Shown: one piece after another, positions 1 through 64,000 of the stretch
Layout of the letters: each line of letters begins with the position of its first letter
Numbering within the stretch: the first letter of the stretch is position 1
Sequence record: MZ417521
Reading direction: 5' to 3' (one strand)
Length of the DNA stretch: 64,000 nt
Source: Escherichia phage 132
Made by a program: the position numbers and the translations under genes
The notes under the pieces: model-generated
What the model was told of the DNA's origin: nothing
What the model saw: only the letters and a program-made list of their open reading frames with translations
Database searches by the model: none

Positions 1-1
1 A

Positions 2-2179
2 TTAAGCCGCAAGGGCCTTCATAGTTTTAGCGATTTGGGAAACTTCATCATCACTTAAAGAGTTGCGATAACCGATGAAGTCGGAAACAATACGGAATTT
101 CTTGGTAAACTCAGCAACCATTTTATCACTATTTTTTGAAGCATTACGTGATAATTCATCAAAGAGATTAGTTACTGTCCAGATATCATGACCGATGGTA
201 TCTTTTCCACCATTGAAATATACACCGCGTAATGAACTAACCATATTACCAAGTCGTGTATATTCTTCAGAAACTTCATCTGTACTGAAGTACTTCATCA
301 TAAAATCTAGTTCAGGATACTTGATAATTTTATCAATATATCGTTGAGCTGAACTTGAATAACCTACATACTTATCATAATCTACATCATCAAAAGCATC
401 TACATATAAATCACGCAAAGCTTCAAAAATACATTGGCACTGACCAAGTTCTTTTACCTTTTTCTGTAAAAGCGGACGAATAACATAAAATTCATTAATG
501 CCAATAAGATTAGCCATACGAATCAAAATATTCATAGATGGATGACAAAGTGATGTAGTACCATCCATAGAGAAAATATCAGAACGATGCATATACGCTA
601 CATAACCAGTAATTTCATCTGCTTCTGACGTAAGTGTAAACAGTTCCTCTTTTTCCCAGCGCCCGTCTTTAATTTTAAACTTAAACGCAGTAGCAGCTTT
701 AGGACGAGGAGCTTTACTTTTAACTGCCTTCGGAATATAACTTTTAACTAAAGCTTCAATTTCTGACAAATAATGAATGTTAACTTCATCACTTTCAAAC
801 ATTGCCATAATATCAGGAAGTAAATCAATCTGCGATTCTACTTCCGGATTAATAAACAGAAGACGCTCATTATGATGAATATTCAAAGTGTTATTAAATT
901 CACTATCATCTAACGCATGCGCTAATCCACGGACAATATTAACACGATTTTTAATATTATCAATAACGATATTAATTTTTGTTGTATTAATACCAAACAG
1001 ACGATAACTTGATGCAACGGCTGAAGTTTCATGGCTTTGCTTAATGCGTTTCAGTCGAGGGTCAAGATTTACTTCATACACAACTCCTGCATTGCATAAC
1101 TTACTGTCAGGTTCAAACATGCTCTGCATTTTCTTATATGACAGATTTTTAGTCGTGAATTTGACTGAATTACTAATCATATAATCTCGAGCAGAATACC
1201 CCATCTTCATCAATTCACGGTATGTGTGACGAGGAGATGTAGATTCTTTAAATCGTTTTACATCTTCATTAAATGCTTTCTCACTAAGCTCTTTAACTCG
1301 TTCAATAATATTTTTACGAGTGCGATCATCCAATGAAAGAGCTTCACGTGATGGAGCAATATCAAGTGAACCCATTGGAAATTTAATGTAATTCACTTCA
1401 TTACGAATGCTTAACCAGTTACGGTCTCTAATAACACCATCGATAGGATAAACAATACCGCCATAGATAGCATATAATCCACCACGATCAGGCCAGTATC
1501 TTTCTGGATTTACACCGTAATAGTCATCAAAATCCGGAAAATAATCAATTTCACGGTCAAGACCATTAATAATAGCCAAATCTTTGAACGGTCGCATGAT
1601 ATAAGAAACTTCATAAGCAAAGTTTCTAAAGTCTTTTTCTTCAACTGGAACTACGATTTCAATACCAGTTTTATCATCTGGACCCATTTCTTTTACGAAT
1701 GTAGGTTTAATCTGTGGACCATCACCATCCATGTAAGCTACATAACCACGAATTTCGCCTTTATGATATGAAGTAATACTAAATGTATCAGTATAACTAA
1801 ACGGAGATTTAGAACCTAAACCAAATCCGCCAATGAAATCGTTAGATTCAGCCTTAGATGAACTAAAGTATGAATTATACAACCCGGGAGAATTATCATC
1901 ACCTTGAATATCAAAATCGCTCATACCCGGACCAAAATCTCGACAAACAAATCGCGGATCTAATCGTCCTGGAACTTGAATGATAAATTTTTCAGGATTT
2001 CCATTGAGAGCATGGGCATCAATCATATTGGTAATCAATTCACGGACTACTGCGCGAATCTTGTTTGTATACAAATCAGATGACAGAATTTTAAATACTT
2101 TAGGAGATGCTGTGATGCTAAATGCTTTTGATTTAGAACCATTACCAAGAATTGTTTCTTTTTCAGTGGTGATAATCAT
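2..2179 (-). CDS. rIIA: rIIA membrane-associated protein (complete, 725 aa)
   Basis: 725-aa ORF with ATG at 2177-2179 and TAA at 2-4; N-terminal GHKL/HATPase-like region; length equals T4 rIIA; first gene of T4 map order. Confidence 0.88.
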
Positions 2180-2189
2180 AATTTCCTCA

Positions 2190-2393
2190 TTAATTCATAT
2201 TGCGTTTAATAACTTCAGCAACTTCTAGTAGTTCATCTTTAGTTGCAGTGTCGGATTGAATTTTATCTCTAATATCCTTAAAGCGGTTTTTAAACTCTTC
2301 GGCTTCTCCCATATCGAAAAAGCGTTGAATGATTCTATATTCTCGATGAATTGCTTTATCAAAAAGTTCTAAATTTACTTTATATGATTTCAT
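2190..2393 (-). CDS. small hypothetical protein (rIIA.1 position), 67 aa
   Basis: ATG-initiated ORF directly upstream of rIIA on the same strand; position matches T4 rIIA.1. Confidence 0.5.
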
Positions 2394-2418
2394 TTCAATA
2401 TCCTCATTTGCCCAATTA

Positions 2419-2448
2419 ATTATACCACATCCTTGTGGTAAAGTAAAC
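2419..2448 (-). promoter_or_regulatory. T4-type early promoter (-35 GTTTAC, 18-nt spacer, -10 TATAAT) reading toward rIIA.1/rIIA
   Basis: plus-strand gtaaac at 2443-2448 and attata at 2419-2424, i.e. GTTTAC-N18-TATAAT on minus strand. Confidence 0.6.
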
Positions 2449-4265
2449 TACTGGCTCATCCATTCTTTACGAAGGTCAGCATTATCCCCCATGAGCATTT
2501 CAAAAAGCTCTTTCCAGTTCTCAGGAAGTTTAACAACATCGTATACCGGATTTTGAATCATCTCACGATATTCAGATTTTTCCAAAGAGCCAAGTCCCTT
2601 AATATAACGGATGCTATGTTTAGGTAGAGCATCTTTGGCACTCTCATATTCAGCGACTGTATAAAACCATTCTTGTTTTTTACCGACCTGAGCGATGATT
2701 ACGGGAGTTTTGACGAAGCGAATTCTTCCTTGTTCAAACAGTTCTGGCCAATTACTAAAAAATCCGAGCAGAGAAGGATAAATGCTTCCTAGACCATCAT
2801 GGTCAGCATCGGTCATAATTGCAATATTGTGATAATTCAAGTTTTCAGCCTTTTCACCAAGAACTAATCCGGTGATTGCGCAAATATCAAACAGTTCTTT
2901 ATTTTTAAGCATATCAGCATATGACATACCCCAACTGTTGAGAACTTTACCACGCAATGGATAACCACCATGAAGTTCTTTATCACGAACATCAATAAGA
3001 TATCCGATAGCAGAATCACCCTCAGTCAAGAAAAGAGTAGTGTCAGCATCTTTACCACAAAGATTCGCTTTGATATGTTTATGAACCTTAGCTTTAGATG
3101 CCTTTTTAGCTGCTTTAGTTTCTGCTGCTTTTTCTGCCGCCAATTTACGAGCTAGTGCAGCTTCAATAATTGGCATCAAAATCGCTTCATTATTCAAAAT
3201 AGCACGTGAAATCTTTTTAGCATCAAGTTGAATATGACTACGGATTTCACCAAATGGAGAAGTCAAACGCTCTTTAGTTTGAGAATCAAATCGCATGTTT
3301 TTCATATCACGAACAAACATAACGATAGTCAAACATTCTTTAACACGCGCTTTAGTTACATCAATTTTGAACTTACGTTTGATTTGTGGAATAAGGTCTT
3401 CACAAATATCATCCATAACACAGTCAATGTGATGGCCACCATTCTTAGTGTGAATGTTATTCACGTAAGTTAATTGACGAAATCCATCCGGTGAACGACC
3501 AACCGCAATAGAACAATTTTCTTGTTCTTGAACGATAGCATGTTCATCATACTGTCGTGCATATTTCTTAAAATTGCCCTGAACCTTTTTACCATTAAAG
3601 GTAAATTGAATATCAGGATAAACAACAGCAAGTGTCTGGAGACGATCTAGCGTAATATCAAGATAAACTTGGGACAGCTCATTAGTTTCAAATGACATAA
3701 AATCAGGAATGAAAGTAACACGAGTTCCTTTCCATTTTCCAGGAATAGTTTCCCAGGATTTATTTTCCATGCCGTTTGAACAACGAACTACAATATTATT
3801 TTGACCATCGCCAGTTTCACCAACAAACATCACAGAAAAAATGTTTGTCAAACTAGAACCAACACCATTCATACCACCGGTGACGCGTTCTTTATCATCA
3901 CCGAAGTTACCACCTGCTTTTGGAATAGTCCACGCAGCAACAGGACCAGGAATTTCTTCACCGGTAGGTGTTTTAACCATCGCTTGTGGAATACCGCGAC
4001 CATTATCTTCAACTGTTACTTGATTGTTTTTAATAGTAACATTAATTTTATTTGCGAATTTAAACTTAGTACGAATACCTTCATCTACTGAGTTATCGAT
4101 AATTTCATCAATAAGCTTAACAAGACCAGGTACATACTGAACACTTTCCCATTTACCAAACAGAAAGCGCTCATGCATTTCATTAGCAGAAGAGCCAATA
4201 TACATGCCGCTACGCTTTTTGATATGTTCAATATCGCTCAGAATTTTAATTTCATTCTTAATCAT
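2448..4265 (-). CDS. 39: DNA topoisomerase II large (ATPase, GyrB-like) subunit, uninterrupted gp39 form (605 aa)
   Basis: GyrB-type ATPase motifs (EIIDNSVDE, NGRGIP); track start is GTG, ATG one codon in at 4263-4265 preceded by GAGGA; 605 aa as in phages where gene 39 is not split by gene 60. Confidence 0.88.
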   Translation of the reverse strand: MIKNEIKILSDIEHIKKRSGMYIGSSANEMHERFLFGKWESVQYVPGLVKLIDEIIDNSVDEGIRTKFKFANKINVTIKNNQVTVEDNGRGIPQAMVKTPTGEEIPGPVAAWTIPKAGGNFGDDKERVTGGMNGVGSSLTNIFSVMFVGETGDGQNNIVVRCSNGMENKSWETIPGKWKGTRVTFIPDFMSFETNELSQVYLDITLDRLQTLAVVYPDIQFTFNGKKVQGNFKKYARQYDEHAIVQEQENCSIAVGRSPDGFRQLTYVNNIHTKNGGHHIDCVMDDICEDLIPQIKRKFKIDVTKARVKECLTIVMFVRDMKNMRFDSQTKERLTSPFGEIRSHIQLDAKKISRAILNNEAILMPIIEAALARKLAAEKAAETKAAKKASKAKVHKHIKANLCGKDADTTLFLTEGDSAIGYLIDVRDKELHGGYPLRGKVLNSWGMSYADMLKNKELFDICAITGLVLGEKAENLNYHNIAIMTDADHDGLGSIYPSLLGFFSNWPELFEQGRIRFVKTPVIIAQVGKKQEWFYTVAEYESAKDALPKHSIRYIKGLGSLEKSEYREMIQNPVYDVVKLPENWKELFEMLMGDNADLRKEWMSQ

Positions 4266-4292
4266 CACTTATCCTCGTTTGGTTTCGGGAAT

Positions 4293-4317
4293 ATTATACT
4301 CCGGTAATCATAAAGCT
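4293..4317 (-). promoter_or_regulatory. possible middle-mode promoter (MotA-box-like AGCTTTA plus TATAAT) upstream of gene 39
   Basis: minus-strand TATAAT (plus 4293-4298) with AGCTTTA about 13 nt upstream, near the expected -30 MotA-box position. Confidence 0.3.
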
Positions 4318-4335
4318 AAAGGCCCGAAGGCCTTT
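4318..4335 (-). terminator. GC-rich tetraloop hairpin (ggcc-UUCG-ggcc on the transcript), terminator-like
   Basis: ggcccgaaggcc at 4321-4332 flanked by A/T runs, just 3' of the lipoprotein gene. Confidence 0.4.
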
Positions 4336-4595
4336 TATTTAAAACGGATAGTCGAATCTTTGAAGAATAGACCAGAACATACTGTTCCTTCTACTTTCTG
4401 CCCGGTAGGTCCAACAGCACGAAATCCAGTATGTTGGAAATCATTTTCAGAACAACCGAACCAATTATATCCAGTGATTTCAATATTAGTAAAACCACTT
4501 GAAGACAAAACTTTGGTTGCATTATCAGCATCAGTACATCCTACTAAAGACACTGTTAATACTAATGCTGCAATAGAACGATTAATATATTTCAT
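4335..4595 (-). CDS. putative lipoprotein, 86 aa
   Basis: N-terminal signal peptide with lipobox LVGC (MKYINRSIAALVLTVSLVGC); track start is GTG, first ATG at 4593-4595. Confidence 0.5.
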   Translation of the reverse strand: MKYINRSIAALVLTVSLVGCTDADNATKVLSSSGFTNIEITGYNWFGCSENDFQHTGFRAVGPTGQKVEGTVCSGLFFKDSTIRFK

Positions 4596-4600
4596 AATTT

Positions 4601-4972
4601 TCACTTAAATTTAATGGCTTGAAGAAGACTAATAATTCTCAAGCGACTTCTTTCATCTTTAACTGTAAAAGAAAGAGGGTCACCAGATTTCATAGTAATA
4701 GTACATTCAAAATCAAAATCTTCGGAAACTTCTTTGAAGAAGTCAAATTCTTCATCATAAATTAGAACATTACTCTGACAACTATGAAGAATTTTTCCAT
4801 CATTTCCAGATGCTGTACTAATCATTGTAACATTATGACCTTTCATATCTTCAATGATAAATTCACTAGTCAATATTACAGCATTAATAGAACTATTCCT
4901 ATTACTAGCAGAAAGTAGATATTTCTGTTCTTCACCTTCACGAATGCAATATTTCTTACCGATTTTAAACAT
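4601..4972 (-). CDS. hypothetical protein, 123 aa
   Basis: ATG-initiated ORF in operon context. Confidence 0.5.
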   Translation of the reverse strand: MFKIGKKYCIREGEEQKYLLSASNRNSSINAVILTSEFIIEDMKGHNVTMISTASGNDGKILHSCQSNVLIYDEEFDFFKEVSEDFDFECTITMKSGDPLSFTVKDERSRLRIISLLQAIKFK

Positions 4973-4974
4973 AA

Positions 4975-5151
4975 TTACCCTTTAAGTAAGTCGTAAAAAC
5001 CACCATTCACATGCTTAGGAGCAGAAGGCCGACGAGTAGACAAACGATGACATTTAGGGCAAACATCATTTTCTCGTTCAGAAATCTTTTTAATTTTTTC
5101 ATATTCATGCCCGCAATCTTCGGATTGGCATTTATAATCATACATTGGCAT
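4975..5151 (-). CDS. small zinc-ribbon protein (FmdB-like CxxC...CxxC), 58 aa; below the 60-aa cutoff of the ORF track
   Basis: ATG at 5149-5151 preceded by AAGGA; product MPMYDYKCQSEDCGHEYEKI...CPKCH; stop sits 2 nt before the next start. Confidence 0.45.
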   Translation of the reverse strand: MPMYDYKCQSEDCGHEYEKIKKISERENDVCPKCHRLSTRRPSAPKHVNGGFYDLLKG

Positions 5152-5153
5152 AA

Positions 5154-5579
5154 TTATTCCTTAAAGTGTGCTTTCAGCATTTGATACAAGGACCATGCCT
5201 GTTCATTATTTTCAATAGTAACTTTCATGACAGGAAATTCTGTGAAATCTTCTATTTGTTCTTGCTCTTTCTCTTCCTGCTCTTGCTCTTCAGCTGCCTG
5301 ATATGGATTTTCCACTTCATCAAAGAACTCGGCTTCGTTAGTAGAGAGCCAGATAAAGTTTTCGTCAAGGATATCACCATGTGTTGCATATCCAATTGTG
5401 CCAGTAAATGACATAATTTTAGTAGGACGACCAAGATGGTCAACATCTAAAATTTTAAAAGGATGCATACCTAAACGTCGTGCATAAATTCCGTTATCAG
5501 TATGGTCTTTAATAAAAGCTTCTTGAGCTTGTTTATTTTTAAATTGATACCATTTATTAACTTCAAATTTAATAGCCAT
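5154..5579 (-). CDS. hypothetical acidic protein, 141 aa (size and position of T4 goF)
   Basis: ATG ORF; glutamate-rich internal stretch; assignment by position and length only. Confidence 0.5.
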
Positions 5580-5794
5580 TAATAAATTTCCTTCCAGTAA
5601 GTTGTGCCATCTTCAGTAATTTCACGAAATACACCGTAAATTGGTTGTTTATCACCAACCTTTTCATACACATAAACCGAAGTCAAGTGAGTAAACTTAA
5701 CGGTATGTTCCTTTTGAACCACTACCAAATCTGGATCAAATAATACATCTTCAAATTCGTCATTAGTGCAATTCTGAACAATTTTACGTTTCAT
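5579..5794 (-). CDS. hypothetical protein, 71 aa (size and position of T4 cef)
   Basis: ATG ORF, 1-nt overlap with the downstream gene. Confidence 0.45.
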
Positions 5795-5807
5795 TACAAT
5801 TTCCTCA

Positions 5808-6077
5808 TTAATTAAACATTGGAGCGATACGTTTCAGAAGAGTAGCAGCACCTTTAGCGAATTTTACATCATGAAAAACAGTTTCTTCTTCTGTAACAAC
5901 TCGAACTTTAATATTTTCACAATCCCAATTTTTACGAACAATCTTCAAAAGCTGCAGTAAATCTTTACATTCAGCAATATCGATAACACATCCACGAGAA
6001 TCTTCCATTATCGCACGATAACCGTAAGCCATACCATAATCGTTAAAAGATTGCTCGATGATAATTAAGTTTTCCAT
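5808..6077 (-). CDS. hypothetical protein, 89 aa
   Basis: track start is TTG; ATG at 6075-6077 preceded by GGAGA. Confidence 0.45.
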   Translation of the reverse strand: MENLIIIEQSFNDYGMAYGYRAIMEDSRGCVIDIAECKDLLQLLKIVRKNWDCENIKVRVVTEEETVFHDVKFAKGAATLLKRIAPMFN

Positions 6078-6101
6078 TTTATTCTCCAAGTTATTTTCTG
6101 T

Positions 6102-6144
6102 ATCAGTAGTTGATATTGATATAGTACCATAATCAACTACTGAT
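6102..6144. repeat. perfect 13-bp inverted repeat (atcagtagttgat / atcaactactgat) with a 17-nt spacer containing a PeS-like promoter core
   Basis: left arm 6102-6114, right arm 6132-6144; spacer carries tatagtacc, matching the GGTACTATA core of the repeated promoter cassettes. Confidence 0.6.
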
Positions 6145-6173
6145 GTATATAGTTTTATGAAAAAATTTAAACT

Positions 6174-6665
6174 TTATGCATAGCGAGCTTTGCTGTAGTG
6201 TTTAATCCAACTTTCAGGAATGACTTTGTATGTTCCTAAAAATACCGTGTTGTACAGCTTAACACCGTCTTCTACCCACTGATCGGTAATGTATGCGCAC
6301 ATAGCACGAGTACGGTTAACAACCCCTTCCTCACCTTCAGTAAATTCAAACTCATAAGGAGCAACGAACTTAATAGCTTGACCGAGTTTCCACTTAAAGT
6401 CTACGCCTACATGCGAAGTATCAATCGTTTCAATTCCTTTAGCAGGAACAGCTTTTAAAAACGCAGACTCAAGAAATTTCGCACGAACATAGCCAAACTG
6501 GGGTTTAGACTTTCCATCTTTAGGAATGATACGCACTTTTACTTCAGAATCTTCATCTTTAACACCGTGTTTAAGCTGAATGCTTACAACTTCAACCAAT
6601 TTTCCTGCTGCTTTAGAACGGGATTTATCAGATACACGAGCAATTTCACCGATATTAATAATCAT
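6174..6665 (-). CDS. hypothetical protein, 163 aa (motB-region; paralog of 6739-7176)
   Basis: ATG ORF; C-terminal block ITDQWVEDGVKLYNTVFLGTYKVIPESW shared with the neighbouring ORF. Confidence 0.55.
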   Translation of the reverse strand: MIINIGEIARVSDKSRSKAAGKLVEVVSIQLKHGVKDEDSEVKVRIIPKDGKSKPQFGYVRAKFLESAFLKAVPAKGIETIDTSHVGVDFKWKLGQAIKFVAPYEFEFTEGEEGVVNRTRAMCAYITDQWVEDGVKLYNTVFLGTYKVIPESWIKHYSKARYA

Positions 6666-6709
6666 AGTTATCTCTCACTTGTTAAAAAGATTTTATACTC
6701 CACAGGACC

Positions 6710-6739
6710 ATTATACTCTGGTCCCAAGAGTTTGTAAAC
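6710..6739 (-). promoter_or_regulatory. T4-type early promoter
   Basis: gtaaac 6734-6739 and attata 6710-6715 on plus strand (GTTTAC-N18-TATAAT on minus). Confidence 0.55.
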
Positions 6740-7176
6740 TAGCTTACACGAACATTAATCACTGCGCTACGAGGAACTACAGAGTATTCTCCAGCATGAA
6801 CTACGTTCAGAAGTTCAACACCATCTTCAATCCACTGATCAGTCACCCATCCACCCACAGGATTCGCGAATGGACGACGAATATAAACTGCCTTACACAG
6901 CAGATCAGTTGGATCTTCAGGTTTTTCAATTTCTGTCAATAGACTAAAATCTTTTTCATAAATAATAAGCGGTGATACCATTCCATAATAGTTTCTAATT
7001 TCAATATACATCATACCGATAAGAATTCCGCTATTAACACTAATAACAGTAAAAGGATATCCGCCAGTTAAACCAAGAAGTTCACAAAACTTATTATGAG
7101 CTGTATTAGACAGTACCGAAAAATTCTTAATTTCATCAAATTTTTTCAATTGATAAACAGCATTATTTTTAATCAT
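6739..7176 (-). CDS. hypothetical protein, 145 aa (paralog of 6174-6665)
   Basis: ATG ORF; shares VTDQWIEDGVELLNVVHAGEYSVVPRS block with the adjacent gene. Confidence 0.55.
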   Translation of the reverse strand: MIKNNAVYQLKKFDEIKNFSVLSNTAHNKFCELLGLTGGYPFTVISVNSGILIGMMYIEIRNYYGMVSPLIIYEKDFSLLTEIEKPEDPTDLLCKAVYIRRPFANPVGGWVTDQWIEDGVELLNVVHAGEYSVVPRSAVINVRVS

Positions 7177-7186
7177 GATTTTCTCT

Positions 7187-7690
7187 TTAATTTAAAGTAA
7201 TAAAGCCTTTTAATTCGGCATGTGATTTGCGGAACATTACTTGGTGCCCGCCAATGATAACTTGATCATCTGGAACTTCGTATACAGCGAGATAAAATCC
7301 TTTAGAAGATAATTCTTCACGCTCTTCTCGTGTGAACCATCTCATCATATCATATTCGCTAGCGAAAGCAAAATGATAAAGAGCTATAAACCATCCTGGA
7401 ATATAGTGATCTACGCCTACATATTCTTCTTTCTCAAAATTAGTATTAATTGCTATATTAGCATTTTTAACTAATAATTTGTCTTCGTGTGGAAGAGGAA
7501 TTCTTTTATTATCATTACTATGATGCATAAAATTAGGTCTGTCATAACCTACGTGTAATAACCACTCTTCGCTCCATGAATCTATTATACTCCTGTATGG
7601 CGTTATTTGAACACAAAGATCTCGACGTATTGTTATAGCATCTTCATAATTAAGAATACTAAACGATGATTCAACACGATAAATTTTCAT
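7187..7690 (-). CDS. hypothetical protein, 167 aa
   Basis: track ORF extends into the promoter; ATG at 7688-7690 preceded by GAGGA chosen. Confidence 0.45.
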   Translation of the reverse strand: MKIYRVESSFSILNYEDAITIRRDLCVQITPYRSIIDSWSEEWLLHVGYDRPNFMHHSNDNKRIPLPHEDKLLVKNANIAINTNFEKEEYVGVDHYIPGWFIALYHFAFASEYDMMRWFTREEREELSSKGFYLAVYEVPDDQVIIGGHQVMFRKSHAELKGFITLN

Positions 7691-7717
7691 TTTATTATCC
7701 TCAGTAGCTATGGTGTT

Positions 7718-7747
7718 ATAGTACCACAACTAACCGAGGAAGTAAAC
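7718..7747 (-). promoter_or_regulatory. T4-type early promoter (-10 TACTAT variant)
   Basis: gtaaac 7742-7747, atagta 7718-7723 on plus strand; 18-nt spacer. Confidence 0.5.
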
Positions 7748-7753
7748 AACTTT

Positions 7754-8437
7754 TTATCGTTTTGTTGGAAGAGATAGAGGATCGCAATCTTCCTCTGATG
7801 GAGCATCTTCAAGACCCATAGCATATCGCAAAGCGTACTTCATCATCAGGATGTCTTTCGCACAGTCATGAATAGAATCATGTACAACGAATCCATCTAA
7901 AGTTCCCTTTGGAAGAGGACATGTGGTCATATCACGAACAAGCAGAAGTGCTTCAATTCTGGTACGAATATCACGCTGATTCCAGAATTTACATGGTTCT
8001 AACTTAAATGTGTCAAGCTCATTCTCAGATACACCATTAAGGCGTTGAATATCACGAATGAGATCGACTAAAATTGGAAAATCAAACGACATTCCACGGC
8101 ACCAGCCTTGAGATTTCCAAGGATCGATATTATGTGCATTGATGTAATCATTAAATTTCGCAATACCGTCGATAGTGCTTACATCTTCATCGGACGGTGC
8201 AATATTTTTTCGAGCTTCAGGAGATTGATTCTTCCACCATTCGATAGTACTTTTAGTAAAAAGACGATGTCCTTTTTGGCTTTTTAAATCAAATTTGATT
8301 TTAATGCCACGTGAAACTAATTCATCGAATGTTTCAACCACTTCTGGATTAGGGTCAAAAGCAATTACAGCTAAATCAATAACCGCTGCTTTTTCACCAC
8401 TTCCCATTGTTTCAAAATCTATAATAAAATCAAACAT
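7754..8437 (-). CDS. dexA: exonuclease A (DEDD-type 3'-5' exonuclease), 227 aa
   Basis: N-terminal DxE motif (FIIDFETMG); same length as T4 DexA; lies next to dda. Confidence 0.8.
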   Translation of the reverse strand: MFDFIIDFETMGSGEKAAVIDLAVIAFDPNPEVVETFDELVSRGIKIKFDLKSQKGHRLFTKSTIEWWKNQSPEARKNIAPSDEDVSTIDGIAKFNDYINAHNIDPWKSQGWCRGMSFDFPILVDLIRDIQRLNGVSENELDTFKLEPCKFWNQRDIRTRIEALLLVRDMTTCPLPKGTLDGFVVHDSIHDCAKDILMMKYALRYAMGLEDAPSEEDCDPLSLPTKR

Positions 8438-8694
8438 TAAATTTTCCTTGCTAAATCGCGAATTTGACCTACAGTATAGTCTTGAATATAAACTTTATTA
8501 ATAGGCTCATCAATAAATTTTGCCATAGATTCAATATCTTTTTGTATCTCTTTAAGACTGTATACTATCTTTGAAGCTTTTTCGCGAATAGTAATATTTT
8601 CAGGACCTGGATTTTCTTCAATGACAGCTTTAACATTTGTCATAAGAGATTTAAACTGGTACCAACTCAACTCAATCATTAATAATCGCCTCAT
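8437..8694 (-). CDS. small hypothetical protein, 85 aa (dexA.1/dexA.2 family)
   Basis: ATG ORF; resembles the next small ORF (...I-Q/N-DY-T/V-x-G-Q/E-I...). Confidence 0.45.
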   Translation of the reverse strand: MRRLLMIELSWYQFKSLMTNVKAVIEENPGPENITIREKASKIVYSLKEIQKDIESMAKFIDEPINKVYIQDYTVGQIRDLARKI

Positions 8695-8917
8695 AAAGAT
8701 AGCTAATTTCGCCTAAAACGTAATCATTGATTGTAACAGTTTTCACTTCACCACAAAAGAATTCTAACGCAATTAAATCTCGTTCAATTTCTTCTAATTG
8801 AAGCATCAACTTACTAGATTCAATTTTTACAGTTTCACGATTTTTACCATGAGCAATTTCATAAATTTCGCTAACTTTATCCTGAAGAAGATAAAACTGA
8901 TCTTTAGTTATTTCCAC
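8672..8917 (-). CDS. small hypothetical protein, about 81 aa
   Basis: track start is TTG; GTG at 8915-8917 with GAGGAAG 6 nt upstream proposed. Confidence 0.4.
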   Translation of the reverse strand: MEITKDQFYLLQDKVSEIYEIAHGKNRETVKIESSKLMLQLEEIERDLIALEFFCGEVKTVTINDYVLGEISYLYEAIIND

Positions 8918-9164
8918 GAATAGCTTCCTCAAATTTAATTAGTAATTTACAGACACTTTCATCTAGTGTAATTACCGTATCTGTATTACTGTGATATGAT
9001 TGTTTTTCAATTCGTTTAATTGCTAATATAGTATCACTTATAAGATAAAGCTTATGAAGGAGCTCAGCTCCTGTTACCATAACATCGAGATTATCTTGCT
9101 TATTAGTATGCTTCCTTATACCATCTATTAGACGATTTAAATATTTTGAATTGATGTTAATCAT
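8904..9164 (-). CDS. small hypothetical protein, 86 aa
   Basis: ATG ORF between dda and the dexA cluster. Confidence 0.45.
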   Translation of the reverse strand: MININSKYLNRLIDGIRKHTNKQDNLDVMVTGAELLHKLYLISDTILAIKRIEKQSYHSNTDTVITLDESVCKLLIKFEEAIRGNN

Positions 9165-9170
9165 ATAGCC

Positions 9171-10490
9171 TCACACATAAAACACATCATAACGACCACG
9201 TGTTACACCAACATAAAGAAGTTGTTGAGCTAATTCAGCATCTGCATAATGAATACAAGGCGTATAAATGAAAGCACGGTCTACAGACATACCCTGAGCT
9301 TTATGGAATGTTGATGCAGGAAGTGCTTTCACTTTACTAAACTGTGATTTAGCATCCCAAAAATCACTCCACGGAGCTTTTCCGCCTTTGTTCCAATTTT
9401 TATAAGTTTCTGCCGTTTTACCTAAAAACAGGTTAAACTTATATAGCTCTTCATCAGATGAAATTATTTTAATCTTTTCACGATAATATTCATCATCGCC
9501 ATAAGTTTCTACTGTTAAATCCCAATGACGAATTAAGTATTCTCCAGGAACACCACGAGCTTTAACAAACGTTGATGTATACTCTGCTTCTATAATACGA
9601 ACTAATTGTCCGTTATTAAAAATAATTTCTGACACAGGCTTTCCATCAATTTTATATGTTTTAATTAATGGTTCCTGCATTACAATAATTTCACCAACGA
9701 TAAAATCTTTATCAGTTTCAAAAATCTTTTTGCGAATAATGCTATTTAACTTATCAACAGATTTATTCGTAAATGCCATTACGCGATTTTCAAACAAATC
9801 ATCTAGCGATTTGACGATTGAAAAATAATTTACCATAAAATCGCGTAAAGCGGTATCACCAGTAAATCCACGTACTCCATGCCCGTCAACAATTTTATCA
9901 TAAATCCACTTACCGTTGCGAACATCAGTAGCTACATCAATAATAGGAGCATTACTGCGTTTAACTTCAGTGAGTTCACATTGATAAAAATCTTTGTGCG
10001 TAAAGAATGGACTGATATAAGCAGTGTTTTCTCCTGGGTCAACAGGTCTAATTTGCTTATTATCGCCTATTCCAATTATAGTACACCAAGGTGGAATAGT
10101 TGAAAGCAGAATTTTAAATAGCTTTCTATCATACATTGATACTTCGTCGCAGATTAATACTCTGCATTTAGCTAAATCCGGTACTTCTTTTTGTTCAAAA
10201 AGAACGTTTTCTTCGTATGTTACTGGGTTAATTTTAAGAATACTGTGAATAGTACTCGCTTCTTTCCCTGATAGTTTTGAAAGAATCTTTTTAGCTGCAT
10301 GTGTAGGAGCTGCTAAAATAATTCCAGTTTCGCCCGTAGATATTAAAGCTTCAATGATGAACTTAGTAAGAGTAGTCTTACCAGTACCAGCAGGTCCATT
10401 AATAGTTACATGATGTTTCTTTTCTTTGATAGCCCTCATAACGATGTTAAAGGCATTTTTCTGGCCTTCGGTCAAATCATCAAATGTCAT
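9171..10490 (-). CDS. dda: Dda DNA helicase (SF1B), 439 aa
   Basis: Walker A GPAGTGKT; product matches recalled T4 Dda almost residue for residue (MTFDDLTEGQKNAFNIV...), same length. Confidence 0.95.
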   Translation of the reverse strand: MTFDDLTEGQKNAFNIVMRAIKEKKHHVTINGPAGTGKTTLTKFIIEALISTGETGIILAAPTHAAKKILSKLSGKEASTIHSILKINPVTYEENVLFEQKEVPDLAKCRVLICDEVSMYDRKLFKILLSTIPPWCTIIGIGDNKQIRPVDPGENTAYISPFFTHKDFYQCELTEVKRSNAPIIDVATDVRNGKWIYDKIVDGHGVRGFTGDTALRDFMVNYFSIVKSLDDLFENRVMAFTNKSVDKLNSIIRKKIFETDKDFIVGEIIVMQEPLIKTYKIDGKPVSEIIFNNGQLVRIIEAEYTSTFVKARGVPGEYLIRHWDLTVETYGDDEYYREKIKIISSDEELYKFNLFLGKTAETYKNWNKGGKAPWSDFWDAKSQFSKVKALPASTFHKAQGMSVDRAFIYTPCIHYADAELAQQLLYVGVTRGRYDVFYV

Positions 10491-10798
10491 CGTAAATTCC
10501 CTGCAATTGGTATACTAACAATACGCCCAGTATCTAAAATTCGCCGATATAATCTTTGTGTGTCTACATCAGGCTTAACGTGTTTAACTTCTATTTTATT
10601 AAACCAAAACTTGCGTGGAGTCTCAACTAATCTCGGAATTCCCATACCTAAAGCTAGTTGATACTGCTCTTTAAGAGTTGTAAATACTTTATCAGCAATC
10701 TCCCTTTCAAAAAATACAGCAGGGCGATGTTCATCAAGAGGAACAGGCACCGCAAATCCATCTTTATCTCTATACACTATCGCATATACATAAAACAT
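10487..10798 (-). CDS. hypothetical protein, 103 aa (dda.1 position)
   Basis: ATG ORF overlapping dda start by 4 nt. Confidence 0.5.
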   Translation of the reverse strand: MFYVYAIVYRDKDGFAVPVPLDEHRPAVFFEREIADKVFTTLKEQYQLALGMGIPRLVETPRKFWFNKIEVKHVKPDVDTQRLYRRILDTGRIVSIPIAGNLR

Positions 10799-10799
10799 A

Positions 10800-11546
10800 T
10801 TATCCTCGGATAAGTTTAAAAATTGAACAATTTAGCGGGTATCCTCTTTTCAGTTTAAGTTTATCAATAAAAGACAAGTTTTGATACCGCTCTACACCTT
10901 GAATAATTTTATCACACATATCATATTGCATTTCTGCTTCTGACAACTTTTTCACAGTTTTCCAATCCGAGCCTTTAAGAAGAACGTTCAGTTTAACAAC
11001 TTCAGCGCCTTCTGCTATACGAGAACCATCAATACGAGCTTTGAGTGCTATAATCGTTAGCTTAACGTCAGAGGTTTGTTTTGATTTAGAAAGCTGAGAA
11101 ATGTGTTCAATTCGGTTTTCACGTTTTTTCTGTATAGCTTTAATTTGATTATAAGTCTTTTTGATTTTAGCCCATTTCTTTTCATCTAAATTTAGTTTAT
11201 GAACTTTTTTCGCAGATGAACGACCAATTCGCAAAGCAAATAAATCACGCTTTTCAATCAACTCTTCTAAAGTATAATCAGAACGAAATGTATTATACTT
11301 TTTCTTTACTGCAATAACATTCCCTTTAATGTATCCAACGTTATTATCAAAACGTTCTAATGATAATTTCTCTCCTTCAATACGATTATCAAAAGGTTCT
11401 CCCGAGTAAGCGCAAACTTTCTGATCTAAAATGTTCTTAATGTAATTGAAGTCTAAGTTAAAATCTTTAGAACGTCTTTTAGCTGATGCCTGAGTGTGCT
11501 CTAAACGACGTGTAATTTTACGAATTTGATTTTTAGACAGTTTCAT
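10800..11546 (-). CDS. basic hypothetical protein, 248 aa (position and size of T4 srd)
   Basis: ATG ORF; lysine/arginine-rich; assignment by synteny only. Confidence 0.45.
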   Translation of the reverse strand: MKLSKNQIRKITRRLEHTQASAKRRSKDFNLDFNYIKNILDQKVCAYSGEPFDNRIEGEKLSLERFDNNVGYIKGNVIAVKKKYNTFRSDYTLEELIEKRDLFALRIGRSSAKKVHKLNLDEKKWAKIKKTYNQIKAIQKKRENRIEHISQLSKSKQTSDVKLTIIALKARIDGSRIAEGAEVVKLNVLLKGSDWKTVKKLSEAEMQYDMCDKIIQGVERYQNLSFIDKLKLKRGYPLNCSIFKLIRG

Positions 11547-11575
11547 ATTTTTCTCACGGACGGTTAACTACTTAT

Positions 11576-11605
11576 ACTATATCATTTTTACTTCAGCTTG
11601 TAAAC
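11576..11605 (-). promoter_or_regulatory. T4-type early promoter (-10 TATAGT)
   Basis: gtaaac 11600-11605, actata 11576-11581 on plus strand; 18-nt spacer. Confidence 0.5.
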
Positions 11606-11661
11606 AACTTTATGAAAAATGCTTTAAAACTTTCATGGTATAATGAATCTAAGTCCTTCCA

Positions 11662-12264
11662 TTATAGATTAAATCCTTCAAAATCAAGAGTATAGATAGT
11701 GTATGTTGAATACTTTTTATACTCATATCTATCCGCAATTCTAAATACACTTCCAGCTGGTATCATTACTTCTTGTTCATCTGAAACTAATTCCATATTA
11801 CGATAGCGATGGCTATCCGGAAACTTAAAACTTGGGCTATATTCTTTACAACGTAGAGCTTTTATAGCATACTCCTGAAAATTAAATACCATAGGAGCTT
11901 TGAATTCAAAAATAACTTGCGTGTTGTATTCTAATCCAGAAGCAAAATGCAGAGCTATATTTTTATCATATGAAGCTGATACTACTTTATCAAATGTAAT
12001 AATATCAATTCCTTGATTTAACACTTGCTTAGTCTCAACTGGAACACCTCTCCAAAGAGGTTTATCGTTTGGAACCAAACGAGATTTGATTATTTCATTT
12101 AACCAAGAATGATCGTCTGGCTTATTAGTAATACAATGAATTAAAAGTTCAATTTCGGATAAATTAAATCCTTCAGAAAGTAATTCTTCACGAATAGAAG
12201 CACGCACAGATGCATCCATTGATTTGATTTTAAAATCTTTTAATTGCATTGCTGAATATTTCAT
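11662..12264 (-). CDS. modA: ADP-ribosyltransferase ModA, 200 aa
   Basis: ART-like motifs (LWRG, S-x-S, EQEVMIP); same length as T4 ModA; tandem with modB. Confidence 0.7.
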   Translation of the reverse strand: MKYSAMQLKDFKIKSMDASVRASIREELLSEGFNLSEIELLIHCITNKPDDHSWLNEIIKSRLVPNDKPLWRGVPVETKQVLNQGIDIITFDKVVSASYDKNIALHFASGLEYNTQVIFEFKAPMVFNFQEYAIKALRCKEYSPSFKFPDSHRYRNMELVSDEQEVMIPAGSVFRIADRYEYKKYSTYTIYTLDFEGFNL

Positions 12265-12884
12265 TCAACTACCTCAATATCATACACTTTAAATGTTCCA
12301 AATGAATCGTGTAATTTTTCTTTTGAAATAGAAGTTATTTTATACTTTCCAATTGGAATCATCCATTCTTGTTCACGCACAATCATCATTAAGTTATCAG
12401 TACGTTCTGAATCTAATCCATCAGTATCTTCATATGTATACTTAAACTCAGTATTAGGAGAAGAAAGTATAATATCGCTGATATGGTCAGAGTAATTAAA
12501 AGCTTTATCAGTTTTTAAGCGAAGTACTATTTCAGTGAAATATTCAGCATAAGAAAAAGAACACGCTGTATGCAAACTAGTAGTAAATGAATCTACTCTG
12601 TTCGTTGAAAACACTTCTCCAACTTGTAAATCTTTAATGAGTTCTTTTGTCGATTTTGATATACCACGATATAGCTGATAAGGCGATTTAGTTAAATGCT
12701 TTTTAACGATTTTATTCAACTGCTGATGAAGAGCTTCATTCTTTTTGGCTTCCATACATTGCCAAAGAACTGACTGCTCAAAGTCAGTAAATTTTTCACA
12801 GACTTTTTTATACATATCATATTGAAAATCGACACTTTCAGCTTTTATAGATAACTGTTCAACATCTGCGAGATTAATAATCAT
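12261..12884 (-). CDS. modB: ADP-ribosyltransferase ModB, 207 aa
   Basis: ART-like motifs (LYRG, STNRVDSFTTS, EQEWMIP); start moved to ATG 12882-12884 preceded by GGAGG, giving the T4 ModB length. Confidence 0.7.
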   Translation of the reverse strand: MIINLADVEQLSIKAESVDFQYDMYKKVCEKFTDFEQSVLWQCMEAKKNEALHQQLNKIVKKHLTKSPYQLYRGISKSTKELIKDLQVGEVFSTNRVDSFTTSLHTACSFSYAEYFTEIVLRLKTDKAFNYSDHISDIILSSPNTEFKYTYEDTDGLDSERTDNLMMIVREQEWMIPIGKYKITSISKEKLHDSFGTFKVYDIEVVE

Positions 12885-12910
12885 GATAGCCTCCATATAC
12901 TTCAGAAGCT

Positions 12911-12940
12911 ATCATATCATTGTTAGGAAGGAAAGTAAAC
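12911..12940 (-). promoter_or_regulatory. T4-type early promoter (-10 TATGAT)
   Basis: gtaaac 12935-12940, atcata 12911-12916 on plus strand; 18-nt spacer. Confidence 0.5.
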
Positions 12941-12951
12941 AACTTTTTGAA

Positions 12952-13134
12952 TTATTTTGCCCAGGGAGCCCAGGGCGGAGGGTCAAGATGGTATGAAGCT
13001 AGTTCTTCTAGAAGAGCATCTGGGGCTTCAATTCCATAATTCTGTAATACTATACGGTACTCTTTCTTATAATCACTAGAATCATTCTGGATATTCGTAG
13101 AATGATTATCTTCTAACATCTCAAATAAATCCAT
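12952..13134 (-). CDS. small hypothetical protein, 60 aa
   Basis: ATG ORF. Confidence 0.4.
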   Translation of the reverse strand: MDLFEMLEDNHSTNIQNDSSDYKKEYRIVLQNYGIEAPDALLEELASYHLDPPPWAPWAK

Positions 13135-13142
13135 ATTAATTC

Positions 13143-13625
13143 CTAGCGATAAAAACCAAAATAACGATTAGCTTCAATAATTTTTCTTTCTTCTTCGGAC
13201 ATTCTCCAACGTAGTCCAACATCAAAATGAGCCCAGACCATCTTAACAAATGCATTTATATCTTTAATATCTTCAATAATGAATGTTTTACTTTTAGAAG
13301 GTTGACCTGCTAAATTAAGTGCTAATTTAACGTTATCATCTTCAAACAGGTCAAAAAGACCATATTCATGAGCTCTTTTATAGCCTTTAATAGTTAAAGC
13401 TTCAGAAGAAGAAAACGGTGAATCAGTATTCTGCAAAATATCTTCAGTATGCTTTATAATTAGAATAACATTTTCTGGATATTTTCTTTCTTTTATATCT
13501 TTAATTAAAAGATCCGGATTTTCTGCTAAAGGAATAATTAATGAGCACTTTTTATCAAGCGTATTTACCGATTTACCTTCTTTAGACATAAATTCTATTG
13601 AATAATGTTTTGCTACTTCAATCAT
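13143..13625 (-). CDS. hypothetical protein, 160 aa (position and size of T4 mrh)
   Basis: ATG ORF; assignment by synteny only. Confidence 0.45.
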
Positions 13626-13778
13626 GTGATTTCCTCTTGCCTACTAATGGGCCGTCAGGAATTTTGTTTTCCTGGATATATTTCTCATTTTCTTCCATCA
13701 TTTTACTGCCAATTTTAAGAAGCAAATCCAATGCTTCATTTGCTTTAGCCTTGGCCTCTTCTAGCGTCATATCTCTGT

Positions 13779-13982
13779 TCATGATTTATCCCCATAGATG
13801 TCTCTCATCAATTTAAGCGCTGAGCGTTCTAATTTCTTTTCTTTCTCGGCACTAATCATTGATTTCATCCATTCTTCTGATTCGTTCTGCATTTCTTTAT
13901 TTGCCTGTTCAACCCAACCATCATCAATGTACATTGAGTTTGGTCTATTGAACCATTCAAACATTTTCTTCAGAACTTTCAT
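13779..13982 (-). CDS. small hypothetical protein, 67 aa
   Basis: ATG ORF. Confidence 0.4.
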
Positions 13983-14442
13983 TTGTTTTACCTAAAACAA
14001 CAGTAGGAGCATCATCAAATTCATGAATTTTTAGCAAATTTGGATGTAAACTATTCCATACAGAAGAAATAAAGTATGATAAAGCATCTTCACTTGCAAT
14101 TATAAATTTATTTCCTTTATCTATTTTCCAACTATATAGTGAATCGTACGAATAAAAAGATAAAGGCTTATCATTATATTGTTCTGCGCTAACATTAATG
14201 TATTCGGATTTAGTAAATGCTTCAATTGCTCTAAACGGAATATTTGGTACAGTTTCAATGATACCAATCTTTTTAAGCTTTATTTCAGCATCTTCTGGAA
14301 CTGGCATTGAAACGAAATTTTCTACGAGATACATTGGGTCACAATAACCCTTATCAATCATTACTGCTACTGTAATTGGAACATCTTTAGCAAACGACAT
14401 ACTATTACTGCTAATATACATTTCAAACAAAATCGCTTCCAT
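13957..14442 (-). CDS. hypothetical protein, about 161 aa
   Basis: track start is TTG; ATG at 14440-14442 preceded by GAGGA. Confidence 0.45.
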
Positions 14443-14450
14443 AATTTTCC

Positions 14451-14792
14451 TCAATCGCAAGATGTAGATGAACAACTAGAATCACAAGAACTTCCACACG
14501 AATCGCCCGTCCATACATGAACAGGAACATTAGTGTCATATGAATCAGAACTAGACTGTGTATTCTGTGCATTAGATGATGCAGTAGGTGTTGACCAGCG
14601 CCAAGGATTTTTATAATATTCTTGAGCTTCTTCGTAAGTCATAGTAACTGCTTCTACTGTTCCATCTCCCATATAAACATATTCAACTACAGTTAAAGGA
14701 AGGTAGTCGTTTGAAATAGGAACTACACCTTCTCCAGGAGCTGTAGAGAAAAAATCCGTAAAGAAATTTTTAAACCAGTTAAAGATAAACAT
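14451..14792 (-). CDS. hypothetical protein with Ser/Cys-rich C-terminal tail, 113 aa
   Basis: ATG ORF; hydrophobic N-terminus; C-terminus [18 protein letters not shown]. Confidence 0.45.
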
Positions 14793-14998
14793 TACAAAAA
14801 GCCTCTTTTGAATTCAACTTGCTTCTCGCCATAATCATATCGAATCTCTGCATTAAATTCAACAGAACCATCTGCATACATCATAAATGAATGCACAACA
14901 ACTTCTGTAGACCATGGCTGTAGTTCATATTTCTTCATTACATGTCGTGAAATGATAATATCTAAATCTTCATTTGGTTTAATCCAACGATTTAACAT
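14792..14998 (-). CDS. small hypothetical protein, 68 aa
   Basis: ATG at 14996-14998 with GAGGAG 6 nt upstream; directly downstream of an early promoter. Confidence 0.5.
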   Translation of the reverse strand: MLNRWIKPNEDLDIIISRHVMKKYELQPWSTEVVVHSFMMYADGSVEFNAEIRYDYGEKQVEFKRGFL

Positions 14999-15024
14999 AG
15001 TGCTCTCCTCTATAAGATAATTTT

Positions 15025-15054
15025 ATTATACCATACTCATTTTGGAAAGTAAAC
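15025..15054 (-). promoter_or_regulatory. T4-type early promoter
   Basis: gtaaac 15049-15054, attata 15025-15030 on plus strand; 18-nt spacer. Confidence 0.55.
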
Positions 15055-15064
15055 CAGTAAAATG

Positions 15065-15088
15065 AAAAAAGGACTCCCGAAGGAGTCC
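15065..15088 (-). terminator. intrinsic terminator downstream of soc (ggacucc-UUCG-ggagucc plus U-run)
   Basis: ggactcccgaaggagtcc at 15071-15088 preceded on plus strand by aaaaaa. Confidence 0.7.
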
Positions 15089-15096
15089 TTGAATTA

Positions 15097-15342
15097 TTAA
15101 CCACCAGTTACTTTCCACAAATCTTCGTTTGCGGCAATCCATTCAGTACGTTGATTTTCTTCATATACAGTAGTATATGCTGCTTTTTCTGAAGGGAATG
15201 TCTGGTAATGAGCGCCAGAAATTTTGTGAACGTCAGAATAAAGAGGGAAAGCTACAGAAATTTCCTTTCCTTCAATTTTCTTATTTCCATCTAATTTCTG
15301 CTCAAACGTTTTGATATTAACATAACCGCGAGTACTAGCCAT
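15097..15342 (-). CDS. soc: small outer capsid protein Soc
   Basis: 81-codon ORF matching recalled T4 Soc (MASTRGYVNIKTFEQKLDGNKKIEGKEISVAF...); late promoter upstream. Confidence 0.85.
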   Translation of the reverse strand: MASTRGYVNIKTFEQKLDGNKKIEGKEISVAFPLYSDVHKISGAHYQTFPSEKAAYTTVYEENQRTEWIAANEDLWKVTGG

Positions 15343-15372
15343 GTAATTCTCCTTTTATTTAAATTACATGAT

Positions 15373-15380
15373 TATTTATA
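15373..15380 (-). promoter_or_regulatory. T4 late promoter core TATAAATA upstream of soc
   Basis: plus-strand tatttata at 15373-15380, exact match to the gp55-dependent late promoter consensus. Confidence 0.6.
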
Positions 15381-15425
15381 ATAAATTCTCGCGGCTTTTA
15401 AGTCGTCGTTTAAATAAACGAGCTA

Positions 15426-15944
15426 TTAATAACCTCGGTCTTGACGAGCGAAGTTTTCAGCATTCTTCAGATAATAAAGTTTAAAGATTTCTTCAGCAGT
15501 AAGGCCGAGACCTTGGAACATGTTCAGAACGAAATGAAGAATATCAATCATTTCGAATTTAATTTCCAACTGGTCTTGTGGAGACAAATCAGTAATCAGA
15601 GTTTCACGACGTTCACCATGCTGCGACTTCCAAGGCTTCCATACAGCAGATGCATCTTTTTCGCCATTGCTCATACCACCAAGAGATGTCAGAAGTTCAC
15701 GGAATTCATCGTCAATATAATCTTTCTGATTACGCAGCCAATCGACAACTTCACCTGCAGTAGCCAAATCATCAGGATGACGGTTATATTCAGGTTTATC
15801 TTTAGCTAAACGAACCTGCAAAGATTTCTGCATATCAAGCATAACTTGCAGTGGGTCTTTTTCGTCACCGAGAATATCCCAGTATTCATTTTGAGCTTTA
15901 TCAGCGCCTTCGATCAGTTGCGAACATTCATTAAAGTAAGCCAT
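15426..15944 (-). CDS. 56: dCTP pyrophosphatase (dCTPase/dUTPase, MazG-like), 172 aa
   Basis: track ORF has a 31-codon upstream extension; ATG at 15942-15944 preceded by AGGA gives the T4 gp56 length. Confidence 0.8.
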   Translation of the reverse strand: MAYFNECSQLIEGADKAQNEYWDILGDEKDPLQVMLDMQKSLQVRLAKDKPEYNRHPDDLATAGEVVDWLRNQKDYIDDEFRELLTSLGGMSNGEKDASAVWKPWKSQHGERRETLITDLSPQDQLEIKFEMIDILHFVLNMFQGLGLTAEEIFKLYYLKNAENFARQDRGY

Positions 15945-16015
15945 TATTTTTCCTTTCAATTCATGGGTTAGTAGATTAATTATACAATAAATATATAAAG
16001 CAATAAGGAGGACAT

Positions 16016-16216
16016 ATGGTACAAAAATTAATGGCACTTGTTAATGCCATAAAAGGTAATAAAAAACGTATAGCTTTTACTATTTCTGCTATGATAGGAA
16101 TTTTACTCTGGAATTTTGTTTTATCACCAATTGCTATTGCTCATGGCGTTAATATTCCAGTAATTACTCTCGATACATTCGTAGATTTAGCATTTGCTTT
16201 GGTTGGGTTAATTTAA
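16016..16216 (+). CDS. small hydrophobic protein (two predicted TM helices), 66 aa; only plausible plus-strand gene
   Basis: ATG at 16016 preceded by AAGGAGG (16005-16011); sits in the 56-61 gap; stop overlaps the gene 61 stop. Confidence 0.4.
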   Translation: MVQKLMALVNAIKGNKKRIAFTISAMIGILLWNFVLSPIAIAHGVNIPVITLDTFVDLAFALVGLI

Positions 16217-17241
16217 ATCTTAGCATATTTAGATAGCCGCATTTTAGCCATCAACCCTTGGGCAATATTATTTTTCATATATTCCATAATTTGTTCAGGG
16301 GTTGCACCTTCCTTTCTAATCATATCATTAACATCTTTTGATTTCCAGGGAGATTTGTCCCAAAACATAACCCTTTCTCCTGCATCAACCAATTTAGTCA
16401 TTCGTTTAATAGTGTCAGGATGACGAGGTTCATTATCTAAAACCCATACACGTCTATCTTTAAATGGAACAATTTCTAGGTCTAATTGACCACCCGTAAT
16501 AGCTATACCGTTTTCAATAAAAAGTGAATCTATAGGTCCTTCTAGAACATATACATCACCATCTTTAACCCGTTCAACTCCATAGATTTTTGTTGCCTCA
16601 GGATAAGCTTTGATGGTGATATATTTTTGAGGAGCATCTTTCTTTAATGCACGTCCTTGAAAAGACTCAGCTTTTCCATTAGCATTATAAATTGGAATAA
16701 CAAGACGAGGCTCAGATATTTCCTTTTTATATGTTCCCGGTGCTATACTATTAACTAATTTAGGCCATTCGGTTGTAAACCAAAGATATTTCCATTTATC
16801 CTTTGGAATACAGCGAGCTTTTACGTATTTTATAATTGGATGGTCTTCCGCCAGTTTATCTAATCTAATACATGACGGAAGAGATTTAATTATTTTCTTC
16901 TCAGGTTGTTTAGAAAGTTCTTTAGGTTTTTCTACTGGACGACTTTTACCTTTTTCTTTTCTTATTTCAAAGATATATTCACGATATAAATCAGGTTCAA
17001 ACTCCTTTAAATATATTCCGATTGGTGCATGATAGTTACAGTTATAACAATGAATATTTCCTTCATTATTATCACCATAATACCATCCACGGGCTTTATT
17101 TTGGTCGGTTTTTGAATCTCCACAAACAGGGCATCTAAACCGCAATTTAAAAGTTGAACTATTATTTACTTGTGTGAATTTAGGTAAATGAGCTAATGCA
17201 CGATATGCAAACTCATTATCAATCCAAGGTATTGATGACAT
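16213..17241 (-). CDS. 61: DNA primase gp61, 342 aa
   Basis: N-terminal zinc ribbon (CPVCGDS...CYNC); same length as T4 gp61; adjacent to the helicase 41 region. Confidence 0.88.
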   Translation of the reverse strand: MSSIPWIDNEFAYRALAHLPKFTQVNNSSTFKLRFRCPVCGDSKTDQNKARGWYYGDNNEGNIHCYNCNYHAPIGIYLKEFEPDLYREYIFEIRKEKGKSRPVEKPKELSKQPEKKIIKSLPSCIRLDKLAEDHPIIKYVKARCIPKDKWKYLWFTTEWPKLVNSIAPGTYKKEISEPRLVIPIYNANGKAESFQGRALKKDAPQKYITIKAYPEATKIYGVERVKDGDVYVLEGPIDSLFIENGIAITGGQLDLEIVPFKDRRVWVLDNEPRHPDTIKRMTKLVDAGERVMFWDKSPWKSKDVNDMIRKEGATPEQIMEYMKNNIAQGLMAKMRLSKYAKI

Positions 17242-17243
17242 TT

Positions 17244-17408
17244 TTACTCTTCTTTTTCTTTAGATTCCTCTTTTTTCTTTTTAGGAATCTGTTCAGGACC
17301 TTTATTTACTACAGCGCCTGACGTTGTTCCAGTAGAGATATTTTCAGGATTACCACCTGAATCTCCAGCGACCATATCTTCTTTAATAAATTCTTTATAT
17401 GTTTTCAT
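17244..17408 (-). CDS. small protein with internal-protein-like N-terminus (MKTYKEFIKED...), 54 aa; below the ORF-track cutoff
   Basis: ATG at 17406-17408 preceded by AGAGGT; first 9 residues match the capsid-targeting sequence of T4 internal proteins; hand-translated. Confidence 0.4.
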   Translation of the reverse strand: MKTYKEFIKEDMVAGDSGGNPENISTGTTSGAVVNKGPEQIPKKKKEESKEKEE

Positions 17409-17409
17409 A

Positions 17410-18036
17410 TTAACCTCTATTCATAAAAGCATTAAAAATTTGATCGTCAATAGAAACTTTTACTTTAGACTGTTTTTCTGATGGCAATTCATATCCGCAT
17501 ATTACAATTTTGTGATCAATATCAAAATACACAGAAGCAATATGATTAATGATGTTTTCAGTAAAGTCTAAATCAACATCAATATCTTTTTGACCACAAC
17601 CTAAAGGATAAATAATGCGAGTAATTCGATTATCTTTAACAAAGATTCCACCGACATACTCTGTGCTGCGTTTAAAGTCTACACGCCGACGAAATGAAAA
17701 ATATTCAGGCTCTTTATGAGCTCGGCTCATAGGACACAACGAGTAACTAGAGTAAGAGATGTCAAATCCTACGCCTTCGATATGAGCCAAAGTGTCATGA
17801 TTAAACCAATTATAATCGTACGCCAAGTCCATTAGATTATAATATGTAAAAGGCACCGGATTAACATCACTAGTCACAAGCATATAATTAGCAACTGCTA
17901 TAATTTCGTTGTTTTTAACGAATACAAACCGTGATTGATGCGAATGACCTGGACCCGCGTTTTCACGATTAATGATATAACACTGGGCACCTTTATATTT
18001 GTACGTGTCTTTGCACTTGTGCATTTGATAAAGCAT
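17410..18036 (-). CDS. hypothetical protein, 208 aa
   Basis: ATG ORF between sp and gene 61. Confidence 0.5.
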   Translation of the reverse strand: MLYQMHKCKDTYKYKGAQCYIINRENAGPGHSHQSRFVFVKNNEIIAVANYMLVTSDVNPVPFTYYNLMDLAYDYNWFNHDTLAHIEGVGFDISYSSYSLCPMSRAHKEPEYFSFRRRVDFKRSTEYVGGIFVKDNRITRIIYPLGCGQKDIDVDLDFTENIINHIASVYFDIDHKIVICGYELPSEKQSKVKVSIDDQIFNAFMNRG

Positions 18037-18329
18037 TATTCACCTACCACTTCAGCGATGATATTTTTATTATTGAAGTTTTTATCACAATACAGAACGT
18101 AATTATACTGCATTACACCACCAGACTTAAGCTGTTTTTGTACTTCAACTTTCATTTCAGGGCGATCACGCTCAACGATATTCATAATATCTGCTTCAAT
18201 CTGAGTTTCAACCTCAGTCTGATCTGCAGTCATAGACCATTCGCACAAATCTTTATCATAACCTGCCATAGCAGGCTGAGCAGCACAAGAAGCTAAAGCA
18301 AAAATTGCAGCAAAAACAAATTTTTTCAT
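18036..18329 (-). CDS. sp: secreted protein, probable spackle (Sp), 97 aa
   Basis: cleavable signal peptide (MKKFVFAAIFALASCAAQPAMA); T4 Sp length; sits in the 61-41 interval. Confidence 0.55.
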   Translation of the reverse strand: MKKFVFAAIFALASCAAQPAMAGYDKDLCEWSMTADQTEVETQIEADIMNIVERDRPEMKVEVQKQLKSGGVMQYNYVLYCDKNFNNKNIIAEVVGE

Positions 18330-18357
18330 GATAATCTCCTCAGTAGTTTATGTTTAT

Positions 18358-18387
18358 ATAGTATCTCAATTTCTAACAAAAGTAAAC
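18358..18387 (-). promoter_or_regulatory. T4-type early promoter (-10 TACTAT)
   Basis: gtaaac 18382-18387, atagta 18358-18363 on plus strand. Confidence 0.5.
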
Positions 18388-18641
18388 TATTTTATTTCCT
18401 CAAGTTCATTAATCAATAAAAGTTCTCTGACGCTAAAAACAAAGAAAAATGTGTTCCCATCAACCAGAGCATGACCGCTAATAGAACACCCTCTGCGGAA
18501 TTTAGAAACTTCACAATCTAGAACTGTAAAGGGTTTTAATCCTATGACTTTAGCTGTGCGTCTATTCAGTTCACAACCACTTGCGAATTTTTCCAAATCT
18601 TCTTCTGATTTAAACTGATATTCTCTATTAACTAGCATCAT
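18387..18641 (-). CDS. small hypothetical protein, 84 aa
   Basis: ATG ORF. Confidence 0.45.
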   Translation of the reverse strand: MMLVNREYQFKSEEDLEKFASGCELNRRTAKVIGLKPFTVLDCEVSKFRRGCSISGHALVDGNTFFFVFSVRELLLINELEEIK

Positions 18642-18672
18642 TTTCTTTTCTCCGCGATTAGCTGATAGAATT

Positions 18673-18702
18673 ACTATAACACAACTCTATCAGCTTGTAA
18701 AC
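18673..18702 (-). promoter_or_regulatory. T4-type early promoter (-10 TATAGT)
   Basis: gtaaac 18697-18702, actata 18673-18678 on plus strand. Confidence 0.45.
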
Positions 18703-18704
18703 TA

Positions 18705-18947
18705 CTATTTTACTAGCATCAATAACTGTTTCTCTAACTTGACGATTTTACGAAAGTATCTTTTGCATTGACGAATCTGTCGCTTCGTAGGGCGCACAGC
18801 AAACTTAATAAATTCCACTCGACCAAATGGAGGGCTTTCTTCTGCTGGAATATCTAACACCAATTCCCACGTATCTGCAACAAGTGCTTTGAATTGAGTA
18901 TTTTTCCTAACATTATACGGAGTAGGTTTAAATAAAACCGTATGCAT
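18705..18947 (-). CDS. small hypothetical protein, about 80 aa
   Basis: track start is TTG; ATG at 18945-18947 preceded by GAGGG. Confidence 0.4.
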   Translation of the reverse strand: MHTVLFKPTPYNVRKNTQFKALVADTWELVLDIPAEESPPFGRVEFIKFAVRPTKRQIRQCKRYFRKIVKLEKQLLMLVK

Positions 18948-18948
18948 A

Positions 18949-19140
18949 TTACCCTCGCCAATCAGATTCAAAAACTTTTTTATCATTAACAAATGCTTTA
19001 ACTAAAGCTTTATTAACTTCAGCAAGTTGTGAAGTGACCCATAGAATTTGATCTTTATCAGACACATCCATAGTGATTTCTTTGGTAAACATATTACCAT
19101 TTTCAAACCAGCCAATAAAAACAATCTTTGCTAATTCCAT
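18949..19140 (-). CDS. small protein, 63 aa, at the position of T4 dmd
   Basis: ATG ORF immediately downstream of gene 41; sequence not recognised, assignment positional. Confidence 0.45.
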   Translation of the reverse strand: MELAKIVFIGWFENGNMFTKEITMDVSDKDQILWVTSQLAEVNKALVKAFVNDKKVFESDWRG

Positions 19141-19170
19141 AATAATTTCCCCAATTTAACCAACAAGACT

Positions 19171-19200
19171 ACTATACCATAGTCTTGTCAGATTGTAAAC
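19171..19200 (-). promoter_or_regulatory. T4-type early promoter (-10 TATAGT) overlapping an 8-bp inverted repeat
   Basis: gtaaac 19195-19200, actata 19171-19176; flanking caagacta/tagtcttg inverted repeat. Confidence 0.45.
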
Positions 19201-20627
19201 TAAAATTTTAATTCGTTTGCTAAAGCATCTAACTGGGCTCGAGTAGATTCATTTCTTTGATAGCGATTCTGCTCAGCTTGTATCTGTTGTGAACCTGCTA
19301 CTTCGTTCACTTCAGTTGGAGTAGAATCTTGTTCAATTTCTACCCATTTCTGATTTCCTTTTTGAACACCCATCAAAAACTTATTCCATTTATTCTTATC
19401 ACCATATCGTGATTTGATTTGCTTAATTAGTTGTTGTTCAGCAGCTGCTAACTCCTCGGTTTCAATGACCGCAAGCATAAAATCAGCTGTTGCTGGAAGA
19501 CCAGCAGATTCTGCAATATCACTCATGTTAACATCAGAAGAATCCCAAGCTTGTTTACCAACCTGCGCTGCAGTCCAAAGAACAGTTTCGGTTTCAACAG
19601 CCAGAGCACGCAATTCCTCTGCGATAGCTTTAACAGTTGTGTAACTATTTTCTGAATAAACTCTGATGCGGCAAGATTTACAAATACCTAGATAGTCAAC
19701 AATAATGATTGTTGGAACAAAATTTTTCTTGAGCTTTAATTCATTTAAAAGGGATCGAAATGTATTAGCGTCTGCTCCACCAGTAGGATACTGTTTAACG
19801 ATTAAACGCCCAAGAGTAGATTTCTCACGCCATTTTTCCATTTTTCCTTTATACTCAGCGTAAGAAATATGCCCATCATCAATGTCATCAAGAGAAACAT
19901 CAAGCATATTAGCGTCAATACGTTTAGCACAGACTTCTTCTGCCATTTCCATGGAAATGTAAAGAACATTATGTCCGAGCTGTAAATAATCTGCTGCTAA
20001 TGAACACAGACCTAATGACTTACCAACGTTAACGCCAGCCATTAAAACGTTCAGTGTTCCAGTTTCAGCTCCACCTTTCGTAATTTTGTTTAGAATTCTG
20101 AGTTTAAATGGAACTTTACGAGCTTTATTCATATAAGATAGCCAACGTGCTTCGTAGTCATCCATCCAATCATGACCAACGTAACTATCAAATGAAATTG
20201 ATAATGCTTGGCGCATGATGTCAGGAATAGCACCAACATCCGGCATTTTCTTATTTCGTTTTTCCGGAGGAAGCTCAGCATTAGTTTGAATTTCGATTAT
20301 TTTAGACGTAGCATTAAACATCGCTCTTTGCTGAACATATTTTTCTGTTTCTTTTATTAACCAACTGTGGTCTTCCGGAGAATCAGCTAGTTTTGAAATA
20401 AGTGTTTTTACACCAGAATATTCTGTTTCAGTAAATGAACTATTTTCTAATGCAACATTTAACGCATTAATAGATGGAACGCTATGATACTCATTGACAT
20501 GAGATTTAATTAATTTGAATGTATTTTTAGCTGGACCACTTTCAAAATATTCTGAATCCATATATGGCCAAACTTTTGAAAAATAAGCTTGATCAAATAT
20601 GAGATGAGAAAGAATAATTTCTACCAC
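19200..20627 (-). CDS. 41: replicative DNA helicase gp41 (DnaB-like), 475 aa
   Basis: matches recalled T4 gp41 (MVEIILSHLIFDQAYF...); Walker A GVNVGKS; GTG start at 20625-20627 with AGGAG 5 nt upstream. Confidence 0.9.
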   Translation of the reverse strand: MVEIILSHLIFDQAYFSKVWPYMDSEYFESGPAKNTFKLIKSHVNEYHSVPSINALNVALENSSFTETEYSGVKTLISKLADSPEDHSWLIKETEKYVQQRAMFNATSKIIEIQTNAELPPEKRNKKMPDVGAIPDIMRQALSISFDSYVGHDWMDDYEARWLSYMNKARKVPFKLRILNKITKGGAETGTLNVLMAGVNVGKSLGLCSLAADYLQLGHNVLYISMEMAEEVCAKRIDANMLDVSLDDIDDGHISYAEYKGKMEKWREKSTLGRLIVKQYPTGGADANTFRSLLNELKLKKNFVPTIIIVDYLGICKSCRIRVYSENSYTTVKAIAEELRALAVETETVLWTAAQVGKQAWDSSDVNMSDIAESAGLPATADFMLAVIETEELAAAEQQLIKQIKSRYGDKNKWNKFLMGVQKGNQKWVEIEQDSTPTEVNEVAGSQQIQAEQNRYQRNESTRAQLDALANELKF

Positions 20628-20636
20628 ACTTACTCC

Positions 20637-20981
20637 TTAAAAGAATTTAAATTTTTTCTTTGACCTTTTATTAAATGCATCTTGCAGTTGCATTGTAATA
20701 CATTTTTCTACATGAGGAGCTAACTCAGCTTTTCTTTCTTGGTCAAGAACAGCAAAGTCCATTACAACCTTTCCATCAACCCAATCCAGTTTAGTTACAT
20801 ACACTATATGTGTAGAACCATCTTCTAGTTTAATGACAATCTCCTGGATAACATTTTCCATAGCTGATTTAATTATCTTAAGAGATTCATTAAAAAGACG
20901 TTCTTTTCTTTCTTCTTCCCCCTCCGAAGAGGGGGATTCATCGATAATTTCTAGATCTAAATCTAAATCATCTTTATTCAT
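20637..20981 (-). CDS. hypothetical protein at the gene 40 position, about 114 aa
   Basis: track start is GTG; ATG at 20979-20981; contains the 20918-20935 GC hairpin in its coding sequence. Confidence 0.45.
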   Translation of the reverse strand: MNKDDLDLDLEIIDESPSSEGEEERKERLFNESLKIIKSAMENVIQEIVIKLEDGSTHIVYVTKLDWVDGKVVMDFAVLDQERKAELAPHVEKCITMQLQDAFNKRSKKKFKFF

Positions 20982-22155
20982 TAAATTCTTCCATATCACT
21001 TAACTGTTCTAGGTCAGTTTCTAAATCAGCAGCTGATTTACTTTTACTTTCTGGAGATTTAAATTTTTCAACCTTTGAGTTAATCAATTCATCAACTTCA
21101 GCTTCAACAATTTCATTACTATCAATAGCACCTAACTGATAAGCACGTTTAATAGCATCTCGGAATGGTTGATGCTTAAATAAAGGACCCCAGAATGTAG
21201 TGCAGTTAGTATCTTTTGCACGCCAAGATTTTTCTTCGCGAATCATCTCGCCGGTTTCTTCGTCAAGAAATTCACGAGCATACCAGCCATTTTTAGGTTT
21301 TACTACAAATCCTAATTCTAGAGCCATATCTAACAATCCAGAATAAGGATCGATACCGCCGTCAAATTTAACATCAATAAAGAATTTACTTTTTTCTTTA
21401 ACGGTACGAGATTTTTCTACATTTAGAACAAATTGATACCCCTGAAGATCAGAACCATCTTTAATCTGACGTTTACCGATAATGAATACAGTATCAGCCG
21501 AATACATTACACCTGTACCGCCTGTCATTACGGTTTTGCTAAACATTTCAATTGTTTCAATTGTATGGTTAACCGCAACACATGGAATATTTTTAATGCT
21601 AAAATAAGGAGTAACAATACGGAATAATGACTTCAGTGATTTAGCACGAGTCATATCTGCCACAGATTTTTCATTCAAGGCATCTTCTGTTTCTTTCTTA
21701 GAAGCCATATTACCGATTGAGTCGATGAATACAATAACTTTTTCACCGCGCTCAATAGCTTCAAGCTGATTCACCATATCAATTTTCAGCTGTTCAACTG
21801 ACTGGATTGGCGTATGAATTACACGTTCCGGGTCAACTCCCATGGATCGCAAATAAGCTGGAGTAATACCAAATTCGCTATCATAGAATAGACAAACCGC
21901 GTCAGGATATTTGTTCAAATATGCCGCAACCATAGTCAAAGACATATTTGATTTAAAGTGTTTAGAAGGCCCTGCGAAAATAGTTAAACCAGACTGCATA
22001 CCGCCATCAATCGCACCAGAAATAGCAATATTAAGCATTGGGATTTTTGTACGGATTACATCCTTTTCATTAAAGAATTTAGATGTAGTCAGTTCAGCAG
22101 TCATTTTAGAAGTGGAAGCTTTAATCAAACGGGATTTTAAATCTGCAATAGACAT
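20974..22155 (-). CDS. uvsX: UvsX recombinase (RecA-like), 393 aa
   Basis: Walker A GPSKHFKS; C-terminal two thirds match recalled T4 UvsX, N-terminus diverged. Confidence 0.92.
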   Translation of the reverse strand: MSIADLKSRLIKASTSKMTAELTTSKFFNEKDVIRTKIPMLNIAISGAIDGGMQSGLTIFAGPSKHFKSNMSLTMVAAYLNKYPDAVCLFYDSEFGITPAYLRSMGVDPERVIHTPIQSVEQLKIDMVNQLEAIERGEKVIVFIDSIGNMASKKETEDALNEKSVADMTRAKSLKSLFRIVTPYFSIKNIPCVAVNHTIETIEMFSKTVMTGGTGVMYSADTVFIIGKRQIKDGSDLQGYQFVLNVEKSRTVKEKSKFFIDVKFDGGIDPYSGLLDMALELGFVVKPKNGWYAREFLDEETGEMIREEKSWRAKDTNCTTFWGPLFKHQPFRDAIKRAYQLGAIDSNEIVEAEVDELINSKVEKFKSPESKSKSAADLETDLEQLSDMEEFNE

Positions 22156-22232
22156 TCATTTTTTCCATAGGCATCATTATATTTTCCTCACTGGTTAAAG
22201 ATAGAGTAATTATAACACAATAAATTTAGGCA

Positions 22233-23075
22233 TTAATCAACTGCTATTGGATGAATAGCATTAAACTTATAAAATGCTTCTGATTTTTCTTTACGCGAAA
22301 CACACATGCGAAGAACCTTTAATGGCTCGTCTTCTTCACCCAACGATTTTCGTTTTTCAATATTCGATGTTTTCCAACGAGCTTGCTCTGGAAACTCTCT
22401 ATTGATTTGCTCAAGCGCTCTATTATGTTTAGAATTACTACGAATTGAACTACACCCGCCAGGAGCTTGTGCTTTTCCAGATACAACCAGATATTTGAAC
22501 AAGGCCAAATGCGGATAACCTTGATTAATTAAATTGAGAAATGCATACATATCTTCGCATAAATCAATTTTTCCATACCCAATTTGTTCTGTCGTAAGTT
22601 TTCCAAGGTCATACCATGTATTCGTGAATCCATATGAATTTTCACGATAATTACCCCAAGATGAAGTAATTTTAAAAATTGGTAGACGAGCATGGCCATG
22701 ATAATACCCACAATCCATGGCATCTTCGACGTATTGAATCAATTCATAGAACTGTTCACGGGTCAATTGATTGACTTTATCCACACAACGACGGTCATCT
22801 CTTTTTCGCATTGAACTCATACGAATAGTAGTATCATCGTCAATCATCCAGATTCGTTGACCTGCATACATATCAGTAATTGCTTTACGAGTTCCAGCAA
22901 TTCCATTAACACCATCAGGAATAGTTATAATTTTAGCTCTAGACCCATAAGCATCATTATAAGCTTTTTCTTCGTGTTCACGCACTACAATATGAGGTTC
23001 ATAATTAGTCGGAAACATATCAAGGGCAGAAACTGCCCCTACACGTTGATAGCTCGGAATTACGAATTGAATCAT
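22233..23075 (-). CDS. putative DNA glycosyltransferase (DxD motif), about 280 aa, at the T4 beta-gt locus
   Basis: MIDDDT DxD-type motif; ATG at 23073-23075 forms an ATGA overlap with gene 42 stop; shorter than and dissimilar to T4 beta-gt. Confidence 0.45.
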   Translation of the reverse strand: MIQFVIPSYQRVGAVSALDMFPTNYEPHIVVREHEEKAYNDAYGSRAKIITIPDGVNGIAGTRKAITDMYAGQRIWMIDDDTTIRMSSMRKRDDRRCVDKVNQLTREQFYELIQYVEDAMDCGYYHGHARLPIFKITSSWGNYRENSYGFTNTWYDLGKLTTEQIGYGKIDLCEDMYAFLNLINQGYPHLALFKYLVVSGKAQAPGGCSSIRSNSKHNRALEQINREFPEQARWKTSNIEKRKSLGEEDEPLKVLRMCVSRKEKSEAFYKFNAIHPIAVD

Positions 23076-23812
23076 TTCCACTCACCGTTATAATCTTTTT
23101 TCACAATATGAGTTTCGCCAGTATTCCACCAATGATCAACCAAGTAAAAATGACGAGAATATACATGAAGACTTCCAACATTCCATATAATAGAACCTGC
23201 TTTATACTTACGAGTTGAATCGCCTGCATTCAAATCAGATACTAATTTATCTAATACGTATTTTTGCCATGCATAATCATTACGGAATCCGAAGACCACG
23301 TCATTTGAGCGCATGCTTACTACTGCATTGACTTTCTTATCACGAATCAGGTACTGTACTGTATTAGTACACATGAAATCTGACATACCATCTTTATTGT
23401 AGTCAAATTGCATGGATGGACGAGTATAAATCATGATACCACGTCGAGAATCAGGATTTTGACCAAGTTCAGCTAAACACATATCATACTGGGCATAGTT
23501 ATCTTCTGACCAAATAGCCCAGCCATAATTCGAGTTAATTTCGCCTTTAGAAGATGCTACCTGCTGCCAAATCTTTGGTGTTTCACCTGGAATATCTTTA
23601 ACAAACAGACTTTGAGACTTGTACCATTCAAGTTCACGCTGAATGTATTCATCATTAAGAGCGCCAAAAATAAACGGTTCATCTGCTACAAATGATGCGC
23701 CAATAATTTCAATAGTTTTAACGCCAGTTTTATCAACTACGAAATCTTTTTCTTTTAATGCAAGCCCCAAATGAAGACGGATTTCTTCAACTGTCATAGA
23801 GTCACTAATCAT
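23072..23812 (-). CDS. 42: dCMP hydroxymethylase, 246 aa
   Basis: thymidylate-synthase-like fold; same length as T4 gp42; position between the glycosyltransferase and imm. Confidence 0.85.
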   Translation of the reverse strand: MISDSMTVEEIRLHLGLALKEKDFVVDKTGVKTIEIIGASFVADEPFIFGALNDEYIQRELEWYKSQSLFVKDIPGETPKIWQQVASSKGEINSNYGWAIWSEDNYAQYDMCLAELGQNPDSRRGIMIYTRPSMQFDYNKDGMSDFMCTNTVQYLIRDKKVNAVVSMRSNDVVFGFRNDYAWQKYVLDKLVSDLNAGDSTRKYKAGSIIWNVGSLHVYSRHFYLVDHWWNTGETHIVKKDYNGEWK

Positions 23813-23819
23813 TTAAACC

Positions 23820-23969
23820 TCAATTGATACATTCATATTTAACTTGTAACAGTAATAAACCCCAACCTAAAATAATAGTTGGAATCATAAGAGGAACCGT
23901 TACACTATAGTATATACTTATTATAATCATCAAGATTAAAAGCAACACTGTTATAATTTTGCTTTTCAT
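23820..23969 (-). CDS. small hydrophobic peptide, 49 aa; below the ORF-track cutoff
   Basis: ATG at 23967-23969 in an ATGA overlap with imm stop; fills the 42-imm gap; hand-translated. Confidence 0.3.
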   Translation of the reverse strand: MKSKIITVLLLILMIIISIYYSVTVPLMIPTIILGWGLLLLQVKYECIN

Positions 23970-24217
23970 TCCTTCTCTCTGATGATAATTACCTGATTTG
24001 GTTGTGCAGACTTTTTAGTTTCACCAGCAATTGACCAAATAAATGTAATAAACCAACCAATAATTGACCAGTTAAACAGTAAAGATGTGAAAAAGATTCC
24101 TACTGTCGATTTTGACCCACGCATCAAGGCGATAAACCATGGAAGCATGTATATAATAATAGCCAACACACCTGAAACTAAAACCATAAAAATTGAACCT
24201 GCTACTAAAGTTTCCAT
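23966..24217 (-). CDS. imm: immunity (superinfection exclusion) membrane protein Imm, 83 aa
   Basis: two hydrophobic helices; T4 Imm length and position between 42 and 43. Confidence 0.6.
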   Translation of the reverse strand: METLVAGSIFMVLVSGVLAIIIYMLPWFIALMRGSKSTVGIFFTSLLFNWSIIGWFITFIWSIAGETKKSAQPNQVIIIREKE

Positions 24218-24224
24218 GTTTTCC

Positions 24225-24605
24225 TCACTTAGTCAAATTTTTTACACATGAATTATAAGAATTCACTACATACTCCATCGGAGCATTTTTACCGGTACGC
24301 CACTGGTAATTATTAGCCCAATTAGCCCAAAGCTCGGCGCAGTAGTTTTCAATTTTTTCTTCGCGTGTAATTACATCCGAATTACGATATGCTTGAGCAG
24401 ATTCATCTGGACGAATAGCTTCGTCAAAATTCGCCTGCATTTGTTCTACTGTCTGTTTTGGAGCTTCTTTATAACACTTGACATTAGGATTATAAAACTT
24501 GCTTGAACAGTTTACAATTTTTCCTACATCAGACTGATTTACTACCGGTCCTTGAGCTACACAGCCAGTAAGACCTAATGCAATAACCAAAATAGCGATT
24601 TTCAT
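24225..24605 (-). CDS. putative lipoprotein, about 126 aa
   Basis: track start is TTG; ATG at 24603-24605 behind the conserved PeS leader GGAGAATGAA; signal peptide with lipobox LTGC. Confidence 0.5.
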   Translation of the reverse strand: MKIAILVIALGLTGCVAQGPVVNQSDVGKIVNCSSKFYNPNVKCYKEAPKQTVEQMQANFDEAIRPDESAQAYRNSDVITREEKIENYCAELWANWANNYQWRTGKNAPMEYVVNSYNSCVKNLTK

Positions 24606-24630
24606 TTCATTCTCCAAATCTGTATCCGTA

Positions 24631-24672
24631 GTTGATAGTTGTATAGTACCACGGAAGAACAGGGATGTAAAC
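24631..24672 (-). promoter_or_regulatory. PeS-like early promoter cassette (GTTTAC-N18-TACTAT plus conserved leader)
   Basis: gtaaac 24667-24672, atagta 24643-24648; 20-bp block gttgatagttgtatagtacc (24631-24650) recurs at 49965, 52101 and, shortened, 55691. Confidence 0.55.
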
Positions 24673-24755
24673 AGTTTTGTGAAAAAATTTTTAATGAATT
24701 CAAAGGGTCCAGAATCATCTGTTTTTCATAAGTATAGATTTATATTACTTGTATG

Positions 24756-24776
24756 AAAAAGGGACCCGGAGGTCCC
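24756..24776 (-). terminator. intrinsic terminator downstream of gene 43 (gggacc-UCCG-ggtccc plus U-run)
   Basis: gggacccggaggtccc at 24761-24776 preceded on plus strand by aaaaa. Confidence 0.7.
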
Positions 24777-24789
24777 TAGATTTATTCTA

Positions 24790-27486
24790 TCAGCCAAACA
24801 GGAAGTCTAACGAAGCTTTTTCTTCATAGTCCATGCCAGCCGATTCACACATACCCGCAAGCGGTTTAACAAACGATTTTTGGAACAAAGTTGAGTAGTC
24901 AATCCAAGACAATACGTCAGAACGAATTTCTTTTGGAAGTTCTGTACCCGACGGCCAAGCAATGCACTTGTCGCCAAATGGATTTCCTTCACGTAATGGA
25001 AGAACCATTACCTTATTTCCATCCAAAATTGGAGCTACACCTAGACCGCTAACAGCTCGACGATAAGTTAGCACACCACGAATATGGAACGGGCATTTAA
25101 ATCCTGGCCAACCTTTATCATCATATTTCGCTATATCGTTCGCAGTTTTTACTTCAGCAATAACTTTATAGTCAAGTTGACGATATTCTTTCTCGAAGTT
25201 CTTGTAGTATTCTTGGACAGACTCTTCGCCTTCCTGAAGAATACGACGAATACTTTCTTCGAGAGCTTCTTGTACTGCTTTTGGTGTTGAACTCTGCTGA
25301 GTTTCCATACCCATGATTTTTAGATGCGGTTCAGCAAATCGCTTATCTTCCATATCATAAACGTTTAGAGCATAACGTTTTTTCGCTTTCCAAAATCCAC
25401 CAACACCCTTTGAACCAAGCGGAGGGCAAGAAATAGCTTCACGGTCCATATGCATCAGATGCTCGCGGTTATTCATATAATCACATAACTCACGATATGC
25501 AACATCAATCATAGGTTCCATCTTTTTCTTACCAAACTGATTCATGAATTCAACTAAATCATTTTGTTCTTTAAAGCGGTCAAGACCTACTTTTTCAATA
25601 ACTTTATCTACACAGACATATACCGAATCAGTATCACCCGCTGCGATGAAATCTTCACCATCAGTTCCACACACCTTATTCAGGTATTCATTAATTTTAC
25701 GAGCAATCCACTGAATACCAACTTGACCAAAAATTGTGATAGCAGTAGCATTTCGCAAATCATAGTAGCGGAAATGAATATTACCAAGAGCACCATAAAG
25801 ACTGTTAATAAGAATTTTACGGTTCAGCTGATTTGTGTTAGCAAGTGTAGCTGCTTTTTCACATTCTTCGATCAGACTATTAAGAACAGATTCAGTGTAA
25901 TTCGATAATTCATTTAAGAAATCATCATTGAACTTAACATATCGTTCAACTTCCGGTTTAGTTGAGCAAGACCCTGCGCCTTTCATAATAATCTTTTTAA
26001 TAGCTTCGGCATTCATTTCTTCAGCGAACATTTTCTTTTTCCAATCTTTACGCTGGAAAAATACTTTAGCAATTTCCTTTGGAATGATACCTTCTTGATG
26101 CTTATCATACATCCATCCATTCGGAGAACAAGAATATTCATCACTCGGTTTAGGAGCTGTTCCTGCGATATATTCATGAATTGGATGAACTTTAAACTGA
26201 CCACGAATAGTCTCAGGACTAATATTAACCTGACGAATAATGCTCGGATACAGAGACGTCAAGTCAAAACTCATAATATATCGACGAGCAATTGGTTTAG
26301 GTTCAAATACAAATGCACCCGGAAAACTTTGTTTAACGTGCGAACCTTGTTGAGGAATAACCTTATGTTCACCTTTCAATGAGTTAAAAATAATAGCATC
26401 CCAAGTTTTAATAGGACTCATTACACCAGAAAAAGGCATTTTAGCGTAATAAGACATACTTAAAACTAGATCGATAAACCCACGAATTTTATCAATTGCT
26501 TGAACTGATTCTACGTCAATGATGTTATAACTAATGTATCGTTGATGATTAGTCTCACGAAGTTTATTAATAGGACCGTCGTATGGCAATTTACCTTTTT
26601 TGGTTTCATGTTGAGCAACTGATTCCAAAGAGAATGATGGCAAATTAGTAAATGCGAATTTCTTGTACAAATCTAAATAATCAAGAATAGATACGCCATC
26701 AATAGAATAAATTTCTTTGCTACCGTACATATTTTGAATTAGTTTAGATTTTACTCGACCGATTGGAGAGAAGCGTTTCATACTGCGTTCGCCCAGAACC
26801 ATTTTAACACGATTCATGATATACGGAACGTCAAATCCCTCAATATTCCAACCGGTAAAAATAGCAGGTCGTTTCTGTTCCCAGAGATTAATATATTCCA
26901 TGAGCATATCACGCTCATTATCAAATGGCATATAAATTACTCGGTCAAGAATTTCTTGAGGAACTTCATCACCACCTTCACAGTCAAGTTTAGCAGCTAA
27001 CTTTGCATCCCATTTTGATACTGAACCGTACATTGAATTCAACAAATCAAAGACGTAAAAACGGTCGTCAATTGAATCATAATGAGTGATAGCATCAATT
27101 TCATATTCTGCTTTCATTGGGTCAGGAAATTTATCACCAGTAACCTCAATGTCGCAGTTAGCTACACGAACAAATTTTCGGTCATAAACAATTTCTGAAC
27201 CATATGTATCACTGATATAAGCGAGTTTAAAATCGTTCATACCAAGAGCTTCGAGACCGATGTCTTCCATTCGTTTCATCCAATCTCGGGCATCTTTCAT
27301 TGATGGAAATTTTTGAGGAGCGCAATTTTTACCATAAATGTCTTTGTATTTTGACTCTTCCTTACAATGCCTAAACATAGTCGGAAGATATTCTACTTCA
27401 CGAGTACGTTCCTTTCCGTTTTCATCAATATAACGTTCAACAATATTATTTCCGACTGTTTCGATAGAGATATAAAATTCTTTCAT
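24790..27486 (-). CDS. 43: DNA polymerase gp43 (family B), 898 aa
   Basis: full-length match to recalled T4 gp43 (MKEFYISIETVGNNIVERYIDENGKERTREVEYLP...); exonuclease and polymerase motifs (DIE, YGDTDS). Confidence 0.97.
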   Translation of the reverse strand: MKEFYISIETVGNNIVERYIDENGKERTREVEYLPTMFRHCKEESKYKDIYGKNCAPQKFPSMKDARDWMKRMEDIGLEALGMNDFKLAYISDTYGSEIVYDRKFVRVANCDIEVTGDKFPDPMKAEYEIDAITHYDSIDDRFYVFDLLNSMYGSVSKWDAKLAAKLDCEGGDEVPQEILDRVIYMPFDNERDMLMEYINLWEQKRPAIFTGWNIEGFDVPYIMNRVKMVLGERSMKRFSPIGRVKSKLIQNMYGSKEIYSIDGVSILDYLDLYKKFAFTNLPSFSLESVAQHETKKGKLPYDGPINKLRETNHQRYISYNIIDVESVQAIDKIRGFIDLVLSMSYYAKMPFSGVMSPIKTWDAIIFNSLKGEHKVIPQQGSHVKQSFPGAFVFEPKPIARRYIMSFDLTSLYPSIIRQVNISPETIRGQFKVHPIHEYIAGTAPKPSDEYSCSPNGWMYDKHQEGIIPKEIAKVFFQRKDWKKKMFAEEMNAEAIKKIIMKGAGSCSTKPEVERYVKFNDDFLNELSNYTESVLNSLIEECEKAATLANTNQLNRKILINSLYGALGNIHFRYYDLRNATAITIFGQVGIQWIARKINEYLNKVCGTDGEDFIAAGDTDSVYVCVDKVIEKVGLDRFKEQNDLVEFMNQFGKKKMEPMIDVAYRELCDYMNNREHLMHMDREAISCPPLGSKGVGGFWKAKKRYALNVYDMEDKRFAEPHLKIMGMETQQSSTPKAVQEALEESIRRILQEGEESVQEYYKNFEKEYRQLDYKVIAEVKTANDIAKYDDKGWPGFKCPFHIRGVLTYRRAVSGLGVAPILDGNKVMVLPLREGNPFGDKCIAWPSGTELPKEIRSDVLSWIDYSTLFQKSFVKPLAGMCESAGMDYEEKASLDFLFG

Positions 27487-27492
27487 AGATAT

Positions 27493-27523
27493 TCCTTAGT
27501 TTATAGCCCGAGTTATTAGGCTC
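27493..27523 (-). promoter_or_regulatory. gene 43 translational operator (hairpin AGCC-UAAUAACUC-GGCU followed by AAGGA)
   Basis: read from the minus-strand 5' leader of gene 43; gp43 autogenous translational repression is established for T4. Confidence 0.5.
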
Positions 27524-27540
27524 TTGATATATTATACTCC

Positions 27541-27560
27541 AAATAAGGGGCCGAAGCCCC
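27541..27560 (-). terminator. GC tetraloop hairpin (ggggc-UUCG-gcccc) between regA and gene 43
   Basis: ggggccgaagcccc at 27547-27560 followed on the transcript by UUAUUU. Confidence 0.45.
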
Positions 27561-27564
27561 TTGC

Positions 27565-27933
27565 TTAATTACCAATCGTATATTTAGGAACGAGTTTCCA
27601 TTCATGTTTTTGCTTAAAAGAAATAACTCGGAAGTTATTAGTTAAATCTTTCATAAAAGTTCTTTGACCGGGAGCGATTTCAATCAGTCCCCAATCTTCT
27701 AACAGCCATGCAATCGAATCACGACGAACTTCATCTTCTTCTGTCATTTCAACTTGGCGACCATCCATACGAAGCATTTCTTTAAAATGAACGATATAGT
27801 ATAGTCCTTTTTTCTGAAGAATATGACAGGATTGATACAGAACTTTATCTTTATTATTAGCAATTCCCATGCGAGTCAAAGTTTCTTTAACTTTCAGAAA
27901 ATCTTCAGGTTTTTTAAGAGTAATTTCAATCAT
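27565..27933 (-). CDS. regA: translational repressor RegA, 122 aa
   Basis: 122 aa, matching recalled T4 RegA; position upstream of 43. Confidence 0.85.
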   Translation of the reverse strand: MIEITLKKPEDFLKVKETLTRMGIANNKDKVLYQSCHILQKKGLYYIVHFKEMLRMDGRQVEMTEEDEVRRDSIAWLLEDWGLIEIAPGQRTFMKDLTNNFRVISFKQKHEWKLVPKYTIGN

Positions 27934-27934
27934 T

Positions 27935-28498
27935 TTACCATTCCAATGCTAGTTTTTTGAGTTGTTTCTGTTCTTTTACATTCTTAGTCACTTCTTTCAA
28001 AAAATCATCCGTGACTAAACCTTTTAGTTCTTTTAATACTAAAGGAAGTTTTCCATTTTTAGTAAGAATTGATTTATAGTTAATTGCATCATTTGTATTA
28101 ACTTGATACCGCTTAGCAAGTAACTTAATAATCAATACTTCGGTAGAATCTTCAACCAGTTTTGCCCATTTACCATATCTTTTACCCCGAGGAACAGCAG
28201 CCATCAGATAATTAAAATGGGCTTCATCGCTTAAACCTGATCCAATTAAATTCATAGCATATACAGCTGGCATGCACTCCGGAAATTGTGATAATGCATT
28301 CTCAACCATGTATTTTGAATAATCTTTTTGAGCAATAGAGCATTTAGTTTTATTATTGATAGCCCCAATTATTTCAAAAAACTCATTTTCAGCTTTTTCT
28401 TTAAAAGAATCAGCAGCAGATTGGACAGCTGTCCAATCTTTTGAATACCAAGCAACTTGATGCTCGTTTAATTGAATATCATCTTCAAATAAGCTCAT
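27935..28498 (-). CDS. 62: clamp loader small subunit gp62, 187 aa
   Basis: start set to ATG 28496-28498 ([22 protein letters not shown]...), matching recalled T4 gp62. Confidence 0.9.
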
Positions 28499-28499
28499 A

Positions 28500-29459
28500 T
28501 CACTTCCACTGCATTTCACATGCCAATTGAATGAAAAGATATGCTAAATGTAATTCAGTATTAGCCGCAATTCCATGATACTGGTTATTTTCACCAACAA
28601 TTTCATACATACGAATAATACTTTGCGGAGTTACGCGTGTATAGATTTCTTCAGCAAGTTTACCAACGAACCACGAATAATCAGCCGCATATTTTGGTGC
28701 TAAAGCTCTGAGTTGTTTAACATCTTTATTTTTGAGAGACTCAAGAACATCATCAATAGCACCACGATCGTTAGTAACCAGTGATAAAATACCAGCATCC
28801 AAAACACCTTTAGATGAATAACTATCGAGCTCACCAATAGTTTTACGAAAATCAGGAAAATTCTTTTTAACCAAAGCTGCTACAACTTTCATATCAGCTA
28901 TAGCAATTCCTTCATGCTTACAGATTTCAGTCAATCGACGAATCATCTGCTTCATCATTTCAATTTTATCTTCATCGGTTGGTTGACCGAATGTAATAAC
29001 TCGACAGCGTGACTGAAGCGGTTTAATAATACCATCAATATTGTTAGCAGTAATAATAATACTACAGTTTGAACTATAAGCTTCCATAAAGGAACGAAGA
29101 TGTCGCTGAGACTCTGCTAACCCTGAACGGTCAAATTCATCAATAACGATTACTTTTTGACGACCATCAAATGAAGCTGCGCTAGCAAAATTAGTCAAAG
29201 GACCACGAACGAAATCAATTTTACAATCTGACCCATTCACAAACATCATATCAGCATTTACATCATGACACAATGCTTTTGCTACGGTTGTTTTACCTGT
29301 TCCTGGAGAAGGAGAATGAAGAATAATATGTGGAATCTTACCTTTACTTGTAATAGATTTAAAGGTTTCTTTATCAAAGGCGGGAAGAATACATTCATCG
29401 ATAGTAGATGGACGATATTTCTGTTCAAGAATGTGTTCTTTTTCATTTACAGTAATCAT
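28500..29459 (-). CDS. 44: clamp loader ATPase gp44 (AAA+), 319 aa
   Basis: Walker A GTGKTT; start set to ATG 29457-29459 ([17 protein letters not shown]...), matching recalled T4 gp44. Confidence 0.92.
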
Positions 29460-29491
29460 AATTTCCTCATTCAAGTTTTAGTGTAAATTAT

Positions 29492-29509
29492 AAAGGGCCG
29501 AAGCCCTTT
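29492..29509 (-). terminator. GC tetraloop hairpin between genes 45 and 44
   Basis: aaagggccgaagcccttt palindrome at 29492-29509. Confidence 0.35.
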
Positions 29510-29510
29510 A

Positions 29511-30197
29511 TTAAAAATCGTGGGTAGAATCAGCTTCAAGAGCTACTACATAATTCGCATGTTCACCTTCAAATTTAGCAGCGCCTTGTTTACCTTTTGC
29601 CCAGAGCAGAAGTTTATAATTTCCTGGTTGCATTTTCATATTTGCCATATTGATAATGAAATTAAATGTATTTTCACCATCATAATCATCAAGAGTCAAA
29701 GAATATTTAACACGGGTCAAAGCAGAATCTTCTACTTTATTAAAACCGTTAATTACGATTTTACCTTCTTTTACTGTGATAGCAATTGTATCAATCTGCA
29801 GACCACGAGATACACGCAATAGCTGTTGAAGGTCTTCAGCTTTAATTTCAGTAACAACAGATGCTACCGGAAATGGAATTGGTTTATTAGGAGCAACTAC
29901 TGTACTCGGATCGGCTGCTGGCCAAAAAATTGTTGAACGGGCATCAGCAATTTTAATATTTCCATCTTCTGACTGGGAAATTTCTGCATCATCATTAACT
30001 AGAGACAGAATACCGAGAAAACCGTTCAAATCGTAAATTGCTACATCAAAATCAATAACGTCAGAAATATTTGCTTCCGCATAAGTTGTACCATTAACTG
30101 CTCGAGTCATAATAAATTGACCGGATTTAAGCATAATACCAGAGTTAATAGTAGCGAAATTTTTCAGCAGAGCAGTAGTATCTTTAGACAGTTTCAT
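29511..30197 (-). CDS. 45: sliding clamp gp45, 228 aa
   Basis: same length as T4 gp45; position between rpbA and 44. Confidence 0.85.
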   Translation of the reverse strand: MKLSKDTTALLKNFATINSGIMLKSGQFIMTRAVNGTTYAEANISDVIDFDVAIYDLNGFLGILSLVNDDAEISQSEDGNIKIADARSTIFWPAADPSTVVAPNKPIPFPVASVVTEIKAEDLQQLLRVSRGLQIDTIAITVKEGKIVINGFNKVEDSALTRVKYSLTLDDYDGENTFNFIINMANMKMQPGNYKLLLWAKGKQGAAKFEGEHANYVVALEADSTHDF

Positions 30198-30252
30198 GTA
30201 ATTTCCTTCAATTCAAATGAGATTTAATTTTATAATTAATTTAATAAAGCAA

Positions 30253-30642
30253 TTAACGATTAAAATCAGCCGCAATTGTTTCAGCAACAATTTGAGCAGC
30301 AACAATTAGACGTTCATCTGCATTACCGCAATAATCATCTTCAAGGCGTTCACCACATGAAGTCATAATAAATTTAGCACCAGCATTTAGAGATTCTGCC
30401 GTATGTTTGCGCATCAGTTCAATCCATTTATCACTCACTTCACGATCGATAGCTTCATAATACGCATGACGAGCAGGTGCAGATTTAATTTTGTTCTGGA
30501 TAACTTCCATTGCGTTATCAGAAAGAGACAAAACCCATGCTCGACGAATTTTATTTTGGTTTTGTGGATTTGATTCAGAACGCACGTGTTTTGGCTGAAT
30601 ATCTTTTACATCAACAGTATAATTCACAGTAATTTTAGTCAT
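30253..30642 (-). CDS. rpbA: RNA polymerase-binding protein RpbA, 129 aa
   Basis: T4 RpbA length and position next to gene 45. Confidence 0.6.
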
Positions 30643-30651
30643 AATACACCT

Positions 30652-30840
30652 TTAGTCATAATAATCAGTAACAGTCCAAGCTTCATTTCTGTTGGACATT
30701 ATTTTCGTATATTCTGCTTTAAATGCATTCTTAAGCATAGATTCAGTAACTATATGCTCTTCATTAGAAAAATTATTTCTCAGAATATATCGTTTTATTT
30801 CAGGAATAGTTAATAGATGTTGTCCAGTTGAATATTCCAT
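30652..30840 (-). CDS. small hypothetical protein, 62 aa
   Basis: ATG preceded by GGAGG. Confidence 0.45.
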   Translation of the reverse strand: MEYSTGQHLLTIPEIKRYILRNNFSNEEHIVTESMLKNAFKAEYTKIMSNRNEAWTVTDYYD

Positions 30841-30853
30841 GTTTTTCCTCCAT

Positions 30854-30889
30854 AGAGATTATACTCTAATAAATTAAAGCATAATCTCT
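30854..30889. repeat. perfect 9-bp inverted repeat (agagattat / ataatctct) with an 18-nt spacer between gene 46 and the downstream small gene
   Basis: arms at 30854-30862 and 30881-30889, just upstream of the GGAGG RBS of the 62-aa gene. Confidence 0.5.
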
Positions 30890-30895
30890 TATAAA

Positions 30896-32578
30896 TTAAA
30901 CCATTACAGTAAATCGACCAACTTTCTTCATTTGAAGATGCTGACCATATGCTTGTGGGTCATGGTCTCTATGTGAAATAACAAAAACATTAGTATTTTT
31001 TAAACTATCTAAAATAGTTGAAATAGCTTTTACGCCTTCAACATCAGTTGCTGAATCAAAAACTTCATCAAGAATTAGTGTGTTTATTTTAACACCTGAA
31101 ACTTTTTCAGCAATATCGCGCCAAGTAAATAAAAGAGCAATATCAATTCGTGCTTTTTCACCTTGACTAAATGAAGCATAACTAAAATCTTCACGACCAC
31201 GGGATTTAATTGTCTCATTAAATTCTTCATCTAATGTAAACACATAATCCGCTTCCATTATTTTAAGATAATGGTTAATCTGCTTATTAAATAATGGAAT
31301 GTACTTTTTAATAATAGCACCTTTAATACCAGAATCTTTGAGCATATCAGTCAAAATTCCTCTGTGGTATTTTTCCATTACTAAATTAGTTTTTGTCTTA
31401 ACAATTTTATCAAGTTCTTCTTGAAGCAGTGCTATTTCATCAGCATGGTCAATAAACTCAGATGATGCTTTTTCTATAGCCGCTTTAACTTTTTTAGCTT
31501 TATCTACCGTCGTGATTAAGGATTGCTTTTTATTGCGAATATCATTTGCCAGCGTCTGCTGGGTTTTAATATTATCTCGGTATTCATCAACAAGAACTTT
31601 TAAATTATCACGATGTGTTGAAAGCTGTTCAAAAGAATGCGTGCATTCAGAAATTTTATCTTTAATTTTAGAAACAACTTTATCACCGGAACTTAATTGT
31701 GACAAACAGGTTGGACATAATCCACCTTCGTGATACATATTAATGACTTTATTATACGAGTCAATTTTTGATTTAATTAAAAATGCTTCTTGACCGATTT
31801 TATTAAATGCATCAGTCGGGTCTTCATCCAAAACAATATTAACTAATCTTTCATTAGCTTCTTCTATTTCCGATTTTAGCGTTCTAGCTTCTTTTGCCAA
31901 ATCATCGTACATATTCTGCAGACGAGTAAGGTTGTCACCAGACAATTTTTTCTGGCGTTCAACATTATCATTATATATTTTAATTTGCTGGATAATACTA
32001 TCTTTTTTAACATCAAGCACTTGGTTTTGTGAATTTAATTCACGTATTAGTGCTTTATTAAGCTTATCCATTTCAGCTAATGTTCCTACCTCGAGCAGGT
32101 CTTCGACGAGTTTTCTTCTTGCAGGAGTGGATAGGCCCATGAAAGGGGTATATCCAGCCGTGCCGAGTACGACGATCTGTTTGAAACTGGCGTATGACAT
32201 TCCGATAAGCTGTTCAAATTCTGCTTGGAAATCTTTACTGCTGGCAGATTCATTAAGACGTGTACCGTTAACGGTGATTTCGAAAACATTTGGTTTTTGT
32301 CCTCTTTTGATATAGTACTTTTTCTCATCATATTCCATCCACAGTTCAACTAAAAGCTCTTTCTTATTTGTGCTGTTTATTAATTGGCCTTTCTTTACAT
32401 CACGAAATGGCTTGCCAAAAAGCCCAAATGTGATGGCTTCTAACATAGTAGACTTACCACCACCATTTCGTCCAGTAATAAGAGTTTTTTGAACCTTATC
32501 TAATTGAATGTCAATAGGATTTCCACCTACTGACATTATATTTTGATATCTAACTCGGTTTAGTTTAAAATTCTTCAC
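30896..32578 (-). CDS. 46: recombination/repair nuclease subunit gp46 (Rad50/SbcC-like ATPase), 560 aa
   Basis: Walker A GRNGGGKST, central coiled coil, signature and D-loop near C-terminus; T4 gp46 length; GTG start with AGGAA upstream. Confidence 0.85.
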   Translation of the reverse strand: MKNFKLNRVRYQNIMSVGGNPIDIQLDKVQKTLITGRNGGGKSTMLEAITFGLFGKPFRDVKKGQLINSTNKKELLVELWMEYDEKKYYIKRGQKPNVFEITVNGTRLNESASSKDFQAEFEQLIGMSYASFKQIVVLGTAGYTPFMGLSTPARRKLVEDLLEVGTLAEMDKLNKALIRELNSQNQVLDVKKDSIIQQIKIYNDNVERQKKLSGDNLTRLQNMYDDLAKEARTLKSEIEEANERLVNIVLDEDPTDAFNKIGQEAFLIKSKIDSYNKVINMYHEGGLCPTCLSQLSSGDKVVSKIKDKISECTHSFEQLSTHRDNLKVLVDEYRDNIKTQQTLANDIRNKKQSLITTVDKAKKVKAAIEKASSEFIDHADEIALLQEELDKIVKTKTNLVMEKYHRGILTDMLKDSGIKGAIIKKYIPLFNKQINHYLKIMEADYVFTLDEEFNETIKSRGREDFSYASFSQGEKARIDIALLFTWRDIAEKVSGVKINTLILDEVFDSATDVEGVKAISTILDSLKNTNVFVISHRDHDPQAYGQHLQMKKVGRFTVMV

Positions 32579-32838
32579 AAAAGATTCCTTTTAATGTATC
32601 TTTTAGACCATTCTATCATATCATCATAATCTAAAAAGTATTCATCAAATTCAGCCATGCAAACAACACCTTGTGCTGCTTTTGATGTGATATAAATTAT
32701 TCCAACATATCTAGAATCTTCTTCGGTGTAATCAATATTTGCTATGAATTCATCGTTAATGTCAAATGTCGAAAACTTCACAGTATGCATCCTTAATACA
32801 AGATACAGCCATATCTTGTAATGATTTAGGTGTGTCAT
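32575..32838 (-). CDS. small hypothetical protein, 87 aa
   Basis: ATG ORF overlapping neighbours; start uncertain. Confidence 0.35.
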   Translation of the reverse strand: MTHLNHYKIWLYLVLRMHTVKFSTFDINDEFIANIDYTEEDSRYVGIIYITSKAAQGVVCMAEFDEYFLDYDDMIEWSKRYIKRNLL

Positions 32839-33025
32839 TATCTAAAATGTTGAAGTTAAAAGATACAGCCCAGTCAGTGCAGACCGTGACCTTTTTAATA
32901 CAATTATCTTCAACCTCTAACGGTTCAAACCAATATTCAATAATTTCTTTATGCCCAATATCATCTTTTACTTCACATTCAAAATGCTGACTCATCATAA
33001 CATTTTTAAATTCATCAAAAGTCAT
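32762..33025 (-). CDS. small hypothetical protein, 87 aa
   Basis: ATG ORF overlapping gene 47 stop by 4 nt. Confidence 0.4.
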   Translation of the reverse strand: MTFDEFKNVMMSQHFECEVKDDIGHKEIIEYWFEPLEVEDNCIKKVTVCTDWAVSFNFNILDNDTPKSLQDMAVSCIKDAYCEVFDI

Positions 33026-34041
33026 TGTGTTGCCTCTACATATAACTGATTTGCATATTGAATAAGTGCTTCACGGTCAGAATCAGTGATGTCTGGAATT
33101 GCATTAATGTATTCTTCCATCAATGTCTGAAGAGATTGAACTTCAACTTCTTCGCTATCATCTGACTCAACAGAGTTATCAATCTTTGACACAACTCGTA
33201 ATGAATGCACAACTTTTTCTAGTTCAGATTCGAACTTCGTTAGATTTTTGTCTACATCAGTTACTATAACACGTACTGATAGATTTGTAAAATCTTTATA
33301 GTCAATTTTTCCCTTAAATGGGTATTGAATTCGACGATGCCAGGTAGTGTTGTTTGGAATAAATTCCATTCGTTCTGTTTCTGTATCAAACATCCAGAAC
33401 CCACGAGGGTCATTCTCGTCACCTGCAGTTAATGTCCATGGTGTCCCAATATATCTGACGTTAGCAGCCTCAGAGATAGTATGGAAGTGACCAGACCACA
33501 CCTCTTTATAAGTCTTAAGGAAATCAGGTTCAAGACCGTGAGATTTCATTCCTTTATAAAAATAAAATCCATTCAGTTCCCAGTGACCAACACAAAAAGA
33601 AGCAGATGAAGTTTTGATATGTTCAAGAATTTCACCAGTATTTTCTTCACACATCCAAGGAATTAAATCAATCAAACATCCGTCAAAATCTACTGTAGTA
33701 GGCTTATCATATACTTTAACATTAGGATATTTAGCCAAAAGCTCAGTAGAAGCATTTGGAGTTAAAGTATTTTTAAAGTGCATATCATGGTTTCCTACAA
33801 CAGTATGTAGGGTAATACCAGCATCATCAAGCATTTGAACTATTTCACGGGCGAACTCCATAGTTTTATGTGTGATTGCTTTTCGCACATCAAAAATATC
33901 GCCATATTGAATCCATGTAGTAATTCCATTTTTCTTAGAATATTCTATCGCCTGCTTAATTCCATCCAACTGGATTGATTGAACCCACTCATCATCGGCT
34001 TTAACGCCTAAATGCCAATCACCTAAATTTAAAATTTTCAT
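33022..34041 (-). CDS. 47: recombination/repair nuclease subunit gp47 (Mre11/SbcD-like phosphoesterase), 339 aa
   Basis: calcineurin-like phosphoesterase motifs (GDWH, GNHD, GHWE/GHFH); T4 gp47 length. Confidence 0.88.
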   Translation of the reverse strand: MKILNLGDWHLGVKADDEWVQSIQLDGIKQAIEYSKKNGITTWIQYGDIFDVRKAITHKTMEFAREIVQMLDDAGITLHTVVGNHDMHFKNTLTPNASTELLAKYPNVKVYDKPTTVDFDGCLIDLIPWMCEENTGEILEHIKTSSASFCVGHWELNGFYFYKGMKSHGLEPDFLKTYKEVWSGHFHTISEAANVRYIGTPWTLTAGDENDPRGFWMFDTETERMEFIPNNTTWHRRIQYPFKGKIDYKDFTNLSVRVIVTDVDKNLTKFESELEKVVHSLRVVSKIDNSVESDDSEEVEVQSLQTLMEEYINAIPDITDSDREALIQYANQLYVEATQ

Positions 34042-34178
34042 ATATCAAGAACCGTCATTGAAATGCAAAATAAAATTATTGAAATAAATCCATCTGGAGT
34101 GCTAAAGAACCCAATCCAACATGCTCTAGTGAACAAATAAAATGCTAGAAAAAGTATCACATATCCAAGAAATATCAT
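34038..34178 (-). CDS. small hydrophobic membrane peptide, 46 aa; below the ORF-track cutoff
   Basis: ATG at 34176-34178; stop overlaps gene 47 start (ATGA-type coupling); product MIFLGYVILFLAFYLF...; hand-translated. Confidence 0.35.
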   Translation of the reverse strand: MIFLGYVILFLAFYLFTRACWIGFFSTPDGFISIILFCISMTVLDI

Positions 34179-34201
34179 TATATCAAACTCCGTATAAAGC
34201 T

Positions 34202-34219
34202 AAAGGGCCGAAGCCCTTT
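34202..34219 (-). terminator. GC tetraloop hairpin overlapping the alpha-gt stop codon
   Basis: aaagggccgaagcccttt at 34202-34219; same sequence as the hairpin at 29492. Confidence 0.35.
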
Positions 34220-35420
34220 ATTTTGTAATAATGTCAAACTGTTCTTTAAAGCAGAAGCTTGAATCTTGATGCTGATACAAAAATTCATAAGCTTTTTCAC
34301 GTTCACGGTCATAAAGAGCTCGGTCAGATGACAGTTCTTTAATACGTTCAAATGTTGATTCCATGTCATTTTCATCAAACCAAACGATACCGCTATCATG
34401 AGAAATTAATGGAGTATTATCAACACGGAATTTTAAATTTTCGCCCGTAGATTTCCAAAATACCGGAATTGTTCCACATGCACCAAGCTCGAGATGAGTG
34501 TATTCTAAAGAACGCTGTAGATATTTTTTGTCCAACTTACTCAGCTGATAACCAAATCCGGATTTACTCATGCGTTCAAGCATTTCGCTATTTACATAAC
34601 GGTCGAGAATTTGCGTTGGCAAATTAGGAGCAATTTTAATTTGGTCTACTTGATGAAGACGATAATACTCGTATGGAATTCCTTTTTCTTTAATAGGAAT
34701 GAACGCTGGAGAACGTTCCAGACCTTCCATAATAGTACTTAGTCCTGCAGGTTTAAGATGTTTTTCGTGAAAATCAAACATCTGATAAAAGCCTTTCCAT
34801 GTAGTAGTACGACCAATCCAACGGTTGATATTCATGTTAATTTCAGAAACATCTTTCCAGTAGGTTGATCGAACCTTCGCAATATCCATAGGAGGCTGGA
34901 AGTTATATACGGTCGGTGCTTCTTCAATATCATCAAACAGAGAAACTGTTTCTGGATACCATTCTTTCATTAAAACTTTATTAAAATCACCATTATCAGA
35001 ATGGCTAAAAATAACATCAGCTCGACGAACAGTTTCTTCTAATCCCAAATTTCGGCGTAAAGAAAGAGAAGAATGGTCATGCTGATAAACTACAACACGA
35101 ACCGAAGGTTTAATATTATCAATAATTTTTTTATAGTTATTAATTGTGTCTTCTTCAACTGAAGTAGCAGGAACTGAATTGATAATTAGAATATCACAAT
35201 CATTTACCAACTTAAGTGTTTTATCGTATTCTTTTGCCAATAAAACCGGAATTGAAAATGACTTATAATCATGTGCGCAATTACGAGTAAATGATTTATC
35301 TTTAGCATAAACCAAAGTTACTTCATGACCATTTTTAATAAACCAATCACGTTGCTCAAGAGAAAATTTAGTTACACCGCAACCTTCAAGACCTCGAGCC
35401 ATAAAAATACATACTTTCAT
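34218..35420 (-). CDS. a-gt: DNA alpha-glucosyltransferase, 400 aa
   Basis: 400 aa with close match to recalled T4 alpha-gt (..CIFMARGLEGCGVTKFSLEQRDWFIKNGHEVTLVYAKDKSFTR..). Confidence 0.8.
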   Translation of the reverse strand: MKVCIFMARGLEGCGVTKFSLEQRDWFIKNGHEVTLVYAKDKSFTRNCAHDYKSFSIPVLLAKEYDKTLKLVNDCDILIINSVPATSVEEDTINNYKKIIDNIKPSVRVVVYQHDHSSLSLRRNLGLEETVRRADVIFSHSDNGDFNKVLMKEWYPETVSLFDDIEEAPTVYNFQPPMDIAKVRSTYWKDVSEINMNINRWIGRTTTWKGFYQMFDFHEKHLKPAGLSTIMEGLERSPAFIPIKEKGIPYEYYRLHQVDQIKIAPNLPTQILDRYVNSEMLERMSKSGFGYQLSKLDKKYLQRSLEYTHLELGACGTIPVFWKSTGENLKFRVDNTPLISHDSGIVWFDENDMESTFERIKELSSDRALYDREREKAYEFLYQHQDSSFCFKEQFDIITK

Positions 35421-35470
35421 TTAATATCCTCATTGTTTTGGTTTATTTTACCAAAAATTTATAAAGCAAT

Positions 35471-35490
35471 ATAGGAGCCGAAGCTCCTAT
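35471..35490 (-). terminator. GC tetraloop hairpin (aggagc-CGAA/UUCG-gctcct)
   Basis: ataggagccgaagctcctat at 35471-35490 overlapping the stop of the 57-aa ORF. Confidence 0.35.
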
Positions 35491-35660
35491 CCGCATAATA
35501 CGCCATACAGAGGCTCATTAGAGCTTCTAAATTTTATACGCTTATATGTTATAGTTCCTTCTGCTTTAGCTTTATCATGAGACTCTTTAAAACGTCTCAT
35601 CATTTCTACTTTAGAGGAACGAATTTTATTATAATCTATTTCAGAAGTCTGGGTGTTCAT
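35487..35660 (-). CDS. small hypothetical protein, 57 aa; below the ORF-track cutoff
   Basis: ATG at 35658-35660; fills the gap upstream of alpha-gt; hand-translated. Confidence 0.3.
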   Translation of the reverse strand: MNTQTSEIDYNKIRSSKVEMMRRFKESHDKAKAEGTITYKRIKFRSSNEPLYGVLCG

Positions 35661-35663
35661 CTT

Positions 35664-35867
35664 TCACAGTTGCCACCATTTTTTGACTTGATAAGAATCA
35701 ACCCACACTTTCATATTAGGGTCTGCTCTTACAATAGGAGGATTAACTTCTTTGATTGAACTATCATGGTATTCTTTTTCAGAAATTTTCACGCAAAGAT
35801 GACCATTCAAAGATTCAGTAAATCCTGCATTAATTTTAAGACGCTTGAATTTTACGTGTGTAAGCAT
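35664..35867 (-). CDS. small hypothetical protein, about 67 aa
   Basis: track start is TTG; ATG at 35865-35867 preceded by GAGGA. Confidence 0.4.
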   Translation of the reverse strand: MLTHVKFKRLKINAGFTESLNGHLCVKISEKEYHDSSIKEVNPPIVRADPNMKVWVDSYQVKKWWQL

Positions 35868-36153
35868 CAATCATATCCTCAATCTGCGATCTAGTAGTCT
35901 TCCAAAGAATACTAATGAGTTCATCGTTATATGGCTGTTTTAGAATATCCCGACTTTTCTTGATAGCATATTCGTATTGAGCAAAATTATTGTTTTCAGC
36001 TGCAATCTGAGCGTGTTTATAAAGACGGTTCAGTTCGCGTTTATTTTTAGACAATAACTTATTTGCTTTTCTTTCTGCTTCAAGACGGTTCTTTTCTTCA
36101 ATAAAAGAAATAAGCTTTTCCACTTCATCATTAATTTCGGGTTTATCAGTCAT
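35836..36153 (-). CDS. hypothetical protein, 105 aa
   Basis: ATG ORF. Confidence 0.45.
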   Translation of the reverse strand: MTDKPEINDEVEKLISFIEEKNRLEAERKANKLLSKNKRELNRLYKHAQIAAENNNFAQYEYAIKKSRDILKQPYNDELISILWKTTRSQIEDMIDAYTRKIQAS

Positions 36154-36154
36154 A

Positions 36155-36373
36155 TTATTTCTCTAATATAAAATAAAAATCATCATCTGTTAAATGATAC
36201 CGATAGTTTAATTCTACACCATTAGATTTAAAAGCGGTATCATACGGATTTTCTGGATCAATATCAATGTCAAGAGCTAAAACTTCCCTGAGATACATTT
36301 TAAGTAAATAGGGAATAGCTTCAACTTCAGGTATTTCTTCCAAGAATCCGGAGAGGTTAATCGTTAGCCTCAT
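36155..36373 (-). CDS. small hypothetical protein, 72 aa
   Basis: ATG ORF overlapping gene 55 stop. Confidence 0.45.
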
Positions 36374-36914
36374 ATAAAAAATCCAAACTAGGAGAATCGT
36401 CTACAACACTTTTCTTTTCAGCCCCTGGTGTTCTATAGGTTGATTCTTCGTAATGCGTCATTTTATCGTAGATGTCTTGAATAAAAGTTTCATCTACTAA
36501 CGCAACCATATCGTCGTCACGACTGTCATAGACATTGTGAACGAAGTAACTATATTTCTTTGCAACTTCCTTACGTTCTTTTTTAATACGTTGGACGAAT
36601 GCATTAAAACAAGCTTGAGTTATATATGCATGTGGGTTTTTATATTTCGTTTCATCAAAATTATGAAGCCCCTTAATAGAAGCTTCTATACCATCTGCAA
36701 TCATTTCTTGTTTCCAAGATTGGGTGTATCCTGAAAAGTTGAAACGTTTAGATAAGCCTTCTGCAATAAGCATAATGGCTAATCCGATAGTATCATTCTG
36801 ACGAACTACTTTATTTGGGTCTTTATTATTTGCTAATTCTGTTTTCCAATCAATAATAGCTTGTAAAAGCTCTTTATTGTTTACGTAATTATATTTAGGC
36901 TTAGTTTCTGACAT
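36357..36914 (-). CDS. 55: late-transcription sigma factor gp55, 185 aa
   Basis: start set to ATG 36912-36914 ([23 protein letters not shown]...), matching recalled T4 gp55. Confidence 0.85.
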
Positions 36915-36992
36915 TTTCACCTCTTAGCTCAATTCATAGATCTATTATATCATAATATTTGAAGATCTATCTTAAAGCATAGAGGATATCAG

Positions 36993-37262
36993 TTATCTAA
37001 GTAAACAGTATGCTTGGAACACTTTCTCCATCATCTTTTTAAATTCATGAATATCTATATAATGACTAGTTAAATCAGCATGATATAAAAAGTCTAAAAA
37101 CTTTTCATGTGTGCTAACATATTCGCTTTCATTTAATTCAGAAACATGGCTTTCCCAATATCCAACACCAGTCTTATTTGGGAAAAATGAAATTTTCATA
37201 TATTGGTCAACATAGAAAATTCCATAATTTTCAATAGTAATAGAAATATTAATAAATTTCAT
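36993..37262 (-). CDS. small hypothetical protein, 89 aa
   Basis: ATG ORF. Confidence 0.4.
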   Translation of the reverse strand: MKFINISITIENYGIFYVDQYMKISFFPNKTGVGYWESHVSELNESEYVSTHEKFLDFLYHADLTSHYIDIHEFKKMMEKVFQAYCLLR

Positions 37263-37480
37263 ACATTCATCAACTTAGCCGCTTCAAGAGCTGCATCTAG
37301 TGAATCAAATTGGTCAACGTATTCAATCAATTCGCCATAATTAGCGTATAACCACCATTGGCTAAATTCATACTCAAGGATGAATCCGTTTCCTTCAATT
37401 TGAGTTAAACCAATGCCATTTGTATTTACTTCATATCCGGCAAGACGTAAATCGTTAATAAGAGCTTCGTTCATATTCAT
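37259..37480 (-). CDS. small hypothetical protein, 73 aa
   Basis: ATG ORF, 4-nt overlaps on both sides. Confidence 0.45.
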   Translation of the reverse strand: MNMNEALINDLRLAGYEVNTNGIGLTQIEGNGFILEYEFSQWWLYANYGELIEYVDQFDSLDAALEAAKLMNV

Positions 37481-37803
37481 ACCTTAGTAATTTTCAGGTC
37501 AGCAAATTTTTTCTTGCGTTGATTTTTCATACGACGAATAGTTTTATCAGAAATTTCATGCTTTTGATAAGCTTTAGATTCTACACCAAAAGCTTTAACG
37601 TCAAATTCAGACAAGATATATTGAACCAACAATTCACGGATAGTATTTCGTCCAATTTTCTGATCATTCTGTTTCATCGTCTGATGAAGCTCTTTTTCCC
37701 ATTTATCCAAAATTTGAGGAGTTACAATATCGCCTTTTTCTAGCAAAGAAACTACTTTATCATATGCATAAGAATTGATGGCGTTTTTAATTTGAATAGT
37801 CAT
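37477..37803 (-). CDS. hypothetical protein, 108 aa
   Basis: ATG ORF. Confidence 0.45.
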   Translation of the reverse strand: MTIQIKNAINSYAYDKVVSLLEKGDIVTPQILDKWEKELHQTMKQNDQKIGRNTIRELLVQYILSEFDVKAFGVESKAYQKHEISDKTIRRMKNQRKKKFADLKITKV

Positions 37804-37835
37804 ACATTATCCTCAATTACATTAAAATTTTATTA

Positions 37836-37857
37836 TCCAAAAAGGGCCGAAGCCCTT
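37836..37857 (-). terminator. terminator-like GC tetraloop hairpin followed by a U-rich tract on the transcript
   Basis: aagggccgaagccctt at 37842-37857 overlapping the stop of the 66-aa gene. Confidence 0.5.
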
Positions 37858-38056
37858 AGCTAAACTGTTTGGCACCCTTCCAGCCTTCATACATCATTGC
37901 GGCTGATATTAATATTGCCCCTGAACAGCTTGAATATTTGTGATTCCAAAACCAGTTCAGAAAAACTTCGTCATCAATACCTTGGGCTATCATATTTTCA
38001 AAGAACTGACGACGAGCTTCGGCAATTCGTTGTGATAATTTAGATTCAGGATTCAT
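37856..38056 (-). CDS. small hypothetical protein, 66 aa
   Basis: ATG ORF. Confidence 0.4.
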   Translation of the reverse strand: MNPESKLSQRIAEARRQFFENMIAQGIDDEVFLNWFWNHKYSSCSGAILISAAMMYEGWKGAKQFS

Positions 38057-38188
38057 TTAAATTTTCCAATTGCCATTTTCATCAATGAATTTAATCCAGT
38101 CATTTACTGACCACTTGGTCGTATCGCCTTTTGGAGCAACATTTAAAGTGTATAATCCTTGTTTAAAAAGCATACGTTTGATATTCAT
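38057..38188 (-). CDS. small hypothetical protein, about 43 aa
   Basis: track ORF trimmed to ATG 38186-38188 (GAGGA upstream) to avoid a long overlap. Confidence 0.3.
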   Translation of the reverse strand: MNIKRMLFKQGLYTLNVAPKGDTTKWSVNDWIKFIDENGNWKI

Positions 38189-38195
38189 ATTTTCC

Positions 38196-38490
38196 TCAGC
38201 TGTAACGATAGCACTCGTTTGATTTACGTTTAGCAACTCGTTGAGAAGTATTATAATCAAAATCGTCATCAATGTAAACTGATTTTTTCAACTTTCTTAC
38301 TTCACTACGCAATTGACGATTTAGCTCATCTTTAACTTCTGAATCAATGCCTTTCATTCTACGCCATTTATCAGAGCGAAAAATGTTTTCAACCATATCT
38401 TTATGACTTACACCATCAGGAGCTTTACGCTTTCCGAAATAGTCATAATCACGTACTTTTAAATCTTTACGACGATACGTTTTACCCATG
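38196..38490 (-). CDS. basic hypothetical protein, about 98 aa
   Basis: ATG at 38488-38490; lysine/arginine-rich. Confidence 0.4.
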
Positions 38491-38658
38491 GAGTTTAATT
38501 TCCTTAGCAACTGAACTAAATACAGCACGGTCACAAATCATGTGTTTGTTCCATTTAAGTACAGTATAATGAACATCTAGATCATCTACTGCTGTAACAA
38601 TAACAATATGTCCGTTAACACGATAATACTGATCCTTTTTAATCTCTTTATCAACCAT
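38483..38658 (-). CDS. small hypothetical protein, 58 aa; below the ORF-track cutoff
   Basis: ATG at 38656-38658 preceded by GAGGA; stop overlaps the next start; hand-translated. Confidence 0.3.
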
Positions 38659-38688
38659 ATCAAATCCTCAAAGGCAATTCATATGTTA

Positions 38689-38718
38689 ATAATACCACAG
38701 TTTGAACTTCTTGTAAAC
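38689..38718 (-). promoter_or_regulatory. T4-type early promoter (-10 TATTAT)
   Basis: gtaaac 38713-38718, ataata 38689-38694 on plus strand. Confidence 0.45.
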
Positions 38719-38789
38719 AACTTTGTGAAATTATTTTAGGGAATGATAAGAAGTGAATGATAGTTAGAATGGTAATATACAGAATGTGA

Positions 38790-38810
38790 GAAAGAAAGGC
38801 CCAGAGGGCC
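38790..38810 (-). terminator. intrinsic terminator downstream of nrdH
   Basis: ggcccagagggcc hairpin at 38798-38810 with U-rich tract following on the transcript. Confidence 0.55.
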
Positions 38811-38814
38811 CGTC

Positions 38815-39123
38815 TTAGTCTTCTATGATATCTCTATCATATCCAAGTGAAATGAGAGTTTCTTTGAAGTGTTTAATGTTCTTTTGTCTAGAATCATTAA
38901 TGAAAATGACTGGATAACGAATGTTAAGAGATGTGAATCCAGCGCGTTTAGCAAGAGATACAATCAGTGGACGATCATACTCAATCTTACCATTATTTGT
39001 AAGAACTTTATAGAAAGTAAAAGGAGCATTGAGCTCCTTTAGAAGTTTTGTAACTGATTGACATCCAGGACAACGACCTACTTCATCTGGAATTCCATAG
39101 ACTTCAATCTTATTTTGTTTCAC
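38815..39123 (-). CDS. nrdH: glutaredoxin-like protein NrdH, 102 aa
   Basis: CPGC redox motif; T4 NrdH length; GTG start with AAGGA upstream. Confidence 0.7.
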   Translation of the reverse strand: MKQNKIEVYGIPDEVGRCPGCQSVTKLLKELNAPFTFYKVLTNNGKIEYDRPLIVSLAKRAGFTSLNIRYPVIFINDSRQKNIKHFKETLISLGYDRDIIED

Positions 39124-39125
39124 AA

Positions 39126-39338
39126 CTATTCCTTACTAAGAGCAGCATTCAGCTTGTTAGTAATTTTATCCAGACGCTTATTGAACTCACTAGAAGATAA
39201 GCCTTTTTCTGGAGAAATTAAGCTAATCACGAAAAATATAGCAATAAAAGGAATAAGAAAAATAGCACCAACTGCCATAAACAAAAAGAACGTTACAGTT
39301 GTAAGAAAATCAGCTAAACCTTTACGAAATTTATACAT
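39126..39338 (-). CDS. small membrane protein, 70 aa
   Basis: ATG ORF; central hydrophobic helix. Confidence 0.45.
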   Translation of the reverse strand: MYKFRKGLADFLTTVTFFLFMAVGAIFLIPFIAIFFVISLISPEKGLSSSEFNKRLDKITNKLNAALSKE

Positions 39339-39453
39339 ATTTTACCCTTAATTGATTAACCAAGCATTGATAAGCACTAAACTATATTGCGAATAAAATT
39401 CTGGACCAAAATGAAAAATCATATCATTTATAGTATCCATAATATAATTCAAT

Positions 39454-39924
39454 TTAATCATGTTTCCACACCCCATCAGTATTTGACCAAAGCCGCTGAT
39501 TATCTGATCCTCGCCACAGCTTTTTAGTCGGAAGATTTTTCTTATACTTCCCATCAATAATAACATCAACATATTTAAGCATTTCTAGTTGTTTAATATC
39601 TTCAAACTTATATCCTGTCCACAACCAAATGCTTTTATTGGGATAAAGATTTTTTACTGTTTGAACGATGCAATGAATAACATCTCGGTTATCAGGATAG
39701 AGAGGGTCACCTCCGGTTATAGTCAATCCTTCTATATAATCATTATTCAAACATTCAATCAATTGTTCTAGTGTTTCACCAGTGAATGGAATACCATTTC
39801 TAGCATTCCATGTTGATTTATTATAACACCCTTCACATTTATGCAAACAACCTGTAACGAAAAGAACGACCCTGCATCCAGGACCATTAACAAAGCAGCA
39901 CGGGTATATTCTGTCATAATTCAT
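39454..39924 (-). CDS. nrdG: anaerobic ribonucleotide reductase activating protein NrdG (radical SAM)
   Basis: CxxxCxxC cluster motif (CLHKCEGC); start set to ATG 39922-39924; position next to nrdD. Confidence 0.8.
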   Translation of the reverse strand: MNYDRIYPCCFVNGPGCRVVLFVTGCLHKCEGCYNKSTWNARNGIPFTGETLEQLIECLNNDYIEGLTITGGDPLYPDNRDVIHCIVQTVKNLYPNKSIWLWTGYKFEDIKQLEMLKYVDVIIDGKYKKNLPTKKLWRGSDNQRLWSNTDGVWKHD

Positions 39925-40751
39925 AATAATATCCAATTTTTCCAAGCTTCATCAGTAGAATTACAGCGTTTTAGTATAAGATGTCTAGAAACTTTTATGG
40001 CATTTGAGCACTTTTTAATTGAATCATATTTAATACCGTCAACTGAAACGGTTTTGCTAGTTGGAGAAATTTTTCCATACATTGGATTTTTTGAACCAAC
40101 TTGAAGTCCTTTTAAAGCTTTTGAAAGCTTTTGTCTAGATTCCAATGACATGGGAGAATTCTTTTTACCTTCAATAATTCGCTTGCGATGAAGTTCGCGT
40201 TCTTCTTCACTCAAAGAATTGTAATATTTTTTAACACCGTTTGATATAGATAATTTATCTTTCTCAGACCGCTCTCCAGCTAATTTACTTCTAACATCTT
40301 TTCGCTTCATAGCTATGCTTACGGCTTTATTTAAATTTGCTTGATGCTCTGGCGTACGTTTATATTTCTTTAAAGCACGTGAAATAGCTATTTTAGTTTC
40401 TTCTGTTCTCTTTTTACCTTTATTTGCTAAACTATTTTTGTGGCGATGTTCAAGTGTCTGTTCATAAGCAGTTCCACCTTTTCCACCGGGTTTAATATTA
40501 TATGTATTTTCTTTTAGACAATACTCTTCGGTTACAAGTTCAGCTTCTTTATCATACATTTGTTTTTCATTATCAAAAACATGTAAAATTTCTTTATTAA
40601 AATTTTTTCTACCATATTTTAATAAAGCGGCACGAATCAATGTTCCTGATCCCATATAACCGTCATTTATGTTATCGGTGCTATGCGCACCGATATATTC
40701 CTTTGAATTAATTATATTTGTTATTTTATAAATTATATAATACCTATGCAT
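39921..40751 (-). CDS. free-standing GIY-YIG homing endonuclease (seg-like), 276 aa
   Basis: N-terminal GIY-YIG motif (YIIYKITN...EYIGAHS); basic C-terminal repeats typical of NUMOD-type DNA-binding tails; wedged between nrdG and nrdD with overlaps on both sides. Confidence 0.75.
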   Translation of the reverse strand: MHRYYIIYKITNIINSKEYIGAHSTDNINDGYMGSGTLIRAALLKYGRKNFNKEILHVFDNEKQMYDKEAELVTEEYCLKENTYNIKPGGKGGTAYEQTLEHRHKNSLANKGKKRTEETKIAISRALKKYKRTPEHQANLNKAVSIAMKRKDVRSKLAGERSEKDKLSISNGVKKYYNSLSEEERELHRKRIIEGKKNSPMSLESRQKLSKALKGLQVGSKNPMYGKISPTSKTVSVDGIKYDSIKKCSNAIKVSRHLILKRCNSTDEAWKNWILL

Positions 40752-42561
40752 GTTTTACTCGTTTTACCATTTCTTTCATTTTACCTAAATTCCATGGAAC
40801 AACGCTAGGAGTTCCAAGATATCCGCATGTTCTTCTTATGGTGTTCATCTTTTTAGGATCAGTTTCTCCACAAATAGAACAAACAAATCCGTTTTCAGTA
40901 GGAGTCATTTCATGGGTACTTCCGCATGTAAAACATTTATCTACTGGCATATTAACACCAAAATAATCTAAATGTTGTGCAGCATAATCCCATACAGCCT
41001 CAAGACCCTTTAGGTTATTTTTCATATCAGGAAGTTCAACATAAGAAATGTGACCACCTGTCGCAATGAAATGATATGGGGCTTCGCGAGAAATCTTTTC
41101 AAATGGAGTAATATTTTCTTCTACTGAAACGTGGAAACTGTTAGTGTACCAGCCTTTATCGGTAACATCTTTTACACTTCCATATTTTTCGGTATCAAGT
41201 TTACAGAAGCGATAGCACAGGTTTTCAGCAGGAGTAGAATACAAACTAAAAGCAAAACCAGTTCTTTCAGTCCATTGTTTAAGATGAGTATTCATTTTAG
41301 TTAAAATTTCTTGTCCAATATCACGACCAACAAGAATATTCAATTCGTGAATACCAATGTATCCTAGGGACACTGAACTTCTACCGTTTTTAAATAACTC
41401 AATTATGTCATCGTCAGGTTTAAGACGAACCCCGAATGCACCTTCTTGGTAAAGAATAGGAGCAACAGTCGCTTTAACTCCTTTTAAGGAACTAATTCTA
41501 CACATCAATACTTCAAAACATAAATCCATTCGTTCATTGAACAATTCAGTAAATTTCTGTTCATTGAACTGTGTTCCAATATAAGAATCTAACGCAATAC
41601 GAGGAAGATTCAGTGTTACAACACCAAGATTATTACGTCCATCAAGAATTTCATTACCAGTCGAATCTTTCCATACGCCCAAGAAACTACGGCAACCCAT
41701 TGGAGAAACAGGAATAGATGAACCTGTGATAGCTTTATTGTTCTTAGCCGAAATGATGTCAGGATACATTCTTTTGCTTGCACACTCTAGAGCAAGCTGC
41801 TTAATATCATAGTTCGGATCGTCTTTATAAAGATTAACACCTTCTTCAACGAACATAACAAGCTTAGGGAAAATAGGAGTTATCCCATCACGACCGAGAC
41901 CTTTAATGCGATTTTTCAGAATTGCTTTCTGAATCATTCGTTCAGTCCAGTCAGTTCCCGTACCAAATGTAATTGTTACAAAAGGCGTTTGTCCGTTTGA
42001 ACTAAAGAGAGTATTTACTTCATATTCATAAGCTTGGAACGCATCGTATACGTCTTTTTCTGTTTTAGACTGGGCGTAATTCAACGCGTCAGCGATTTGC
42101 CATTTTTCTGCGTCCTCAATATGTTTTGCATAGGTGCGTTTAACATAAGGAGAAAGGACTTTATCTACATTCGCAAAAGTCGTTCCACCATATTGATGGG
42201 AAGCAACCTGTGCAGTAATTTGTGCCATAATTGCAGTAGCAACGCCAATTGATTTAGGAGTTTCAATCTGTGCATTACCGAGCTTAAATCCGTTCTCAAG
42301 CATTCCTTTTAAATCTACTAAACAGCAATTAGTAAATGGAAGAGCAGGGGAATAATCAATATCGTGGAAATGGATAATTCCGCTTTCATGCGCTTTCATA
42401 ATAAAAGACGGGACCATATTTTTGGCAATGTGTTTAGACACAATACCAGCCATAAGGTCCCGTTGAGTTGGAAAAACACGAGAATCTTTATTAGCATTCT
42501 CGTTTAAAAGGTCTTTATTAGTTTTATGAATTAATCCTTCAATTTCTTTTTCAATTGTCAT
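40744..42561 (-). CDS. nrdD: anaerobic ribonucleotide reductase NrdD (glycyl radical enzyme), 605 aa, intronless
   Basis: C-terminal glycyl radical motif RRTCGYLG and zinc ribbon (CFTCGS...CSICG); T4 NrdD length as one ORF. Confidence 0.9.
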   Translation of the reverse strand: MTIEKEIEGLIHKTNKDLLNENANKDSRVFPTQRDLMAGIVSKHIAKNMVPSFIMKAHESGIIHFHDIDYSPALPFTNCCLVDLKGMLENGFKLGNAQIETPKSIGVATAIMAQITAQVASHQYGGTTFANVDKVLSPYVKRTYAKHIEDAEKWQIADALNYAQSKTEKDVYDAFQAYEYEVNTLFSSNGQTPFVTITFGTGTDWTERMIQKAILKNRIKGLGRDGITPIFPKLVMFVEEGVNLYKDDPNYDIKQLALECASKRMYPDIISAKNNKAITGSSIPVSPMGCRSFLGVWKDSTGNEILDGRNNLGVVTLNLPRIALDSYIGTQFNEQKFTELFNERMDLCFEVLMCRISSLKGVKATVAPILYQEGAFGVRLKPDDDIIELFKNGRSSVSLGYIGIHELNILVGRDIGQEILTKMNTHLKQWTERTGFAFSLYSTPAENLCYRFCKLDTEKYGSVKDVTDKGWYTNSFHVSVEENITPFEKISREAPYHFIATGGHISYVELPDMKNNLKGLEAVWDYAAQHLDYFGVNMPVDKCFTCGSTHEMTPTENGFVCSICGETDPKKMNTIRRTCGYLGTPSVVPWNLGKMKEMVKRVKHA

Positions 42562-43031
42562 TTTAAACTCTTTCTAAGCTGCTTCTTAAATGAAGCTATT
42601 AATTGTGTTTTAGTGTCAGATTCATTATATTCAAATCCTCTTTGAAGCATCTCAGCCATCATTTCCTCTTTTCCTAAACGAGAAAATTCCTTTGATTTAT
42701 CTCCAACAAAGTTAGGGTGAATATTATTTTGGGTGTAATCGGATTTTAAATAAGTAAGTAAATTTTCTAACCATTCAAGATAATCAACACCTTGTCCCTT
42801 TAAGCCAGAACGATTAAATTTGTGTTTCATTTGACCTTCTGCTGCATTACAGAGATTACAGAGCAATCCACGTACCTTTCCAGCTTTCGGTCCATTTAAT
42901 TCATGGTCATGGTCAAGGTGATTAGCTTGAACATCAGGATTTAATTCTCGTTGGCAAATTAAGCATTTACCGTTTTGTGCATTATAAAATTTTTGTTTTT
43001 CTTCTTTGTATAATTTGCCAGTCAATAACAT
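42558..43031 (-). CDS. 49: endonuclease VII (Holliday junction resolvase), 157 aa
   Basis: zinc-binding N-terminus (CLICQ...HLDHDH) and T4 gp49 length. Confidence 0.85.
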   Translation of the reverse strand: MLLTGKLYKEEKQKFYNAQNGKCLICQRELNPDVQANHLDHDHELNGPKAGKVRGLLCNLCNAAEGQMKHKFNRSGLKGQGVDYLEWLENLLTYLKSDYTQNNIHPNFVGDKSKEFSRLGKEEMMAEMLQRGFEYNESDTKTQLIASFKKQLRKSLK

Positions 43032-43080
43032 AATAAAACCCTTACCTTAAATAGATAAGGGTATTTATTATTTTCAAGTA

Positions 43081-43527
43081 TTAAAACGCTCGGTCAGAAA
43101 AAGAAATTTGAGTTTCAAGCCATTCAATATATTCTGCCGCAGCTTGCATCAAATTTCCTTCATAACCATCGTTATTTTCTTGCGCAGCCAATTTAGCTAA
43201 TGCATATGAAATGCGTTCACCTTGAAAAGCGGCTTTAGGTTTATGAATAGCTTGATCAACTCGTTCTACAACTTCTTCAATTTCGCCATTTTCTACTGAT
43301 TCAGTATTCCACAAGCACCAATACGTAATTGGCTTATCATAGATGTTAATAATCTTTCCGTCAGAAAGTTCAATTTCAATAATTCCAGTATCAGGTTCTA
43401 TATCATCTTCGCATTCTTTTGCAAGTTCACGAACTTTAAAGACAGTACCTGCACTAAGTTCCGGCCAGTAATTACACAACCCTATATCAGCACGATTAAT
43501 TCTAAACCACTTATCTACTGTAATCAT
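43081..43527 (-). CDS. hypothetical protein, about 148 aa (position of T4 pin)
   Basis: track start is TTG; ATG at 43525-43527 preceded by GGAGA. Confidence 0.4.
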   Translation of the reverse strand: MITVDKWFRINRADIGLCNYWPELSAGTVFKVRELAKECEDDIEPDTGIIEIELSDGKIINIYDKPITYWCLWNTESVENGEIEEVVERVDQAIHKPKAAFQGERISYALAKLAAQENNDGYEGNLMQAAAEYIEWLETQISFSDRAF

Positions 43528-43650
43528 GTCCCATCTCCATATCAATTAAGTCATTTATCGTTGGTTCATTATATACTGTTTCTTCATCAGTGTAAACCGG
43601 TTCTTCCGGCTCTGGCTCTACTGTTTCCCATCTAGCCGTCCACCAAGGTT

Positions 43651-43959
43651 TTATAGCGTAATCCATTCTCGTACTGTCTGAGTTACTACACGTTCTCGTA
43701 GTTCAACTAACTCAACAGTTGGAACTGCATAATACCAGTCAGAATGATAAGAACCTGAACGGCATTCATTTACGGAAACATGTACATTATGTTTTGGGCT
43801 AAAATAAACACACTGCCGATATTGGCATTTGCCATCTTGTACCCAGTCTTCTATTTCGACGGGTTTAAGATAATCCGAAAAATCGAAATCATAATTTTCT
43901 GAAAATGCATCATGGTCTTCGATTATTTCACTCAAAACTGCATCAACATCGTAAATCAT
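43651..43959 (-). CDS. hypothetical protein, 102 aa
   Basis: ATG ORF. Confidence 0.45.
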   Translation of the reverse strand: MIYDVDAVLSEIIEDHDAFSENYDFDFSDYLKPVEIEDWVQDGKCQYRQCVYFSPKHNVHVSVNECRSGSYHSDWYYAVPTVELVELRERVVTQTVREWITL

Positions 43960-43961
43960 AT

Positions 43962-44177
43962 TTACCCCAGTTTAACCATACAATCGCCATATTTCCATTT
44001 AGAAATAGACTTTTCACCATTAGAATAATAAACTTCGAGTTTAGCGCGGCCATTTTTAATTTGAATAACCTTTGCTGTCATCAAAGTTCCATATCCATAA
44101 TAAACTGCAACCTCATCACCCACATATACCGCGCTTCCGCGGTAGTCATGGATATAATCAGTTCCTTCAAGCATCAT
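43962..44177 (-). CDS. small hypothetical protein, 71 aa
   Basis: ATG ORF overlapping nrdC stop. Confidence 0.45.
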   Translation of the reverse strand: MMLEGTDYIHDYRGSAVYVGDEVAVYYGYGTLMTAKVIQIKNGRAKLEVYYSNGEKSISKWKYGDCMVKLG

Positions 44178-44437
44178 TTAAAGTATTCCCGCAATTGGTC
44201 AAATCCACCAATATGACTTCCATCAGGAGCAAATACTTGTGGCATCGTCAAACCAATTTGAGTATCACGACCTAGTTTAGTCAGAAGCTCAGCGATTTTC
44301 TCATCATCAAAAACACCTTTTTCCGGCATAATGTTGATAAATTCAAACGGCTGTTTCTTCACGGTCAAAAGACGTTTTGCATTATCGCAATACACACATT
44401 TGTGGATGTTGCTATCATAACCATATACTTTAAACAT
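44174..44437 (-). CDS. nrdC: thioredoxin/glutaredoxin NrdC, 87 aa
   Basis: CVYC active-site motif; T4 NrdC length. Confidence 0.8.
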   Translation of the reverse strand: MFKVYGYDSNIHKCVYCDNAKRLLTVKKQPFEFINIMPEKGVFDDEKIAELLTKLGRDTQIGLTMPQVFAPDGSHIGGFDQLREYFK

Positions 44438-44438
44438 A

Positions 44439-44681
44439 TTATTCCTTAATTCCTAGTACTTGTTTAAAAATCTCGTCATAATCAAGACTTTGGCCCGTTT
44501 GTTCTTTATGTTTGTATATAATATCACTTACTTCTGATAGCATATTTTTATATGAACGAGTTAAAGCAGATTTAAGAACGCTATATCTATCAGGAAATTT
44601 ACCGTGTTCATTATAATAAGCTATTGCTAATTCACGGACTGCTTTTTCAGCAATCTCCATATATTCTTTACGCTTGGTCAT
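44439..44681 (-). CDS. small hypothetical protein, about 80 aa
   Basis: track start is TTG; ATG at 44679-44681. Confidence 0.4.
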
Positions 44682-44985
44682 TTTCTTCTCTCTCAAATCG
44701 GTGTTTGCAATGACGACATTTATATTCAAGCTCTGGTTTACGCCAGTTAATCAATTGGACCTGTTCAGTACCACATTTTGGGCAGTTCGGAACATTCTTA
44801 GAAGCCCTTTCGCGGCGTTCAACCATAACCATAATGGCATCCCAAGCAGGAGGTTTAAAGTCTAGATCGTCACAGCCATGAATCTTTCCACGCATTTCTA
44901 AATCGTCTTCTTCACCAGCCATAATAATTTTAATTAGACTGGAATTACTTGAAGCTGCAATATCTTCTAATAAGCGCTTTTTCAT
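44668..44985 (-). CDS. small zinc-ribbon protein, 105 aa
   Basis: ATG preceded by GAGG; C-terminal CPKCG...CRHCKH. Confidence 0.45.
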
Positions 44986-45911
44986 TTCAATACCTCAATA
45001 GCATTACGTAAACCATTTGCTTTGGCGGTTAAAGCCTTAAGAACTTTAGTATGCTCTTCAATCTGTTTTTCAACTTCAATTAAGCGTGTATTAAGATATT
45101 CGCGTTCTTCACTCAGGTTATCAATCTTTTCTACTTTAGGTTCTTTTACAACTGGCTTATATGTATTAGGATTCTTCAGTTTAATTAGAATGCGTGAACT
45201 GTATAACATTGAACCATTATCTTCGGTTTCGTCATACATTTCTACTACGTCCATAATTTTTAACATCATGCGGAGTTTATAAGACAACGAACGAATAGTT
45301 TTGTTGTGCTTATTAATTTCTCTAGCGTTCATGGTGCCGAGATTACGTGAGTAATAATAAGGAACCTGGATATTAATTAATACTGATGAACCACCTGGCT
45401 TGTGTGTTACTTCATCAGCAATAACCCAGTCCTTAACATGAACTGTATTTGTACGGTCATCGCCCGCAGTAAATAGTTTACGAGCATGCTTAAAAAGCAT
45501 ATTCACTTGGTCATTGAATTGACAAGCGAATTTATCAGCAAATTTAGTTTCAGGAATGGTAGATAACCAATCAGCCAAATGGGTCTTTTTAACATCGTTA
45601 ACAATAGTAAATTCAACCAAATCGGTTATAGATGTCGCAGATTTAATGAAGCTCGGCTTCATAAAGTTTTTAATGTTATCGCGAGCTACGGTAGAAGATA
45701 ACATACGAGAACGTTTAAACCATTCAAGCAAATTGCCTAACGAATGAGAATAAGCGTTTTGAGTATCTTTACAGATATGATTTTCCTGGCCAACATATTG
45801 AAGGAAATCACGAAGAATATTATTGATTACTGCTCTGTGCCCGATTTGATAATTACGGTGTTTAGTAATAAGACTGTCAAAATAATCAATATAATGTTTA
45901 CGAGTTTTCAT
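44982..45911 (-). CDS. tandem paralog family member 1 (309 aa) with C-terminal coiled coil
   Basis: ATG ORF; shares core blocks and a C-terminal heptad-repeat helix with the next three genes. Confidence 0.6.
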   Translation of the reverse strand: MKTRKHYIDYFDSLITKHRNYQIGHRAVINNILRDFLQYVGQENHICKDTQNAYSHSLGNLLEWFKRSRMLSSTVARDNIKNFMKPSFIKSATSITDLVEFTIVNDVKKTHLADWLSTIPETKFADKFACQFNDQVNMLFKHARKLFTAGDDRTNTVHVKDWVIADEVTHKPGGSSVLINIQVPYYYSRNLGTMNAREINKHNKTIRSLSYKLRMMLKIMDVVEMYDETEDNGSMLYSSRILIKLKNPNTYKPVVKEPKVEKIDNLSEEREYLNTRLIEVEKQIEEHTKVLKALTAKANGLRNAIEVLK

Positions 45912-45963
45912 GTTCTTCTCACTTAGTTAATGATTTATACTCCGAGCCATCCTTGGCTTTAAA

Positions 45964-46965
45964 TTACTTAATTAACTGTAAAGCTTGTTCAAGACGATCC
46001 AGGCGATTAACAGATTCTTCCCAAATCCTTTTAGCCTGTTCATATTCTTTCTGCGCTTTATTAGAAATTTCTAGAGCTTCTTTATAAGCTTTTTCTAATG
46101 CAATAACTTCTGGACGAATTTCTACCGATTCAGGTGAATCATCAAGATTATCCATTAATTCCTCAAGGGTAGTTTCTTCTTTAGGAGTATTCACAATTTC
46201 TTCGCATTTTTGTTGGTAAATTTCTTTATCAGTTAGTGAATAAGCACACTTTACTTCACGAAGACTAACTACAATTTTGTATCCTTCCCAACCGCACACA
46301 TTCTTAAAAGGATAAGTATGAATATTTTCTACTGTTTCCATACAAAGTAGTGCAGTCTCTAATTGACGAGTTATATCACTAGCAATTGAGAAAAATTTAT
46401 TAATGTTCTTTTGATTAGCTTCTGGTGTAAAAAATCCATAATTCACAAAAATAGCTGCTTTATTTTTATCAAGTTCATATTCTTTTATGATAATCATATC
46501 AGAAGCCCAAGGATGAATTTGACGATAATCGCCATAGCATAATTTAGAAGCTGATTTTAGAATTTGCTTTTTGAAAAGTCTGAAATTACTAATCCAACGA
46601 CGAGTAAAAATATTCTCAGGGTCTTCTTTAATATTAAGATGATAAGAATTAACATCACCGAACCAATTATATCCTACTACATCTTTAGTTCGTTTAATTT
46701 CTTTCCCAAATTTACCAAGAATATCTTGATTAACTAAATATGAAAGAAGACGAGAACCTTTAAATGTTTCCTTAATGTCATCTTTATATTCGCGACTAGA
46801 AATTTTATGAACTTCATGGATAAATTTGCTGGAAGAAACAATGCTTACATCAATATTATTGAGCCATTGATTGATAATGGAAATCACGCTATTCTGACTA
46901 GACACAGGTTTAACTTTATCATCAATAACGCTGTTGAATGATTTGATATATTCATTACGAGTCAT
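45964..46965 (-). CDS. tandem paralog family member 2 (333 aa)
   Basis: ATG preceded by GAGGAG; block FTRRWISNFRLFKKQILKSASKL aligns with RIEWRFIALFRRQLKQILSTASRL of member 3. Confidence 0.6.
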   Translation of the reverse strand: MTRNEYIKSFNSVIDDKVKPVSSQNSVISIINQWLNNIDVSIVSSSKFIHEVHKISSREYKDDIKETFKGSRLLSYLVNQDILGKFGKEIKRTKDVVGYNWFGDVNSYHLNIKEDPENIFTRRWISNFRLFKKQILKSASKLCYGDYRQIHPWASDMIIIKEYELDKNKAAIFVNYGFFTPEANQKNINKFFSIASDITRQLETALLCMETVENIHTYPFKNVCGWEGYKIVVSLREVKCAYSLTDKEIYQQKCEEIVNTPKEETTLEELMDNLDDSPESVEIRPEVIALEKAYKEALEISNKAQKEYEQAKRIWEESVNRLDRLEQALQLIK

Positions 46966-46993
46966 ATTAATCTCCTCAGTAGAAAGTAAGAAT

Positions 46994-47023
46994 ATTATAC
47001 CACATCCCTGTGGTAAAGTAAAC
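46994..47023 (-). promoter_or_regulatory. T4-type early promoter; near-identical copy of the promoter at 2419-2448
   Basis: gtaaac 47018-47023, attata 46994-46999; about 32 bp (attataccacatccctgtggtaaagtaaacta) differ by one base from 2419-2450. Confidence 0.55.
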
Positions 47024-48051
47024 TAGTTCAGTGCATTTAGTGCATTGTTCAGTTTAGAACGTTGCTTCGTGAGATTTTTGACTTTTTCTTGAGCTTTTTC
47101 TAGTGCCTTTTCAACTTCTAACATTTCATTAGTTGCTTTAACGAGTTCATCATCTACTGCTTTAAGAGACTTCTCAATCGCATCTGCATGCCATTTTTCA
47201 ACAGGTTTAAGACTCGGATTTTCAATAGGAAGAAAATTCACTTTATTGAATTTCCATGCATCCTTATTACCTGAACTATACATCCAAAATTTAGGATCGT
47301 TTGATGAGTAATTGGATAAATTTAAATTTAAGTTATCTTGCACTTCTTGCTTTTTCTCTTGCGTGACTTCGTCCTTTCTCAAAAAATCGTATTTAAATGA
47401 AACGATCATATCAAGTTCATACGTTGTTGTATGTTCCCAATTTCGCTCAAAATGAGGTAAAATCTTAGACTGAACAGCGGCAACAACATCCATATACTTA
47501 AATGCTTCTGTTAACTGCGATTTAAGGCATTCGCAAATTGAAAGAGAATTTTTTGTATTAGGTTTAAAGCTAATTCGTGCAGTTCTATTATTTTCTTTTA
47601 ATGGTCTTACTTCCATCTGAAGAGTATAACCATCAAATTTCAGATTCTTTAAGTTAATATCAGAACCTTTTAATCGACTCGCAGTTGATAAAATTTGCTT
47701 TAATTGTCTACGGAACAGAGCAATAAATCTCCATTCAATACGATAATGATTTGGATTGAAAAATCCAGATGATAAATCGACCTTACTTTGACCAACGCCT
47801 TGAACAAATAGAGGATTTTTATAATCAATAGTTTTACAGAAATCGGTAAGCTGCTCACGAGCCGTCATTTGTGTAATATACCCTGCTTCGCTAAAATTAC
47901 GCACCCATTCGCTGCTGTTCAGATGCTTAAAGGCATGAATGGAACAATTAACTTTATCAGGGTCTAAATTATTTTGGCACAAAAATGTCATAACGTCACG
48001 AGTATAGCTGGCATTACGAACCATATCTTCAATTTGAGAACGAGTTTTCAT
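47023..48051 (-). CDS. tandem paralog family member 3 (342 aa)
   Basis: ATG ORF; conserved core plus C-terminal coiled coil. Confidence 0.6.
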   Translation of the reverse strand: MKTRSQIEDMVRNASYTRDVMTFLCQNNLDPDKVNCSIHAFKHLNSSEWVRNFSEAGYITQMTAREQLTDFCKTIDYKNPLFVQGVGQSKVDLSSGFFNPNHYRIEWRFIALFRRQLKQILSTASRLKGSDINLKNLKFDGYTLQMEVRPLKENNRTARISFKPNTKNSLSICECLKSQLTEAFKYMDVVAAVQSKILPHFERNWEHTTTYELDMIVSFKYDFLRKDEVTQEKKQEVQDNLNLNLSNYSSNDPKFWMYSSGNKDAWKFNKVNFLPIENPSLKPVEKWHADAIEKSLKAVDDELVKATNEMLEVEKALEKAQEKVKNLTKQRSKLNNALNALN

Positions 48052-48059
48052 GGTGTTCC

Positions 48060-48950
48060 TTAAGATTTAAGTAAATCAACAATTTTAATCAGCTTTTCAC
48101 GCTCAGATTTAGCTTTACTACTCAATCCAGATAGTCTGAAAATTTCATCGTCATATTGTTGAATAGAAATATTCAGCTCTTCAATCTGCTTATTAAAATA
48201 ATCAATTTGTTCAGAATGTTTTTCGTTACTACGAACTGGTACAGGTTTTGTAGGCAATTTGGTTGAACTGGATTCATCCGGGCGATAAATTAAAATACAA
48301 CTTGAACCAATAGGGCATTTTGCACCAGATGAATATTCTAATGTTCCAGCTTCTTTTAAAACTTCAAAAGCTAAACAGAGATGATGTCCCATATTAACAT
48401 AATCTGTAGAGCGAGCTCTGATGTAATAATCATCTCTGCGAATACTAAATTTAAAGCATTTAAGGTCTTCTGTATTATTGGTCTTAAAAATCATTTGTTT
48501 ATCTAGACCTTTAGCTAATCGAGCGCCTAATGCTAATAATCGTCGTTGATTTTCCCACAAATCCGCAATCATTTGATCGAATGATAATTTCGGCATTAGT
48601 CGACCATAAAGGTCATATCCTTTATTATAATTACGAAGAATTTCACTCGCATTAATACGAGACAACGCTCCAATTTTATTAAGGGCTTTCATAATGCGAT
48701 TAGATAAACTCATTCCAGACCCATTTGTTCGCTGTAGATGTTTTTCTAATCCAAACCCAATATCAACTTTAAATTTATCTAAAATTTCGGCATGAACATC
48801 TCTGTCAATAACATTCAAATCCAAAGTTGGGTTAAATTTATGAAAAAATTTATCTGGCTCTCCACGACGAAATACAGTCCATTCATTCATCATTTTTTTA
48901 TTAACTAAAGATTTAATTACTGCATTGACATTATTAATTACTACTGACAT
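48060..48950 (-). CDS. tandem paralog family member 4 (about 296 aa)
   Basis: track start is GTG; ATG at 48948-48950 preceded by GAGGA; block NQRRLLALGARLAKGL aligns with the family core. Confidence 0.55.
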   Translation of the reverse strand: MSVVINNVNAVIKSLVNKKMMNEWTVFRRGEPDKFFHKFNPTLDLNVIDRDVHAEILDKFKVDIGFGLEKHLQRTNGSGMSLSNRIMKALNKIGALSRINASEILRNYNKGYDLYGRLMPKLSFDQMIADLWENQRRLLALGARLAKGLDKQMIFKTNNTEDLKCFKFSIRRDDYYIRARSTDYVNMGHHLCLAFEVLKEAGTLEYSSGAKCPIGSSCILIYRPDESSSTKLPTKPVPVRSNEKHSEQIDYFNKQIEELNISIQQYDDEIFRLSGLSSKAKSEREKLIKIVDLLKS

Positions 48951-48957
48951 ATTTTCC

Positions 48958-49365
48958 TCACTCAATTTCAATTTTACTAAATACACAGAATATGATTGAA
49001 CAGACTACATAAGCGCCACACACGGATTGAACTAATACCATCCCAAAGAACCAAACAATATTATCAAACAATGTCTGTTTTACGTCGAAAGGACGTAAAC
49101 TTACAGTAATATTATCACCTTTTTCTATTGAAGAATACATCTCTGGGGAAATATATTCACTAAATCTATAACCATCTTTGAGTTCATATACGGCAATAAA
49201 CGATAAACTAGACCCTTTTCCTTGTGTTCCTGTAATGGTATTAACTACAGTAACATCATAATCTTTATAATGCATATAATCATTAATTGCGTAATAACCA
49301 TATGCAATTACTACACATAAACAACATATCAATAAATTCAATCTTTTAATTATCAACTGTTTCAT
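48958..49365 (-). CDS. membrane protein, 135 aa
   Basis: ATG ORF; N- and C-terminal hydrophobic helices. Confidence 0.5.
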   Translation of the reverse strand: MKQLIIKRLNLLICCLCVVIAYGYYAINDYMHYKDYDVTVVNTITGTQGKGSSLSFIAVYELKDGYRFSEYISPEMYSSIEKGDNITVSLRPFDVKQTLFDNIVWFFGMVLVQSVCGAYVVCSIIFCVFSKIEIE

Positions 49366-49420
49366 AATAATCTCAATTAAAAGGGCTTAGAACCATTATA
49401 CCATCCTTGGTATAAAGCGG

Positions 49421-49948
49421 TTATGCGAGTACCGTCTTTAACCGTTCTTCAAACTTCCGAAGAGTATTTTGGCGTTCAGCTCTTTGCTTTTTGTAAGTTT
49501 CAATACGCTCTGAAATGAGAGTGTATCGTTCATTTACTGATTCTTTCATAAAATCAGGAATTTCACGAGAAGCTTTAATCTCGTCAAATTTATCAATAAC
49601 AGCTTGCTCTTCAGCAATTAAGTTATCATACATTAAAATATCTTTCTTGATAAACTCAATATCTTCTTGAGTTACACGAGATAATTTAGATGCTTTATCC
49701 TTTTTGTACTGTTCGTTAGTATCACGAGACCAGTGTAATGTACGATTTTTATTCGTATTTTTGTAAATTTCTACAATACCAATCTCATCAATAATAACGA
49801 TCCAATTCCAACGGGATTTGTAAATTTGTCCTCCATCAACAGTGATTTCACCTCCGATTGAGATGTCATTAAAGAACTTGCTTTGCGCTTCAGATTTAAA
49901 TTTACCATCGTTGTAATTTACTAAGTTGAAAATATCTTTAGCGTTCAT
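49421..49948 (-). CDS. hypothetical protein with C-terminal coiled coil, 175 aa
   Basis: ATG directly behind a PeS promoter-leader cassette. Confidence 0.55.
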   Translation of the reverse strand: MNAKDIFNLVNYNDGKFKSEAQSKFFNDISIGGEITVDGGQIYKSRWNWIVIIDEIGIVEIYKNTNKNRTLHWSRDTNEQYKKDKASKLSRVTQEDIEFIKKDILMYDNLIAEEQAVIDKFDEIKASREIPDFMKESVNERYTLISERIETYKKQRAERQNTLRKFEERLKTVLA

Positions 49949-49964
49949 TTTCTGTTCCTCCGTA

Positions 49965-50006
49965 GTTGATAGTTGTATAGTACCACAGAGGAACAGTCTT
50001 GTAAAC
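49965..50006 (-). promoter_or_regulatory. PeS-like early promoter cassette
   Basis: gtaaac 50001-50006, atagta 49977-49982; conserved 20-bp block 49965-49984; flanked by 7-bp inverted repeat gttcctc/gaggaac. Confidence 0.55.
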
Positions 50007-50008
50007 CA

Positions 50009-50311
50009 CTAAAAGAAACTTCTTTCACAATTTTTTCCACTGAACCATGCGCTTACCGCTTTCTTAGTCTCAGGAGCAGTGTTATCCATAAACCATTCAA
50101 AGGCAGCCTTTTTATGATTCTGGAGGGCTTCTCGGGCTTTAATCTGCTCACGGTCTATTAACACTAACATATGAGCCTTTCTTGTCACCATGGGCTTCTT
50201 ATGATTTTTTGAATACTCCCAATCATTTGTCCATCGCATCGTTGTTGCGAACTGATGAACCGCGTCTTTAATTTTAGTTTCATAAATTTCACGAGCCTTT
50301 GAGTATAACAT
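50009..50311 (-). CDS. hypothetical protein, about 100 aa
   Basis: ORF with GGAGG inside the first codons of the track start; ATG at 50309-50311 has better spacing. Confidence 0.4.
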   Translation of the reverse strand: MLYSKAREIYETKIKDAVHQFATTMRWTNDWEYSKNHKKPMVTRKAHMLVLIDREQIKAREALQNHKKAAFEWFMDNTAPETKKAVSAWFSGKNCERSFF

Positions 50312-50393
50312 CATTACCTCCATTTACCAGTTTAATTCTAGTCATCTTTTTAATGGCAGTCCATATAATCTATTTCTGAACTGCCTTTTTGTC

Positions 50394-51113
50394 TTAGGAT
50401 TCTTCTAAATGTCTTTTCTGAAAAGTTGATACCATACTACGATACGGTTCATTTGGATACCCGTGTTTTATAGCTTCCTTTGTAAATTTTCTCCATCCAT
50501 ATTTAGTTTCTTTCCAAAGCTCGAATAATTCATCTTCATATTGCCATATAGTTAAATGAGAACGCTTTGCAGCTTTAATTCCATTAATATGCTTTTCTTT
50601 TACTACAGGATTGCTTAGTTTCTTTTTAATAATATTACTAACTTTTCTAACAAAAACTGGGTCCTTATATCGTTGCGAAGTTTTTATTGAAGTGTTTAAT
50701 TTAGCTTCCGGCGTGGATGTGACCTCTTTCATCTTTTTCTTCATATGCTGTATATGATTAGGATTTTTCCATAAATTTATAGAATGCTTTTTGCATTTTA
50801 TCCTAGTTTCATCTGCAACCTTTCCTCCTTCACCCCCGTATGACAGGTTAACACAGTTTTTTCCATATTTCAATTTACCTGCCATGATATATAATATTTC
50901 AGCTTGTACCATTTTATCATAATTATCAAAAACTTCTAAAACCGTTTTTGATAATATGTGGTCATTTGACACTTTTACACGTTCTATATAATTTCCACTA
51001 CCAACATACGAATCATTGATGTTATTAGTTATATGTCGACCATAATAGTATTTCTTAATACCTGTCTTTAAATTTAATATTTCAGTTTTATAGATAGTAA
51101 AATATTTTTTCAT
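50394..51113 (-). CDS. free-standing GIY-YIG-like homing endonuclease, 239 aa
   Basis: N-terminal FTIYKTEI...YYYGRH (GIY-YIG-like with YYG); basic C-terminal half; start ATG overlaps the stop of the AAA+ gene. Confidence 0.6.
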   Translation of the reverse strand: MKKYFTIYKTEILNLKTGIKKYYYGRHITNNINDSYVGSGNYIERVKVSNDHILSKTVLEVFDNYDKMVQAEILYIMAGKLKYGKNCVNLSYGGEGGKVADETRIKCKKHSINLWKNPNHIQHMKKKMKEVTSTPEAKLNTSIKTSQRYKDPVFVRKVSNIIKKKLSNPVVKEKHINGIKAAKRSHLTIWQYEDELFELWKETKYGWRKFTKEAIKHGYPNEPYRSMVSTFQKRHLEES

Positions 51114-52078
51114 TTTAATAATACCGTTTCAGCAATTTCTTCCCAATGATTTTTGTCGGTCATAATGAAGTCAGCAAGATAAAGAGCAGTACGCAGTGAA
51201 ACATTGCGTAAACGATTAACATTGACTTTCATCCATGATAATGCTTTATAAGTTTCTTCATCAGAAAGACCGCGCTTTTGCATCATGTCAGTTGAAAGAA
51301 TAACATCTTCAACCCTGACCATAATTTCTTCATTAGTATGAACACCCAAATCTAAATAAACTGAGCGGGACACTAATGCTTGTAAATGTGGAGCAAGTTT
51401 AGTACCACGGTCTAATTCGCGGTCAATGTCAACGTTTGTGATAAAAACAATCGTTCCTTTAAATTCAAACTCACGGTCAATGCCTTTTTCTTCTAAGTAA
51501 GAAGATGCAGTGCTCCAGCAGACTTTACGGGTCTCTCCAGTGTCCAGAGCAGCTTTTAGAAGATTAAGAATGTCCATATCAGAGAAAACATCCACATCAT
51601 CAATCAAAAGGACAGAATTCTCTTCACGATTGTTCCAAAGCTGCTCATAAAGACCAATACCAGAGATTTTACCATTAATGCTTTTATATTCAATGTATCC
51701 ATTATCATTTGCTTTATTTAAAGCTTTATCTAAAGAATACGTTTTACCAATACCTGCTGCGCCAGAGATAATTAATGAACGAATATTTCCATTAATAATA
51801 CCATTCGTCATCATTCCCATAACATTAAATCTTTTATTAATGCGGGTTTTCATATCTTCATATGATTCTTTAACTTCTTCAACTTTTACACCATCATATG
51901 AAATATCTGATTTGTAAACCCAAACACCGCGACGTTTACCGTCAATTTCAACAAAAACTTTACCATCTCCTTGTGCATCTACCGGAGCATTATCTGGGAA
52001 CCATTCGCCTAAGAGCTCAAAAGTTCCAGAGATTTCTTTACCGAAGTAGATACCCTTATTGATAGTTACAGTTTTCAT
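51110..52078 (-). CDS. AAA+ ATPase, about 322 aa
   Basis: Walker A GAAGIGKT and Walker B LLIDDVD; start set to ATG 52076-52078 because the track ORF runs through the upstream terminator and promoter. Confidence 0.6.
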   Translation of the reverse strand: MKTVTINKGIYFGKEISGTFELLGEWFPDNAPVDAQGDGKVFVEIDGKRRGVWVYKSDISYDGVKVEEVKESYEDMKTRINKRFNVMGMMTNGIINGNIRSLIISGAAGIGKTYSLDKALNKANDNGYIEYKSINGKISGIGLYEQLWNNREENSVLLIDDVDVFSDMDILNLLKAALDTGETRKVCWSTASSYLEEKGIDREFEFKGTIVFITNVDIDRELDRGTKLAPHLQALVSRSVYLDLGVHTNEEIMVRVEDVILSTDMMQKRGLSDEETYKALSWMKVNVNRLRNVSLRTALYLADFIMTDKNHWEEIAETVLLK

Positions 52079-52100
52079 TTTATTCTCCAAATCTGTATCA

Positions 52101-52142
52101 GTTGATAGTTGTATAGTACCATAAAGCTTTATGCTTGTAAAC
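52101..52142 (-). promoter_or_regulatory. PeS-like early promoter cassette driving the AAA+ ATPase gene
   Basis: gtaaac 52137-52142, atagta 52113-52118; conserved block 52101-52120; leader GATACAGATTTGGAGAAT-AAA-ATG nearly identical to the copy at 24.6 kb. Confidence 0.55.
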
Positions 52143-52164
52143 CGTTTTGTGAAAAAATTTCTGA

Positions 52165-52192
52165 AATAAAAAAAGGGAGCCCGAAGGCTCCC
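52165..52192 (-). terminator. intrinsic terminator (gggagcc-UUCG-ggcuccc plus U-run) downstream of the NTase-like gene
   Basis: gggagcccgaaggctccc at 52175-52192 preceded on plus strand by aaataaaaaaa. Confidence 0.7.
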
Positions 52193-52194
52193 TA

Positions 52195-53208
52195 TCATTT
52201 ATAATAACTTCGGTGGTTTTCAAGATAAACCCTCTCAAGGAAGTCATCCCAGAAACCCATGTCTACTTTTTGCTGCATACCGTTCTTAGAAGCTTCAATG
52301 GATGCTGCTTCTACTTGATCGACCACATCTTCCAAAAACTCTTGAACAGTTTTAAATGGATGTTTACCCAACTTCACGTCGAGAATAAATGGAGCATCTT
52401 GGAGTGGATAAACCAAGTCGCCAGTTTTGTAAATTTCCAATAGTTGGAGTCCACCACGACAAGCATGACTCAAAGCTTTCCAGTCAATACCCTCATTCGC
52501 TTCAGCTTTACGAGCACGTTCGCCGTATTCAGCATCAAGTTTATTCAAAGACTGCTTAAGCTCAATAAGAGAAAGAGTTGTCTGATATTTACGACCCAAC
52601 ACAGTATAGAACGTTTGTGGGCCTGTTTTCTCATGATTGTGGAACACCCATTCACAGAACTCGTTTTCTGGAAGACGATGCTTAATATCTTCAACTTTAG
52701 TTCGACGCTGCTTAATGGAACCGTCTTCTTGGTAATCAACCCATTGCTCGGGGATTTGATTAACTACTTTCAATACATCACGTAATGCAGCCAAACGAGA
52801 ACCCTTGACACCGTATTTAGAAGCTTGCTTGCGGACATATCCTAAATATGATTTCATGTTAGTCGTATAAAAACGAGAACGGTTGTCTTGAATAAACTTC
52901 CACACATCAGGCAAATCAGATTTAACCACTAGTTCAGGTGGAGTGTGAAGCATATCTAATGCTACAGTTTCACCATCTGCTGCTAATTTAAAGAAATATT
53001 TAAGACTGTATAGTTCATGGTCAATATCATCTTTAGTGTTTTTAGATGATGTGTTGTTAGTATTTTTACTCATGTGCTCTTTAACATTTCCAATAAGAAT
53101 ATCGCGAGCAGGAGGAACAAAGATTTCTTTAAAATCTACATCAGATTCTGGAGTAGAAGTTCCATAAAGATGACTACCAAAATAGCTTTTCATTACTGTT
53201 TTCATCAT
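52195..53208 (-). CDS. nucleotidyltransferase-like protein (Pol-beta superfamily signature), 337 aa
   Basis: N-terminal G-S-x3-G-x6-D-V-D (YFGSHLYGTSTPESDVDF) and a later acidic strand candidate (VALDML); about 280 aa helical C-terminal region. Confidence 0.5.
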   Translation of the reverse strand: MMKTVMKSYFGSHLYGTSTPESDVDFKEIFVPPARDILIGNVKEHMSKNTNNTSSKNTKDDIDHELYSLKYFFKLAADGETVALDMLHTPPELVVKSDLPDVWKFIQDNRSRFYTTNMKSYLGYVRKQASKYGVKGSRLAALRDVLKVVNQIPEQWVDYQEDGSIKQRRTKVEDIKHRLPENEFCEWVFHNHEKTGPQTFYTVLGRKYQTTLSLIELKQSLNKLDAEYGERARKAEANEGIDWKALSHACRGGLQLLEIYKTGDLVYPLQDAPFILDVKLGKHPFKTVQEFLEDVVDQVEAASIEASKNGMQQKVDMGFWDDFLERVYLENHRSYYK

Positions 53209-53666
53209 TCAGCCTTATATTCAATAACAGGACATACTTTAGCTTTACGAGCTTTTAAAAATTCAACGATAACCGATTTCTTGGGTTGAATAGGAGGTAA
53301 ACCTTTATACGCCCTATCAATATTTTCTACGTGTAAAGCATAATCCTTTTTCCATTTATAATCTTTATATTTTTCACGCAAATGTACAGGAATAACAAAT
53401 GAACCGATAATAAGTAAAACGAGCAAAATGGCAAGTATAAATGCTGATGGAAGAAGAGTCCATAAACTACCGAAAATAAGCCAACGTTGTAGGCTTTCTG
53501 CACAAATAATTGTTAGCCCTACGAGTATAGCACATCCAAAAATAGAAACGAAAAATGTAGGAATGGCAATAGACCAAAAATATGCGCATAGTGTCTTAGG
53601 TCGTTGCCATTCATCGTTAAACAATTTGAATAATTTATAGTGCCAAGAGTTTTCATTAATAATCAT
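53205..53666 (-). CDS. membrane protein, 153 aa
   Basis: ATG ORF; 2-3 predicted TM helices; ATGA-type overlap with the NTase-like gene. Confidence 0.5.
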   Translation of the reverse strand: MIINENSWHYKLFKLFNDEWQRPKTLCAYFWSIAIPTFFVSIFGCAILVGLTIICAESLQRWLIFGSLWTLLPSAFILAILLVLLIIGSFVIPVHLREKYKDYKWKKDYALHVENIDRAYKGLPPIQPKKSVIVEFLKARKAKVCPVIEYKAE

Positions 53667-53668
53667 AA

Positions 53669-54190
53669 TTATCCTTTCATTGAAGGCGTAACAGTTGTTA
53701 AATACCTAATCATAGCCTCAGCTTCTGATTTTGATAGTGAAATTTCTTCACCGTTTTGACGAATAGAAATAAAATCTGGATGACGGTCACCACCAGCTTT
53801 TAAAACACACATATAAGTATCAGTTTCATCTTCAATATCTGAAATAATTGAAGCAGTTCCGCATGAATGTGGTTTTTGATAAATCAATGCAGCTTTTCTT
53901 CCACCGTTTGACTGTTCATAAACTTTTAATACATCAAACAAATCACTTCTTTTATCAATAGCTAAAATGTTATTTTCATCTTCAATGTTAAATCCTTCGG
54001 ATACTTCATAAAGTGTTACCCATAAATCACCGATGTCAATAACAGCATTTACTTTTCCACGGCTTTCAAGAGTATGACAAATTTTCTTGATTTCGTCATA
54101 ACTCATTTTAATAATATCATCTCCTTGACTAAGAAAGATGTCATTTTTAAATTCAACACGAATTAAACCGCTTTCACTTGAAATAAACAT
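53669..54190 (-). CDS. hypothetical protein, 173 aa (paralog of 54197-54730)
   Basis: ATG ORF; C-terminus SKSEAEAMIRYLTTVTPSM resembles TKDEAIALKTYLDSVIPTM of the neighbour. Confidence 0.5.
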   Translation of the reverse strand: MFISSESGLIRVEFKNDIFLSQGDDIIKMSYDEIKKICHTLESRGKVNAVIDIGDLWVTLYEVSEGFNIEDENNILAIDKRSDLFDVLKVYEQSNGGRKAALIYQKPHSCGTASIISDIEDETDTYMCVLKAGGDRHPDFISIRQNGEEISLSKSEAEAMIRYLTTVTPSMKG

Positions 54191-54196
54191 ATTTCC

Positions 54197-54730
54197 TCAC
54201 TTTGAAATCATAGTTGGAATAACAGAATCAAGATAAGTCTTTAGTGCAATAGCTTCGTCTTTGGTAAATGTGACAATATGCGATCGAAAATCATCAATTT
54301 GACGAATAGTTAAGACATCTCCATCTTCATAACATTTTGATACGTTTAAAACAGTTTCATCATTCTGATTGCAAGCGTTAGTAATAATAGCATTGCAATT
54401 TTTAAACCATTTTAAACTATGTTTTCTTTCATTAGAATCATAAAAATATTTAATGTAAGTTATAAAATTATCCCAATTATTAATTGATAAGCACATTGAC
54501 TCGCTTTTAATATTAAATCCTGGGCATGAAGAATAAAAATGAATTTTATGCTCATCATTAATGCTTACAATTTTATCAGTATAAGGATATTCAATTTGGG
54601 TTAAATGAATGATTTCACTAGGTGTAAAATACAGCATATCGTCTTCTTGTGTCAAACGATACATATTATTTACTTTTTCTATAGCCAATTCACCAAAAAG
54701 CGGACTAACTTCTAATACTAATCGTTTCAT
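54197..54730 (-). CDS. hypothetical protein, about 177 aa (paralog of 53669-54190)
   Basis: track start is GTG at 54754; ATG at 54728-54730 used; start uncertain. Confidence 0.45.
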   Translation of the reverse strand: MKRLVLEVSPLFGELAIEKVNNMYRLTQEDDMLYFTPSEIIHLTQIEYPYTDKIVSINDEHKIHFYSSCPGFNIKSESMCLSINNWDNFITYIKYFYDSNERKHSLKWFKNCNAIITNACNQNDETVLNVSKCYEDGDVLTIRQIDDFRSHIVTFTKDEAIALKTYLDSVIPTMISK

Positions 54731-54889
54731 ATTGATTCTCTTTGACTCACTCACAATTACATACTCCTTTGAATAATATCAATAATGTTGTTCACCAGAT
54801 TATAAGTAAACATTGGGTAATTATATTGAATCATCACATACACAACAAACAAAATTTTCATTCTCTTCTCCTTGACAGTTGACAAGATT

Positions 54890-54919
54890 ACTATACCATA
54901 ACCTTGCCAACTTGTAAAC
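54890..54919 (-). promoter_or_regulatory. T4-type early promoter (-10 TATAGT) in a 330-bp gap
   Basis: gtaaac 54914-54919, actata 54890-54895 on plus strand; 18-nt spacer. Confidence 0.45.
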
Positions 54920-55084
54920 CATTAAATGACGTTTTCAATAAAATTCTGAAGCTTTGTGTGAGCATCAACCATGATTTTCATTTCTTCTTTGGCGAAAGCT
55001 GTACCTCTTTCCCGAGCAGAATACTCATAGTCAGAAACTGCATTAGCATATTCTTCAATTAGCTTCATTAAAAACATCTGCTTT

Positions 55085-55279
55085 TCAGTTTTCATTATTC
55101 CACCTAATCATTTCAAGATATTGAACTAACTTAGCTTTGGATTTATCCAAATCCTTTTTAGCTGCTTCTATACCGTCGTATGAATATCCTTCACAATGCT
55201 CAACTGCCAATTGATATGAATCTATTTCAATATCACGTGCTAATTTAATGATTTTTTCAAACTGTTCGCGTGTTAGCAT
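55085..55279 (-). CDS. small hypothetical protein, 64 aa
   Basis: ATG ORF. Confidence 0.4.
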   Translation of the reverse strand: MLTREQFEKIIKLARDIEIDSYQLAVEHCEGYSYDGIEAAKKDLDKSKAKLVQYLEMIRWNNEN

Positions 55280-55281
55280 AA

Positions 55282-55485
55282 TTAAACTCTCGTATTATGA
55301 TCGATAATTTCATCAAGAAACATATCTAACGCTTCTAAAGCATTATCAACTTTAGCTTCAAGTTCATCAATACCTTTATTTGCAATGCCTGACGAAAACC
55401 AAGCAAAGTCACTAAGTTCCTCATCTGCTTTACGAATTGAAGCCACTAATTCCTTAATTTTATCCGCTTGTTCGATACTAATCAT
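55282..55485 (-). CDS. small hypothetical protein, about 67 aa
   Basis: ATG at 55483-55485 chosen over the longer track ORF. Confidence 0.35.
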   Translation of the reverse strand: MISIEQADKIKELVASIRKADEELSDFAWFSSGIANKGIDELEAKVDNALEALDMFLDEIIDHNTRV

Positions 55486-55673
55486 TATTCCACCACATAT
55501 GAAAGAGAGAATATTGCACATGCCATGTGAGTTGCAACTTCATCACACATATTATAACGTTTCTTAAGAAGTTCTACAAGTTCTTCACTAGTAACTTCAT
55601 CCATGTCGACGAAAAAATCACCATTAATGATGACGTAGATATTTCCTTCTTGATTGAGTGCTTCAATTTTCAT
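55485..55673 (-). CDS. small acidic hypothetical protein, about 62 aa
   Basis: ATG at 55671-55673 behind PeS leader AAGAGGAGAACATC. Confidence 0.4.
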
Positions 55674-55690
55674 GATGTTCTCCTCTTTAT

Positions 55691-55730
55691 CCGATAGTTG
55701 TATAGTACCACGGCTCAAACGAAAAGTAAA
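55691..55730 (-). promoter_or_regulatory. PeS-like early promoter cassette
   Basis: gtaaac 55725-55730, atagta 55701-55706; 18-bp core block 55691-55708 (the first two bases of the 20-bp block differ). Confidence 0.5.
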
Positions 55731-55741
55731 CCGGTAAAATG

Positions 55742-55763
55742 AAAAAAGTCTCCCGAAGGAGAC
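55742..55763 (-). terminator. intrinsic terminator (gucucc-UUCG-ggagac plus U-run)
   Basis: gtctcccgaaggagac at 55748-55763 preceded on plus strand by aaaaaa. Confidence 0.7.
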
Positions 55764-55768
55764 TAATG

Positions 55769-56155
55769 TTATTCGAGGGAAAGAAGATATTTACTCTGGT
55801 AAAACATTCCAGTAATATCATCTATCGTGCTTTGGATGGCTGGAGGCATTTCTTTATAAATGCTGTTAGATTGGTCTAGTATGCGATCAATCATTTTAAT
55901 TGTGTCGGTAGGAAGTTTACTAGCATCTGGAATTGAAGGTGTGTATTTTCTACCAGAATACCCCAAATACTGCTCACCAAATTTGTCAATCAAATCTGGT
56001 AACTCAGAAAAAATAAAATCGTATGCTTTGTGCCTAGCATAACTTTTAGTTTCAAAATGTGCAGAATGAAAATAAGCTTGCGCAGCCATTAATAAACCTA
56101 AGTATTCATCTGCCTTTGAAGGTTTTCCACTTTGTGAAAAGTCGCTGAATTTCAT
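55769..56155 (-). CDS. hypothetical protein, 128 aa (rI.-1 position)
   Basis: ATG ORF immediately downstream of rI. Confidence 0.5.
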
Positions 56156-56445
56156 TCAGTCTCCAATTTAATGTTCATAATTCTAGCGTATGATTGTGCC
56201 ATCTCCGCGCCTCGTTCTATACATTCAAAATCAGAAGAGCACGGGTCATTTTTATAGGTCGTTCTCATAAAACTATAGAACTGTTCAGATGATTCTACGC
56301 TTTTATTTTCAAAAAGCATATAAACGTGCCTAATACCAGATTCCATAAATTTATCAAAATGAGGATCGACATTCGCTTCAATCGATGGAGATAAAACAAA
56401 TGACAATCCTAGCATGGCAAAAAGTGCCGTTGCTTTTAAGGCCAT
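56152..56445 (-). CDS. rI: lysis inhibition regulator RI (antiholin), 97 aa
   Basis: matches recalled T4 RI (MALKATALFAMLGLSFVLSPSIEANVDPHFDKF...); signal-anchor N-terminus. Confidence 0.85.
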   Translation of the reverse strand: MALKATALFAMLGLSFVLSPSIEANVDPHFDKFMESGIRHVYMLFENKSVESSEQFYSFMRTTYKNDPCSSDFECIERGAEMAQSYARIMNIKLETE

Positions 56446-56457
56446 AAAGGCCTCCTA

Positions 56458-56670
56458 TCATTTTTGTCCTGTATTTACTTTATGCCGATGCACGGCCTTA
56501 ACTTTATCAAGGTATTTTTCAAAATTTCGCAATCTAGTATAGTCTGCCGGAGATTGGTTGAGTGATACTTCTCGACGCAAAGCTGAAATGATATTTCCAA
56601 CTTCCCTACGAATTTCATCTAATTGAAGAACAGTAAGATTGCGAAGTTGCTTTTCAGTTAATTGTAGCAT
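56458..56670 (-). CDS. small hypothetical protein, 70 aa (rI.1 position)
   Basis: ATG ORF between tk and rI. Confidence 0.45.
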
Positions 56671-56712
56671 ATATACCCCTTTAGTTAGATAAACCTATTT
56701 ATAACTTTTGCA

Positions 56713-57294
56713 CTAACCGAGTTTTTTAGTTAATTCATTCCAATGTTTTCTACACAAAGAAACATAAATTTCATCACCAATACAGATTTGATTACCTTCT
56801 TTAACTGGTGTTCCATCTTCCATTAATCGAGCTGTCATAATCGCTTTTTTGCCGCAATGACAAACTGCCTTTAGTTCAATAAGTTTATCTGCAATCGCTA
56901 AAAGTTCTTTAGAACCTTCAAACAATTTTCCAGCGAAATCAGTCCTTAATCCATAAGCCATAACAGGAACATTATATGTATCAACAATTCGACTCAATTG
57001 ATGCACCTGTTCAGTTTTTAAAAACTGAGCTTCATCTACAAATACGCAATGAATATCTTTTTGTGCTTCAGCCCATTTATAGAACTCGAAAATATCCATA
57101 TCATCTGTAATAATATTCGCTTCCTGTTTAATTCCAATGCGAGAAACAACTTCACAGACAGAATCGCGAGTATCAATAGCGGGTTTAAGAACTAATACAC
57201 TCATTCCACGTTCTTTATAATTATGTGCGGCAGTCAAAAGAGAAGCAGATTTTCCAGCATTCATTGCTGCATAAGTAAAAATTAAACTCGCCAT
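56713..57294 (-). CDS. tk: thymidine kinase, 193 aa
   Basis: P-loop AMNAGKS, DEAQF Walker B, C-terminal zinc-binding CHCG...C..C; T4 Tk length. Confidence 0.9.
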   Translation of the reverse strand: MASLIFTYAAMNAGKSASLLTAAHNYKERGMSVLVLKPAIDTRDSVCEVVSRIGIKQEANIITDDMDIFEFYKWAEAQKDIHCVFVDEAQFLKTEQVHQLSRIVDTYNVPVMAYGLRTDFAGKLFEGSKELLAIADKLIELKAVCHCGKKAIMTARLMEDGTPVKEGNQICIGDEIYVSLCRKHWNELTKKLG

Positions 57295-57303
57295 ATCACC
57301 TTC

Positions 57304-57489
57304 TTAAAGCGTATTCACATAAGCTATTAATTCATTTTCTTTCTTATCAAACCGATCAGCAAATTCTTCCTGCTGTTCGGGAGATAACGGGCCGTATTCA
57401 TCATAAAAGGTGTTTGCTTCTGTATGCTCATCTAGAAGTTCATGGATAAGCTCAAATAATTTATCTTTTTGTTCTTTACTCAGACTCAT
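57304..57489 (-). CDS. small acidic hypothetical protein, 61 aa
   Basis: ATG ORF. Confidence 0.45.
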   Translation of the reverse strand: MSLSKEQKDKLFELIHELLDEHTEANTFYDEYGPLSPEQQEEFADRFDKKENELIAYVNTL

Positions 57490-57659
57490 ATATTAATTTC
57501 CAGGAGTTTTAAAATAATTCGCTTTTGCTTAAATATTTCCATAGTTAAATGACCAGTATCTTTTTGACCGATTCCAATGGCAAAACCTTTATTAACAGCG
57601 AGTTCAATTAAATTATCAAGCTCACGTAACACTTCGTATTGTAACTCAAAACTATTCAT
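57486..57659 (-). CDS. small hypothetical protein, 57 aa; below the ORF-track cutoff
   Basis: ATG at 57657-57659; stop forms an ATGA overlap with the next start; hand-translated. Confidence 0.3.
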   Translation of the reverse strand: MNSFELQYEVLRELDNLIELAVNKGFAIGIGQKDTGHLTMEIFKQKRIILKLLEINI

Positions 57660-57862
57660 TTTGGTTTACCTTCTTTAACGAAATCTGGATAAGGATAAAA
57701 TCCCGAATAAAATCCTTCACCTTTATGATTGATACATCCTTTATTAGAACAATAGCACCAATAATCGAAATCACAAGCCATTTCATCGTTGCATAAAGCA
57801 AAAACAACCGGCCACTTACACTTTTCACAATAGGCATTTTTAAGAATACTAGTTTGGCTCAT
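57656..57862 (-). CDS. small cysteine-rich protein, about 68 aa
   Basis: ATG at 57860-57862; 10 Cys including CEKCKW and CYCSNKGC. Confidence 0.4.
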   Translation of the reverse strand: MSQTSILKNAYCEKCKWPVVFALCNDEMACDFDYWCYCSNKGCINHKGEGFYSGFYPYPDFVKEGKPK

Positions 57863-58071
57863 AACCATGTCACCTTCAAGCAATATTCTTCTACATGCTG
57901 TTTACGACCTTTCTTATCAATAAAGGTATATTCAACGAATGTTCCAATGTAGTCTTTATCTACATCATGTAGGCTATTAATTGGGCATTTAGTACGGCAA
58001 ATGCGTTCCCATTGACGAATAATTTCTGCTTTGTTTTTAGGATCAAACGGATGCGGGTAATGCACTTTCAT
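57859..58071 (-). CDS. small hypothetical protein, 70 aa
   Basis: ATG ORF. Confidence 0.45.
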   Translation of the reverse strand: MKVHYPHPFDPKNKAEIIRQWERICRTKCPINSLHDVDKDYIGTFVEYTFIDKKGRKQHVEEYCLKVTWL

Positions 58072-58522
58072 AATCCACCACTATTAAATCAATATCAGGA
58101 GTAAACATGTCGATTAATTTAGAAACCTTATCCCAATCACCGCCAGCAATACCACAACCTATGCGTGGAATGTAAATTACTGGTTTAAACAAAAGGGTTT
58201 CTGCCTGTAGATTTAATTCTATCATGCAGTTTACTAAAGCACCATAATCAAGATTAGGACCTGGTTCGTATTGCGTATACAGGTTATAGCATATACCAAA
58301 ACCATTAGGTTTATGTTTAAAAACAATAGACATATCGCCTAATTTATCACGCGAACCATATTCAGTTGTGGTCTTATCTATTTCTAAAATTTTGGGATAG
58401 GCTCTTGCTAATTGACCCGCTACACCTGAACCCATAGTATGAAAACAGTTACACCCATGCGCAATAATATTACCTTGAAGAAATAGGGCGACAATATCGC
58501 CCTTGATATATTTTACAATCAT
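58043..58522 (-). CDS. macro-domain protein (ADP-ribose binding/processing fold), 159 aa
   Basis: macro-domain-like motifs: N-terminal GDIV...AHGCNC...GSGVAGQ and C-terminal IPRIGCGIAGGDW. Confidence 0.55.
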   Translation of the reverse strand: MIVKYIKGDIVALFLQGNIIAHGCNCFHTMGSGVAGQLARAYPKILEIDKTTTEYGSRDKLGDMSIVFKHKPNGFGICYNLYTQYEPGPNLDYGALVNCMIELNLQAETLLFKPVIYIPRIGCGIAGGDWDKVSKLIDMFTPDIDLIVVDYESALPASV

Positions 58523-58866
58523 CTAGTACTCAATCCTCGATTATAAGAATCTACCAAACGGTCAACCATTGAATGACAAGCGGCTTTATCTTTCTCCTCC
58601 GCAACTGAACATTCTAAGGTATTCCACTTTTTAGCATATCGTTTTAATAATGTATCGTTTTTGTATCTGCTTGATTTATCTCTTTCTCCGTCTTTATATG
58701 CATATATTAATTTCTGTGCAAATTCAGCTTGGCATGCTTTATTTTTCCCACAATAATCTGCCGCAGTGCGGTTTACATATTCTCTAATTTCAGTATATGA
58801 TGTATCTGCTGACGCAGAAGCAGAAAATGAAATTAATCCTATACATAAAACCAAAATTTTAGTCAT
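58519..58866 (-). CDS. secreted cysteine-containing protein, 115 aa (vs position)
   Basis: cleavable signal peptide (MTKILVLCIGLISFSASASA); four Cys in mature part. Confidence 0.5.
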   Translation of the reverse strand: MTKILVLCIGLISFSASASADTSYTEIREYVNRTAADYCGKNKACQAEFAQKLIYAYKDGERDKSSRYKNDTLLKRYAKKWNTLECSVAEEKDKAACHSMVDRLVDSYNRGLSTR

Positions 58867-59404
58867 TTACTATTTCCAAAAGTTTATTATTTTTAAGGTA
58901 ATTAGCCTTTTCTAGGACTTCAGAAGCATATTTAGAACCTGCTTTAACATTCCATCCCGAATTATAAGAGGATATTGCTTTTCTTATATCGCCCTTATGT
59001 ATATTTAACCAATAAGAAAGTTCAATGTACGCCCAGGAAGCTGAATTGGACCGTTTATTCAACATTCTTTTTATTTCAGCATCAGTCATATTATAACCAA
59101 GTTCCTTAACTCTTGCTCGCATAGTAGGCAAATAATTTTGGAACATTCCATAAGCGTGATGCTTTGGTTTAGATTTTAAATTAACTCCGCCAGAGCTTTC
59201 TTGCCATAAAATGGCTGCCATTATATGACCCAATCCACTCTTGTGGATATTTTTGTGTGTTTTATATTTTCCATCCTTAGAAAATTGTTCCCCGAATTGA
59301 TACGCGTAACGCATGTTATCGAGTTGGACATTACTGAAAGTATGCTCGGAGCTATGTGCCATCATTGAAATGGCCAATAGACCAGCGAGTAGTGCTTTTC
59401 TCAT
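58859..59404 (-). CDS. secreted soluble lytic transglycosylase-like protein, 181 aa
   Basis: signal peptide; SLT-family motifs (ILWQESSGG, GMFQ, YNSG). Confidence 0.65.
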   Translation of the reverse strand: MRKALLAGLLAISMMAHSSEHTFSNVQLDNMRYAYQFGEQFSKDGKYKTHKNIHKSGLGHIMAAILWQESSGGVNLKSKPKHHAYGMFQNYLPTMRARVKELGYNMTDAEIKRMLNKRSNSASWAYIELSYWLNIHKGDIRKAISSYNSGWNVKAGSKYASEVLEKANYLKNNKLLEIVND

Positions 59405-59411
59405 GCTTACC

Positions 59412-59873
59412 TCATTGAGTTTTAATTACTGCTTTAGAAGCCTTTCCTGGTAAACGACGACTGTTGATAATTGCCATCCTGCATTGAAGTGACGGGTTTT
59501 TGAACTTCTCATTAGGCTTACAAACTGTAAATCCAAGCCAAAGATTTCCATCTGTGATTTCTAAACGCCCAGGACGATATTCAACACCATCAATAAAATC
59601 CTCGTCAATGTCAGGACGCGGAGGCATACTCAGGAATTCATTAACTTCTAAAACATGGTCTTTTATTTTATGGAATAATTCAAAAACATATGTCTCATCA
59701 ATCTCCCGTTGAATTGCGCGATCAAGAAGATGCTGAGAATATTTTAGATGAAACGATGAGACCCCTGCTGCTTTTGATGCCTCACGAATCTCATTGTTAA
59801 TTTGACGAAACTCCGACTCAAAGTGACGACGAAGCTTATTTCGACGGATAAAAACTTCTGTATTGATAGTCAT
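59412..59873 (-). CDS. regB: endoribonuclease RegB, 153 aa
   Basis: T4 RegB length and N-terminus; ATG preceded by AGGAG and an early promoter. Confidence 0.8.
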   Translation of the reverse strand: MTINTEVFIRRNKLRRHFESEFRQINNEIREASKAAGVSSFHLKYSQHLLDRAIQREIDETYVFELFHKIKDHVLEVNEFLSMPPRPDIDEDFIDGVEYRPGRLEITDGNLWLGFTVCKPNEKFKNPSLQCRMAIINSRRLPGKASKAVIKTQ

Positions 59874-59900
59874 GTTATTCTCCTCTTAACTGATAGAAAA

Positions 59901-59930
59901 ATTATACCACAGTCAAGAGGAAAAGTAAAC
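59901..59930 (-). promoter_or_regulatory. T4-type early promoter upstream of regB
   Basis: gtaaac 59925-59930, attata 59901-59906 on plus strand. Confidence 0.55.
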
Positions 59931-59932
59931 AG

Positions 59933-60211
59933 TTATTCTTTAAATCTAATCAATTTATTCATAGACTTTGAAACTTCTGCACGAACCTCATGCAGATTTT
60001 TGAGCTGTTCAAGACGCTGCGTATAGTAAGCAATTTCATCTTCTTCGAGACAGTCCTGTGAATCTTCTTTAAGATAACGTGCATAGTCCTGAAAAGCGTT
60101 ACGAACTACTTCCTGGAAATCATCAAGACTTTGAATTTTCTTAGGAGCAGCAGATACACGACGAGGGGCAGTATAATACTCATAACCAAACCCTGCGCTT
60201 AATTGAGCCAT
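59933..60211 (-). CDS. small hypothetical protein, about 92 aa
   Basis: track start is GTG; ATG at 60209-60211 preceded by GAGGA. Confidence 0.4.
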
Positions 60212-60477
60212 TAGTATTTTTCCTCTGGTTGGAACACTGCACGACAAGCCCACATACTGGCTTCTTTGAGTTTCGCTTTAGCAATAGTTAACTGATCGAG
60301 GCTTTCAGCATAATTCTTCGCGAATTCACAGTCTTCGCAATTATCTAGTGCTTCCCAAAATTCATCATATAAAGCGTCAAAGATAAGTCCTAAACGAACT
60401 TCAGCGTCTTTAATAGCATTTACTTTACCGATTTTTTCGTCGGTATGTGGCTTATAACCTTTAATATCTTCAATCAT
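60211..60477 (-). CDS. small acidic protein, about 88 aa, at the relative position of T4 vs.4
   Basis: ATG at 60475-60477 with GAGGAAG 6 nt upstream; sequence not recognised. Confidence 0.4.
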
Positions 60478-60691
60478 ATTTGACTTCCTCACCAGTGCAT
60501 AAATCATATTCAACTAAACGAATAGGTTCATGAATGCCATATCCTTGAACAGAAATTTCTGTAGTAGGATAAATTCCATTAATATCACCCATGTTCCATG
60601 CTTCGTTAAATTGCTGTTCGCCTGAATTACTAAACCATTCGGCGAAAGCATTTAGCACATCTTCAGAACCTTCAATAATTATCTTTGCCAT
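60470..60691 (-). CDS. small acidic hypothetical protein, 73 aa
   Basis: ATG ORF. Confidence 0.45.
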   Translation of the reverse strand: MAKIIIEGSEDVLNAFAEWFSNSGEQQFNEAWNMGDINGIYPTTEISVQGYGIHEPIRLVEYDLCTGEEVKYD

Positions 60692-61053
60692 TACAAACTC
60701 TCGGTAAAGGTACGAGCGATAACGTCGCGCTGCTGTTCCGGAGTCAGAGAGTTAAAGCGAACTGCATAACCGGATACACGGATGGTCAGCTGCGGATATT
60801 TTTCCGGATGCTTAACTGCATCTTCCAGAGTTTCACGACGCAGAACGTTAACGTTCAGGTGTTGACCACCTTCAATTTTAACTGTAGGCTGTGGCTCAAT
60901 TTCAATTTCACGGGCATGCAAACCATAGAAAATTTCTGGGTCTACAAAAGAGTCCTCTTTAAAGGTTTTAGAAACGATAATTCGTGCTTGAATACCATCT
61001 TCAAAATAAATAGTACCTTTATGTGTGCCTTCAAGAATTTGATATGCTTTCAT
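60691..61053 (-). CDS. autonomous glycyl radical cofactor (GrcA/YfiD-like), 120 aa
   Basis: C-terminal glycyl radical motif [25 protein letters not shown], as at the C-terminus of pyruvate formate-lyase and E. coli GrcA. Confidence 0.7.
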
Positions 61054-61060
61054 ATAAACC

Positions 61061-61441
61061 TCAATTAGAAAATAAATTTATCCAAGATTGTTCTTTAATT
61101 AAAAACGGCTCAGAATCATATGCCATTAAACTTTGGGTAATTAATCCTTTAAAAGGTCCATCAATAAATTCCATGGTAAAATATGGAATTTTATTCATTA
61201 ATCTTGCATTAGGAGCAGTGCACAAAACTCTGCATCCTTTGAATACGCCTTTTTGTAATTTGTATTGCTTAGGATAAAATTCGCTCAAGACGTTGTTATT
61301 TGCCAAAATTTCAAAATGATTCACCAATTTATTTTTAATAGTTTTTGGCGAAAAATAAAGATATTCGAAAAGTTGCGTATCTGTCATCATTGCATCCCAA
61401 TTACGAAAAACTGTGGACGAGTAATACCACCAATGCAACAT
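61061..61441 (-). CDS. hypothetical protein, up to 126 aa (start uncertain)
   Basis: ATG ORF overlapping the upstream gene by 55 nt; alternative ATG at 61388-61390. Confidence 0.4.
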
Positions 61442-61926
61442 TTACTATTGCAGCAGTAATGTACAGTGTCAATATGGACACTATAAATTTTATCCATATC
61501 AGGAGCTTTAACAGGCTCATCAATTATATACAAAATTCGCGAAAGCAATAAACCCCTGAACTTGCTTCCTTTATTGCCAATAAAACTACGGACAGAATCA
61601 GTAAATAAGCGGAATCGAATATCATCGCTAGAATAACGAGAAAATTCTTTTTTAATGTGGCCTGCAGAAATTTTAGCATAAGCTGAAGTATTAGAAAGAA
61701 CAATAACTGTTCCACCGTCATACAGCCAATTAACAGCAAAATTAGTTACTGCGGTCGATTTACCTGATTGTCTGCCACCGTCTAAACGAAGTGTACAATA
61801 CTGCTTGAGTACGTCTTCAAATGGTGGGGCATAACCGTTCTTACAAATTTCTTCTACTCTAGCATCAGAATGGTGTGTAAAAGCATTCATCAGGGATAGA
61901 TAAGGACCAGTTAAAAATGTTCTCAT
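61387..61926 (-). CDS. P-loop NTPase-like protein, about 179 aa
   Basis: Walker A-like GGRQSGKST and Walker B-like ILYIIDEP; track start is GTG, ATG at 61924-61926 chosen. Confidence 0.4.
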   Translation of the reverse strand: MRTFLTGPYLSLMNAFTHHSDARVEEICKNGYAPPFEDVLKQYCTLRLDGGRQSGKSTAVTNFAVNWLYDGGTVIVLSNTSAYAKISAGHIKKEFSRYSSDDIRFRLFTDSVRSFIGNKGSKFRGLLLSRILYIIDEPVKAPDMDKIYSVHIDTVHYCCNSKCCIGGITRPQFFVIGMQ

Positions 61927-62006
61927 TTTATTCTCTCTAAGTTTGGGCCATTCCATGGCGCATGAATTGTCCATTTCTGTATTTACCACTCCAAGTAATT
62001 ATGAAT

Positions 62007-62036
62007 ATACTATCACAATTCTAGGAGAAAGTAAAC
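62007..62036 (-). promoter_or_regulatory. possible early promoter (weak -10 TAGTAT)
   Basis: gtaaac 62031-62036; -10 candidate 62007-62012. Confidence 0.3.
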
Positions 62037-62038
62037 TG

Positions 62039-62341
62039 TTATTTACCTTTAATTACTTTAGCTGCTTCGATAGCCGCTTGCTGAAGGTCATCCATAGACA
62101 TACCGAATTTAGAAGCAAAGTTATCAATTTTCTTTTCGACAGCATTCAAAGGCTTGGCCTGTTTACCTTCATTAGCGCCAGGAAGAGCGAGAATACGCTC
62201 TTTGTCAATATAAAGGCTTACAAGTTTCTTACGGTCTTTATCGGACAAATCGTGAAATGAATGAGCCTTTTTATTTATAGCGGCTTCTAATTTACCTGCA
62301 CTCACTCGCGCTTCAGTAATAAATTCTTGATATGTTTTCAT
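62039..62341 (-). CDS. ipII: internal protein II with capsid-targeting sequence, 100 aa
   Basis: N-terminus MKTYQEFITEA matches the T4 internal-protein capsid-targeting sequence; T4 IPII length. Confidence 0.65.
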   Translation of the reverse strand: MKTYQEFITEARVSAGKLEAAINKKAHSFHDLSDKDRKKLVSLYIDKERILALPGANEGKQAKPLNAVEKKIDNFASKFGMSMDDLQQAAIEAAKVIKGK

Positions 62342-62362
62342 ATGTTTCCTTTAAATGTAAAT

Positions 62363-62377
62363 AGGCCGTATAGGCCT
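62363..62377 (-). terminator. short GC hairpin (aggcc-GUAUA-ggccu) between ipIII and ipII
   Basis: aggccgtataggcct palindrome at 62363-62377. Confidence 0.3.
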
Positions 62378-62379
62378 TA

Positions 62380-62958
62380 TTAATTACCACGGGCTGCATT
62401 AGCAACGGCGTAAGCGTACTGAACATTAGCGTCTTTAAACGTACCTTTAGAGGTGTCTATTTCTGCCTTAAAGCCGCCTTTAGCCATAACATCGGCAAAT
62501 TCTTTACGGAAAGCCATTGCATCAAGACCTTTCCATGATGATTTATGCTTGGCAAATTCAAGACCAGCGTAGTTGACAGCTTTAGCCAATTTATTATCAA
62601 TGACCCATTTACCAGCTTTAGGCACAAACACCGGGCCTTTCTGTTTAGAGAATAGTTTTAAATTCCAGCGACGAAGGTCACCGTCGGCTTTAACAAAAGC
62701 TGCGTCTAAGTTACTAGCAACAACATCTTCAATATGAGCAAATTTAAGCCCATCAACTTCAATATTTAGATCGTTACGCCAGCGTAGTCCTTCCCAAGCG
62801 AAGGCTTTAAAATCAGAAGCTTTTGTGGCTAGATATCGTTCAAGTGGAGCAGTTTTAGGATCAAAGCCGTTTCCGCCACGATAATTCCACTCGTCCTTAT
62901 TAATGCCTTGGACTTTTCCTGCAAAGGCCTCGGCGATAAATTCTTTATATGTTTTCAT
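62380..62958 (-). CDS. ipIII: internal protein III with capsid-targeting sequence, 192 aa
   Basis: N-terminus MKTYKEFIAEA; size close to T4 IPIII. Confidence 0.65.
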   Translation of the reverse strand: MKTYKEFIAEAFAGKVQGINKDEWNYRGGNGFDPKTAPLERYLATKASDFKAFAWEGLRWRNDLNIEVDGLKFAHIEDVVASNLDAAFVKADGDLRRWNLKLFSKQKGPVFVPKAGKWVIDNKLAKAVNYAGLEFAKHKSSWKGLDAMAFRKEFADVMAKGGFKAEIDTSKGTFKDANVQYAYAVANAARGN

Positions 62959-63022
62959 TTTTTGTTTCCTTGTTTGTTTTGATAGAGTAATTATACCATA
63001 TTAATACTTAAGCGTAAACAAT

Positions 63023-63283
63023 TTAAGCTTTACCGCCAGAAATAATTCCGAAGTTGTTAAAATCGTATTCAATATCGTCAACATCTACTTTAGGACTTGC
63101 TACGACATAAGCAATTTCACTACGTTTTGCATAGGTGTTGATTTCTTTACCATCGCCACCTAAGAAAGAATACCCATTACGTTTTAATGAGCCAAAGTCT
63201 TCCGCATCACCAATGAAAGCTTTAACTTTAAATTTTGGACCTTTGGCATCTGCTTCAATGATAAATTCTTGGTACATTTTCAT
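63023..63283 (-). CDS. additional internal-protein-like protein with capsid-targeting sequence, 86 aa
   Basis: N-terminus MKMYQEFIIEA; third member of the tandem IP cluster. Confidence 0.55.
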   Translation of the reverse strand: MKMYQEFIIEADAKGPKFKVKAFIGDAEDFGSLKRNGYSFLGGDGKEINTYAKRSEIAYVVASPKVDVDDIEYDFNNFGIISGGKA

Positions 63284-63289
63284 TTTTCC

Positions 63290-63703
63290 TTAGTAAATTG
63301 ATTTACCATAGTATTTGTACCAAGTCGGGCGCTGAGCAATTTTTTCATCTAAGCGAGCTTGACTTATCGCAATGGACGCTTCGGACGGGACATAATTATT
63401 ACGAAATTCGACAGGGATGTCGGAAATATCCTGGACAGTCGTGTCCTTGATTTTGAAACCACGTTTCAAGCATTCAGCGATTAGCTCGATTTGACGTAAA
63501 CGTAAAAATTCGAGTTTGTCGTAAAAGAATGTTACGTGACCTGTGCCTAAGATAAATGTTGGAGAGATTTTAAAATCCTTTACACGTTTACCGTTTTGAA
63601 CATGTTTACGGACTGCACCAAATACGCGTGGTAATTCACGATACTCAGCCATAAGATGTTGGTCGGTCAGTTCAGAAACAAGTGTTAAATTGATACGAGT
63701 CAT
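63290..63703 (-). CDS. denV: endonuclease V (pyrimidine dimer DNA glycosylase), 137 aa
   Basis: start set to ATG 63701-63703 (GGAGG 5 nt upstream); product matches recalled T4 EndoV ([34 protein letters not shown]...). Confidence 0.93.
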
Positions 63704-63730
63704 AATTTCCTCCAAGTAGTTGATGAATGT

Positions 63731-63760
63731 ATAGTATCAAAGTCCTTGGAGGAAGTAAAC
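63731..63760 (-). promoter_or_regulatory. T4-type early promoter (-10 TACTAT) upstream of denV
   Basis: gtaaac 63755-63760, atagta 63731-63736 on plus strand. Confidence 0.5.
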
Positions 63761-63761
63761 A

Positions 63762-64000
63762 CTATTTTTCTGAAGCGCCTGAGATATATTTTTCAAGACG
63801 TTGTTTCATTAGCGAGCCGTTCTTAGCGATTTCTTCTGGTTTATCGCACATACGCAACAAGGCTTCAAGCTTAACGATATCGCTGGTACGTTCAAATTTG
63901 CGAGTATCTATCTTACTAGCAAGTTCAGAAATACGTGCTAATAGACTTTCAGCTTCAACCAAAGCTGCACCTAGCTTAGTTGCAAATGTGTCAGTAGCTT
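63762..64000 (-). CDS. 3' portion of a gene whose start lies beyond the window end
   Basis: reading frame stays open to position 64000 with no in-frame ATG inside the window; track start is TTG. Confidence 0.35.
   Translation of the reverse strand, partial: ATDTFATKLGAALVEAESLLARISELASKIDTRKFERTSDIVKLEALLRMCDKPEEIAKNGSLMKQRLEKYISGASEK

Follow-up and report, generated by a model that had tools for sequence, protein, structure and literature searches.

The open reading frame between nrdD and nrdG in Escherichia phage 132 is, judged by its sequence, segH, a known selfish gene of T4-like phages. It occupies positions 39921..40751 on the minus strand (276 codons plus stop) of the 64,000-nucleotide stretch of this T-even phage (Tequatrovirus; record MZ417521) that was analysed, referred to here as the window, and it is a free-standing GIY-YIG homing endonuclease gene. 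The encoded protein is identical at 276 of 276 amino acids to SegH of phage LZ2 (ABI48951.1, AY262139.2), which shares the gene order, and the two genes differ by 4 nucleotides, all synonymous. The annotated T6 segH product is 98.6% identical to the window protein, PHROG 314 ('homing endonuclease') matches it at 3.6e-60, and its nearest database homologue is found at E = 7e-174, which is not a chance match. The closest known system is SegH of LZ2, T6, PP01 and RB3 (Sandegren, Nord and Sjoberg 2005, Nucleic Acids Res 33:6203). The window has in common with LZ2 and T6 the position between nrdD and nrdG, the gene overlaps and a recoded nrdD tail; nothing of substance separates it from LZ2, with a flanking backbone that is 3–4% diverged. 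The title of the 2005 paper, together with later citations of it, indicates that site-specific cleavage by SegH near its own locus was reported there, and parts of the later literature describe some T4 relatives as carrying the GIY-YIG gene segH in place of mobC at the nrdD/nrdG position. The gene was named in 2005 and already bears the name segH in the annotations of T6, PP01 and KM16. The observation is real but ordinary and adds no new kind of biology; its interest is in confirming that a new T-even isolate carries a textbook type of selfish element.

The minus-strand gene order is gene 49, nrdD, segH, nrdG, and segH is a separate open reading frame flanked by two complete genes in the same orientation, not one lying inside an intron or intein. 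The large subunit of the anaerobic ribonucleotide reductase is encoded by nrdD (40744..42561, minus strand; Pfam NRDD, 570 bits), which has 605 codons and no intron. It is colinear with exon 1 plus exon 2 of T4 nrdD and lacks only T4's 1033-nt group I intron, the empty site of which falls at approximately 42023..42024 (minus strand, after nrdD nt ~538 by alignment with T4). An Rfam scan of positions 38500–43500 found no group I intron and nothing else of relevance, whereas the T4 control scored 105 bits. The activase gene nrdG (39454..39924, minus strand; 156 codons; Fer4_12, 164 bits) starts at the ATG at 39924. A start at the TTG at 39945 was considered and rejected as an extension made by the ORF finder; T6 and all genomes with an empty site use the ATG.

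The three genes are chained by short overlaps. The segH ATG at 40751 falls in the 3' end of nrdD, among its final codons and stop, an overlap of 8 nt (ATGCATAG; 40744..40751, minus strand), and the segH stop (TGA) shares an ATGA with the start of nrdG (39921..39924, minus strand). The initial annotation had described a 276-aa GIY-YIG gene, taken to be a free-standing homing endonuclease between nrdG and an intronless, 605-codon nrdD. The gene, the uninterrupted nrdD and the main reading all stand, as does the overlap with the nrdG start. The second overlap had been placed at the start of nrdD, which is incorrect: all of these genes are on the minus strand, and it is the last 8 nt of nrdD, including the stop, that segH overlaps.

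The catalytic GIY-YIG domain occupies residues 1–95 of SegH (40467..40751, minus strand) and belongs to the SegE_GIY-YIG type with the I-TevI fold. When the N-terminal 102 residues were scanned alone, SegE_GIY-YIG (PF19835) scored 30.9 bits (cut-off 25); on the full-length protein the score was just 18.6 bits against the same cut-off, and the generic GIY-YIG model PF01541 reached 16.4 bits, under its cut-off of 22.6. A PDB profile search with the catalytic domain returned the I-TevI catalytic domain as its only match, and hhalign gave a probability of 94%; a profile was required, as a single-sequence phmmer search of the PDB with SegH gave chance matches only. The AlphaFold model is confident over residues 1–90 (pLDDT 91–98), and the best Foldseek matches of the domain in the PDB are the I-TevI entries 1mk0 and 1ln0 (target-normalised TM 0.59–0.64, probability 1.00). 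Tyr8, Tyr19-Ile-Gly21, His23, Glu69 and Asn85 are invariant across 32 homologues. The initial annotation had made the catalytic GIY-YIG residues its test on alignment, and Tyr8, Tyr19-Ile-Gly21, Glu69 and Asn85 pass it. In the alignment with I-TevI, the IIY (Tyr8) and YIG (Tyr19-Gly21) motifs align to Tyr6 and Tyr17, Asn85 aligns with Asn90, and Glu69 falls within one residue of Glu75. Compared with the SegH/SegB family profile, I-TevI has a 9-residue insertion that includes Arg27, and an equivalent of this Arg is not alignable. The corresponding deletion is common to the whole SegB/SegE-like subfamily, T4 SegB included. Among the 32 SegH homologues no Arg is invariant, and the column of Arg40 holds Lys or Arg; His23 and Lys68 are invariant.

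Beyond the catalytic domain, a NUMOD3 DNA-binding motif was found in the linker at residues 200–228 (40068..40154, minus strand; PF07460, 32 bits, cut-off 20.4), followed by a C-terminal helix-turn-helix DNA-binding domain of the I-TevI type at residues 226–273 (39933..40076, minus strand). The latter scores 21.1 bits with PF20987, against a cut-off of 27, and is matched by Foldseek to the I-TevI DNA-binding domain 1i3j (probability 1.00; pLDDT 84–91). I-TevI, the endonuclease of the T4 td intron, is thus the sole PDB match for both ends of SegH, and the two share a build of GIY-YIG nuclease, flexible linker and C-terminal helix-turn-helix. They differ in that I-TevI is intron-encoded, that SegH does not have the Arg27-bearing helix, and that the SegH linker has NUMOD3 motifs, with no I-TevI-type zinc finger detected in SegH. 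T4 SegB has a catalytic domain that is 54% identical to that of SegH without gaps, with YIG, HST, DGYMGSG, the Glu and YN...GG in common. However, SegB is located in the tRNA gene region and is unrelated to SegH past residue ~95, which leads us to expect a different DNA target. Assignment of segH to the MobC/HNH group was rejected: the open reading frame has no HNH match, whereas T4 MobC, used as a control, matches PF01844.

Comparisons of genomes with and without segH, which had been proposed as a further check, show a clean polymorphism at the nrdD/nrdG junction and delimit a cassette larger than the gene. Over the last 90 nt of nrdD, segH+ and segH- genomes are separated by 27 fixed differences, compared with none across the 810 nt before; on the other side, 7 fall within the opening 30 nt of nrdG and none within the 700 nt that follow. 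Fixed differences are therefore limited to about 100 nt immediately flanking segH, and segH is always accompanied by recoded last ~22 codons of nrdD and variant first ~10 codons of nrdG. In the window the recoded nrdD tail comprises codons 584–605 plus stop (40744..40811, minus strand), with TPSVVPWNLGKMKEMVKRVKHA in place of NPNERGFNLGKNKEIMHRVKHQ. The variant nrdG head, with Asp10 changed to Cys, comprises the first ~32 nt (39893..39924, minus strand) and forms the right edge of the cassette. The cassette thus consists of the recoded last ~68 nt of nrdD, segH, and the variant first ~32 nt of nrdG. The segH-type nrdD tail is also present in T6, LZ2, PD112 and KM16, and its sequence was found in only 80 phage records. 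Fixing the cassette edges in this way is a modest use of the comparative data.

Among segH+ Tequatrovirus phages the cassette is 0.4–1.2% diverged compared with 3.0–3.7% in its flanks, a 3- to 8-fold reduction that is statistically significant (Fisher p from 1e-4 to 3e-9). Salmonella phage KM16 has the backbone of another genus and carries the same cassette at 92–94% identity. The body of its nrdD is 98% identical to that of an endonuclease-free relative (L019) and about 72% identical to that of the window, and from about nt 35 of nrdG onwards KM16 again has the sequence of its own backbone. The cassette consequently appears to be younger than its flanks and to have been transferred across genera. 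The dN/dS ratio of segH is 0.18 in all three protein regions, indicating purifying selection, and decayed copies exist: segH of PD112 has lost an internal stretch in frame, and that of sutha is frameshifted. Sharp cassette edges, low divergence, cross-genus transfer, selection and decay are, at the level of sequence comparison, the signatures expected of homing.

These results lead us to conclude that SegH is very probably a free-standing T-even GIY-YIG homing endonuclease that homes by copying of the nrdD/nrdG cassette. The protein would combine an N-terminal nuclease of the SegB/SegE type with a linker containing NUMOD3 and an I-TevI-like C-terminal helix-turn-helix that would confer site specificity. 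The gene seems to have no obvious promoter of its own. A sigma-70 scan of positions 39300–43200 found 7 sites compared with 16 in shuffled sequences and gives no evidence for a dedicated promoter of this class. The start and stop overlaps chain nrdD to segH to nrdG, and re-initiation is therefore the probable route by which segH is translated, at a low level. During co-infection of segH+ and segH- phages, and following what the literature describes for the gene and its family, SegH would cut the segH- DNA close to the nrdD/nrdG junction, and recombinational repair off the segH+ genome would copy the cassette into the recipient, with the recoded nrdD tail leaving NrdD at full length.

The role of the recoded tail is less clear-cut. 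We are somewhat inclined to believe that it removes or alters the sequence recognised by SegH in naive genomes. The 2005 SegH abstract reportedly has the enzyme cleaving both segH+ and segH- DNA; in that case the recoded flanks would not confer full immunity and could be mere carried-along donor sequence. Nor does conservation single out the tail as the target: in endonuclease-free lineages, DNA conservation of the native nrdD tail (0.58–0.60) is just a little above that of the rest of nrdD (0.49). It is quite possible, even if we lean the other way, that the nrdD tail and nrdG head are simply sequence of the donor lineage that abuts segH, too divergent to pair, rather than an immunity device. 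Besides the reported cleavage of segH+ DNA, this explanation gains from the left boundary of the cassette, which lies just where the strongly conserved glycyl-radical motif ends and crossover would come naturally, and from phage BCPSen_003, where a segH-type tail and head surround mobC and can thus exist without segH.

A second family member bears on this choice. Karamvirus-type phages (among them Cronobacter phage GAP161 and Enterobacter phage PF-CE2) carry a Seg-like gene whose product shares 47% identity with SegH along its entire length, DNA-binding end included. The gene directly follows nrdD, and there too a recoded nrdD tail starts right after the glycyl-radical motif. In these phages a 946-nt block, made up of the segH-like gene and a recoded version of the final 64 nt of nrdD, takes the place of precisely the 70 nt with which native nrdD ends, in flanks that are otherwise 97–99% identical. 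The arrangement differs from that of segH: 52 nt containing a strong hairpin separate the gene from nrdD, nrdG is ~2 kb distant, and NrdD carries an extra ATP-cone. Two SegH-family cassettes in different genera depart from a native tail conserved across genera at the same residues (ERGF, KNKE, IMHR), the Karamvirus block replaces the nrdD tail only, and among the loci compared no endonuclease-free lineage natively has such a tail. All three observations argue against simple donor sequence, the Karamvirus block speaks for a target in the nrdD tail, and replacement of the tail by the same gene family in a second phage genus suggests where the recognition site should be sought. We would put at about even chances the broader proposition that SegH-family elements are 'target-replacing' cassettes, in which the recoded last ~22 codons of nrdD destroy the recognition site while NrdD stays functional, that such cassettes arose or were kept in two phage genera, and that segH, mobC and other seg-like genes displace each other at this locus, making it a site of turnover. 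Part of the target-replacing idea may already be contained in the 2005 paper.

Retention of segH for a benefit to the phage, by exclusion of competitors' nrdD/nrdG markers or by local recombination and amplification as for SegB in T6, would be compatible with homing and seems unlikely to be what maintains the gene. According to the abstract of a 2026 paper (PMC13096335), amplification of anti-defence loci by SegB helps T6 to escape a defence system, and the catalytic domain of SegB is the one so similar to that of SegH; the dN/dS value also shows the SegH protein to be under selection. Such selection, however, is equally expected of an element that needs to keep homing, about 85% of related phage records have no gene at the junction, decayed copies persist, and no defence or anti-defence gene adjoins segH. 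That the window copy is an inactive relic is highly improbable: genes of this kind often decay once fixed, and relatives have deleted or frameshifted copies, but this one is a full-length frame under purifying selection, identical to the reference SegH and with all family-invariant residues kept.

Among phage records, ~564 have an empty nrdD/nrdG junction, ~70 have segH there and 32 have mobC. At empty junctions nrdD and nrdG overlap directly, stop to start, with the same ATGA architecture. MobC of T4 resembles SegH as the product of a free-standing gene of the homing-endonuclease type, at the same junction, in the same orientation and chained by overlaps (PMC2988022). It differs by its HNH domain (PF01844) and has no sequence similarity to SegH, and T4, which bears mobC, retains the native nrdD tail. 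The first 7 codons of mobC are a duplicate of the nrdG start, and all 32 copies are at least 99% identical.

The initial annotation also saw the T4 nrdD intron as an alternative solution at the same locus, which proved mistaken. The group I intron, with its I-TevII, is likewise a mobile element within the same host gene; however, it is intron-encoded, absent from the window, and located near codon 180 instead of the 3' end, some 1.3 kb from the junction that mobC occupies in T4. Phage N2 carries both the nrdD intron and segH, and the intron is therefore not an alternative to segH.

Elsewhere segH is often mis-annotated, as segD in RB3–RB10 or as a hypothetical protein, and its identification here should aid annotation.

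The window comes from a T-even phage of the genus Tequatrovirus and shares about 97.6% identity with many sequenced isolates. Every gene around segH is located on the minus strand, in the order gene 49 (endonuclease VII, 43031–42558), nrdD (605 codons, 42561–40744), the 276-codon segH ORF (40751–39921) and nrdG (39924–39454). The initial annotation described the ORF as overlapping the start region of nrdG at one end and the start of nrdD at the other. The former overlap is seen as an ATGA, in which the segH TGA overlaps the nrdG ATG, but the latter claim is wrong because the segH ATG lies within the final nrdD codons; it is the 3' end of nrdD that is overlapped, by 8 nt (ATGCATAG). A TTG at 39945, which only lengthens the ORF, was rejected as the nrdG start, since the ATG equivalent to 39924 is used in T6 and in every endonuclease-free relative. 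Several records annotate nrdG with a late start.

The same gene at the same place is annotated as segH in T6, PP01 and KM16. The SegH protein in GenBank AY262139.2 ('Bacteriophage LZ2 NrdD ... SegH (segH) gene, complete cds; and NrdG') is identical to the window protein at 276 of 276 residues; the two genes differ by 4 synonymous nucleotide changes. Later literature, for which the source is Sandegren, Nord and Sjoberg (2005), states that T4 carries mobC between nrdD and nrdG, and that some related genomes carry the GIY-YIG gene segH in its stead. The initial observation is real, save for which end of nrdD is overlapped, and its main interpretation as a free-standing homing endonuclease is correct; the element is a gene already named and characterised, and is not new. 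Only the structure of the cassette (a recoded nrdD tail, segH and a variant nrdG head) and its parallel in Karamvirus-type phages might add to the published record. In RB3, and likewise in RB5–RB10, segH is labelled 'segD' with a shortened start, and the full 276-codon ORF is intact.

The assignment of the 276-residue product to the GIY-YIG endonucleases is borne out by profile and structure comparisons. With full-length SegH, NUMOD3 alone exceeded the Pfam cut-off, and the N-terminal 102 residues scanned alone scored 30.9 bits against SegE_GIY-YIG (cut-off 25). The catalytic residues are present on alignment: Tyr8, Tyr19, Gly21, Glu69 and Asn85 are invariant across 32 aligned homologues, as is His23. 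A PDB search with the profile of these homologues returned only the I-TevI catalytic domain (94% probability by hhalign), the profile alignment pairing Tyr8 with Tyr6, Tyr19 with Tyr17 and Asn85 with Asn90, and placing Glu69 at most one residue from Glu75 of I-TevI. One canonical residue, Arg27 of I-TevI, has no alignable partner in SegH, and a 9-residue segment is absent there from the whole SegB/SegE-like subfamily. The AlphaFold model is confident at residues 1–90 and 230–276, and the four structures in the PDB that match it best are three chains of the I-TevI catalytic domain and the DNA-binding domain of I-TevI. Among the T4 seg endonucleases, SegB has a catalytic domain 54% identical to that of SegH without gaps; Brok-Volchanskaya et al. 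(2008) describe SegB in their title as a homing endonuclease.

Nine endonuclease-free contigs of Tequatrovirus represent the empty junction, where the stop codon of nrdD overlaps the start of nrdG (CAATGAATT). The phage collection contains 564 records with an uninterrupted junction, about 70 with full-length segH and 32 with mobC, the latter all at least 99% identical to the T4 gene. These records identify the T4 counterpart of the window's GIY-YIG gene as mobC, an HNH gene, and not as the nrdD intron, so that the description of segH as a different mobile-element solution to that intron at the same locus does not hold. In T4 (L002, 2907–3539), the first seven mobC codons (MNYDRIY) duplicate the first seven of nrdG, and mobC therefore begins exactly at the nrdG start of empty-site genomes. 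Salmonella phage BCPSen_003 (L046, 1800–2600) has a segH-type recoded nrdD tail, a mobC 99.5% identical to that of T4 and a segH-type nrdG head, with the left joint within a 10-nt stretch (CATGCATAGG) common to native and recoded tails; one endonuclease gene seems to have taken the place of the other.

The window nrdD is a single 605-codon ORF, as first described: it is colinear with exons 1 and 2 of T4, has no interruption and lacks the 1033-nt T4 intron, and an Rfam scan of 38500–43500 detected no intron, whereas the T4 control gave one. Nor is the intron an alternative to segH, because phage N2 carries both, with a group I intron (70.6 bits in Rfam) at the T4 position. The I-TevII homologue that it encodes (L040, 2851–3905) is only 56% identical to that of T4 and the intron region about 69% identical, making this a divergent allele that occupies the same insertion site. 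Across five endonuclease-free nrdD genes of different lineages, the 45-nt stretch with the highest DNA conservation coincides with the T4-type intron insertion site (nrdD nt ~496–550, window ~42000–42070).

We compared three segH+ genomes (the window, T6 and PD112) with ten genomes lacking segH (the nine with an empty junction and T4). Fixed differences are confined to the final ~70 nt of nrdD (27, with none in the preceding 810 nt) and the first ~30 nt of nrdG (7, with none in the following 700 nt). Judged from these alignments, the mobile unit is larger than the segH ORF. At the end of NrdD, segH+ genomes have TPSVVPWNLGKMKEMVKRVKHA and the others NPNERGFNLGKNKEIMHRVKHQ, the change beginning right after the glycyl-radical motif RRTCGYLG; at residue 10 of NrdG, segH+ genomes have Cys in place of Asp. 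In Escherichia phage FL18, a Mosigvirus (L047, 1670–3161), nearly all of nrdD is absent; downstream of gene 49, a 222-aa seg-like ORF runs in frame into the segH-type NrdD tail (...KTPSVVPWNLGKMKEMVKRVKHA), after which come an intact segH and nrdG.

segH bears signatures of homing, the standard life cycle of homing endonuclease genes comprising invasion, selection for activity and decay. In six other Tequatrovirus segH+ phages the cassette diverges from that of the window at 0.4–1.2% of positions, compared with 3.0–3.7% in the flanks (gene 49, the nrdD body and the rest of nrdG; Fisher p from 1e-4 to 3e-9). The nrdD body of Salmonella phage KM16 is 98% identical to that of an endonuclease-free contig of another lineage and only ~72% identical to the window, whereas the nrdD tail, segH and the first ~35 nt of nrdG are 90–94% identical to the window. 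At the level of sequence comparison, this pattern shows that the cassette moved horizontally between genera. The dN/dS of segH between the window and KM16 is 0.18, similar for the nuclease, linker and DNA-binding parts. Decayed copies exist in PD112 and sutha. In PD112 (L032, 2898–3206) segH is an 80-codon in-frame remnant joining residue ~46 to ~241, the deletion lying between two AAATATG repeats; this phage has a further 273-aa seg-like gene with NUMOD3 (5015–5836) that lies between gene 49 and nrdD, on the opposite side of nrdD from segH. In sutha (L039, 722–1556), the window's best database match over this region, segH is frameshifted after codon 29 and annotated as two pieces, which may represent a pseudogene or a sequencing error.

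In Karamvirus-type phages of Cronobacter, Enterobacter and Klebsiella, nrdD is immediately followed by a gene for a SegH homologue with 47% identity over its full length. Comparison of one such contig (L035) with a 97–99% identical relative that lacks the gene (L026) showed a 946-nt block in place of exactly the final 70 nt of the native nrdD, and no other change. Within the block, a recoded version of the last 64 nt of nrdD is followed by a 52-nt spacer and the endonuclease gene. Together with the segH cassette, it indicates that SegH-family genes bring a substitute nrdD tail from the same codon in two genera. We lean slightly towards the native nrdD tail being what this family recognises, in which case the substitute would remove the site and keep NrdD intact. 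However, the constant boundary could simply mark where a conserved homology block ends, conservation of the native tail only slightly exceeds that of the remainder of nrdD, and SegH reportedly also cuts segH+ DNA. Directly upstream of the segH-like ATG in L035 (4950–5000) is a 13-bp hairpin whose 3' arm contains a likely ribosome-binding site (GAGGG), which suggests translational repression of that gene.

A scan of 39300–43200 for sigma-70-type promoters revealed no excess. The start and stop overlaps of segH resemble those of segC, segF, mobA and mobC, for which re-initiation has been suggested to give a low level of translation (PMC2988022), and by this likeness segH would be translated in the same manner. 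Within segH, at the YIGAHSTD codons (40673–40695), lies a perfect 9-bp inverted repeat (TATCGGTGC-GCATA-GCACCGATA). T6 and KM16 conserve this repeat, and the Karamvirus homologue has only 5 bp of it; it may form a regulatory RNA hairpin or have arisen by chance. The nrdC-region genes include a second seg-like ORF, 239 aa in length (50394–51113, minus strand). It has no Pfam match at E < 0.01; over the first ~150 residues, which include an IY...YYG motif, it shares 31% identity with SegH (tblastn E = 2e-10).

Follow-up and report, generated by a model that had tools for sequence, protein, structure and literature searches.

In T-even phages, the Seg family of GIY-YIG homing endonucleases is well studied, and for T4 SegB experimental data on cleavage, homing and amplification are available (PMC2988022, Table 1; PMC13096335). 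Two seg-like GIY-YIG homing endonuclease genes have been counted in each of phages RB32, RB14 and RB51 (PMC2993671, Table 5). A gene of this type lying directly after nrdC.10, hereafter called the seg gene, was analyzed in a 64-kb window, i.e. the whole stretch of 64,000 nt under study. SegB, the sole T4 locus matched by tblastn, was 27% identical to the predicted seg protein over residues 21-186 (E 6e-13), and the two have in common a YxG-H...D-Y-GSG...E...N-L-GGxGG core, a basic helical C-terminal half and a free-standing gene situated between conserved genes. However, the SegB site is a tRNA gene cluster whereas the seg gene is at the nrdC.10/nrdC.9 junction, and the last ~50 residues, which form a three-helix domain, gave only chance-level fragments with SegB (E 0.3 and worse); moreover, SegB is backed by experiments whereas the seg protein is known from sequence. 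SegH of T6 and U5, encoded between nrdD and nrdG, was 31% identical over the first ~150 residues (E 3e-12) with the same GIY-YIG core, and segH begins within the end of the upstream nrdD, as the seg gene does within that of nrdC.10; in contrast, SegH has 276 aa and contains by Pfam a NUMOD3 motif and an I-TevI-type DNA-binding C-terminus, neither of which Pfam found in the seg protein, and its genomic site, and presumably its target, differ. T4 SegE (205 aa; between inh/hoc and uvsW) was 34% identical over 111 catalytic-domain residues (E 2e-9). I-TevI is encoded in the T4 td intron, whereas the seg gene is free-standing, and the seg protein lacks a Zn finger and is only ~16-18% identical to it.

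The region 49400-53700 matched Tequatrovirus genomes, among them RB14, AR1, RB32 and T6, at 97-98% identity, and its minus-strand gene order was that of the T4 early region (nrdC, nrdC.1 ... nrdC.11); the source is a Tequatrovirus (T4-like coliphage). The seg gene (50394..51113, minus strand) is an intact ORF of 239 aa plus stop with an ATG start, and its translation begins with MKKYFTIYKTEILNLKTGIKKYYYGRH, in agreement with the N-terminus given in the initial annotation of this DNA. Since the plus strand reads 'tcat' at 51110-51113, i.e. ATGA on the coding strand, the seg ATG shares bases with the TGA that ends the upstream AAA+ ORF, as had been noted there. The gene is equivalent to RB32ORF093c, labeled in GenBank since 2006 as 'putative site-specific intron-like DNA endonuclease; similar to seg', and to its T6, RB14 and RB51 orthologues; a seg-like endonuclease label is also carried by the T6, RB14, RB51 and AR1 records, and the protein matched PHROG 314 'homing endonuclease' (E 1.8e-30). 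Copies were present in 66 records, RB33 among them, all being at least 95% identical (51 at 99-100% and 15 at 95-99%). Thus, the gene beside nrdC.10 is already known by public annotation and is experimentally uncharacterized, and no paper naming or testing it was found in searchable publications by locus tag, accession or neighbor genes; as one more uncharacterized member of the Seg family it carries little weight alone. The name 'segE' given to it in the AR1 and RB68 records was rejected as a statement of orthology: SegE occupies another locus, aligns in the N-domain only and has 205 instead of 239 aa, so that 'segE' is here a loose family name.

The gene had been described as the second of its kind, which is correct because a family profile found exactly two Seg-like ORFs in the 64-kb window, 50394..51113 and 39921..40751 (minus strand), in agreement with the two genes counted in each of RB32, RB14 and RB51. 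The other ORF is segH, which encodes a 276-aa protein 98% identical to T6 SegH and lies between nrdG and nrdD (40744..42561), the end of which is overlapped by the segH start.

From the evidence described below, we consider it likely that the ORF is a Seg-type free-standing GIY-YIG homing endonuclease gene carried on a 731-bp cassette directly after nrdC.10. Curated profiles gave little help in this assignment. No Pfam match was obtained at E<=1 with the whole protein or at E<=10 with three sub-fragments including the N-domain, the gathering scores of the GIY-YIG profiles PF01541 and PF19835 were not reached, and searches of NCBIfam and of PDB sequences with the single protein returned nothing and no relevant match, respectively; a profile search for GIY-YIG and NUMOD domains, suggested earlier as a check, therefore found neither of them in Pfam for the protein itself. 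As a control, T4 SegB passed Pfam GIY-YIG (PF01541) with 28.3 bits against a cut-off of 22.6, whereas T6 SegH was sub-threshold. A word-indexed search with the single sequence retrieved only 2 proteins, and the family was reached only by exhaustive phmmer, which yielded 1419 relatives at E<=1e-3; among 80 relatives, Pfam detected SegE_GIY-YIG in 23, GIY-YIG in 9 and NUMOD3 in 26. BLASTP likewise aligned the N-terminal ~100-170 residues with SegB, T6 SegH and T4 SegE (E 6e-13, 3e-12 and 2e-9, respectively).

Examination of the aligned relatives revealed that most of the residues expected of a GIY-YIG nuclease are conserved. The Tyr of 'GIY' (Y8, in T-I-Y8) was invariant in 80/80 and 99/99 non-gap sequences, the 'YIG' motif is represented by Y23-Y-G25 (Y23 in 79/80, G25 in 80/80), and both the metal-binding catalytic Glu (E72) and the conserved Asn (N89) were invariant in 80/80 and 103/103. 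In the 80-sequence alignment, Y36, G38 and G40 were also invariant, and H27, D34, S39, G93 and G94 were nearly so. When the family profile was compared with the PDB, the I-TevI catalytic domain was the sole match, in register but weak (E 0.47); hhalign to I-TevI gave a probability of 78% and E 1.7e-5, pairing Y8 with Y6, Y23 with Y17, G25 with G19, E72 with E75 and N89 with N90. The counterpart of I-TevI R27 is less evident: the candidate is R45, on a predicted helix (41-48). Among 103 relatives, 63 have R and 12 have K at this position, but the closest orthologues have H or F, two of them with R at 44, and hhalign places R27 opposite a gap. An AlphaFold2 model built with a 103-sequence alignment had a mean pLDDT of 83.8 (>90 over residues 1-95), and its N-domain is beta-beta-alpha-beta-alpha, GIY-YIG-like with a three-stranded antiparallel sheet; the prediction thus contains the fold whose absence had been named beforehand as grounds for refuting the assignment. 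Foldseek with the full-length model gave no significant match. Because of the homology to Seg proteins, the invariant residues and the hhalign alignment with I-TevI, the GIY-YIG assignment made in the initial annotation holds despite the null results with Pfam, NCBIfam and PDB, and a Seg protein that escapes Pfam and NCBIfam can still be securely assigned via its homologues and predicted structure. The protein keeps the catalytic Tyr, Tyr-x-Gly, Glu and Asn of the family.

Three parts can be recognized in the protein: 1) a GIY-YIG catalytic domain (residues 1-97; 50823..51113, minus strand) with Y8, Y23, G25, H27, Y36-x-GSG40, E72, N89 and G93-G94, 2) a basic helical linker or putative DNA-binding region (residues 100-186; 50556..50816, minus strand; pI 10.5), composed of five consecutive predicted helices of ~15 residues each with four 17-residue proline-phased repeats (P118, P135, P152 and P169), and 3) a C-terminal three-helix domain (residues 187-239; 50397..50555, minus strand) with the pattern W190...GYPxExY...F, which is probably an HTH-like module reading the DNA sequence. 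NUMOD1 and NUMOD3 of Pfam had no match in the seg protein, compared with the 26 of 80 homologues that contain NUMOD3. Residues 100-239 contain 32 K+R versus 15 D+E (pI 10.0), and the C-terminal half is thus basic as first described.

The gene stands alone between nrdC.10 and nrdC.9, both of which are intact, and is not within an intron or intein. The cassette was placed at 50398..51128 (731 bp) by pairwise alignment with T4 and by the BLAST breakpoints of seven occupied and seven empty-site genomes; empty sites have 34 bp there in T2-type phages and 38 bp in T4, and the breakpoints were the same in all 7 seg+ genomes. In T4 and T2, which lack the gene, the gap between nrdC.9 and nrdC.10 is 94-101 bp. 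At 50394..50397, the seg TAA stop lies in sequence common to T4-type empty sites (CTAAGAC), and the cassette border therefore falls one base upstream of the stop; T2-type empty sites have CTATGAC instead. Among 502 Tequatrovirus records that have the junction, it was occupied in 66 (13%) and empty in ~436 (~87%), and a seg orthologue was found in 7 of ~143 Jiaodavirus records. The comparison of the insertion point proposed earlier thus revealed a precise site with presence/absence polymorphism in two genera.

Fixed differences between the 7 seg+ and 7 seg- genomes were all inside the cassette interval. In ~1 kb on each side, no seg-linked single-nucleotide polymorphism that could mark a co-conversion tract or a distant cut site was found between the two classes; instead, these flanks were a mosaic of polymorphisms common to both. 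Among the 7 seg+ genomes, nucleotide diversity was 0.0074 in the cassette versus 0.020-0.032 in nrdC.8, nrdC.9 and nrdC.10, i.e. ~3-fold lower than in the flanks, the diversity and linkage comparisons being based on a small sample of 14 genomes. Low diversity in the cassette together with unlinked flanks is the pattern expected if the cassette had moved recently among backgrounds that were already diverged.

Three diverged orthologues with 44-46% identity over the full length were found, one in the Jiaodavirus Klebsiella phage ValerieMcCarty03, one in the metagenomic T4-like contig L018 and one in contigs L031/L032, all of them immediately 3' of an orthologue of nrdC.10 (74-78% identical to that of the window). 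The seg lineage has therefore kept one site across phage genera while its protein diverged to this level. Scans of IMG/VR with the seg protein and with an alignment of four orthologues gave a single further copy (99%) plus seven distant relatives of the N-domain, and no new orthologues.

The initial annotation had further suggested that the unit of a nucleotidyltransferase (NTase) and an AAA+ ATPase beside the gene may have arrived with, or be mobilized by, the endonuclease. The first of these genes, nrdC.11 (52195..53208, minus strand), encodes an RlaP-family nucleotidyltransferase (Pfam PF10127, E 3.3e-11; PHROG 388), is present in T4 and lies outside the cassette. The second, nrdC.10 (51110..52078, minus strand), encodes an AAA+/P-loop ATPase-like protein of 322 aa counted from M41 (PHROG 1250, with weak AAA/STAND Pfam matches); it is present in T4 without the seg gene, its 3' end abuts the seg gene in the window, and the cassette ends within its last codons. 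Since both genes are conserved across genera whether the seg gene is present or not, being found in T4, in T2 and in the 87% of relatives that are seg-less, they were not brought by it, and import of the pair with the endonuclease was rejected. Of the earlier interpretation, the GIY-YIG homing endonuclease stands and the joint arrival does not.

In the window, the AAA+ ORF extends to 362 aa. It appears over-extended because PHROG 1250 covers residues 41-362, RB32 and T6 annotate 322 aa, and both a promoter-like site and a GC-rich terminator hairpin followed by a U-tract fall within the 40-codon extension (52079..52198, minus strand); the true start of nrdC.10 is most likely M41 (52078), and there would therefore be no overlap with nrdC.11. 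The strong intrinsic-terminator-like hairpin with its U-tract is located at 52174..52193 (minus strand), between nrdC.11 and nrdC.10, and is followed by the promoter-like site at 52113..52141 (minus strand); a terminator and a promoter are annotated at the equivalent nrdC.11/nrdC.10 position in the record of phage Lutter.

On the other side, nrdC.9 (50009..50323, minus strand; DUF7203, Pfam PF23833, E 1.9e-15), annotated in RB32 and T4, forms the downstream flank. Between it and the seg stop, a conserved hairpin with a 9-bp stem (GGCAGUUCA...UGAACUGCC; 50355..50385, minus strand; RNA fold z = -3.1) was detected, which belongs to the shared flank and not to the cassette because the identical sequence is present in the empty sites of T4 and T2. 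For the seg gene itself, no T4 late promoter (TATAAATA) was found nearby, no sigma-70-like site stood out above shuffles, no convincing terminator of its own was seen, and a hairpin sequestering the ribosome-binding site at the start was not found (z = -0.42). Most likely, the gene shares a transcript with nrdC.10 and is coupled to it in translation.

Comparison of the two alleles also provided a candidate target. In seg+ genomes, the 3' end of nrdC.10 (51110..51130, minus strand) reads GAA ACG GTA TTA TTA AAA TGA (ETVLLK*), with the ATGA overlap, instead of GAG GTT ACT CTT CTG AAA TAA (EVTLLK*) at the empty site. Thus, in the seven rewritten codons including the stop (GAAACGGTATTATTAAAATGA), 10 of the 21 bases differ between the alleles, whereas the encoded end stays nearly the same. 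The same ETVLLK*/ATGA junction was present in L018 although its endonuclease is only 44% identical, and in the Jiaodavirus seg+ allele differences from the empty allele occur within the last four nrdC.10 codons and the intergenic hairpin is replaced. With an 89-nt probe, the empty site proved strongly conserved, being at least 80% covered in 435 records and at least 95% identical in 451 of 504 matching records. Consistent differences between alleles were confined to the rewritten 3' end of nrdC.10 and the spacer that had been replaced. Because seg+ alleles rewrite the last nrdC.10 codons, these are the likely target and immunity site; we infer that recognition, and probably cleavage, would span the stop codon of nrdC.10, and that seg+ genomes may be protected by the insertion together with the rewritten codons. 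The comparative data thus point to a concrete candidate target, the last codons of nrdC.10 and its stop. However, characterized Seg enzymes frequently cleave at a distance of tens to hundreds of bp from the insertion site, and a target at the junction is therefore not guaranteed. Cutting at a distance from the gene has likewise been described for characterized members (PMC13096335).

It was also noticed that the T4 nrdC.10 end (L002, 10336-10373) has two 1-nt insertions relative to other empty-site phages and thereby ends in ...ATGYSSEINS* instead of ...AEVTLLK*. These insertions are inside the proposed target and could alter the sensitivity of T4 to the seg endonuclease.

Based on these observations, the following course of homing can be proposed. 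The seg gene, without a promoter of its own, would be read from the promoter upstream of nrdC.10, and its translation, coupled to the nrdC.10 stop (ATGA, weak Shine-Dalgarno sequence), would remain low. Upon co-infection of seg+ and seg- phages, the C-terminal modules would bind the seg- allele, which would be cut near the nrdC.10 stop codon within the conserved ...GCTGAGGTTACTCTTCTGAAATAATTCATAAGAGG..., the break being expected at or near ...CTTCTGAAATAATTCATAAGAGG... of the empty allele. Repair by T4-type recombination-dependent processes would then copy the cassette and part of the adjoining DNA from the seg+ partner. That partner would itself be immune, since in its genome the cassette takes the place of the intergenic part of the site and the last six nrdC.10 codons are rewritten with little change to the protein end (EVTLLK to ETVLLK). 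The gene may serve as a convenient extra system for the study of intronless homing or as a possible source of a new GIY-YIG specificity.

Not all copies are intact. In RB3 (L021, 301-1027), RB10 and G157lw (L022, 995-1713) the gene is split into two ORFs, by a 7-nt insertion in RB3 and RB10 and by a different disruption in G157lw. These copies are either decaying genes or sequencing errors; frameshifted copies suggest that the gene is dispensable and decays, and they fit the usual invade-and-decay cycle. They would also fit a defunct passenger, a Seg descendant that no longer cleaves and owes its patchiness to ordinary recombination and deletion among T-even phages, and the divergence of the protein beyond the Pfam GIY-YIG and SegE models, the lack of conservation of the candidate catalytic Arg among the closest orthologues and the mosaic flanks in both classes, which indicate that general recombination is rampant at the locus, are in line with such a relic. 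However, the ORF is intact and at least 99% identical at the nucleotide level in 51 records, and the family-invariant residues are all kept even in the orthologues of 44-46% identity, which argues for long-term purifying selection on the catalytic core. The ~3-fold lower diversity of the cassette relative to its flanks and one precise site polymorphic in two genera also speak against a relic, and we regard this explanation as unlikely.

An active endonuclease might alternatively serve a main role other than self-propagation, its breaks driving the exclusion of markers or the segmental amplification of loci in the vicinity. In T6, SegB, which tblastn identified as the closest T4 paralogue, has been reported to cause uvsX/uvsY-dependent segmental amplification of anti-defence loci including gp49.1-nrdC.1 (PMC13096335). 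Amplification of gp49.1-nrdC.1 was SegB-dependent and tandem and occurred under OLD defence, gp49.2 being the anti-OLD factor (PMC13096335). By analogy, breaks made beside nrdC.10 and nrdC.11 could conceivably promote co-conversion or segmental amplification of these two genes or of further accessory genes, for which this hypervariable early region is a hot spot, although we give this a low probability; were it true, seg+ phages would gain rapid escape from host defences or exclude the markers of co-infecting phages. The earlier suggestion that the NTase/AAA+ unit is mobilized by the endonuclease survives only in this form, and nothing in the data shows either co-conversion or amplification. 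Against such a role, tandem amplification around the seg gene was not seen in the sequences examined, nrdC.10 and nrdC.11 have no known function, and 87% of close relatives live without the gene; in addition, the role is compatible with homing instead of being an alternative to it. As the main function it appears quite improbable. The idea of a chance GIY-YIG motif in an unrelated basic DNA- or RNA-binding protein, to which the lack of direct Pfam, NCBIfam, PDB sequence and significant Foldseek matches might lend some credit, appears effectively refuted by the significant pairwise homology to SegB, SegH and SegE, the in-register I-TevI domain as the sole PDB match of the family profile and the hhalign result (E 1.7e-5), leaving the homing endonuclease as the preferred reading.

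Several further features of the surrounding region were observed. Orthologues of gp49.1-nrdC.1 are located at ~43000-44730 of the window, a few kb from the seg gene. In other Tequatroviruses, the spacer between nrdC.10 and nrdC.11 (equivalent to ~52079-52194) is a hot spot for the insertion of unrelated genes, with inserts at 2996-3481 of L007, 2944-3353 of L008, 2988-3746 of L009 and 3628-3828 of L015. In T2 and HY01 the spacer contains a gene for a ModB-like RNA polymerase ADP-ribosylase; ACG-C40 and JE01 have DUF4031 together with a small ORF, slur07 has a 252-aa ORF, and KMB22 has one of 66 aa. At 53205..53666 (minus strand), the T4 HNH homing endonuclease gene mobD is absent and a 153-aa predicted membrane ORF is present instead, which the RB32 record describes with the words 'replaces mobD'; this is a second polymorphism at a homing endonuclease gene site within 3 kb.

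Follow-up and report, generated by a model that had tools for sequence, protein, structure and literature searches.

A diverged tk.4 allele in a T4-like phage encodes a predicted glutamine-type macrodomain with a probable role against DarT2

Escherichia phage 132 (sequence record MZ417521) carries between tk.3 and vs a gene whose product resembles macrodomains. This raises the question of whether the protein acts against a host defence, tunes the phage's own ADP-ribosylation or serves another purpose. We analysed a stretch of 64,000 nucleotides of this phage, hereafter called the window. An earlier note on this DNA, made from the sequence alone, had described the product as a macro-domain protein and proposed that it counters defences such as DarTG or Thoeris or regulates ADP-ribosylation by the phage enzymes ModA and ModB. 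The ORF listing of the window contains a single long reading frame at this site, which opens with ATG (Table 1). All motifs quoted in the note occur in its product: GDIV at residues 8-11, AHGCNC at 21-26, GSGVAGQ at 31-37 and IPRIGCGIAGGDW at 118-130.

The protein passed the threshold of the Pfam Macro family (PF01661; E=6e-8, 33.1 bits versus a cut-off of 22) with an alignment spanning profile positions 2-117 of 118, and it matched PHROG 335 at E=2e-71. Homologs are common, with 794 found at E<=1e-3 in a large protein collection; of 50,697 phage records, 2773 gave a tblastn match. A model computed with AlphaFold2 from 56 homologs (mean pLDDT 93.8, pTM 0.89) displays the three-layer alpha/beta/alpha macro fold, and its best Foldseek match was human TARG1/C6orf130 (PDB 4J5R; E=2e-10, TM 0.72/0.82). 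The nearest neighbours in structure and sequence were TARG1, DarG, Poa1p and SCO6735, and not proteins of the MacroD, PARG or macroH2A types. Two glycine-rich loops line the pocket, G31-S-G33-V-A35 and I121-G-C-G-I-A-G-G128, in which G33, G122 and G124 are invariant in the 56 homologs. The note had named two findings that would speak against a macrodomain, a structure prediction without the macro fold and a lack of the conserved nucleotide-binding glycine loops. Since the fold was obtained with AlphaFold2 and Foldseek and both loops are present and conserved in the alignment, neither finding was made. The macro-domain claim therefore stands on the Pfam match and on a predicted structure of the TARG1/DarG/Poa1p/BT1257 class, and the model places the window protein among macrodomains of the ALC1/TARG1-like class.

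Homologs carry the name of a MacroD/YmdB-type deacetylase at JGI, an assignment that motifs and score rule out. The MacroD-type catalytic motifs, as given for Nsp3, are N-x6-GG[VLI]-D and G-[VIA]-[FY]-G (PMC8120803). Both are absent from the window protein, which reads N25-CFHTMG-SGVA and GIAGG, without the Asp and without the aromatic residue. The NCBIfam model for O-acetyl-ADP-ribose deacetylase gave 16.5 bits against a cut-off of 291.

The 2 kb around the gene are 98% identical to Escherichia phage RB3 and to many other Tequatroviruses, and the window comes from a Tequatrovirus. In the annotated maps of RB3 and T4 and among the ORFs of the window alike, the gene lies between tk.3 and vs. 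This common position makes the ORF the positional ortholog of T4 tk.4. As such it is already known: the gene is annotated and widespread, and a function has been published for the T4 ortholog. Its annotation in RB3 and T4 reads 'phosphatase; contains A1pp phosphatase motif', and an A1pp domain match for T4-like phages was reported in 2006 (PMC1524935). The statement that the phage also encodes ModA and ModB was borne out, as both genes were found in the window. Of the three anti-DarT genes described for T-even phages, the window carries two, tk.4/adfM and 61.2/adfA (Table 1).

Table 1. Features of the tk.4 locus and related genes in the window.
Feature	Position	Strand	Basis
vs (valyl-tRNA synthetase modifier), upstream neighbour that fixes synteny	58519..58866	-	100% amino acid identity to T4 and RB3 Vs; annotation
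Translation start region: ATGA overlap and Shine-Dalgarno-like stretch	58519..58538	-	Read from sequence; identical in T4 and T6
Terminator-like element within codons 7-13: perfect GC-rich hairpin (AGGGCGATATTGTCGCCCT) with a T-rich tail after it	58485..58503	-	Pattern scan; RNA fold
CDS of the tk.4/adfM ortholog, RB3-type allele, single macrodomain, 159 aa	58043..58522	-	ORF; Pfam Macro; RB3/T4 identity; AlphaFold2; fold
Active-site motif H-x-x-N, codons H22-G-C-N25-C26	58445..58459	-	H22, G23, N25 and C26 invariant in 56 homologs
Glycine loop 1, phosphate-binding, codons G31-S-G33-V-A35	58418..58432	-	G33 and A35 invariant in 56 homologs
Q84 codon (CAA), at the catalytic-lysine position	58271..58273	-	Invariant in 56 homologs
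Glycine loop 2, codons P119-RIGCGIAGGD-W130	58133..58168	-	P119, G122, G124 and W130 invariant; A126, G127 and G128 in at least 90%
Mosaic allele patch, ~450 bp	58020..58480	.	DNA identity to T4 35-85%
tk.3, downstream neighbour	57859..58071	-	100% identical to RB3, 93% to T4 Tk.3
modA	11665-12264	-	97% identical to T4
modB	12264-12884	-	97% identical to T4
61.2/adfA, DarT1-binding anti-DarT factor	17413-18036	-	96% identical to T4

The start of tk.4 overlaps the stop of the upstream vs in an ATGA (58519-58522), and a Shine-Dalgarno-like GAGGA...GAG (58529-58538) lies 6-12 nt upstream of the start, within the 3' end of vs. At its other end the macrodomain gene shares 29 nt (58043-58071) with the start of tk.3, compared with an overlap of 4 nt in T4. 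A four-residue C-terminal extension of the window protein (pLDDT <50) sits inside this overlap. A promoter scan returned no excess of sites over shuffled sequence, and we therefore claim no promoter. The hairpin within the first codons was predicted as a stem-loop by RNA folding and is identical in T4 and T6, despite 35-65% identity over the rest of the gene. A terminator is annotated at this site in several deposited T4-like genomes. The hairpin could attenuate read-through from vs or serve as an element for the processing or stability of RNA, or it could merely mark a recombination boundary.

The window protein is 98.7% identical to Tk.4 of RB3. Compared with T4 Tk.4, identity is 57% over 155 residues without gaps (E=1e-69); for the flanking proteins the values are 100% (Vs and Vs.1), 99.5% (Tk) and 93% (Tk.3). 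The diverged patch was mapped by the identities of 60-nt blocks from a global alignment to T4. DNA identity is 97-100% on the vs side down to ~58480, falls to 85% in the first block of the gene and to 35-70% across the gene body, and recovers by ~58013 to reach 92-100% further into tk.3. At the protein level, 40 of the 48 residues at positions 1-48 are identical and 6 of the 25 at positions 131-155. The window-type allele was found at >=90% identity in 312 phage records and the T4-type allele in 224. Further classes comprise 121 records at 60-80% to the window allele and 159 at 80-90% to the T4 allele. The T4-type allele is the one present in T2, T4 and T6, which means that no published phenotype applies directly to the window allele and the resistance of T2 and T6 is uninformative for the RB3-type allele. 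Divergence this deep would point to old alleles having been exchanged between T-even phages more than to a recent change in place.

The two alleles also differ in the second glycine loop. We compared the T4 locus (3423-3890) with the family alignment, in which A126, G127 and G128 occur in at least 90% of the homologs. The T4 loop, GIGKGNW, departs from the family consensus, and the GIAGGDW of the window equals it. Judged by this alignment, the window allele is more canonical in the diphosphate loop than the experimentally studied T4 allele.

Local divergence from T4 was seen at other places of the window. The dmd homolog, an antitoxin against RnlA/LsoA (18952-19140, minus strand), is only 67% identical to T4 Dmd, and srd, modA, modB and 61.2 near it are 96-98% identical to T4; dmd is a second anti-defence gene of the window with a locally diverged allele. 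The tk.1/tk.2 block (57304-57883, minus strand) likewise differs from T4. It holds a 61-aa ORF that is 54% identical to T4 Tk.2, and ORFs of 57 and 75 aa (equivalents of RB3_113 and RB3_114) that were unmatched in a comparison with eight T4 proteins (rI.1 to vs.1). A counterpart of T4 tk.1 was not found in this block. Two records with macrodomain matches bear Pseudomonas names. The best tblastn match (99.4%) was GenBank PV654520.1, 'Pseudomonas phage vB_PSGBLB0006' (142 kb, host label P. aeruginosa ATCC 9027), which is 98-99% identical to the E. coli T4-like region of the window, and the T4-type allele is found at 100% in OR584013, 'Pseudomonas phage PsgM02F'. For both records the Pseudomonas host label looks doubtful.

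The active site was examined through residue conservation in the family alignment of 56 homologs. By MAFFT alignment, N25 of the H-x-x-N motif falls together with N22 of DarG and N23 of PhiKZ AdfM. H22 and N25 correspond to H24 and N27 of SCO6735. In loop 1, G33 stayed invariant after TARG1, DarG, PhiKZ AdfM and BT1257 had been added to the alignment. Where TARG1 (K84), DarG (K80) and PhiKZ AdfM (the lysine of FPTK) have their catalytic lysine, the window protein has Q84, and where TARG1 has D125 it has Ala126. Three alignments agree on both placements: the 56-sequence family alignment, a profile-to-TARG1 alignment and a MAFFT alignment with DarG, TARG1, BT1257 and PhiKZ gp104. Q84 is equated with Q85 of SCO6735 by transitivity via TARG1 K84, the direct SCO6735 alignment covering the C-terminal loop only. 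In that loop, the PRIGCGIAGG of the window protein is close to the PRIGCGLAGG of SCO6735 (PRIGCGLAGGTW), and G124 equals SCO6735 G128. The residues H22, N25, Q84 and G124 are invariant in the 56 homologs and kept in both Tequatrovirus alleles. The arrangement is thus that of SCO6735, with Gln in place of Lys, a conserved Asn in H-x-x-N and no Lys/Asp dyad. These residues place the T4-type AdfM family in the glutamine-type SCO6735/BT1257 branch; at the catalytic position it is not DarG-like.

The function of the T4 ortholog has been studied genetically. In a T4 transposon library grown on a DarTG2 host, tk.4 was the single significant hit, and a clean deletion of tk.4 sensitised T4 to DarTG2. 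In November 2025 the gene was named adfM, for anti-DarT factor Macrodomain. It could be dispensed with on plain E. coli K-12, scoring only with DarTG2, and enzymatic removal of ADP-ribose from DNA by T4 Tk.4 'seems likely' to the authors (bioRxiv 10.1101/2025.11.20.689424). T4 lacking adfA and adfN had been found to be still resistant to DarTG2, and by this residual resistance the earlier work predicted a further factor (PMC11825919). Tk.4 protein has been detected in T2-infected cells. The genetics of the T4 ortholog thus sustain, for DarTG, the counter-defence role that the earlier note had suggested, whereas we found no support for its Thoeris part or for a role in regulating ModA/ModB marks. 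By analogy with T4, the idea of a DarTG counter-defence is supported and would seem right, but it had already been published.

We consider it probable that the window ORF encodes a functional AdfM that removes the ADP-ribose of DarT2 from thymine in single-stranded phage DNA by a glutamine-type route. In the proposed mechanism, Tk.4 would bind, early in infection, the ADP-ribose that host DarT2 has put on thymine N3 of single-stranded phage DNA. Hydrolysis of the N-glycosidic bond by Tk.4 would restore a replicable template and defeat DarTG2 abortive infection. Catalysis would follow the route of SCO6735 and not the lysine route of DarG and TARG1: Gln84, held by Asn25, would position the distal ribose, and a backbone-activated water would do the chemistry. 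There is precedent for this in SCO6735, which cleaves DarT-made thymidine-ADP-ribose on DNA, with Q85A inactive and N27S nearly inactive; its proposed mechanism is water-mediated, with the Gln positioning the distal ribose, whose ring oxygen it touches in simulations (PMC9411070). Within the TARG1 class, DarG, TARG1 and PhiKZ AdfM also remove thymine-linked ADP-ribose (PMC13309987, PMC13036486).

Taken together, the fold and its class, the orthology, the phenotype of the T4 ortholog, the SCO6735 precedent and the invariant H22, N25, Q84 and G124 argue for this reading. Against it stand the missing lysine that is essential for catalysis in DarG, the acidic predicted pI of 5.25 and the identity of only 57% to T4 Tk.4. 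The sequence similarity to Poa1p, a small-molecule phosphatase, is moreover as good as that to any DNA-acting enzyme. The DNA-holding residues K34 and K89 of SCO6735 would fall near S32 and the G88-P89-N90 loop in a mapping by offset, which is not an aligned comparison. From the T4 ortholog and its relatives, we infer that the window allele acts like the T4 allele, through enzymatic removal of ADP-ribose, and that its substrate is thymidine-linked ADP-ribose on DNA.

The similarity to Poa1p suggests another function, namely hydrolysis of soluble ADP-ribose 1''-phosphate or O-acetyl-ADP-ribose in nucleotide and NAD housekeeping or in the clearance of RNA-repair by-products, as implied by the database label 'phosphatase' and the historic annotation of an A1pp phosphatase motif. 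The N-terminal half matches Poa1p at E=1e-6 including H-x-C-N-C, H22 aligns with Poa1p H23, which is mutated in deposited structures, and genes for NAPRTase, NAMPT or PRPP synthetase adjoin some bacterial and Vibrio-phage homologs. We nevertheless regard such a function as quite unlikely, given that the T4 gene is dispensable on plain K-12 and important specifically with DarTG2, and that no pathway yielding ADP-ribose 1''-phosphate in T4-infected E. coli came to light. Activities on soluble substrates and on DNA need not exclude each other. The protein might instead neutralise DarT2 without catalysis, by binding the toxin or by occupying or shielding ADP-ribosylated DNA. Although SCO6735 Q85A is catalytically dead, it continues to inhibit DarT in vitro, and more so than dead DarG or TARG1 (PMC9411070); furthermore, the evidence from T4 is purely genetic and the canonical catalytic lysine is missing. 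The pocket residues, including the Gln and Asn required in SCO6735, are however invariant in a family that extends over the 2773 phage records and many bacterial phyla, a pattern that suits an enzyme more than a binder specific for the toxin. The protein is also a single domain of 159 aa without a second, DarT-binding domain like that of DarG, and neutralisation without catalysis appears decidedly unlikely.

The window allele might also target a nucleic-acid ADP-ribosylation other than that of the T4 allele, for example a uracil-linked mark on RNA or one made by another DarT-like toxin. RNA carrying uracil-linked ADP-ribose is likewise a substrate of SCO6735, TARG1 and DarG (PMC13036486), and loop 2 and most surface positions distinguish the two Tequatrovirus alleles. 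The alleles nevertheless agree at every pocket residue of known importance, and the surveyed literature documents no bacterial defence that ADP-ribosylates uracil; we regard this shift of substrate as very unlikely. It is highly improbable that the protein erases or tunes the phage's own ADP-ribosylation, that is, the marks of Alt, ModA and ModB on host proteins or the RNAylation by ModB. The presence of modA and modB in the same window would fit such a role, and a macrodomain that reverses arginine-linked ADP-ribose exists in Legionella MavL. Alt, ModA and ModB modify arginine, and the substrates reported for the TARG1 class in the surveyed literature are glutamate- and aspartate-linked marks on protein and thymine- and uracil-linked marks on nucleic acids; arginine-linked ADP-ribose is not among them. 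In addition, tk.4 lies ~46 kb from modA and modB and is not linked to them, T4 tk.4 is not needed on E. coli K-12 and was a hit with DarTG2 alone, and homologs occur in many phage groups. We retain removal of the DarT2 mark from phage DNA as the preferred reading.

The origin of the gene was approached through the surroundings of its relatives. With one DarT2 query, tblastn found no DarT neighbour at the 80 bacterial relatives that are closest (35-44% identity) and that represent many phyla. DarT was likewise absent from the 25 Pfam families seen most often in 136 flanking ORFs, a count based on crude ORF calls in which rare associations could be missed. In the window itself, a DarT2 protein query had no tblastn match. 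The NCBIfam DarG equivalog model scored 27.6 bits against a cut-off of 250, from the macro part only. An origin as an orphan antitoxin derived from DarG, by analogy with AdfN, was rejected on the missing lysine, the low score of the DarG model and the lack of DarT among the neighbours surveyed.

The neighbours of the bacterial Tk.4-like macrodomain genes are heterogeneous and include NAPRTase (4 loci), NAMPT (3), NADAR (2) and PRPP synthetase (2). In the Vibrio phage records MK907780 and MW398869 the macrodomain gene abuts a ribose-phosphate pyrophosphokinase gene. These arrangements hint that in some lineages Tk.4-like genes are linked to modules for NAD salvage or reconstitution.

With an anti-DarT2 function, tk.4 explains in part why T-even phages withstand DarTG systems, and tk.4, adfA (61.2) and adfN (30.3) form a layered anti-DarT arsenal. 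The gene represents no new kind of system: it is found in hundreds of deposited genomes, has borne a macro/A1pp label since the mid-2000s and was assigned to DarTG2 in 2025. It is possible, though on balance unlikely, that the allele replacement records an arms race and not neutral mosaicism, with RB3- and T4-type proteins differing in specificity and the Gln chemistry constituting a phage-wide, DarG-independent eraser of nucleic-acid ADP-ribosylation. In that case, the differences in specificity would concern DarT2 variants, sequence contexts or bases, or the evasion of a host macrodomain sensor or inhibitor. At least two deeply diverged tk.4 alleles exist in Tequatroviruses, and they offer a ready-made natural experiment on specificity.

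Among known macrodomains, T4 Tk.4 (AdfM) shares with the window protein the tk.3/vs locus, a similar length (155 versus 159 aa), the macrodomain subfamily and the identical motifs H-G-C-N-C, G-S-G-V-A, N-L-Y-T-Q and P-R-I-G-x-G. It differs in more than two-fifths of the aligned residues and in its GIGKGNW loop, and the window protein has four extra C-terminal residues. Streptomyces coelicolor SCO6735 (PDB 5E3B), matched by the phage-family profile at E=8e-16, is likewise a stand-alone protein of the TARG1 class with Gln at the catalytic-lysine position, H-x-x-N, PRIGCG(L/I)AGG and no adjacent DarT. In contrast to the phage gene, it is a bacterial gene induced by DNA damage. Identity is ~25%, and its K34, K89 and longer mobile loop are not evidently kept, as far as the mapping by offset goes.

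TARG1 has the PRIGCG loop in common with the window protein and also removes thymine-linked ADP-ribose, but its catalytic dyad K84/D125 is replaced by Q84/A126. Similarly, K80 of the DarG macrodomain (T. aquaticus 5M31, M. tuberculosis 5M3I) is replaced by Q84, and the window protein, as one domain, has neither the C-terminal DarT-binding domain of DarG nor an adjacent darT. Yeast Poa1p (PDB 6LFQ), which has been described as a phosphatase acting on a soluble metabolite, aligns poorly in its central region. Of its probed residues, H23 is kept (H22), S30 is conservatively replaced (T29) and F152 is changed (A126). Bacteroides BT1257 (PDB 2AFC/2FG1) is among the structural class neighbours of the window protein.

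PhiKZ gp104, which is also named AdfM, is like Tk.4 a stand-alone phage macrodomain that counters DarTG2 (PMC13309987). It removes thymine-linked ADP-ribose in vitro, and N23A reduces this removal (Cell Rep 2026, PMC13309987). Unlike the window protein, gp104 is of the DarG type (E=9e-25 to DarG of M. tuberculosis) and keeps the lysine in FPTK. BLASTP between the two gave a barely significant E=0.001 over 33 residues. As gp104 is a relative of DarG and can barely be aligned to the window protein, the name AdfM covers two independent recruitments. Phages would thus have recruited macrodomains against DarT2 at least twice, with different chemistry.

Follow-up and report, generated by a model that had tools for sequence, protein, structure and literature searches.

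Gene content and organization of the locus

All positions given here are those of the window, the 64,000-nt stretch of Escherichia phage 132 DNA (MZ417521) that was analyzed. The coding sequence assigned to vs.4/acb2 occupies 60211..60477 (minus strand) and consists of 88 codons and a TAA stop; its product is predicted to be a cyclic-dinucleotide sponge. As computed from the translation, this 88-aa protein has a mass of 10.2 kDa and a pI of 4.64, with 19 acidic residues (D+E) against 12 basic ones (K+R). A Shine-Dalgarno sequence, GAGGAAG, was read from the sequence at 60484..60490 (-), within the 3′ end of vs.5. Its own 3′ end is 6 nt ahead of the vs.4 ATG (60477), and alignment showed the same letters in T4 and in 232Ecol030PP. 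A mechanical list of open reading frames also contained a 100-aa version of the vs.4 frame that begins at a TTG at 60513. This longer version was rejected, since the Shine-Dalgarno sequence stands at the ATG at 60477 and T4 Vs.4 has been both annotated and crystallized from the ATG.

Both neighboring genes overlap vs.4. Upstream, vs.5 (60470..60691, minus strand, 73 aa) matches phrog_1986 from end to end (E = 7.2e-44); it terminates in ATGATTGA, so that the end of vs.5 and the beginning of vs.4 share 8 nt. Downstream, vs.3 (59933..60211, minus strand, 92 aa from the ATG at 60211) matches phrog_2037 (E = 1.7e-40). Here the vs.4 stop and the vs.3 start share TAATG at 60211, an overlap of 1 nt, and both the length of vs.3 and its junction with vs.4 are the same as those of T4 vs.3 (T4 62800..63078). 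The 8-nt overlap suggests translational coupling between vs.5 and vs.4, and the 8-nt and 1-nt overlaps together suggest that vs.4 is translated within a coupled polycistronic unit. Beyond vs.3 lies the gene for the endoribonuclease RegB (59412..59873, minus strand), which is collinear with T4 regB and carries the RegB annotation in matching phage records, while vs.6 (60691..61053) follows vs.5 on the other side. The order regB-vs.3-vs.4-vs.5-vs.6-vs.7-vs.8, all on one strand, is that of the T4 record. More broadly, 57858..61987 of the window is collinear with T4 60712..64861, from tk.3 through vs.8, at 92.4% DNA identity. When a 1.7-kb segment around vs.4 was used as a query, 802 phage records were matched, the top ones being Tequatrovirus genomes at about 98%. 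A first-pass annotation of this DNA had described an ORF of roughly 88 aa at 60211-60477, encoding a small acidic protein with a strong ribosome-binding site and a tight overlap with its neighbor, and had arrived at vs.4 by counting genes upward from regB. The arrangement found here agrees with that description throughout, and the overlap is present on both sides of the gene.

Transcription signals were sought by pattern. A scan of 59300..62100 gave 11 promoter-like sites against 9.3 expected, which is background level, as well as 3 terminator-like sites where 1.8 were expected; a terminator-like hairpin at 60246..60263 falls on the non-coding strand. A regular-expression search upstream of vs.4 for promoter patterns of the T4 middle (MotA box) and late (TATAAATA) classes gave two matches: a MotA-like site at about 61549, within vs.8, and a late-type site at 62279, within ipII. 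Both are to be read as patterns only. The site in vs.8 (about 61549..61518, minus strand) reads ATTGCTTTCGCGAATTTTGTATATAAT and is similar to a T4 middle promoter in that a MotA-box-like TGCTT precedes TATAAT, which follows 12 nt on. As it lies upstream of vs.7 through vs.3, this putative element could provide middle transcription of the block that contains vs.4. Expression of T4 vs.4 has been reported to be predominantly middle/late.

The vs.4 gene differs from T4 vs.4 at 9 nucleotides, 7 of which are synonymous changes, and tblastn found homologues, mostly unnamed, in 1,232 phage records; for both reasons it is taken to be a real gene rather than a chance ORF. Apart from the shuffle-level outcome of the promoter scan, nothing but the small size of the frame would suit a chance ORF without expression. 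Against it stand the mostly synonymous divergence from T4, the Shine-Dalgarno sequence, the start and stop overlaps with both neighbors and the breadth of homologues, together with a T4 ortholog whose knockout gives a phenotype and whose structure was solved by crystallography (Jenson et al., PMC10097602). The probability that 60211..60477 is such an ORF is therefore negligible.

Variation from T4 in the surrounding region

Several differences from T4 were observed around this conserved block. The first concerns vs.5 itself, which is intact in the window, whereas the T4 reference has a 1-nt deletion (TTTCG-CGAG in T4 versus TTTCGCCGAG in the window). The deletion shifts the frame, so that the annotated T4 Vs.5 has 58 aa and a 36-nt gap precedes vs.4. 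T4 thus either has a frameshifted allele, or its record contains a sequencing error. At the other side of the region, the tk.1-tk.2 interval between tk and tk.3 (57313..57858) matches its T4 counterpart (60345..60712) over only 181 nt, at 69%, and its small ORFs are unlike those of T4, making it another variable patch of this early-gene region.

Upstream of vs.8, in the segment 61987..63739, the gene order is also unlike that of T4. The window has vs.8, ipII, ipIII, an 86-aa ORF and denV, while T4 has vs.8, denV, ipII and ipIII. The ipII gene (62039..62341) encodes a protein that is 94% identical to T4 IPII at the amino acid level, with 86 residues aligned, and the ipIII product (62380..62958) is 91% identical to T4 IPIII; denV (63290..63715), by comparison, has only about 78% nucleotide identity to its T4 counterpart. 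Because the gene order seen in the window from vs.8 to denV recurs in phage mogra (Mosigvirus), AV114 and others, a comparison of these sequences suggests that the segment has undergone mosaic exchange. The 86-aa ORF (63023..63283, minus strand) has no counterpart in the 58-68 kb segment of T4; in the annotation of phage mogra it is called hypothetical. Its N-terminus, MKMYQEFIIEA, closely resembles MKTYQEFIAEA, the N-terminus of both T4 IPII and T4 IPIII, which serves these proteins as a capsid-targeting sequence. The 86-aa ORF may thus encode an additional internal head protein.

Relationship to T4 Vs.4/Acb2

The first-pass annotation had put forward the correspondence with T4 vs.4, reported as Acb2, from position, and had proposed direct alignment with the T4 protein as a check. 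When the product was searched with phmmer against all PDB chain sequences, 86 of its 88 residues proved identical to the T4 Vs.4 chain (PDB 7UQ2), with the match extending over the full length (1-88, E = 2.8e-56). The next matches in the PDB were chains of PaMx33 Acb2 (p26; 8IXZ, 8H2J), which aligned along the whole protein at E ~0.26; as judged from this alignment, it is the distant family relationship that would be expected. The protein also matches the Pfam family PF24729 (Acb2/Tad1 hairpin, Acb2_Tad1_hairpin) across all profile positions, 1-58 of 58, with 66.5 bits against a cut-off of 27. In PHROGs it is assigned to phrog_717 (E = 1.7e-31), the family that served to define and collect 198 Vs.4 homologues (Jenson et al., PMC10097602). 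In the close relative 232Ecol030PP, the same gene is annotated as "anti-CBASS protein 2". The positional assignment is thus upheld by sequence similarity, by family membership and by the T4 gene order, and the lack of similarity to Acb2 that the first-pass annotation had listed as counting against it is clearly not what was seen.

Near-identity, family membership, residue conservation and synteny all lead to the same assignment, and 60211..60477 is very likely the vs.4/acb2 gene of a T4-like (Tequatrovirus) phage, with a predicted cGAMP sponge as its product. The function as a sponge is attributed to the window protein through its 98% identity to the characterized T4 Vs.4.

Substitutions and functional residues

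The only amino acid changes relative to T4 Vs.4 are E13D and T68A. The residues that form the cGAMP pocket, Y8, H11, K23, S74, R79 and F82, are all as in T4. In the T4 protein, Y8 and F82 stack on the purines of cGAMP, and Y8, H11, K23 and R79 contribute hydrogen bonds and salt bridges, while the substitution S74N interferes with the ligand (Jenson et al., PMC10097602). Likewise unchanged are L29, F33, A66, A73 and A77, which make up the hexamer interface, as well as T12, a helix cap, and L60, where the change L60F came out of the genetic screen of Jenson et al. (PMC10097602). Position 13 adjoins H11 and T12, and T68A is on the helix that also bears A66 of the interface. The contact, interface and escape residues published in PMC10097602 and in the main text of PMC12657218 include neither position, and E13 and T68 are likewise absent from the Panoptes escape mutations given in the main text of the latter.

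Natural alleles were compared among 13 full-length 88-aa members of the 90%-identity cluster to which the window protein belongs. D13 was found in 6 of the 13 (the window allele and 5 others), residue 68 was T, A or M, and no ligand-contact residue was changed in any of them. As both positions vary within the cluster and none of the listed members alters a ligand contact, E13D and T68A look like ordinary polymorphism when judged against these sequences. The same cluster also lists two 73-aa Vs.5 proteins (P0007, P0015), which looks like a clustering oddity of the protein collection and not like biology.

Ligand specificity

Members of the Acb2 family differ in the ligands that they bind. In PaMx33 Acb2, cyclic trinucleotides occupy a second pocket, for which R67 and T74 are required; T4-Acb2 accepts cyclic dinucleotides, whereas cA3 and cAAG are not bound (Cao et al., PMC10312549). 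The T4 residues corresponding to PaMx33 R67 and T74 are D61 and T68, and a D61R mutant of the T4 protein was still without cA3 or cAAG binding (PMC10312549). In the phmmer alignment, D61 of the window protein falls on PaMx33 R67 and A68 on T74, and the pair that characterizes the trinucleotide pocket of the PaMx33/JBD67 type is thus absent from the window allele. Because both equivalents are missing, the window allele is expected to capture dinucleotides only, in the manner of T4 Acb2.

Could the two substitutions nevertheless give the protein a ligand spectrum unlike that of T4 Acb2? T68A, E13D or both might, for example, weaken binding of the Panoptes decoy 2′,3′-c-di-AMP while 3′,3′-cGAMP binding is kept, or change the affinity for some dinucleotides. 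Position 68 aligns with PaMx33 T74, which is essential for cA3 binding (PMC10312549), and the residues next to position 13 are a cGAMP contact and a helix cap (PMC10097602). The exact allele was found by tblastn in no record of the phage collection, where the best match was 98.9%, and decoy systems have been proposed to select for sponge specificity (PMC12393519). A spectrum altered in this way would be a natural case of a sponge evolving away from decoy-based detection. However, the trinucleotide pocket is not used by T4 Acb2 (PMC10312549), the dinucleotide pocket is identical to that of T4, and both positions lie outside the contact, interface and escape residues reported in PMC10097602 and in the main text of PMC12657218. 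In addition, natural alleles often carry E13D and have T, A or M at position 68, a pattern resembling neutral polymorphism. An altered spectrum is accordingly regarded as very unlikely, and a T4-like preference for cyclic dinucleotides is preferred.

A further reading would make the window protein an Acb2 homologue that sequesters the Thoeris signal 3′cADPR and not CBASS signals. It has a precedent in Acb2-family members that block type I Thoeris and not CBASS (PMC12393519). Those homologues, however, use another pocket and extra structural elements, with L6/V7 on a beta-strand (PMC12393519), whereas the window protein retains the Y8/F82 stacking pair and its closest characterized relative, T4 Vs.4, inhibits CBASS. 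A Thoeris-specific sponge is therefore highly improbable, and capture of CBASS dinucleotides is the activity considered below.

Predicted mechanism and implications

Work on the T4 protein provides the framework for a proposed mechanism. The T4 Vs.4 hexamer binds three molecules of cGAMP and inhibits the effector CapV in vitro (PMC10097602); its Kd for cGAMP has been given as about 30 nM (Jenson et al., PMC10097602) and about 84 nM (Cao et al., PMC10312549). Knockout of T4 vs.4 led to a roughly 50-fold loss of titre on CBASS with mutant Cap2 (PMC10097602). Given its near-identity to T4 Vs.4, the 10-kDa helical-hairpin product of phage 132 would likewise assemble as a hexamer, and this would take up three 3′,3′-cGAMP or related cyclic dinucleotides, each in a pocket formed where two protomers meet. 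Y8 and F82 would provide the stacking surfaces for the bases, which H11, K23 and R79 would hold in place. Capture of the signal made by the host CD-NTase would keep CBASS effectors such as CapV inactive and allow the phage cycle to be completed.

Two host countermeasures to this activity have been described. In one, Cap2-mediated conjugation of cGAS boosts cGAMP synthesis (PMC10097602). The other is Panoptes, in which a toxic effector is released once Acb2 captures the decoy 2′,3′-c-di-AMP; to trigger this system, T4 Acb2 was both necessary and sufficient (PMC12657218). The same binding activity that would counter CBASS would also be expected to expose phage 132 to Panoptes, a sensor of decoy-nucleotide loss.

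The vs.4/acb2 gene described here is already known and represents no new biology. NCBI already lists the exact 88-aa sequence for Escherichia phage 132 under QWY90483.1, with the title "hypothetical protein Phage132_118"; the cluster to which it belongs has 373 members. The practical value of the analysis lies in annotation, as this hypothetical protein can be given the name anti-CBASS protein 2 (Acb2/Vs.4) with confidence. For users of the phage, in therapy or host-range studies for instance, it is predicted to resist CBASS of the cGAMP type and other dinucleotide types, unless these are boosted by Cap2 conjugation, and to be sensitive to decoy defenses of the Panoptes type.

Comparison with known sponges and anti-CBASS proteins

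T4 Vs.4/Acb2 (NP_049728; PDB 7UQ2) is the closest known system. Like the window protein it has 88 aa, and its gene is flanked by vs.3 and vs.5 with the TAATG junction to vs.3. The window protein differs in carrying E13D and T68A, and the T4 record differs in the vs.5 deletion and the gap of 36 nt ahead of vs.4, where the window has an intact vs.5 and the 8-nt overlap.

PaMx33 Acb2, from a Pseudomonas phage (p26; PDB 8H2J, 8IXZ and related), shares the fold of the Acb2/Tad1 hairpin family. The residues of its dinucleotide pocket are conserved in the window protein, in which Y8 and K23 align with PaMx33 Y11 and K26. In contrast, overall similarity is marginal, as reflected in the E value of about 0.26; the identity between T4 Acb2 and PaMx33 Acb2 is about 24% (PMC10312549). 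PaMx33 Acb2 also has the cA3/cAAG pocket (R67, T74), where the window protein has D61 and A68.

The Thoeris anti-defense protein Tad1 has a hairpin domain under the same Pfam family, PF24729, and is also a sponge that sequesters a signal. The window protein is an orthodox Acb2 of the T4 type, whereas Tad1 is known mainly as a binder of gcADPR Thoeris signals (PMC10680739). Acb1 (T4 57B) resembles Acb2 in neutralizing the cyclic-nucleotide signals of CBASS, and T4 has both Acb1 and Acb2 (PMC10312549). Acb1, however, is an enzyme that degrades these signals; it has no sequence relation to Acb2, and its gene lies elsewhere in the genome.
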